Shown here piece after piece: positions 1-64,000 of a stretch of 64,000 nucleotides of DNA (its first letter is position 1; every line of letters begins with the position of its first letter). This stretch comes from Perna viridis. Taxonomy: Eukaryota. The stretch lies in the NCBI GenBank assembly GCA_037379345.1, contig CM074511.1:14322001-14386000 (forward strand), read 5' to 3'. Under the pieces are notes generated by a model that made no database searches, was not told the DNA's origin, and saw only the letters and a list, made by a program, of their open reading frames with translations. The position numbers were made by a program, and so were the translations under genes.

Positions 1-1084
1 AAAGTGGAAGTAGCCCATGTCAGATAACGTTTATTTTTGTTGAAATTAAAAAAAAAAAGAAAAAAAAAGATTTATTTTCTGGACTGTTGGCCTCACAATA
101 TATGTAATTTTCGATGTAATAATTAAATTTAAAATTAAATTTTAAAATTGCGAAAAAACATGAAGAATTTTAGTTAAAACTATAGTTGTATGTTTTAATA
201 GTACTTGTTATTTGTAGACTGCATAGTAGGTACCGTCCCCAACATAAAGTGACAGTAATACTATTTATTATACTGTAATGTAGCTTAGCAGTTCATGTAT
301 CCATTGTTAAAATGTAATGAAATGTTCATGAGACTGCTTAGCAATTCACATGGTCCTATTTTTATGTAAAACAATACGAAGTATGAATCGCACTGAATGA
401 TAAGCTCTTCATTGACGCCAAATATAGTTTACCTACATGATTAACCATTTGAAATAATTCGACACGCGAAACAATTAGGAAACAAAACAACGAAAAATGA
501 AAATTGCTAGCATGAAGAAAATTCGTAAATGCAGTAGGCGTTCGTAATACTGCGAATTACACGTGCATCCTATAGACAAAACAATAATTGCATGTCCGAG
601 ATCATGTATGAGCATACATAAATGCCGTACAATATGAACACTAAAATCATGGTATACTTGAACATATACGATCAATTTCTTCTGATCTTTTATATTATGC
701 TATACATAGGTAGACAGAAATTATACTATTTTGTTTTAAACACCACCGACGTGTAATCGTTAATTGCACCATTATTCCAAATATAATGTTCTGTAATTGA
801 TCGCATTCTAACATTGATGACTGCCAGTTTCTGAAGAATACTTCTGATATTGATTACTATCCTTATCTCTAAAGTCTCGTTATATTGTACTATTGATAAA
901 GACTTTGTAAACATTATATTGTTTAAACGTCAAAGATATTTTACATGGAAATATATTTACTTGTAGAAAGTGTGATGTGGTGAGTACATATACGATAAAA
1001 GTTGTTACTTTACCTTTTTTGTGAATTTAATTTCTGAAGGAAAAAAACAAACATTGAAGAATAAATGGGCGTTATAACGATATA

Positions 1085-1308
1085 AAAAATCCCAACGATG
1101 TTAGAACTATCAAAGTTGCGAAGCAAATTTTTGGTCGTTCCCTCCGTGGGACTCAAACTCATACCGCTGTGACATCTATGGCACACCGCCTGCAATAAGT
1201 CCAGCGCCCTAGACCACTCAGCAACTCGTACGAGTTCGAGTCGCACGGAGGGAACGACCAAAAATTTACTTAACAAATTTGACAGTTCTAACATCGTTGG
1301 GAATTTTT
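1085..1308 (-). mobile_element. tRNA-derived SINE head (minus, ~1085-1227) plus an inverted truncated copy (plus, ~1232-1308)
   Basis: Minus strand has an A-box-like GCTGAGTGGTCTAGGGCGCTGG (tRNA-Leu-like) and a B-box-like GAGTTTGAGTCCC. 1085-1160 is the near-perfect reverse complement of 1232-1308. Confidence 0.65.
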
Positions 1309-1793
1309 CAGACCCTTCTATGCTTACATTATCTTCCCTGTATCAATTTGATCCGATGGAGCAGTGTAGTGAATAGAGTCGTCACATTCTGAGACGTTTG
1401 TATGTAATATATACATATAAGAAGATCTAAAGTTAGATTAGTTAGCTAATGCAGACCGAACTTGTAAATGTGTTTTTTTATTTTTTTTTTTTTTTTTGTG
1501 TGTTTCAAAACGGTTTTATTTATCATCAAGGAATGACACTATCCGATATCTAGACGGCGTGAAATAAAAACAAACCAAATGAAAGGTGTAAACTTTGTAT
1601 ATAAAAAAGGATAAGCCAAATTGCATGTTGTAGATTGAAACTTTCACCATTACAAATCACTTTGTCTTCATCCTGTTAGGAATAACTACATAAGGCTCAT
1701 TCGTAAGGGATGAAGTTACGATATTTTTGTCAAATCGTAAAGGATAACATATTTTGGTATTAACATTGATTCACTCGTAGGGTCTTTACGTTT

Positions 1794-1970
1794 AATAATT
1801 GTTGATAAACTGGTCAATATCGTGATATTCAGACTGCCCACAGGACAGTGATATTGACTATTGACTAAATCAGCAATAATGACCGGGCAGCACGCGGGGT
1901 CATTATCTCATTCGCTGTCAATACCACTGTCTTCAATATCACGATATTGACCAGTTTATCAACAACTATT
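1794..1970. mobile_element. Hairpin-type MITE / foldback repeat
   Basis: ~36-bp inverted termini (TTGTTGATAAACTGGTCAATATCGTGATATT / AATATCACGATATTGACCAGTTTATCAACAA) with further nested inverted segments inside. Confidence 0.6.
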
Positions 1971-3100
1971 ACGTTTATTTCATTGAGGAACAATATCCTG
2001 GATATTTTCTGTTGTTTCCTGGTCCGGTTTTCTTCGTGGTATTGACTGATGGAAATTCTACCATGGAAGTAGAATGACACACGACCACCTCTTTATCCGG
2101 TTAGAAAATCTGGTTTTTATTTATGAAATAAATATATATGACATAAATTGCGTCCTTATTGTATGACTTACTGATGTACCGCGATTCCCAACCCTTTGGT
2201 ATGAAGGTTTGCTCGTTGTTCATTGAAGACCAATTGGAGGCCTTGGGCTGACATTTTCATCCAGGTGGGTTTGTTGTCTCTTTGACATATACACCATACC
2301 TATTCTCGTTATAATGTTATGGATTTTTCTACTACCTATCATGTGACATTTCTTTTGCAACCACAAATAAGACGATAGAGAAACAAACTTTTAAATAAGA
2401 ACTCGTGTAAATCTTAATATAGGAGTAATCAAGAAAATTCTAAACGTTATTCATTATGTTTTGAAGATGTTTCATGTCCGAATTACAACGGGAGATTTAT
2501 TGTGTTCATAAGGTTGGTTTCCAAAAGTATTAACTTATAAATATTGTTAGTATCGGTTTTTTTTTCACTAAGAAATGAAAATGCATGCTTTTCCCATCCA
2601 TGAAACCATTAAGGTGAAAAGAATAAACACATATGCCCTTGAAAAACACTTCCATAAAGGAATATCAAATAAGAAAATGCAACCCGTTCGCTATCAATGT
2701 GGTACTGTTTATCGTTACGTCATACGGATGAAACAAGTTCCGTTATTCGGAACATGATGACCTTGTCAACATTGCATACAGAGTAACGTGTTGCTGTTTC
2801 AATGAATGAAAGTTCCTTTATTGTTTTCGTATTGCAAGTCAAGTATTATTGATGGGTTTAACAAAGATTTTTAAGAGCACATCTGTCATGTTTTCAGTTG
2901 ATAAATGAACAATAACTAAATGTTTGTTTGTAAACGCTTATATATTTCAGGTGCGTTTGTGTACAGGTGTACTTCATATTTCTATCGGCATAATTTCTAC
3001 TTTCTTTACTTTTTTCCTTTGCAAGTTAAATAATTGTAGAAGGTTTTACTTGGAAATGATCACATTTCAATGCTTTTCTATTACTGCTTGTAGTTAAACT

Positions 3101-5611
3101 ATGTCTGAGTATTGTGTTGGGTTTAAATCCACTCCAAACCTTGACAATGACCCACACGATGAGCTTGAAGAGGAAAGAAGAGAACTGTTAGATAGGTTAT
3201 TACAAATAGAGAGTCTACTAAAATACAGTGAAGGTAAAGTATTACCATACAGACAATTCAGACATTTCCGGTCTCAGTCAAAATAGATATCTTAAAAGAA
3301 AAAAAATTGTTTGAAAAAATGTCTAGATTTAGATATTTGCAAATTTATGCAAATTATATGCGAATCAGTTGCATCATGGTGCTGATGCTGATTGCTATAT
3401 ATAGGATAAAAGTAGGTGATCACGAAGTGGGGTCGATGGGGTGAGGAGGTGGTGGGAGGGTTAGTGTTCATGCGCGGGAAAATGGGTCCGTTGAAAATGA
3501 TCGTTTATGGCGATAATTTGTCATTATTCGCGGGATGGGAGTTCACCCGGGGTAAGACAGGGTCCAAAGTGCAGTTTCCCAAAGCTTGTACCCTCTGATG
3601 GTAATTTCAGTCAAAAAGAGTTCATTAAAGTAGTTAGTGGAAGACCAGGGGTCCTGAAGGGTCACTCATGTGAAAAAAATGAGGATTTTTTTGCAATTGT
3701 TGGTTTTATATTGACCTAAAACCGGAAGTGGTGAGTATAAGGGGTTAATATCGTGGACGTAGTGAGAGACATTATTATTCTATAGGATCCAGGTAAAATG
3801 AATGACTATAGGTCAATTCCGTTGTGATAAGAGGCCCTACCCTTAAATAAATCACAACTTTTTGTGGCCAACTTCACTCGTGTCCACTTGTTCTGCTCTC
3901 AAGTCCCTATTTTTGATAAAACTCTATTCACTCTGCTTGCAAAAGAAAATCAAATTGTGGGTACTGAAAATAACATTGCCAGCACCCAAAAATCGGAAAA
4001 CAGCCCAGACCGTATATATACGGGTCCCGCATGATAAGGATGAAAAAAATCGTTTCGATTAATTTTTGTAGAGACTGAGACCGACTTGCACATACATGTA
4101 TATTGGAGATTATAGCCTTGCTATGAAGATACCTTAGGAAAGAACCTTTATTTTGTCTACTGAGGATGTTGACTTCTTCAAAAGATTAGTATGTTTTTGT
4201 CGAAAGAAATTATGCATAAAAATGTGTAAATGTTTTTCTTTTGATTTTTTTTTTAGCAAAACCAGAACAGACGGAAAATACAGCTTTACTAACAGAGGAA
4301 ATTACTAATGAAAATGATCTGTGTAGCACAACTGCTAATTTGGCCTTTCCATGTCACTCCAGTTTTGAAACCCCTCCTCCACCAATAGATATAGCAATGA
4401 ATGGAAATCAGCTTGAAAAAAGTATTGATGCACTTCCTTCGAAGATTAAAGGTCACAATAGTGTCCTTTCTTATTGTACATTGGCTCATCATAAACCAAT
4501 AACTCTGCCTGAAGTATTGAGTGTCTCTAAACCGCCACATTCACTGGGATATTCATGTTTAAACAAGTATCAACCTGTACCACAAGTTTCAAATGTTGTA
4601 CTCGATCAAACTCAACAAGATATAGCTAATACGGTATGAATTTTTCACAAAACGCGTTGGGTGGAATTCGCGTTTTTCTATCGTTTATCTTATCTTTTTC
4701 TCTTTTTATATATAAAGTGCCGATTTTTCTTCTAGAAAACTTGCTTTAATTGCATTCTGTATTTGTGATAAGATTAACACACTGGGATTGGTAATAGATC
4801 ATGCTCCTTTAAGATATAATTACTTCTTTTCAACAGAAAGAGACTTGTATAGCAATTATCTTTTAAAACGTCTTATAAACACACCTTTAATCATCGACGG
4901 TAGTCAAGGAATACGGTGAAGGAAGGGGACAGGCTAGCGAAGATGAACTTAAGTGTATGTTTCTCAACCGACAAAGAAAGAGGGAAAGGTTATGTTAGAC
5001 ACTAAACTAAAGGAAAAGATTTTAAAACGAAAAGAAGAACACACTGAAATGACATAAGCAATTAACTTTTGTTTTCTACGGTTATTCAATTTGTAAGATT
5101 TTTTACAGGAAGTGAATAATATTATTGTGACAACAAACGAACCAAGACCAGTAAACTGGTTAATTCCAGCAATACTTGCATGTGTGTGCTGTTTTTGGCC
5201 AACTGGTCTTTGTGCTATCTCTGCTGCACACAATGTACGTACAACTTATATAATTGTGTACTTTTAGAGCAACATTCATCGAGTTTTGAAGGAGAGTGCA
5301 TGAATCAATAATTTCATTATATTATAATGAATGTATAAATGTTTTACTTCACTTGCAAAAATAACCAAATATATTGAAGTTAATAAAATCAATAAAAGCA
5401 GAATTCGGTTGATTATTTTTCACTTACAATCACGATAATTAATGCTTATTTTCTTTTGTAGGCCAACAAAGCTGTCAGTATGGGAGACACAGAATCAGCA
5501 AAGGACGAAACATTAGCAGCCAAAATATTGACACTTATATCTGTAGGACTGGGGACAGTTTGTTTAATTGTTGGCTCGCTTTATCAATTTGGACTTTTAA
5601 AATTAAGTTAG
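3101..5611 (+). CDS. CD225/dispanin family (IFITM/PRRT-like) membrane protein, 4 coding exons, ~261 aa
   Basis: Exons 3101-3233, 4257-4633, 5109-5234, 5462-5611 join in phase with GT-AG sites. C-terminus reads RPVNWLIPAILACVCCFWPTGLCAISAAHN-ANKAVSMGDTESAK...LTLISVGLG, the CD225 CC-F/W-P-x-G pattern followed by a TM helix. Confidence 0.85.
3305..4040 (+). mobile_element. Non-autonomous DNA transposon copy (same family as 20482-21265, opposite orientation) in intron 1 of the dispanin gene
   Basis: Colinear reverse-complement similarity to 20500-21250, e.g. GTCTAGATTT...GCATCATGGTGCTGATGC and CCGTATATATA. Confidence 0.75.
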
Positions 5612-6401
5612 TTATGTGATACTTTTAAATTTGCTTCTTTGGGGTCTTGTTGTTGATTAAGTGTGTTGAGCATTTCTGCTGATTAATAATACATAAATAA
5701 ATTGTTCAGTATTAAGTTTGCCTCTTGCTTGATTGTAAACTAGTCCCACACTGCCAGAATAATAACCCTGAAATATTTATCATAAGCACTTTATTGGGAA
5801 AGAAACATATTATCGTAGCATTTGTAATAACACAAACTTTACATCTTGATATATGTGTAAACAGTTTTTCATACAAATTATATGGAACCCCAAATTAACT
5901 TAAATTAAGACAATTATACATATCTTAAAATAATTAAAGATAGGTTAAAGTGATTTATACCTATCTATTTATAACTGAATAAAACCTTTCTTCCACTTAT
6001 TTTAAGATGGGTATGTTTGAGTTATATTTATGTTCAAATCAATTGTACGTAGGTACATATAACTAAACCTATAATCAAAATAATTCGTCTAAGGTTTGAT
6101 TCAACTGTACTAACCTTCCAAAGAATAGAACCCACACAAAAACTAGGCAGTGTGTGAAAAATGATAAATTTTGTTTTTAAAAAAAATCATCCCTTTCATA
6201 ACACAAATGCATCATTTCTCAAACTTGAATTTAGTTTTTGATTAACTGCAACGGTTAAAGAGAAATAAATTACATAGAAAGCCTTGAAATTCATCGAAAA
6301 AGGGAGATAACTCTTTCAATTTGTGCAAAATTTGGTAAGGGATCTTTAAAACTATTTTGTGACCAATCCATTGTCGATTTCAAGAAATCTTTGTACTATT
6401 T

Positions 6402-6402
<1 letters not shown>

Positions 6403-6439
<37 letters not shown>
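6403..6439. repeat. (CA)n microsatellite
   Basis: Directly visible AC run. Confidence 0.95.
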
Positions 6440-6442
<3 letters not shown>

Positions 6443-8772
6443 TTATATATATATCCATTAAAACAAAACCAAAATTCGTGGGATAAAATTGTTATGTGCC
6501 ACCCATATCATAGGAACTGTCTGGTTTCTATATGGGCAATATCTGAAACAAAAAGTACCTTTTTCAAAGAATTAATGAGCTGTTAAACTTATATAGTAGA
6601 TACAACCTGTCTTTTGTTCTATTTGTTTAAGTGTTTGTATTATTCCACGGATTTTTATAGTTCGTTTTATTTTTGTATTTTTCCACCTCTGTCCCAGGTT
6701 AGGGAAATGAGCGCTCACAAACATGGTTAACTCCAACAATACTTTATGAGCCTGTCCCAAGCCAGGAACCATTAATTAAATGATTGCCTTTGTTTTTCAA
6801 GTTTCACCGTGTTACGTTTTTTTCTCTATAAGCTGAGTAAACTGTGAAGCTAATATGATGCAGGTGTAACCTGTAAGAGGACGAAGTTAAAGATATATAT
6901 CGTCTTCAGTTTTACATTAATTAAGCTTTTTTTACTCTCCATAACTTTGTGAAACTTTGAGGTGTGAGCCATTAACATTTTGTATTTATTAAAGAAACGA
7001 AATAAGTAAGATCGTTATTCCGTATTACTGGTTGCTGACTGGGATTTTACTACACAACTTAAGTTATCCATTTGGGTTGCCAGTTTAGGTTACATGTTTA
7101 GGTTGGTTTTAACTTTCTGTCAGACTTATATAAGGCTCCCATTGCTTTTAATGTCAATGGTTAAATTCGTATTGAATACCAGTATGATGACTTCGTCCTC
7201 TACTAAAAGGCGAATCTCTGTATTATAATATACTACAGAAATATGTAGAAAACCTAATAGCGCTATTATATATAGATAATCAAGTTCTTCCACGTGTCCT
7301 TTCATAACAAAAAAAAATACATGGAAGATTTATGTATATACCTTTAGGATTTGACAGTATAGTCATTGCTCTTCGGTTAAGGTACTGTTACATAAAAATG
7401 TTATGGAAAAAAAGACCATTGAATTTCAATACTTACGGATAAGCTATTAAGAGTTCTATTATAAGTACTTGTTTATTTTATTTAGGTAGGTGCAAAAAGC
7501 TGGAATTTCCTCAAACGTTTCGTTATTCTTTTCAAATTTAGGGTACCGTAACATAATTTTAGGTTACATAATATCATTCTATGATTGATGTTCAAGCGGA
7601 ATCTTACCAGATATTTGAAACTAATTAGTGTACGCGACAGGAAAAATATGTACAATTACATTTATTTTATGCATGTATAAGTTTATTTCAGTTCCGAATT
7701 TTACCGGTACGTATATATTCACGCTATGATAGTGACTATTACCAAAACAAAATGTAAATATATGGCGAACAAAATACAACTCTATTGATTTTTCAGTGAT
7801 GTGAAGATTCTTGTACAAAAATGTTTAATTGTTGTACCATCACATGACTTTCCTTATCATCATTCCCCCCTAATTTGAATCACTTCCATTACTCGTAGAT
7901 TCGTAATGTTCTAGAGAAATTTATTTTTATTATCAATAACTTATTAATGTTGAAAAACTAGAACCAATTTATGATCAACGAATAATCCAGTCTTAAGTAA
8001 AAACTATCGTATACGTAGGAAAAGAGAGGTATGTTGGATACGCAGACTAAGTACTGCAATACCTTACATGTGCAATGACAACATCAAAAGTATAGGAAAC
8101 CTTTCTAACCAATATAACAATAGCATAAATGTGATTAATTTATTTGACAAAAATCTAAGACGAAAAAGAAGTCATGGCCATTGCAATTACTCATCTAAGA
8201 TGCATGATGTCTGCATAAATGGTCTTCTTCCTTTCATACAAAAACCTCTTGGACTTCATTATATTCGAACTAAACTCTATTCTATACCTCTCACTCTAGT
8301 ACAAGTCTTAACACTCCTGTTTCTGAACCTACCTCATCATTGTACAGATTTGTTGCCATCTTTTTGGATATTGGTTTCCACAGACTCTTTAAACCAGTTT
8401 GTGTGAAAAGTCAAGATGAAGAAAAACGATCATTTCTTCCACTATCGTTTGTCAACAAAGGTATAGATGCAATTAATTTGGCTAACATCCTTTATCACAA
8501 AAACGTAACCAACAAAATTCCCCCATATTTCAAGAACAAATCAATATTCCCATACTTCACTCATTGCATCCAAACTTTTCTATTATAAAAGGCTATTGTA
8601 GAACCTCGAGATTGAGGACTTCAAGGCTAAACCACCTGACTGTTCTTGCAAAAACTCTCCATTCAAATATGGTCTTTCCGGTCACGTCGTTACGGGAGAT
8701 TTAACCATCATTGAAAACAAATCGCTGCGTAATATCCTTTCATAAGATCCCAAGTACCGTGAAGCACGCTCC

Positions 8773-9910
8773 GGGATCAGGACAAAAGCCCGCCGGACAA
8801 AAGCTCCCCCCCCCCATGAGAAATTATTTTATCTATTATGAATAATATTTCTATTAGTACTGAAAGGGTAAATTTGAAATTTAATTTATAAATTGTTTCT
8901 TTTTAAGACAATATTTTATCAATACAATGATAACAGTTGTGAAATATACACTCTTTATAAAGTAAATATATCTATCATTTTGTTTTCTTTTTAAAAAATT
9001 GTATTACTGGCAGCTTACCTTATTTCATTTATGAAATTTCAAATGATTCTGGTGTTAAAAATACAACATTAAATATAAAATGAGTAAACCCTTAAAAAAA
9101 ACCTTAACATACATTTACTAATAGAATTGAAGAAAAATACACGAACAAAACAAACAAACAAACAAAAATGGGAAAAAAAAACATGCAAAGAAATTGAACC
9201 ATTTTAATACAAACAAAAACTTCCTAAATACGCTGAAAAAAATTTTAAAAAATACACAATTAAGACAAACACAAATAAAAAAAATTTCATTAACATTAAG
9301 CTTATTGTAAGATGGGGGCTATTGTCTGGAGGGCTTTTGTCCTAGGGGGACCCGTGCAGGTCCGGGTGTCAAAAGAACAGGCCTACAGCAGCGCTAAGCT
9401 TGTCGTAAAAGGCGACTAAATAGTGCTCACAACCCTAGCTAGGGCGCTCTGCCTACAGAGCAACTGGGATGTGTGCCCCAGGTGGTGGAATGGGGTACCC
9501 CTGGCGTGTTACATGCTGGAGTTGTCAGGCTATAATACGGAAAACCTGCCCGCAAACCATAGTGGTGGACCGTGTTGGGAGAGATGCCACGTTCCTCGCA
9601 CCTTAAAAAACCCTACTGTGGAATTCTCCCGGAGTAGGAACTATAGGGCTCCGCCACAGGAGGCTAAATTGCCCGACCCTACCCACCTCTCCCTATTTCC
9701 AGTGGCAATCAAAATTTCTCGATCCCATTATCCTTGTGTCCCATCCCATTTTTCATTCCATCAACCACTTCATGGTCATTGCCTGAATATAGCTGAAATA
9801 TTGCTGCTCGGGCGTTAAACCCCAACAAACAAAACAAACAAATTGTCCTAGGGGACTTTTATCCGGAGGGGGGGGTTGTCCGGGGGTGGGGGGCTTATGT
9901 CCTAGACCCC
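8773..9910. mobile_element. Non-autonomous DNA transposon with 8-bp TSD
   Basis: TSD CACGCTCC at 8765-8772 and 9911-9918. Imperfect TIRs GGGATCAGGACAAAAGCCC / GGGCTTATGTCCTAGACCCC with subterminal GGACAAAAGC repeats. Removing it restores KYREARS-INW in the PLE. Confidence 0.85.
9349..9842 (+). mobile_element. SINE-like retroposon (resembles molluscan RUDI-type SINEs) with 12-bp TSD and (CAAA)n tail
   Basis: TSD TTGTCCTAGGGG at 9337-9348 and 9843-9854. 5' GACCCGTG...GCTTGTCGTAAAAGGCGACTAA. 3' ATATTGCTG...GGCGTTAAAC followed by CAAACAAAACAAAC. Family name is from recall. Confidence 0.8.
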
Positions 9911-11759
9911 CACGCTCCATAAATTGGAATTCTAACTTTAAATTTCGTATGGATGCCGTGGAGGACTACGGTAGAAAATGGATAAAACGAGAACAAGAAG
10001 ACATTGATTCTCTGTCAGAGTGGTTTTAGACAGTGAGGTCTTTAATTTTGAAACAAATGGAAGAGATAAGTAGGTCAATGAGTGGCAATGATACATCAGT
10101 TTTCAAAGACGGCGATGTAGCAAAAACATTGTCTACTATACATGACAAATATGTTATCGTACCAGCAGACAAATCCCAGGACAACCTTGTTTTTGTCTGC
10201 AAAACGTTCTATATCCAATGTTTATTATCAGAGATAGACGTGGAAAATAATAGAAGTGATAAGACCTATACTGCTACCACACTCCAAAGAAGAGATTATG
10301 GAAAACTATAAATATGTGCTATCCTCTTTTGGTCTCTCTACCGAAGACGATGATTGTGATTTACCGTCCATGTACTGGATTCCTAAACTTCACAAGAATC
10401 CATACATAAAACGTTACATAGCTGATTTGCAAAATGTACCACCAAACCTCTTTCAAAACTTTTAACTTCTATAATAACAGCTGTCAGGGGTCTCCTGTCT
10501 TACCACAACACTTGTTACTCTCGTAGTGGTATTAATTCAATGTGGATCCTGAAAAATTCGAAAGATCTTCTGGAGACCACCAGTTCAAGACTATTTTCAG
10601 AATATAATAACATTAAAACCTATTATTTTTCCACACTGTATACTTCTTTTCCCCATACTCAGTTAAAATCCCGACTTAAAAACATTATACATCGTCGTTT
10701 TTCAAAAAAATATAGATACAAATATATAGATCTTGGTAGAGATTCTTCCAAATATACATATTAAGTTTTCAAATTGGTGGAATTTTTTTATCGTTAACAT
10801 ATTTGTCCAGTGTTGTGGACGCGTTATTCAACAAACGATCGGCATTCCAACGGGAACAATTTGTGCTCCTTTACTTGCTGACCTAACCCATCACTCTTAT
10901 GAGGCTGGCTGATCTGATCCGAAAGAACATCGTTTAGCAGCTAGATCTTTTAATTTCAGTTTCCGCTATATAGTTGACTTATTTTCTTTAAACAATCCTA
11001 TTTGCGGGGATTGGATACATCGAATCTACCTCAAAGAACTTGAGATAGAGGATGCTACAGACACTGTGAAGTCAGTCTCATAAAGGAAAACTGTTACCAA
11101 ACTTTCAGAATTATCAACTTCCCTTTCATCTGTGGCAACATCCTTTCAGCACCTGCGTATGGAGTTTTCATATCACAACTCATACGTTATGCCAGAGCTT
11201 GCCGTAACTACGGAAACTTTTTGTATCTTCTGGAACAGGGTTATGTTGCTACAAGATTGAAATCATCACTAAAGAAGTTTTATGGTCGTCATCATGAACT
11301 CGCGGATTGTTACTCTTATTGTTCATAACTTACACATCAAGAACACAGTTTGTAGTTGCTTGTTTCCTAACTCTTTTAGTCACACACGCAATATTGCAAC
11401 ACATTCCGTCTTCCTACACATACTTTATAAATAATGTTATTTGCGTTATTTAAAGAGCAAGCTAAGATATGTTAATACTGAAGTGTAAGCTGCATTTCTT
11501 AATGCCATGATATTTATGCTAACATTATTTTGCTCATTTGGAACAGTATGTTTTAGGAAAAGTTCGTGTCTAAATCATGGTAGGCATATTCACTTTTAAA
11601 AATGAATTTATATCTTAAAACAACACGGCAATAATTTGTGATATTCAAATTGGTACCAATCTATTCTAATCGAATCTGTTAATGTTATTGGACAGTGATA
11701 TGAATGTTTTGTTCAAATGACAGTTTTATGCTTGATTTGAGACGAAATAGTCACTTGAG

Positions 11760-12091
11760 TCGTATTTGAGCAGATGGCCTGATTTCACACGTATCTGTAA
11801 GCGCAGGTGTTCTATCTTGCAAATATTTATTTAAGATAGAAAAAAATACTTCCTGAGTATTGTTGGAAAGATCCTAATATTTTAAGTTTGATAATCTGTT
11901 CAACACAACAAATATTATAGTTTTAGAAAAATTAAGCAGATTTTTAAAGTTGATAAATATAAAAGGAAGTCCTCCGGGTTAATCTTCTAAATTCATTAAG
12001 TATTATATTTTTTCACGCATGCATATAATTGTTATACATTATATATATATGTTTCTCTTTAACTATGTACTATGTCGTTTATAAGAATAAA

Positions 12092-12125
<34 letters not shown>
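11760..12125 (+). mobile_element. 3' end fragment of a CR1-group LINE with (CAT)n tail
   Basis: Encodes ...VLEKLSRFLKLINIKGSPPG*. Its 3' UTR aligns with 28900-28978 plus 39345-39454, followed by AATAAA and a CAT repeat. 5' boundary approximate. Confidence 0.75.
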
Positions 12126-15100
12126 TAATGTCAAGATCCAAGCTGACATTGACAGATTGTCCAACGCTCCCAGTGATCACCGTTTTTTGTCGTTTGTGCA
12201 CAGCAAATATATCGGAGGATGGACTCAATTATCTAGACTAGGACTAGAAGGTGTGCACCAGGCTGAACAAAAATCTTTTTACAGGGTATCTTCCCAAGAA
12301 AGCATTTTCCTCTGCTTTTAGTATACAAGTATGAGTGGTTGTACATCTGAGAAAAACAACAAAATTGAAATGGTTTACTTTTTTACCATAACAAGGCTAT
12401 TTTTGTGGGTCACAATAAATCGTGCATTATTCATCGAATATCTCATCACATTTTGTTTATACTTTCCTGTGGTTATTTGTGATTTTATTTATTTATCTAT
12501 TTACCTTGTTCGTCATTGATTTATGTGTGTATATCTGATTTTTAGTCACAGTGTAATTACTAAAAGAGTGAAACTTGCTTAAAAAGGCATAATCAAACAT
12601 TAAATACAGTTTCCTTTAAACTTCTAAAACAAAGTTTTATACATAGATGCATTTAAAAAAACAACCTTGGTTTATTGGTTTAATTTAATCATTCATAGGA
12701 CCACATAGCCTCTGTACAGAATTGTTTAACAAATATGTATGTTTTGTCATAACTGTTTCTTTTCTTTTCTCGTAGTAACTGATGCAAGCAATCAAGTCGG
12801 ATTCAACGCAAAGTAACCTCGAGGACAACCACTGCTCGCTGAAATAATGACTGTAGTGATCATGCACTGTCAAAATACAACTGAGGAAAACAAAAAGTGC
12901 CTACTTAAACGCTTATTTTGTTTTACTTAGTAATATTTTGACCAAATCAATACTTAAAATGTTCATTAAAACACAATTTGTCTAACTCAACATTAAAATA
13001 CGTTGTCTTAAAACAGTAAAGCAACTATAGTGTTGAGTAGGACACAAAATATCTAACACAACGTTTTGTCTACCACCACACAAAAAGTGTTGACGTAAAC
13101 ATTGTTTTACTAACTCAACATAAAAGTATTGACTTAGCCAAAAAATGTCTACATAAACACTTATTTTTTTAGAATGACAAAAAAATGACTGATGCAACAT
13201 TTTTTTACCGTTGTGGTGGACAAAATTTATTTCTCATAGACATATAATGCGTTGATTGAGACATTTTATGTTTGTATCAGTCAAAAACCGACTGTGGATT
13301 GTCATGTCAATCTTTATTTTGTCTAGTAGTAAATGTGTTCGGGCATACAAATAGTAATTTTCGACCGCACTATTTTGAATAATGGCAAAGTATACAACCA
13401 ACCCACTTGTTTATTCGGCCGTGCGATGGCCAGTATTATTTTACATGTTCATTTCTTGTTGCGGATATTTAATACATCTTCAACTGACAAAAATAACGCA
13501 GAGTTTACATGAGTATATGGCCACCCACATGGCAAATGGAAGCATGAGAGGAGTAATTAATCTTCGCAAAAGCAATGTTGTCATAGCACGACACTTTTCA
13601 GGTCAAAGAGTAGAATTAATTCACGAGGATTGAACCTTTTTCGTGGGATATCTTATCCGTTATAATACATGCTTTTATTTTTATTACTGTTGAGTAAATT
13701 TGTGATTATTGTGGTCACTTTTCACTTTGCTTGTACCCTTATTTTTAAACAAGTTATTAAAAAGATAATAAATTGGAAAGAGTGAATAACAAATATAAGA
13801 CCACGTATGCCGAAGAACGGCTAGATTTAGCGAGTGTGCGGAATATGTTCCGCGTACGATTTTAATATTCAAGCGTTCATGGACAAGTAACTATATTTTG
13901 GTTATGCACGGTGACCAATTCATTATTCTAGTTATTATATCGATTTCACTATTTTCAATATTACTTATTCTTGTTACGGCGTTTCTTGGGAGAAAGTGCG
14001 AGCAAATTATCAAATTTATTTCCAAATATGAATTGTCGAATTTATATTCGGAAGTACATTCTGTAACACAAGGAACATTCCATAAATCACTCCTATCTAT
14101 GTAATAAATAATTTATACCAACAACATTATGAAAAAAACCTGTGCTTTACTCACAATGAAATATATAGATATTAGTTACAGAATTTTACAACATACGAAA
14201 AAAATAGAAATAACTATGGGATGATTTACTTGGTCATGCTGTACAAGTTTATCGATAAACAAACTTAGATGAAACGATTTGGTGCATTGTTTTCTCCTTT
14301 GGTGAAATTATAGGCCAGACTGGTCAGACAGCGGATATTGGGCACGCCTTTCTCATGTGATCGAAACTGTTCTTCAAATGAATGATAATATGATAATTAC
14401 GGCTGATATGAACTGGGACTCAATTGCAACAAAAACAATATGTTATTGATATACTCCATGTACGGATCGTTCTAAAACCCTGTCAAATCTCCTACAAGAT
14501 TGTATTTAATGTAACGATATTTTGCAGATAACAACATCTATAATCATGATGCACCAATGATATTTTTTGAAATGAATGTTTTGAGTATAGATCTCCAAAA
14601 CCGGCCAAGAACATAGTTCTTCTTCAATTTAATTGGATGTTCCTCAAGATTAGCTATTCTCACTGGAATGCTTTTTATGAGTGAGTCCACAAATGTTGGG
14701 GCCTCTAAAAGATTCCCCTTCTCTACAACCAAAGGTTGTGATATAGAATATGTCGTATCAATTTGTTCACTGTTTTATTCACAGATGCATTTAAAAAAAA
14801 TCATCAAATCATTAAAATCTTTGTATGAAAAAAAAAACAGTTTAAACTAGGAGTCCATGGGCTGGGAGGGTCCACCGTGCACCCCCACTCATCAACTTCA
14901 TGGTAATTTTTGGGTACCTTAATACCTCCTATTACCGAATCAATTTGTCGCCAAAGAATATTCTCTGATTCTTTTTCAGTATAAGCCTATATTTTTACCC
15001 CACTGGGTAAAAAAGCCTAGATTTTTGTGCCTCAATTGTTTGAGCGTCATAGCCTTCCTGTGATAGCATGTGTGGACAAACTAAACAACTAAACAAATTA

Positions 15101-15878
15101 AGACATCATTGTATAGCCCAATGTCTCAGCCTTACAGTGGTACCAAGAAAATTGCGGTAACACTTGGGTTTTTGCGGTAAAATGAAAAAAATGTACCCCT
15201 ACCCCGCCGAAAAACGCTTAAATTGACATATTTTTCAATGTCAAAACCCCTAGAATATTTATGCTTAAGTAAAAAATGGCTTATTTGGTATTTTCTGTTT
15301 AGCATTATCACAATTTATACTTCTAGGGTTCTTTTGATGATTTTTGGCGATTTTTTCGTGGTCAGAATTTATCAAACAAAGCGAAAAATTGGATTTTCGA
15401 TTTTTCGGTCAAAAGTCACATAAATTCGACTTTACAAGTTATTGCTCCACTAAACCGTCTCAAATTTGGCATCATTCGATAGATAATTTAATTTCCCACA
15501 TAAATAAACCACGAAAAATTAATCTTTTTAAGAAAGAATTTTCAAAAAATGATAAAAATATTACCCCTACCCCTAGAAAACTGGTCTTAGTATCAAACAG
15601 AATTCTCATTCACAGCATATTGACATTGTAGATCTCATATTTCAGGCATCCATAATTAAGATAATGATATACCTAACATATCTGATCAATATAGGCGCTT
15701 AGACTTTTTTTTATTGACATTACTACAAGATCGGAAAAAGGGGAATTTTCAGAATTTTAGACTTTTCTACTATATCTTCCGATATTGATTTTGGTGCTAT
15801 CATATGCTAAATGCCAAGCTGTATTTTTTTTTATTTTAAAACCTTTACTTCAACGGACAAAAAAAATGGTTTTTGTAG

Positions 15879-18800
15879 TCATCACAAGTGTCTAACTGGA
15901 GCACAGAGGACAGCAAAGAAGCTCCTTTGGAAAATATTAACACAGCCTTGTCATTGTTGTCAAATGGAAAGAAAAGCCCTTTGAAATATCAGATTCGAAA
16001 TGATATAAACAACTTGAAGCAATCGTCTAGGAGGGCTCTGAAACGCAAGGCACAAAGTGCTGTTACTGCTTTACTTGAAAGTCTGGCTCCAGGTCAAAGT
16101 ACAGAACTGCTGGATTTCATTCAAGGAGAACAAAGTGAAACAGACCCACCTTTGTCTAACCTAAAGTATACTATTGTAAAACTTTACAACAACACAAATG
16201 ATTGACTTGTGAAAAAGCAATTGCTGTCAATGTTGGCTAAAGACCACACCAAAAAACAGCTAATGGAAATGATGCCCTGTTTGTCAACCTACAGCATTGA
16301 TCAGGCACGCCTGCATGCTTCTATATACGGAGAAGGTAAATTAGTGCACTCTTGACAGAAAAAAAGTCTACAGTTTGCTTATTCCATTATTGAATTTGTG
16401 TTAGAAATTCATCCCAGTTACTTTATTCTTAATTAATCCATGCACCTACCCTCTTTATGGTAAGGAAACATATTGTTTTTTTTTATTTTATCCATCAGTC
16501 ACATTTATATTTACAACTCCTCTAGAACTATTCAACCGAATCTCATTAAAATTGGTATGTAACTCTGACTCCATGTGTAGTTGTGCATATTAATAGGAAT
16601 TTTTATTCTCAAAATGTGAGAATGTGAGTTATGTCCCTTTGAACATATAGCTTTTCCATAATTAAATGATACAAATCGAAACAGAGTGAAGCGAAACTAA
16701 ATTGATTTTAAAAAAATCTTTCAAGACGTTTCGCAAATTATAAGAAAAATAACGTTTACCAATGCCTGATAATTCGACCCAAAGACATTTCGGACCATAA
16801 CAACCAATAATTCCTTATGAATGCCGACATTTTGGTCCATAGACATATCAGACCATGACAATTAGTATAATACTTTAGGACATATATTATTACAACCTTT
16901 ACCATATTTGAAGGTTATAAGTATAATATATCAAATCAGAGCTGACAAGAATGATCAAAGTTGTTTTCTACTTATTGTTTCTAAAGGAGCGTTAAAAGGT
17001 TTCACCTTCATCCTACAATTATGTCATAGTGTGGTACATGTAGTTCATATTCTTAAAGTTTTTTTTGTGCTTTGTAGGTGCTCAAGTTCCAAAGCCAGTA
17101 AAGCGGTGCAGAGAAAGGATGGATCAGGAAAAATTGGCCTATGCACTTGATTTTCTTTGTAACCCTCTATTTCATCCAGTAAACTATAGATAATGTATAA
17201 TATGACAACTGAAAGTCAGTTTTTTCATTGTCACATTCATTTGCTTAAATATTGGTATGACCATGTTTAATTCCAGCAACAGGTTACCTTTTTTAAAATC
17301 ATTTTTATTTACTAATAAAAATTTGGTTACCAACAAATTTTAATGCACTTATATAAACAGTGTACTATTTAACAATTCAACAAATTTCAGCTGTACTTGT
17401 ACTCCACTTTTAAAGCTATTAAGAAGGCAGAAAATGTCAGTTATGTTAGCTCATATATTTTGGAAGTAACTTATATCCCACACTATATACATATTGTTCA
17501 CAGGTTAGCTCTTATGGCACAAAGGAGATGAAACTTGATAGTGGTGAGAGAATTGAAATACCAGAGGTTGTCAGAACGATATGCCATGCCAATCTGATTC
17601 ACATGTATAAAGCCTTTTGTAAAGAGTCAAATTTTGAACCTCTGTCAGAGTCATCTTTGTTCCAAATATTGCATGTGTGTCCTGCATCTAAAAGAACCAG
17701 TCTTACAGGACATGATAACATCTCAGCTGATGGTGCTGCAGCCTTTGATACCATTGATAGAGTTATTAGTCAAATAAAGACATATATTACTGAGTAAGGA
17801 TGGATTTCTATTTTTACACTTTTTTCTGAATAATAAATTTTGTGCTGCTGTAGTTCATAATGAATTGCAAATTCCTATGATTAAGTGTATCAAGAACTAG
17901 TGTTGTGTCTTCACTTTCGCAAAGTAAAGCTAGTTATAAATGCTTTTTGATGTATTTTGTAGTTTGAATGTGATTGACAGCCTCAAAAAGATTTAAGATG
18001 ATGCTCAAGTATGCAAGTTGTATATAAAGACTGACTTTAAGCTCCACTTGACACTTGAAGACACTTGAATGCCCTGTCCGATCCCCTGGATAGTAATTTG
18101 CGAGTAGCATGTTTACATGTCCATGACATGAAGTGTGATCGATGTGAACTTTTCCCTGTTTCCATGATGAAGCTAAAGAAAATCCTCACAGAATTGCAAG
18201 GTATTGATATGATCATGTCTAGTGCAACTTATTTTGTTTTGCTTTTTTATCTAAAACTGTAAAAAGAAGGTAAGTTTCAATTGAAATTTAATAAATTAAT
18301 CACATAATTTGCATATTATTCCAAGGTTAAATAAGCATATTACTGGTATTGTGAAATTATGAATAGACCAAAAGTGAAAATATAATTGTCTTCTTTTGTA
18401 AATCATTGTGATGGTCTTTTTATTGCTTTGTTTGGTTTTAATAGTGTTTGAGAAAAAGAAAGAATATTGTATCTATACTATCTTTTTTCCTTTTTTGTGG
18501 ACAGATTTTCCAGAAGAGTTACAAAATGAACTCCTCAGAGACATAGAGCTATCCGAGTCACACATCATGTCTTGGAGACAACATGTAATTAGATGTTATA
18601 ACCAAGACCGTGGACGCACTTCACTTCTTGATAAGATGAAGCCCAATGAGGTATTGATATTAATGGATTGGGCCATGAAGTTTTTGCCATTATCATTCAG
18701 GGAGAAACAGTCAGAATGGTTTGGCCAAAAGGGTCTAAACTGGCATGTTTGTGTATGCGTATTCAAAGACAATGAACTGAATCTTAAGGTACCATTGTTA

Positions 18801-21800
18801 CAAGTTTATAAAGTTAATCCAAAATTTCTTTTAACTTTATATAAAGAGCTCTTAACTGACATTCTTTCATACTTCAAAACAAAAATTTGGGGTCATGTAA
18901 ATCTTTTTTCTTACACAATTAGAAAAAAAACAACTAAATTTCGCTTTACAATTCTTTAGAAAATTTTCCTACCCATTATCTCCCCTTAGAAAGGATTTTA
19001 CAGCCAATTATCTCCCGTTGAAAGGGGCTTTGTAAAAAAAAATGTTTTTAATTTTACCATTCTAGTTTAAATGTAAAAAAAACAATTTGAAATAATTTAG
19101 ATATATTATTTATACATCATTTCGAATACTATTAGTTAATAGAAAATATATATTTATAAGGTAGTATATACTTATAAAAAATAAAAAAAAAGGTATAATA
19201 TAATGTGGATTAAGGAGTATTGTATTTTATATTTACAGCATAGGACTTATGTACACGTTTTTGATTTTGTTCGACAAGAGTGGTTTGCTGTTGCTTCCAT
19301 TCTTGAGCATACTTTGCCTTAAAGGACCAACTACCGCATTTGACGACAGCAATTATAAGGAGTGACAATGCAGGTTGCTATCACTGTGCCAGTCTTTGGT
19401 CATCACTTCACTGTATTTTAGAAAGAACAGGTAAATCTTGTAATGAAATAAGATAGTATAAATAAGCAAGTTTCATAAGAATAATTATTAGAAATATAAC
19501 TTAGAAGGCTTCTATGACCGGGTTTCATAAAAAAAATGATACATCTTCAGTCTTTCCTCAAATCTTCAATTTCAAGTGATTTTATTGGCTGAAATTTGAG
19601 TTGTGGAAGGATTTAAGGAAAACCTCAATTTGAGATTCTTATTGAAAGTGGATCGAGGAGTGATTCTTGAAATTAATAATTTTGGAGGACAATTTTTCTC
19701 AAACTTTTAAAACTGAACATCAAAGTTTATATTCTTGCAATGGCTGACAAACTGATGAAATATAAAAATACTAAAAATGTGCCAAAATTGCTTTTGTAGT
19801 TTCAAAAAATAAACTTCGGATTTTTACCTTAAAGCACACTAAATATTTTTTGGAAACATTTAAAGATAAAACAATTTAATGTATGGTTGGTGTCAGGGAT
19901 TGTATTTCAACTTTTTGCAAATGAATTCAGAATTTCTCAGTATGTCATGCATTCACACTGATTTGTTTGTATTGTGGTCAAAATTGTTACATGTTTTTTT
20001 ATCTTTCAACTTCTATCTAGCATCAAAGATATGTACATTACTGTCAGGTCTTTATATCAGAAGGTACGATTTTAGCGAATCACAGAATGGGAAGTCATAT
20101 TGTGACGCAAAGGTTGCCCATATGAGGAGCAAAATCCGGCAGTTTGTGTCAGCTGGAAATGATGTGAAGACGACCAGTGAGATGAAGACAGCCTTAGATT
20201 CACTTGGGGGAGTAGCAGGATGCCAGATTGCCCACGTTGATATAAGTGATGAAAAATATAATAGACCAAAGAGCACATAGAAAGGAATTACAAAAATCTC
20301 AAACATAGAACTGAGGTATGGATTTTATGGAATTATTTAGTACTGTTGTCCTGTATTTGTTTCTGTGCATTTACGTAGCCCCACTTACCATCTACAGATA
20401 TGTGGTTTTAGTGTAGTTATCGTTCCCAAACCAAGTCACACCTAAGACATTAAAATTAGTTGTCACCAATGGAAATCTTAAGCCTTACCATGCTGGAACC
20501 GTATATATATATATGGTCATGGGCTGTCTTTCTGATTTTTGGGTTCTGGCAAGTTTATTTTTAGCTTTTGAAATCAACTTTTGATTTCATATGCAAGCAG
20601 AGTAAATGTGCTTTAAAATGAGCTATATTATACATTTTTTTTGTAGCAAAAATAGGGGCTTGAGAGCAGAACAAGAGGTCATGAGTTAAGAAGGCCACAA
20701 CAAATTGTGATTTTTTTAGGGGTAGTGATCAATTTGCGGCCTCTAACAACAGCAGAATGGATCCATTGTGCTTCATTTCACTTGATTTCTACAGAATAAT
20801 GATGTCTTTCACCTCTCCAACGATGTCAACCCCATATACTAAGAGTCAATCTGAAGCCAAAAATTGCAAAAAATATTCAAATCTTCTCATGAATGACTCT
20901 TCTGGGGCCCCCTGACCTTCCACTTACGACTGTAATGAACAATGTTTGGCTTAAATTATCATCAGAGGGAACAAGCTTTTGAAAAATTGCACTTTGGACA
21001 CTGCCTTACCCCTGGTGAGCGCCACATCCGATGAAAATGACCAAAAATTACCATTTTCAGGCAACAGACCCATTTTCCCATGCATGCTCATACACCCTCT
21101 CGTCACTTCATCACCCCATACACCCCACCCTGTGATCAACTACGTTTAACTTATATAAAACAATAAGCATCAGCACCATGATGCAATTAATTTGCATATA
21201 ATTTGCATAAGTTTGCAAAATATAGAAATCTAGACATTTGTTCAAACAATTCAGCATAGTGAGTGTTAATTGTTTTGTTTTAAAACCAATACTGGTGCAC
21301 TGACATTGATGTAATGTGCCCCATGTTATGACGTTTTCAATTTTTAATTCATGATTGTCAACAGAATGAGCTTACTAGAATGCACAAATTATTGTCTTCA
21401 GCTGCAATATGTTACTTGTACTTAAAATTTGTAAAGTAACCTAGATATCTTTTATGGTTTTTAGGGATAACCAAATTATATCATGGAAATCTTTTGAGAT
21501 TGGAAAAGGAAAAAACCACAGTGAAGAAGAATTAAAGAAAGCCTGTCCATCACCTCCATCATCTTTTAGACTTATCGTTCATAGAACATTCACTTTGCCA
21601 TCAAAAAAAGATGGTATGATTTCAATAAAGCAAAGAGTTGAGTTAAATGAACAGATTGGTGAAATACAAAATCCCGAGACAACATCTAAGCAAGAAACAA
21701 CAAGTGTTAACAGGATATTTTCTTGCATAGAACCTGGATGTTCGAGAGTTTTTCAATCTTTCTCGAATTTAGAATCTCACTTGTTTGCAAACACAGAATA

Positions 21801-22258
21801 GAAAAAAAACAGGCAATCTTCTTTTGACAATGTAAAAAATTAAATGGAAAGATTCTTGTTTAAACATAGTTGAACATTCTGTTTTATCCAAGAATATACA
21901 ATTGGACCATGGCACTTCATCAGCAGAAATGGGTTGGGCACTCAAAAAAGATAGGAAAAGCACACGCTTTGACGAAAGGACAAAAGACTACCTGAGAGGA
22001 ATTTTTGCAGGAGGGGAAGGTATTGGAAGAAAAGCCAATCCAGCTGACGTTGCTAGAAATATGAGAGTGTGTAGGGATGAATCAGGACAAAAAATGCTTT
22101 CTCCCTGTCAGGACCTGTTGCCAAGTCAAATTGCGTCATTTTTTTCAAGACTCTCATTTCAGTTTCGTCATCCAAGACCAACAGAGGAAGATGACCTAGA
22201 ATCTGCTATTCAAATGATAGATGTCATGGAAGCAATGCAAACTGTAAACTCTGATTAA
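15879..22258 (+). pseudogene. Intron-containing DDD transposase, Sola3-like, with C-terminal C2H2 finger; decayed
   Basis: About 8 exons (~15879-16335, 17079-17179, 17504-17792, 17962-18200, 18504-18789, 19239-19430, 20048-20314, 21465-22258). Motifs MDWAMKFLP..REKQSEWFGQKG.NWH, RSDNAGCYH, FSESQNGKSYCD, FSCIEPGC..F....LESH, MGWALKK. In-frame stops near 16203, 20278 and 21799, plus frameshifts. Superfamily call is from motif recall. Confidence 0.7.
20482..21265 (-). mobile_element. TTAA-flanked piggyBac-like MITE in a transposase intron
   Basis: TTAA at 20478-20481 and 21266-21269. Degenerate TIRs GCCTTACCATGCTG / CAGCATAGTGAGTG. Second copy at 3305-4040. Confidence 0.7.
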
Positions 22259-24823
22259 CAATTTTCATAAATGTTACTTTTGATTTACTTAATTTGATTC
22301 ATACCACCACTTGACTAGTGGAAGCAATATAAGAAAAATCTTGTCTGTCCATCCATTCATTGAAATTTCTTTGCCTTATCTTGTCTTTCAATTGAAGGAT
22401 TTAGGACATGACTTTATATAGATAAAGAATATGTTACATGTGGTTGTGGTTATTGTTTGTTGTCAATTTTCTTGTTTATTGGACTTTGATATATATGGAA
22501 TGATATAGAAAGTGTATTCATAAAAATATCTGCTCTGAATGGAATGAAGGATGTAAAAGTCGGAATATCACTTTATATAAATGGGAAACACATGTACATG
22601 TATGTGATTATGGTTGCTTTCTGGTAGAAATTTCAAGTTTATAGGAATTTTGCCATTTATTCACTATTTTGAATGATAGAAAATTTTTCAAAGTCTAGGC
22701 TGCAACTGAACAGATTTATTTCAATTCTTACTATTTTATGTGTAATGTATTAAGTGGTAAGGACACTTCGTTGATATGCTTATTTATGAGAAAAACAATT
22801 GAACATTTAAATTGGTTCAGTTATAATGATCTTATTGTACATTTGTATGATTGCATACTTCTATGGGTTTGTACAGGGATGTGTTTCCATAGCAACCATG
22901 GTATTAAAATGTGTTTATAAGGACTTGTTATATGTTCTGTCTGTTGTTAAACTGCATTATCAACTAACAAGATGAATTTAATACATAAATTGATGTCCTT
23001 AATTTGGTGGCATGGCATTTGCAAAAACAGAAAGTATTGGTATAAAAATGACTTTTTTTCAGAAAAATCTGAAGGCGGTTACATATTTTTATTTTTGATA
23101 TGTTGAAGGATAAAGATGAACAAACAAATATATCAGAGGAAATTTTGATATCCCCGTGTTCATAGGAGATATTAGATCACAAAAAAACTTGATTTTTCAT
23201 GTTTTTATAACAGTCAAAAAGACCGATTTTAGTTGTCATGGCAACTGCAGTTGCGCAAAAGATATTGATTGTCTACATATTTCATTTTATATACTAATTC
23301 TACTATTTTCCCCATATGATATACGATTTAACAAAAAAATGGTGTTTTTTCTGTAAATTTACTCCAAAAACACCCAGAGAAAATGAAGTTTTACAGACTC
23401 ATATAGCGGGGGTTGCTATGGAGGTTTATTTCCATAGCAACAACATGACTAACACATGTTTTTTTCATATTTTTCAATGTTTTGGACGAAAATGAAATAA
23501 ATTATAAGTAAAAAACCATTTTTATTGTCTATCAGTGTAGCACCTTTTGCTTGATTCTTGGACAGGTACTTAAAGTTTTACAAACGAAGAACGAATTTAT
23601 GAGGCATCTTGTCACCGAAACTCCTCGATTGGTTAAGTAACAAACTTATGATGAATTATTTGGTTGAGACGGTCACATTTGAACGTAAACAATGGAAATC
23701 TGACCGGAAAAGGTCAGCAAAAGTCTTATTTGTGTTTTTCAGTTATTGTAAACAATAGTTTTTTTTTCGGAAGAATTTTATGTTTAAAATGTGTTTGTGC
23801 TTTGATATCAGCTGTTTCCGTTCTCTTGATTAGCTTGCATAACTTTAAAAAGGGAATTGGTGGTCAACGGTTATAGCGATACTTTGTAGCACAACACATG
23901 ATTACTAAGGTTCCCTAATTCGTTTATGCTTGTTCGCATTTGAATTTTCTAACCATATGTTTATAATACAAATAGTAACTTATTATTTTTTAATTAATCT
24001 ATGAAACAGGGAATGTCATTTTAATTACAAAATTAACTGTGTTATTTCCATCTACAATCATGGCTACGTTAAATTATAGCACTTTTCATCTAACCTTTGT
24101 TGCAGTCCCAAAAAAGCAACGATTTTCGATGCCGAACAAATCAGCGAGCGATACTTAGCATAATCGTTTTTAAGCTAATCGGTTGAACTAAGAAACGATT
24201 TATTCTATTTTTACCTAGACATACATCATCACACTCATCCTATCACTACACGCTTCAATTAGATACAACCAGGAAGTTTGTTTTATTATTGATATTTGCA
24301 AACTGTAAGTACATCTATACTTCAGTATATCATGCCAGTTCGATGTGTGTTATATACATGGGATATGTGAAAACAACAGATCCACACTTCGATAGTATTG
24401 TACGTCCAACTTTTGTCATGATTTGTTCATGTTAGATTAGAGTTTAGTTCCTCTGATATGTGTTGTCATTTAGTTATACCCTAGACTGAATTTAAGGATT
24501 TACGTACTTAAGTTATGTGATATGTACAATTTCTTTCTTGTCTTACGTAGAAAATTAGTTACTATTGAAATTGGTGTTATTGCGATTCATCCTCACACTG
24601 GACGTGTATTATTTTATTTACTACATATAAATGATAATGTGCACAAAATAGTGCAAAATTGACCTTGATTTTTTTTTATTTTGTTGATGTTAGTTTTTAT
24701 TAGTGTTTACGTAACTGCTTTAAAGAACGAAGTAACAACTTCCTTGTTTGTTCTATCATTTTACCTGCTTTGATATTTTAATTCCTCATTTATTGTAGGT
24801 AACAGCATAGAAATTTAATACAT

Positions 24824-25267
24824 ATGGAAGTATTAAGTAAAACTGAACATACAGATGATGGTTATGGGCGTCAATATAGTGCAAAACATACCATTACAAT
24901 AACATACAAGCATCCAAAAGATATTCTTTTCAAATATGTGCACGTGGACGGAAAAGATTATGAAGACAGTTATAGAAACGAGACACTTACTATTGGTAAT
25001 ACGGAAATACAGTATCATTACGACTGGGGGAATTATTTTGTCTGGGAGTACGTAAAAATATCGCAAGATGGTTCAGAGAAAAGTTATGCTGAACAAGAAC
25101 ATGGCGCAGTCGATCCTTTAAAGACGAAAACTCGCGAAGAAGAAACTGGAAAAGAAGTTTTAATGCAGTTAAGCTCTGATCTTGGCATGTCTCATGAAAA
25201 TTTTATCAAAATGTGCTCATCTGATTTCCAAATTAATTGGGAAGTCTTGAAATTGTTTGGATTATAA
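24824..25267 (+). CDS. Uncharacterised 147-aa protein
   Basis: Clean ORF with globular-protein composition, a pyrimidine tract and AG acceptor just upstream (~24799), a candidate 5' non-coding exon donor GTAAGT at ~24305, and a decayed paralog immediately downstream. Confidence 0.65.
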   Translation: MEVLSKTEHTDDGYGRQYSAKHTITITYKHPKDILFKYVHVDGKDYEDSYRNETLTIGNTEIQYHYDWGNYFVWEYVKISQDGSEKSYAEQEHGAVDPLKTKTREEETGKEVLMQLSSDLGMSHENFIKMCSSDFQINWEVLKLFGL

Positions 25268-25714
25268 AACAAAAACATGTATACGAGTTAAATTTGCAAT
25301 AACTCTAAACTTGGTAACGGAAGTGGATGATGTATTCTTGTGATGTTCTTATATTATTCGTATACAAACATACGTCTTTATACTCTGCATGTTTTATATA
25401 TTCCAATAGGATGACATTGTTAAAATATACAACATAATTAAACTGCAGATGTCATCTTGCAAGAAGCAGGGACTGCTGATCTCTCCGGGATACCTTATGT
25501 CACCAGATATGTATTGTTCGTTTTTGTGTGTATTTCCTTCGTTTTTTTGAGTTGTGTAACTGGTTTTTTATCTGTTGTTTTTTTTTCTGTCCCAACTGAT
25601 TTTTCCACGGTATTTTGGAACTTCGGTGTTCCTGCGCTTATCGTCAATTTTAGTCTTTATACTTTTTTCGAACACTGTATGTAAGTGTCTTATGCAGAAA
25701 ATTGTTACCATTTT

Positions 25715-25980
25715 TGTATGAGAGTGGAGCAAGTTATACTGAACAAGAACAAGGCGCCGTGGACCCTTTAAAAAAATAAGCTCACAAAAGAGATGCTGGA
25801 AAAGCAGTTTAATGCTGTTAACTTCTTTGCTTGGCATGTAATATGAAACTTTGATAAAAATAAAGTGTTCATCTGACTTTGACATCAATAAGGATGTCTT
25901 GAAATTGTTCGGATTATAAAAGCAAGATGCATACGAGTAACATGCTATAATTCTAAACGCGTTAAGGATGTGGATAATGT
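25715..25980 (+). pseudogene. Decayed tandem paralog of the 3' half of the 24824-25267 gene
   Basis: AGTTATACTGAACAAGAACAAGGCGCCGTGGACCCTTTA and GTCTTGAAATTGTTCGGATTATAA match 25082-25267, and similarity runs into the 3' UTR. Frameshifted. Confidence 0.8.
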
Positions 25981-26584
25981 TTTAATGCCGATTTAAAGAG
26001 ATTCTTCCACGAAATTATTTCCTTCTATTCGCGCTTTTTTTGTTCATTATATTTTTATCAGAATATGTATCCAAACATTTTTGTGTTTCCTAGAACATAT
26101 TTTATACGCGTAAATAATTTTATTATAGATATAATTTTTGTATGTATTGAAAAGGTACCAGATTCCCCGATCGTTGTCCCGATAATCGGTTAAAGTATAT
26201 AAGGTTTCAGAATCCGATTTTCAGCTTCTTTTTCCCTAGTTTTGTCTCCTGAACAGATCGATATCATAGATTTAATTTATGATTAGTTGATGAAGATTTC
26301 ACTGAATCATTATGACTTTACATCTAAAACACTTTCTATGCTTTTCAAGTTTTTCACAGAGCATAAGTCAAAAGCTTTTTATTTGGAACATATTCACAAA
26401 ATTGACCTTGTTTGTTTTTAACAATGTTTGGTGCAAAATTGGTCAATTTTTATGGATTCCAGTTTGGTCAATTGTTCTCATTTTCTTGGAATCTCTCCAT
26501 CCAGAAACTGACAGATTTGCTGAATAAATAAACGTTTACACCTCCCTTTTCTCCTTTTATTTGAGATAAATTTGATCCGTTATA

Positions 26585-28978
26585 TTGGTTACGATGGACA
26601 CGTATCCTGTAAAGGAGGATCAACGGTTAACAGACAGAGTTATGACGACTAATTCTACCCTAACTGACTTTCATTATGAAAACCTTGTCAATAATAACAA
26701 TGTTCTTCTTGAACAGTGTTTACACTTCTTAGTCTTAAACGTTTGTGGTGTTAAGAATAGAATTTTATACCCTGAGTTTAGAGATCTTCTAAACGAAAAT
26801 GACATTATTTGTTTAGCAGAATCTAAATTAGATGACTTGGATGTTATAAATTTAGATAATTTTGCATTTTTCTACAAAAATAGAAAAACCTGTTCGAATC
26901 ATAAATCTGGTGGTATAATTGTTGGTTGTAAAAAGGAGTTTGAAAAACATATAGTTCCGATCGAGACAAACTGCCCATACATTTATTGGTTCAAGCTGAA
27001 TAAAATCTTGTAAATTTGCCTAATGATGTGTGTGGATTAGTTTACATTCCACCTGAAAATTCTCGATATGCATCAAATGATGAATTTAATGAGATTGAAT
27101 TAGAATTTCAAATTTTACAAAAGGATTTTTCAAACATTTTTCTTTTTGGCGATTTTAATAATAGAACTGGTAATTTGCCAGACTATTACATTTCTAGAGA
27201 GACAGAAAATAATAATTTTGATTATGAATTTTCTTTTTGTGCACAGTTTTCTGATATACAGGAAGTAGACATTTTGAATATCCTAAGAGATAGAATTTCA
27301 GTAGACAAAATTATAAATAACTATGGAAGGAAATTTTTATCATTTTGTAAAAACAACAATGTGTTTATATTAAATGGGCGAATAGCTGGTGATAGAAATG
27401 GTAAAGCAACGAGCAGAAATACAAGTGTTGTTGATTATACGTTATGTACTGCAAATATAATGCACAGGGTAAATAATTTTGAGGTGATTGATTTTAGTCT
27501 CTATTCAGATATATATTCTACTTTACATTTAGTTGTTGATATTCATAAACATCATGACTTGAACGAGAGTTATGAAGAAATGCAAACTTCTTATTCTGAC
27601 AAAATAGGTCACTGGGACCAAAACAGATTAAACGAATATAAAAATAATATTCATCTTAACGGAGTTGAAGAGCTACAATTATATACTAATATCTTATCAA
27701 AAACTGATGATCTACAAAGTGTTGATGAGAATTGTATGAATAATATTGTGCTTGAAATAACAGATGTTTTGCTTTATTCGGCAAAACAAACATTTGGTGT
27801 TCGGCGGAAAAACAAATGTCGTGAAAAATAATCCTGATAAAAATCAAACCAAAGATTGGTTTGACAAGGATTGTTATAGAAAGAGAAAAGATTTTCGAAA
27901 AGCGCGAAGATTGTACAAACGTTATGGTTCTAATATTTTTAAATAACGCCTAAAGGCTACTGAAAACATCTATAAGAAAACTTTAAATAATAGTATTAAG
28001 AATTATAAGTTTGAACTGAAGAAAAAGATGAAAATCTTTGAAAACTAATAATCCTCGTGAATACTGGAAAGTCCTGAATAGGGATAGACCAGTGCACAGT
28101 AATGATATAGAAATCGATACTTTATTTGATTATTTTAAGGAGGTAAATAAGAATTATGAAGATATACCAAATGTAATTCATCCTGGCGATTTTATTGTAA
28201 ATGCTGAGCTGAACAAAGCGATTACTAAGGAGGAAGTTATTAGAGCTATCAAAAATGCTAAAAAAAAACAAGTCTCCAGCAGATGATTTTGTAATAAATG
28301 AATATTTATGTGCTACTGTTGATGTTAGGTCTGGTGTATATGTGAATGTATTTAATATTATACATGTACTTGATACAGGAATAATGCCAGAAGCATGGCT
28401 AAATGGTAACATTATTCCACTTTTAAAAACAGAGGTAGTAAAACTGAACCTAAGAATTATAGACCTATTACACTTTTATCAAATCTTGGAAAAATCTTTG
28501 AACAGTGGCATTTACTTGTCAATGTCGACAAAACAAAAATACCTATATTTTCACCTCCATTTTACTCTAAATGGTAAAGAAGTTGAGATTGTAAAAGATT
28601 ACAAATATCTTGGTTTATATTTCGCTAAAAGTGGGTCCTTTTCAACAACCCGAAAATATCTATACCAAAAAGGTTTGAAAGCGATGTATGGTGTATTGAG
28701 AAAATGTAGACGAAACAAGCTATCTATAGATTGTCAACTAGACATTTTTGATAAACGCGTTGTTCCTATATTACTATATGGCTCTGAGATTTGGGCATTT
28801 GAAAACATGGACATTTTAGAGCGTTTACATTTAAAATTTTGCAAAAATATTTTACATTTAAAACAGTCTACTCCAGACTATATTGTATATGCCGAGCCGT
28901 TTTAGAAAAATTAAGCAGATTTGTAAAGTTGATAAATATGAAAGTCAGTCCTTCGGGTTAATCTTCCAAATTTATTAT
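26585..28978 (+). mobile_element. CR1/L2-group LINE ORF2 (AP endonuclease plus internally deleted RT), degenerate; 3' end continues at 39345-39454
   Basis: APE motifs LNVCG, ICLAESKL, SGGI, VYIPP, GDFNNRTG, SVVDY. RT flanks KSPADD, IIPL, YKYLG, PILLYGSEIW, ERLHLKFCK. The YADD core is missing (deletion near 28500). Confidence 0.9.
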
Positions 28979-29112
28979 AGTAGTTTCAAAAGGCCGATTC
29001 TGCTGCACTTACCATTTTCAAGGGGAAATCCTGCATAAGACCCCTGACCCAGAGGGCCAAATGCAAACGGACGGCATTCCTATTGAGCATAGGGTAAATA
29101 CAAGAATTATGT
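28979..29112 (+). repeat. Left terminal inverted repeat of the Polinton
   Basis: AGTAGTTTCAAAAGGCCGATT...GGGTAAATACAAGAATTATGT is the reverse complement of 39212-39344, with a divergent central patch. Confidence 0.95.
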
Positions 29113-32100
29113 CTTTCGTACAGAGCATAAGTCAGATCGTCCCAGAGGATAGTAGGGATGTGGATAAGGACACCTTAAAGCGAAGGATGTCACAGATTGA
29201 AATAAATAAAAGGATGGAATCTATTAGTGATAAGATGGGTCGCTATCAGGATTTCTTCCTGGAGAATGAGCAATATTTGGAAGATAGCACCCCAGCCCCA
29301 ACCCCCAAAAGGCAGCAGCAGTGCTGCAATGCCCCCAACCTGACGCAGGTGGATGAACACACCACGCAGTGTCAAAATTGTGGTGCAGAGGTAATGAAGC
29401 TGCGATTTGAGCATCAACCAGGGGAGCAGAAGACCACCTGCGGCGTTGAACTCAAGAGGAAGAAGGGGCAGTTCTGCAAGAGCAAGCCCGGGAAGGATGG
29501 TCTCTGCTGGAGACATAGCAGGCAACCACGTCAGGAGGAGGAGGAGGAGGTTATCCCAGTCGAGGTCGAGGGTAAGATGGTGGTGGAAGAGACCATGAAG
29601 ACCCTCCGTCAAATAGCTAAGGACGAGGATCTGAGGGGGGTCAGTAGGAAGAACAAGGAGGCCTTGGTGAAGCTCATCGAGGAGAAAACCACCCGTAGAT
29701 TTACCCGCCAGGAAGTCTTCAGCAAGAAGCAGCTCAAAGCACTGGCAAAGAATCGTGGCCTCACCAAGTACTCCCAGCTCAAGAGAGAGGATCTGCTCCG
29801 GCTGGTGGAAGAGGACATCAAAAACACCCCAGTCGAGGATGAGATCAAGGTCATCGATAGGCGTCAAGCACTGAATTGCGTATTTGGCACGGTCGTCATC
29901 GAACCCGCACCCGCGAAGCAGCACGACTTGAGCACTTTTCTGAAGGTAAGTCGGAGCATCATCACCACCATCATCTCCGATGCGCTTGCCCAAAAGAAGG
30001 GATTGAAGGTGAACTTAGTACTTCTAGCATAGCCGGTGAGGACCAATCCCGCGACTGGAAAAAATACGTACGTCACCCCCTACTTTCGATCATCTCTTGC
30101 TACCCTCACCCAGAACTGGAGATCGCTTTCATGATCGCGAAGGTCAAGGAAAGTATGGCAAGATACATGCGGGAAGGGAGTGGGTGGACTTTCAGCCGCG
30201 TCGAGAGGCTAGAAATCCACCTCAACCAATTCAAGCCGTTCAAGGGGGGTTCCTTCATTCCGACTCCATCAGCACTCGCGAAAAAGAATGCGATCGTCAA
30301 CGTGAAAAATGAGGATGATCGCTGCTTCCAGTGGGCGGTGCTGGCAGCCCTACATCATGAAGAAGTCGATCAGAAATCAGCCAACCGCGTATCTCAGTAC
30401 AAGAAATGGGAGGATGAGCTGAATTTCGAAGGCATCAACTTCCCGGTCTCGCTCAAGGCGATTGATAAATTCGAGAGGCAGAATCCCACCATCAACGTCA
30501 ACGTCTATGGGTTTAATGGGGTGAAGAAGGGTGAGGATGGTGAAGAGGATCTCCAGGTTTACCCACTCAAGATATCCAAGAATACGGGTTCCACCCACGT
30601 AGATCTTCTCTTCCTGACTAGCGAAGATAAGCAGCATTACTGCTGGATCAAGAGCCTCTCACGACTCTTAAGCTCCTAAATCTCAGAGCATGGTCACGAG
30701 CTCTTCTTCTGCCGCAGATGCCTCTCCCACTTTTCCAGGCAAGACATCTTGGACGAGCACATGGAGTAATGCACCCAGAAAGAGGCGGTCAGAATCGAGA
30801 TGCCGGAAGAAGGAGCCACCATAACCTTCCATAATCTCAAGACGATGATGAGAGTCCCCTTCGCGATATACGCGGATTTCGAGTGCTTCACGGAGAAGCT
30901 CAACACCTGTCAGCCGGATCCATCACACTCCTACACGAAGGTCCATCAACTGCAGCGACCCTCGGGTTTCTGCTATTACATGAAATACGCTCACGGCGAC
31001 TACAAAGATCCAGTCGTCTACTGCGGGGAGGATGCAGCCAAGAAATTCGTGCAGTGCATCGAGGAGGAAGTGCGGGCAATCGGTAAGCTATACAAGGAGA
31101 GTAAGCCCATGGAGATGACCGACAACGATAAGGCGAGCTTCGAAGCAAGCACGCACTGCCACATCTGTGGCGATGCATTGAGAGGGGATAAGGTCCGGGA
31201 TCACGACCATCTCACCGGGAAATATCGCGGCGCAGCGCACAACCAGTGCAATCTAGATTTCCAGCTTCCGAAGCACGTCCCCATCTTTTTCCACAATTTG
31301 AGCGGATACGACGCCCATATCTTGGTCAAGGAGCTTGGCCACACCGAGGGTAAGATCAACTGCATCCCTAATACCGACGAGAAGTATATCAGCTTCTCCA
31401 AGCAGGTGGACGATCTGGAGATGAGATTCGTCGATTCGTGCAGGTTTATGCTCTACAGCCTGGATACCCTAGCTAAGAATCTCACTCCCGACCAATTCTC
31501 GACCGTGAAGGCGAGATTCGGGGATCGCCACGAGCTAATGATTCGGAAGGGGGTATTTCCCTACGATTATATGGATGGACCGGCCAAGCTGGAAGAGACT
31601 CAGCTCCCAACCAAAGAAGCCTTCAGCACGCTCTCCGGAGAGCATATCAGTGATGAGGATTACGCACACGCTCAGAGGGTCTGGGAGACCTTCGGGTGCA
31701 AGAACCTACGCGATTATCACGACCTCTATCTCGAGACTGACGTGCTGCTGCTGACCGACATCTTTGAGGATTTCTGGGATATCTGCTTGACCCACTACGG
31801 ACTCGATCCCGCCCACTACTTCACATCCCCCGGGCTATCCTACGACGCCGCCCTCAAAACCACGGAGGTGAGATTGGAGCTGCTCTCCGATCCGGACATG
31901 TTGATGATGTTCGAGAGGGCAACCAGAGGGGTGTCGCCATGATCTCCCACCGCTACGGCAAGGCCAACAACCCCTACATGACCACGTACGACGCCTCCCA
32001 GCCCACCAAGTATCTGACCTACCTCGACGCCAACAATCTCTACGGGTGGGCAATGGCGCAGTCCCTTCCCACGGGAGACTTCGAGTGGATGGAGCCGGAG

Positions 32101-33206
32101 GAGATCGAGAAGATCCTGGAATATCCCGACGACCACGAGTACGGGCCATGGTGGAATGCGATCTGGAATATCCTCAAGATCTTCACGACGCCCAAAAAGA
32201 CTACCCTCTCGCGCCCGAGAACGTGGAGATCGGTAAAGTGCACAAGCTCGTGCCTCACCTGGGCAAGCGTGAGAAATATACCCTTCACTATCGAAATCTC
32301 AAGATGTATCTGGAGAGGGGGATGAAGCTCACCAAAGTCCATCGCATCATCGGATTCAACCAATCTCCATGGCTCAAGAAATACATCGATCTGAATACCA
32401 CTCTTCGCGCTCGGGCCAAGACCGACTCCGAGAAGGACTTCTTCAAGCTCATGAATAATTCGGTCTTCGGCAAGACCATGGAGAATATCCGGAAACGCGT
32501 CGACGTCAGGCTGGTCACCACCGAGAAGCAGGCCCTGAAGCTAGTGGCCAAGCCCAACTTCGATCGTCGCGTCGTCTTCACCGAGAATCTAGCAGCCGTT
32601 CATATGAAGAAGACCAAGCTGAAGTTCGATAAGCCCGTCTACCTGGGAGCGTGCATATTGGACATCTCGAAGTTCCTTATGTACGACTTCCACTACGGAT
32701 TCGTGAAGGAGATGTACGATGATCGTGCCCGACTACTTTTCACCGACACCGATAGCTTGGCTTACGAGATCCAGACCGCCGACTTCTACAAGGATATCAC
32801 ACCGCACGTGCAGGAAAAATTCGATACGTCCAACTACCCGACCGAGCATCCCTCCGACATCCCCACCGGCGTGAATAAGAAGGTCGTCGGGATGTTCAAG
32901 GACGAATGCGGCGGTAAGATCATGGCCGAATTCGTGGGGCTCCGGGCGAAGCTATACGCCTTCAAGATGGATGACGGTCAGACCACCGAGAAGGCGAAGG
33001 GAGTCACCAAGAGCGTCGAGGATTACAAGCGATGCCTTGAGACTCAGCAGGAGATCCACCGACCGATGAGCATCCTTCGCAGCCATCTCCATCAGATCTA
33101 CGCCGAGATCAAGATCGCTCTCTCAGCCAAGGACAATAAGCGTCACATCCTCCCCGACGGTATCAGCACCCTCGCGCATGGTCACTACCGAATCTCCCGC
33201 GACTGA
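29109..33206 (+). pseudogene. pPolB: Protein-primed family B DNA polymerase with Zn-ribbon/CCCH/Rho-N-like N-terminus, terminal-protein region, OTU-like domain, C2H2 finger and Endo VII (HNH) insertion
   Basis: Motifs EGSGW, NEDDRCFQWAV...HYCWIK (OTU-like), IYADFE, CHIC..VRDHDH..G.YRGAAHNQCN, FHNLSGYD, YLDANNLYGWAM, KLMNNSVFGKT, FTDTDS, GMFKDE. Split by stops (30030, 30677, ~30767) and frameshifts (~30060, ~31935, ~32147). Confidence 0.95.
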
Positions 33207-33337
33207 GGCGACCATCCCCAACCCATCCCCCTCCACTCAGAATTTCTCGAGGCCCATGAGCCTCGGGAAAAATCTGCACTTGTCAGGCTCTGACGGGTGC
33301 GGGACTTCGTCGGCTTCGCCTGTCCATCCATAGATAA

Positions 33338-33750
33338 ATGAGCAGCATACGAGTGCACGGTATCCCTCCCCCCACAAGCCCCTCTCCAACGTAGAGCTGG
33401 AAGAAGCTGCCACGGCCCTAGGCATCCCTCGATTCAGAGGAATATTCATGCGCGATGCCCTACCACCCAACCCCCATCCCACCGAGTGCGGCATCCTGAA
33501 TCACGACGATCGTCATGGTCAGGGCACGCACTGGACATGCTGGCATAAGCGCGGAGGATTCAAAGTCTACTTCGACCCTTACGGCCTACCTCCACCCGAC
33601 GAGATGGTCGACTATCTGCGGCCGGAAATTCGATATAATACCGATGAGCTCCAGCGGCGTGGCGATGTGGTCTGCGGACACTTTTGCCTGCACGTACTGA
33701 AGCTCTTATCGGAAGGTCGGACGCTTGAGGAGGTGATCTTCGGATTATAG
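33338..33750 (+). pseudogene. Adenain-like cysteine maturation protease (frameshift near the N-terminus)
   Basis: GTHW, YFDPYG and LQ....CGHFC catalytic motifs. ATG at 33338 sits in the ATAGATAAATG motif but is out of frame with 33448. Confidence 0.9.
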
Positions 33751-33754
33751 ATAA

Positions 33755-34195
33755 ATGGATAAGTTTGGATCTCACTCGAGAAAGCGCATGCCCGTCTGGC
33801 GGATGCTTCAGGATCTCGATATGAGAGATCATCGGATCACCAGCCTCGGTTTGCCCCGAGACAGCTCGGACGCCGTGACGAAGCGATGGGTCGGTCAACA
33901 ATTGAAAGACAGCATGAAAGACATCGACGAGCTAGATTCGGAGATTAAGCAGATGCAAAAGGAGCATGACGCATCGATCAAAGACCTGGCCAAAGAGCTG
34001 ATGGCCGTAGAAGATGGCAAAGTCAATAAGTCAGACAGCGGCAAGGTAAATTCGGATCTAGACATGCAAAAGTATCACCTGCTAAATCTCCCACTCCCCC
34101 GGACTGATAACGAGCCCATCACAAAAGCACTTTACGACCGCTTGAAAGAGGATCTAGACGCATTAAGGCTCTTCGTCGAACTGAAGCATGCGTAA
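33755..34195 (+). CDS. Fibre/spike-like protein with two DM..(R)I..L..P....DA.TK repeats flanking a coiled coil
   Basis: DLDMRDHRITSLGLPRDSSDAVTKRWV and DLDMQKYHLLNLPLPRTDNEPITKALY resemble the neck/stalk repeats of trimeric fibres and adhesins. Confidence 0.6.
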   Translation: MDKFGSHSRKRMPVWRMLQDLDMRDHRITSLGLPRDSSDAVTKRWVGQQLKDSMKDIDELDSEIKQMQKEHDASIKDLAKELMAVEDGKVNKSDSGKVNSDLDMQKYHLLNLPLPRTDNEPITKALYDRLKEDLDALRLFVELKHA

Positions 34196-34245
34196 ATCAA
34201 GACTTTCTGGTCTCCTTTGATCGAATACGGAAAGCCTGCTGGGGA

Positions 34246-35150
34246 TCATTGCAAGTCAGACTCCTTGATCCAGGAATTGAATTCTTTGGGGTAGCCTCTC
34301 CACTTGACGTAGATTTCCTTCGTCCCTCCTCGGGTCCGCCGGCGAAAGATTTTCTGGTCGGTGTGCTGGAGCTCGGGCTCATAAAAGGATCCCTTGATTT
34401 CCTCACCCTCATAGTCTTTGAGACGATAGGTGGGCGGCTGTGTCGCTAGGGTCTGGGTGATGGTGAAGATTTCCTCCGTCCAGCGCGGAGTATATCCCTT
34501 CTCGAAGATGTCCTTCTTCCTGGTGATCCGGACCTTATCGCCGACGTTGAATCGCTGAGGCTGATGAGTGGGAGGTCTCCGTAGAGATTCCAGAAGACCT
34601 TGGACTCGTGCTCTTTCTGGCTGGCGGCGGTAGGGGTCATCTTGATGGATCGATGCTTGGTGGTATTATACTGGCGGACGAGATCGTCCAGGACGGGAAG
34701 GTAGGTCCGCGTGGAATTGGCCGAGAATTATTTGAACATCTTTTCCTTCATGGTACGATTCCAGCGCTCGACCACGCTCGATTTTTCCTCGTTCTCGGTG
34801 GAGTAGAGATCGACGTCGTGCTTCCGGAGCAGATCCTTCACCTCACGATTGTAAAATTCCGTGCCCTTATCGGTCCATAGATTCTCAGGCGTGCGGTCCT
34901 TGAAGACGGTCCGGAAGGCATCTCCTTCTCGTGGCGCCTTTCTTATCCTTAAGCGGTACCACCCAGCTGTACTTTGAAAAGACGTCGATGATGCTCAGGA
35001 GATTCTTGAAGCCTCGGTTATCGCGGGAGAAGGCGCTCATATCCACGAAATCGGCAGCCCAGGTCTCATCCACCCCACCTACCACCACGCGACGCTTCTA
35101 AAATTTGCGTCGGACTGGCTTATGCAGCTCTTCGGCTAGCTCGTCCGACC
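34246..35150 (-). pseudogene. Retroviral-like (rve) DDE integrase with C-terminal chromodomain
   Basis: WSDELAEELHKP, WAADFVDM (D), IDVFSKY, WTDKGTEF (D), SVVERWNRT (E), KGYTPRWTEE, YVKWRGYPKEFNSWI. Stop TGA at 34246-34248. Several disruptions. Confidence 0.93.
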
Positions 35151-35638
35151 ATTGTACTTTTTTTTTCACGCCCAGCCCAAATCGTGCTTTGGTGCCGAGG
35201 ATGGGTCTTACGATGCCACGCTCGAGGCGCTCGCGTGCGGTGGGATTGGGGATCACATCAAGGGAGGCTAGCATCGTCTTATCGCAGATCTAATTGCGTG
35301 CGGTCGTATCCTTATGCTTGGCATAGCATAGATCGTGACGATAGACAGCCTGATCCACTCGATTGATTGGCATTGACCGAGGTTTGGGAGTACCATTTGC
35401 ACTTTTTGAGGTTGGTCCCGGGGCCGGTGAAATTATGCCCAGGAAGATGCATCTCCACGGGCATCCGATTGATCATTTTATTCATGAGTCCGGCGCCGGA
35501 AGCAGCCACGAACTGAGACTTCCTAGCCCCGCATACGGCGCATAGCCCACCCCTTCGCCGCCTCCCATTGCTGGTGGTGGTCTCATAGCGACTTTATGTC
35601 TCGGTCGGCCGCTTGCACTTCAAGCAATACAGTCCCAT
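35151..35638 (-). pseudogene. Zn-ribbon plus parvovirus VP1-type phospholipase A2 domain, running in frame into the integrase
   Basis: MGLYCLKCKR...NGR....GLCAVCGARKSQF; MHLPGHNFTGPGT (Ca-loop); PINRVDQAVYRHDLCY (catalytic HD..Y); ends KARFGLGVKKK. Confidence 0.85.
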
Positions 35639-35651
35639 TTTATATAGATAA

Positions 35652-36040
35652 ATGGACGTTGAAGACCTTACCTACGATGAGCCCACCGCGAGTCGTCGGC
35701 ATAACCACTTTCTCCTCCCGCAGCGATCCATCCGAGGTCTGATCATCGGAAAGTCGGACTGCGGCAAGACGACGCTGCTGAATAACCTCCTCCTGCGCGA
35801 TGGATGGCTCGACTACGATCGCCTCTACGTCTTCGGAAAATCTATCAGCTGCTCTGGCAGGCGCTGGGAAAGGGGTTTTCAAAAGACGATATCCGCGACC
35901 TTCTCTCCATCAAGGATCGCTACCCCCACTCTTTGGTCGACTTGGTGCAGATGATGAAGCCGCCGACCAAGCCTAGCGGTATCGAACCTTTCTTCTTTGA
36001 GCAAGCGAGCGATGTGCCGGATTCTCGAAAGCTCGATCCC
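35652..36040 (+). pseudogene. A32/FtsK-like packaging ATPase, N-terminal half only
   Basis: RGLIIGKSDCGKTTLLNNLL (Walker A). Sequence ends at DVPDSRKLDPK, before Walker B. Confidence 0.85.
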
Positions 36041-37185
36041 AAGATCTCTTCCTCCACCCCGCCGAAAGCTATCTCTTGATCGAAGGCCGACTTCAGAAGA
36101 ACGATGGCACCGCGTATGCCGACGGTGATCTGGTATCGCTCGCCCATAATGGTGCCATGTATCTCTTTCGCAGCATCAGCTACCGACTTTCCGGGCAGCA
36201 GATTGAGCACCTCAACGATCCCGGCGTTGCCACCACCATGCTGGGTATGCTGAAGTACCCCGACGACTTTTTTCAAATACCAAGGCCTCAACCAGCTATG
36301 GTTCAAGGATTTCACCACCAATGCCGAGGCAGAAAACGTCGGATTCGCAGCACGTCACGGATATATCATCACCAAGCCAGCCAATAAGGGATTCTTTTCT
36401 TTCGCCATCCCGCTCAAGCACGTCTTTGGCTTTGCCGAGGACTACGATAAGATCGTCTACGGATTCAAGCACGAGCTCTCCCTGGTGCGCGATTCGGATG
36501 CAAATGCCATCCTCCGAGCTGCTGTCGTCAACGACGTGGCCAAGATAATCCTGAGCAAGGTCTCCTGGTTCGTCCCCACGTCATCCCTTCTGACGAAAAG
36601 AAGCTGCGGCTCTATAAGACCATCCAGAGCAAGACCAAGATCGATTGCGGATTTCGTATGAGGCAGTGCGACTCCATCGCCGTACCCCAAACATCACAAT
36701 TCCACTGGCGTCTGGCCGCTAAAAGCGGACGTGAGAAACCGCGATGGATCATCGTCGCCTTCCAGACCGATAGGGGTAATAACCAGCTGAATAATGCCGC
36801 CGTCTTCGACCACTGTCGATTGCGAAATATCCACGCGACCCTCAATGCGGAGCGATATCCCGCCGTGGATTTCAATGCCGGCTTCACCCAGTGCAGGATT
36901 GCCAGGGTATATAAGGAGGCCACCGAATTCCGCAAGTTCTACAGCATGGAAAGTCTGCTGAGCAATGGTGGTATCAATCCCTCCGACTTCATCGATCTCT
37001 TTCCCCTTTTCGTCATCGACGTGAGCCATCAGTCTGAGCGGCTGAAAGAGTCGACGGTGGATATCCAGATCCGAGCCGATTTCGAGCGCAACGTCCCTGC
37101 CAATACCCAAGCCTTCGCCCTGGTCATCTCCGATCGAATCCTCCAATTCGAATCCAACGGTCAGAAGATGAGCGTCGTCTTCTGA
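36040..37185 (+). pseudogene. Double jelly-roll major capsid protein, N-terminally deleted and frameshifted
   Basis: DLFLHPAESYLLIEG, MYLFRSISY.L.GQQIE, FAIPLKHVFGFAEDYDK, EKPRWIIVAFQT, FDHC, ERYP, PLFVIDVSHQ are typical Polinton MCP segments. Confidence 0.88.
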
Positions 37186-37199
37186 GGAGGGATAGATAA

Positions 37200-37680
37200 A
37201 TGGACGCTTCACTTCGGCGGAAAATCGCCTCCAATACCGAACCCAAGCATGGGTTCTCCTTCATCATCTCTGGGAACGATAGCCAGATCTTGACCCGCTT
37301 CAATCCACCCCTCCAATTGCGCGAGGAGAAATCTTACGAGATGGCCCTAGTGAATCTGGAGATCTACTACTCCATCCCCAATATTCATGCAGGTTAAGGT
37401 CCTTCTCGATGCCAATCGTGCGACGCTGAGAGCAACCCTCACCCTCGCCAGAAATTATCGAGTGGATTTCGACGTGTCCAATAGCATCAGTACAGTGCTT
37501 GGATTCGAGCGCCGGACGTATACCTACGACCGAAGCACCAACGGCTACGCGGAGGGTGAGAATATCGTCAATACCATCAGCATCAATAGCATCCTGGTGA
37601 ATAGTGATATCATCCACGGAAGCTACGTCAACGGCACGCAGCAGTCCACCATCTATAGCTTCTTTCCCGCTGTCGATCCG
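37200..37680 (+). pseudogene. Minor capsid (penton) protein, internally and C-terminally deleted
   Basis: FNPPLQL....YEMALVNL..YYSIPNI; VLGF; INSILVNSDII.GSYVNG....IYSFFP. Confidence 0.85.

Positions 37681-64000: not shown

Follow-up and report, generated by a model that had tools for sequence, protein, structure and literature searches.

How the integrase of animal Polintons is expressed and delivered to the incoming genome is a question touched on by a locus in the genome of Perna viridis (GCA_037379345.1, contig CM074511.1), where a Zn ribbon, a parvovirus-type PLA2 domain, an rve integrase and a chromodomain follow one another within an analyzed stretch of 64,000 nt (positions 14,322,001–14,386,000 of the forward strand; hereafter, the window). 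In an earlier note on this DNA, the four domains were described as one reading frame joined through an A9 run. The arrangement does exist in a known group of viruses, but was wrongly described as one ORF in the window copy.

The element and the window copy of the locus

The locus belongs to a decayed element of 10.4 kb, which is an endogenous adintovirus/Polinton (Table 1). The defining marks of Polintons and adintoviruses, a 6-bp target duplication and terminal inverted repeats whose ends read AG...CT, were both found here, together with the rve integrase with a C-terminal chromodomain that is characteristic of the group. The aligned arms of the inverted repeats (29001–29112 and 39212–39323) comprise 112 nt and match at 91%. 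The GC content is ~0.49–0.56 inside the element versus ~0.32 in its flanks. In addition, an empty paralogous insertion site was found at ~11990–12010. The surrounding segment of the window (11920–12097) matches both flanks of the element (28899–28977 and 39359–39448), the virus having inserted into a host repeat. Broken ORFs resembling LINE endonuclease/reverse transcriptase (26576–28905, plus strand; identified by eye) adjoin the left end of the element, and a host exon with a C2 domain is located at 49705–49971 on the minus strand (PF00168, E 6.5e-16). Among the matches listed, the only host-labelled close protein matches were Mytilus proteins.

The double jelly-roll capsid, penton, packaging ATPase and adenain were all found in the element, the penton only via similarity to the locus L001, and most of the genes are broken. 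L001 (contig CBDDTI010000304.1) was the one usable locus of two obtained in a GTDB scan. It is an animal-type adintovirus contig within a GTDB bacterial genome bin, where it is probably a binning contaminant. The gene for Zn-ribbon-PLA2 and that for the ATPase are arranged head-to-head, their starts being separated by 13 nt in the window (35638–35652) and by 34 nt in L001. An ATG at the end of both terminal repeats (29109 and 39215) opens an inward-pointing ORF. The exact motif ATAGATAAAT has six matches in the 64-kb window, five of them at gene starts of the element, and is a candidate promoter or initiator common to these genes. The TAAATG with which it ends presumably resembles poxvirus late promoters.

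Table 1. Features of the element and of its Zn ribbon-PLA2-integrase-chromodomain region (positions in the window).
Feature	Position	Strand	Remarks
Endogenous adintovirus/Polinton, decayed	28979–39344	.	10.4 kb
6-bp target duplication, left copy	28973–28978	+	right copy 39345–39350 agrees at 5/6
Left terminal inverted repeat	28979–29112	+	starts AGTAGT
Right terminal inverted repeat	39212–39344	-	
PF03175 match, type B DNA polymerase (PolB)	30770–33206	+	E 5e-11
Adenain-like cysteine protease	33334–33750	+	adenovirus protease 1avp, E 0.0025
Chromodomain and stop codon	34246–34353	-	~6 residues absent at chromodomain start
rve integrase without its own start	34354–35157	-	two frameshifts (near 34950–34935, near 34600–34572), two stops (35100–35098, 34730–34728)
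Predicted stem-loop	35106–35151	-	6 nt past the A run; -18.2 kcal/mol, z -3.0; unmatched in L001
A9 run (Lys-Lys-Lys), in frame in the window copy	35158–35166	-	register differs among relatives
F-G-L-G-V motif, PLA2 C-border	35167–35181	-	candidate protease site (inferred)
Parvovirus-type PLA2 domain	35182–35460	-	GPG loop, HD and D motifs; frameshift near 35402, stop 35292–35290
G-A-G-L motif, between Zn ribbon and PLA2	35486–35497	-	candidate protease site (inferred)
Start codon and CxxC...CxxC Zn ribbon (DUF5679)	35510–35638	-	in-frame stop 35596–35594
Packaging ATPase, broken	35652–36040	+	head-to-head with the Zn-ribbon-PLA2 gene
PF21738 match	36001–37185	+	E 7e-39
Core-like protein, repeated G-x-G-L motifs, broken	37667–38146	+	
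Motif ATAGATAAAT at element gene starts	33330, 33747, 35644, 37192, 38169	+	

The order and identity of the four domains, as given in the earlier note, were borne out. Profile searches with pieces of the window sequence matched DUF5679 (E 1.6e-10) and the chromodomain (E 1.4e-7), the start of PLA2 matched PF08398 under the cut-off (E 0.009), and DUF5679, PF08398, rve and chromo all scored on the intact relatives P0003 and P0010. The A run is indeed 9 nt long (35166–35158), and the PLA2 C-terminus reads across it in a single frame as GLGV-KKK-VQWSDELAEELHKP, passing without a stop into WSDELAEELHKP. The claims that the integrase lacks an in-frame ATG and a promoter motif also agree with the sequence: the first Met (35040) comes after the first core Asp (35052), the one ATG of the junction (35152) is out of the integrase frame, and no exact ATAGATAAAT was found near the integrase start. 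The single intact ORF, in contrast, is ruled out by three frameshifts and four stops in the window copy. This copy is part of a dead element, and its in-frame A9 probably represents one state of an unstable homopolymer that occurs in three registers.

Fused and short forms among relatives

All three PLA2 motifs (GPG calcium loop, HD dyad and downstream Asp) were present in 110 of 120 relatives. The structural model of a short form (P0058) matched viral PLA2s, with E values of 1e-3 to 5e-2 for parvoviral VP1, and weakly matched rice PLA2 (Z 8.0, rmsd 4.0, 90 aligned); in a Foldseek search with the PLA2 model, no PDB entry was matched at E 0.001. By its motifs and predicted fold, the domain is of the parvovirus type, with a putative phospholipase activity. 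The model of the fused protein P0003 matched retroviral integrases (E 9e-10), and the later core D and E aligned with those of the foamy virus integrase. The C-terminal pX-like domain of PLA2X is absent from this group, and the proteins end or enter the integrase directly past G-x-G. In two Mytilus proteins (P0064 and P0067), PLA2 is joined straight to the chromodomain region; these are apparently internal-deletion derivatives without the integrase core.

To a junction query of 143 residues, searched against 540 candidates, 56 longer homologues were found, 44 of which cover at least 90% of the query and span both halves. Atlas clusters with both PLA2 and rve contain 111, 72 and 184 members. 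The fusion product postulated in the earlier note is thus supported, and its origin as a one-off indel is excluded by fused relatives at ~40–87% identity.

The fused form is nevertheless a minority state among the relatives identified by sequence similarity. With residues 1–140 of P0003 as a query, 684 short matches (30–244 aa; 691 candidates) were obtained versus 64 long matches (245–781 aa; 234 candidates), although short matches may also be contig-end fragments. Among the long matches, 46 were recognized as fused by pattern (858 members), and several further fusions were missed by the pattern. Exactly 166 aa were found in 51 of the best 120 of the 684 short matches. In-frame clusters are sometimes large (300, 365 and 88 members). 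A set of 150 distant representatives, comprising 94 without a junction by pattern, 37 ending within 35 aa, 14 with other tails and 5 fused, loosely backs a split majority. No match was found in the phage and plasmid collections searched.

Reading register at the A run

Where the integrase begins in a different frame, that frame fixes which residues precede the stop, and the C-terminal tail of a short protein therefore reveals the frame that follows. According to rules written after the tails had been seen, the registers inferred from these short tails for the best 120 of the 684 short matches were -1 in 77 (5,841 of 6,226 member sequences) and +1 in 14 (279 member sequences); the rest were 6 truncated fusions and 23 proteins fitting no rule. 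Such member counts may reflect few host genomes. Two automated scorers, which are weak on 3-residue tails, assigned 44 and 34 proteins to -1 and 16 and 15 to +1, respectively, leaving 49 and 56 of the 120 undecided, and the rule-based count was used instead. A codon-position test on distinct tails was not significant (17/19, p 0.17). In L001, the one relative available as DNA, the PLA2 and integrase ORFs are both intact and overlap at an A7 run, with the integrase in +1. Across the sequences compared, the PLA2 and integrase coding regions adjoin or overlap each other at the Lys/A run, most relatives stop a few codons later, by their tails most often in the -1 register, and some are fused outright.

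A tree based on PLA2 only contained 127 tips (65 -1, 47 in-frame and 15 +1), with unassigned tails and duplicates dropped and long forms over-sampled. The register label changes 36 times on this tree versus a mean of 50 for shuffled labels (minimum 41), and its midpoint root is -1 by parsimony. Moreover, 33 of the 47 in-frame tips have a -1 relative that is at least 90% identical. It follows that the register of the A run flips often. Within the 14-tip clade of the window copy, -1 is not in the majority (4 in-frame, 6 +1 and 4 -1), which speaks against the -1 model.

The earlier note had set the fusion against an arrangement in which PLA2 ends at a conserved stop and the integrase has its own ATG. 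The result is divided: PLA2 mostly ends at a stop, which speaks against the fusion, yet there is no separate ATG for the integrase, which speaks for it. Of 46 fused proteins, 1 has a Met in the segment from G-x-G to the first core Asp, and in the L001 integrase the first Met is residue 53 and the Asp is residue 49. The count covers the fused proteins and the L001 DNA, as relatives available as proteins only leave room for an upstream ATG in a shifted frame. We take the first core Asp to be the D of WxxD, assigned via the start of the rve profile and known integrase motifs. With this assignment, the integrase has no start codon of its own before the predicted first catalytic Asp, and annotations beginning at the first ATG would omit this residue. 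In the portion of the PMC11071296 supplement covered here, Adinto13074 and AdiHACZ01167797 share this type of Zn-ribbon-PLA2, which stops after GLG, and their integrase is annotated from a Met downstream of the Asp, whereas other adintovirus integrases have a Met just before EELH.

The predominance of short over long forms (684 vs. 64), the -1 tails in 77 of 120 short matches, the Met-less integrase and the -1 root of the tree together make it probable that the integrase is produced as an extension to the C-terminus of the Zn-ribbon-PLA2 protein, in most cases via slippage at the A run. The role of the A run as a slippage site setting the PLA2:fusion ratio, suggested in the earlier note, is backed in relatives, but with the logic reversed, as most of them stop just past the run and must shift to enter the integrase, while the window copy is in frame.

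Slippage could also be blind to the register if RNA polymerase stuttering or ribosome sliding produced all frames, which differs from the -1 shift in mechanism only. Both -1 and +1 registers occur (the latter in L001, among others), and ribosomes do slide on A runs according to the covered part of PMC4363877. The runs are, however, short (A7 in L001 and A9 in the window), and -1 dominates the overall sample; we consider this explanation unlikely. As the same source, in the part covered, describes little sliding on A9–A10 in E. coli extracts, simple sliding is not assured. Of the X XXY YYZ form of a slippery heptamer, the A AAA AAA/G sequence is present in the A runs of the window and L001 and is elsewhere implied by Lys runs only. 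A downstream ORF in the -1 frame without a start fits 77 of the best 120 short relatives, whereas the window copy is in frame, and the register in L001 is +1. A -1 programmed frameshift would also call for a conserved stimulatory structure 5–9 nt downstream. The stem-loop predicted downstream of the run in the window was equalled in stability by 3 of 200 shuffles, and 4 of 268 gene windows fold as well. The corresponding fold in L001 is unremarkable (z +0.67), the 3' arms lie in non-homologous positions in the window and L001, and no Rfam match to the stem-loop was found.

It is quite unlikely that a constitutive in-frame fusion is the functional form and that the split copies are homopolymer mutants or errors of assembly, spread passively. 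In its favour, P0003 as the closest protein is fused, fused clusters of 300 and 365 members exist, one of which has no Lys run, the Atlas has clusters of fused proteins, and two 'PLA2-Integrase' genes have been published (PMC11071296 supplement, portion covered). On the other hand, this reading has to account for the 684 short versus 64 long matches, the exact length of 166 aa in 51 of the best 120, and the -1 signature, which recurs in several clades with differing flanking residues. An integrase mRNA of its own, formed by splicing or read from a non-AUG start, is improbable: it would render the junction register irrelevant and the in-frame join accidental, which suits the presence of all three registers among near-identical relatives, the +1 register of the intact-looking L001 and the gene-caller starts of some integrases one residue before RW (possibly a GTG codon), but the start motif of the element is absent near the integrase, the upstream sequence is A-rich with no pyrimidine tract, the residue before RW varies (V, I or A), and clean fusions exist in distant lineages, as far as the sources covered show.

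Proposed arrangement and relation to known systems

For the slippage-dependent extension, a more specific form is possible and is offered tentatively. In widespread animal Polinton-type viruses, a retrovirus-like programmed -1 frameshift may join the integrase to the PLA2 entry protein, giving a few integrase-chromodomain molecules per virion that are released by the protease. In the slippage-dependent reading as a whole, most ribosomes would produce a Zn-ribbon-PLA2 protein of ~166 aa, which would be among the minor proteins of the virion and aid endosome breach, while a minority would shift at the A run and yield a ~465-aa fusion. A -1 ribosomal frameshift would be the most likely route, followed by polymerase slippage. 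The fusion would be packaged via its PLA2 half, and the protease of the element would release the integrase-chromodomain part at G-x-G for integration of the incoming genome.

All 35 aligned short proteins have G-x-G at the C-border of PLA2, its N-border commonly shows GG or GAG, and the core-like protein repeats G-x-G-L. According to the covered part of PMC6048507, the mavirus protease cleaves GG|X and GX|G, and the integrase is present in mavirus virions. Given the invariant G-x-G and this specificity, cleavage by adenain at the glycine sites bordering PLA2 is plausible, and packaging of the fusion into virions may occur, by precedent. Mavirus thus shares a virion integrase and a protease-cleaved hydrolase with the proposed arrangement, but its integrase and hydrolase are separate genes.

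The alpha-type adintoviruses with PLA2X, as presented in the covered part of PMC8502044, likewise contain terminal inverted repeats, PolB, adenain, ATPase, hexon, penton, a parvovirus-type PLA2 and an rve integrase with a chromodomain. However, their PLA2X has a C-terminal pX-like tail and their integrase has a Met just before EELH, whereas in the window group PLA2 carries an N-terminal Zn ribbon, has no pX tail and is followed by a Met-less integrase. In the 'PLA2-Integrase' genes of Adinto15303 and Adinto6405 (PMC11071296 supplement, portion covered), PLA2 is also in frame with the rve integrase and joined just past G-x-G. These genes, known by their labels, differ in being constitutive fusions with no Lys run and no fused Zn ribbon, and the Zn-ribbon type appears as two separate genes in the same portion of the supplement. 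Frameshift isoforms of adintoviruses have been predicted (Penton+, Hexon-Adenain and PLA2X-Adenain; PMC11071296). They share read-through at a slippery site from a virion protein into its neighbour, but the integrase is not among the cases proposed in the text portions covered. Among the matches listed in a search of mainly open-access literature, no proposal of a PLA2-to-integrase shift was found. The fusion was already known from annotation, and the slippage-dependent start-less integrase appears to be new.

In the gag-pol system of retroviruses and LTR elements, an abundant particle protein receives a low-level shifted extension with the integrase, which is processed by the protease of the element. 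The arrangement proposed here differs in that the virus has dsDNA, the carrier is a PLA2 entry protein and not a capsid protein, there is no reverse transcriptase and the protease is a separate gene. A gag-pol-like arrangement would be a specific answer to the question of integrase expression and delivery in animal Polintons. If this is true, many database integrases of the group are annotated without their first catalytic residue, and a dsDNA virus with a retroviral-type integrase would have converged on the retroviral strategy.
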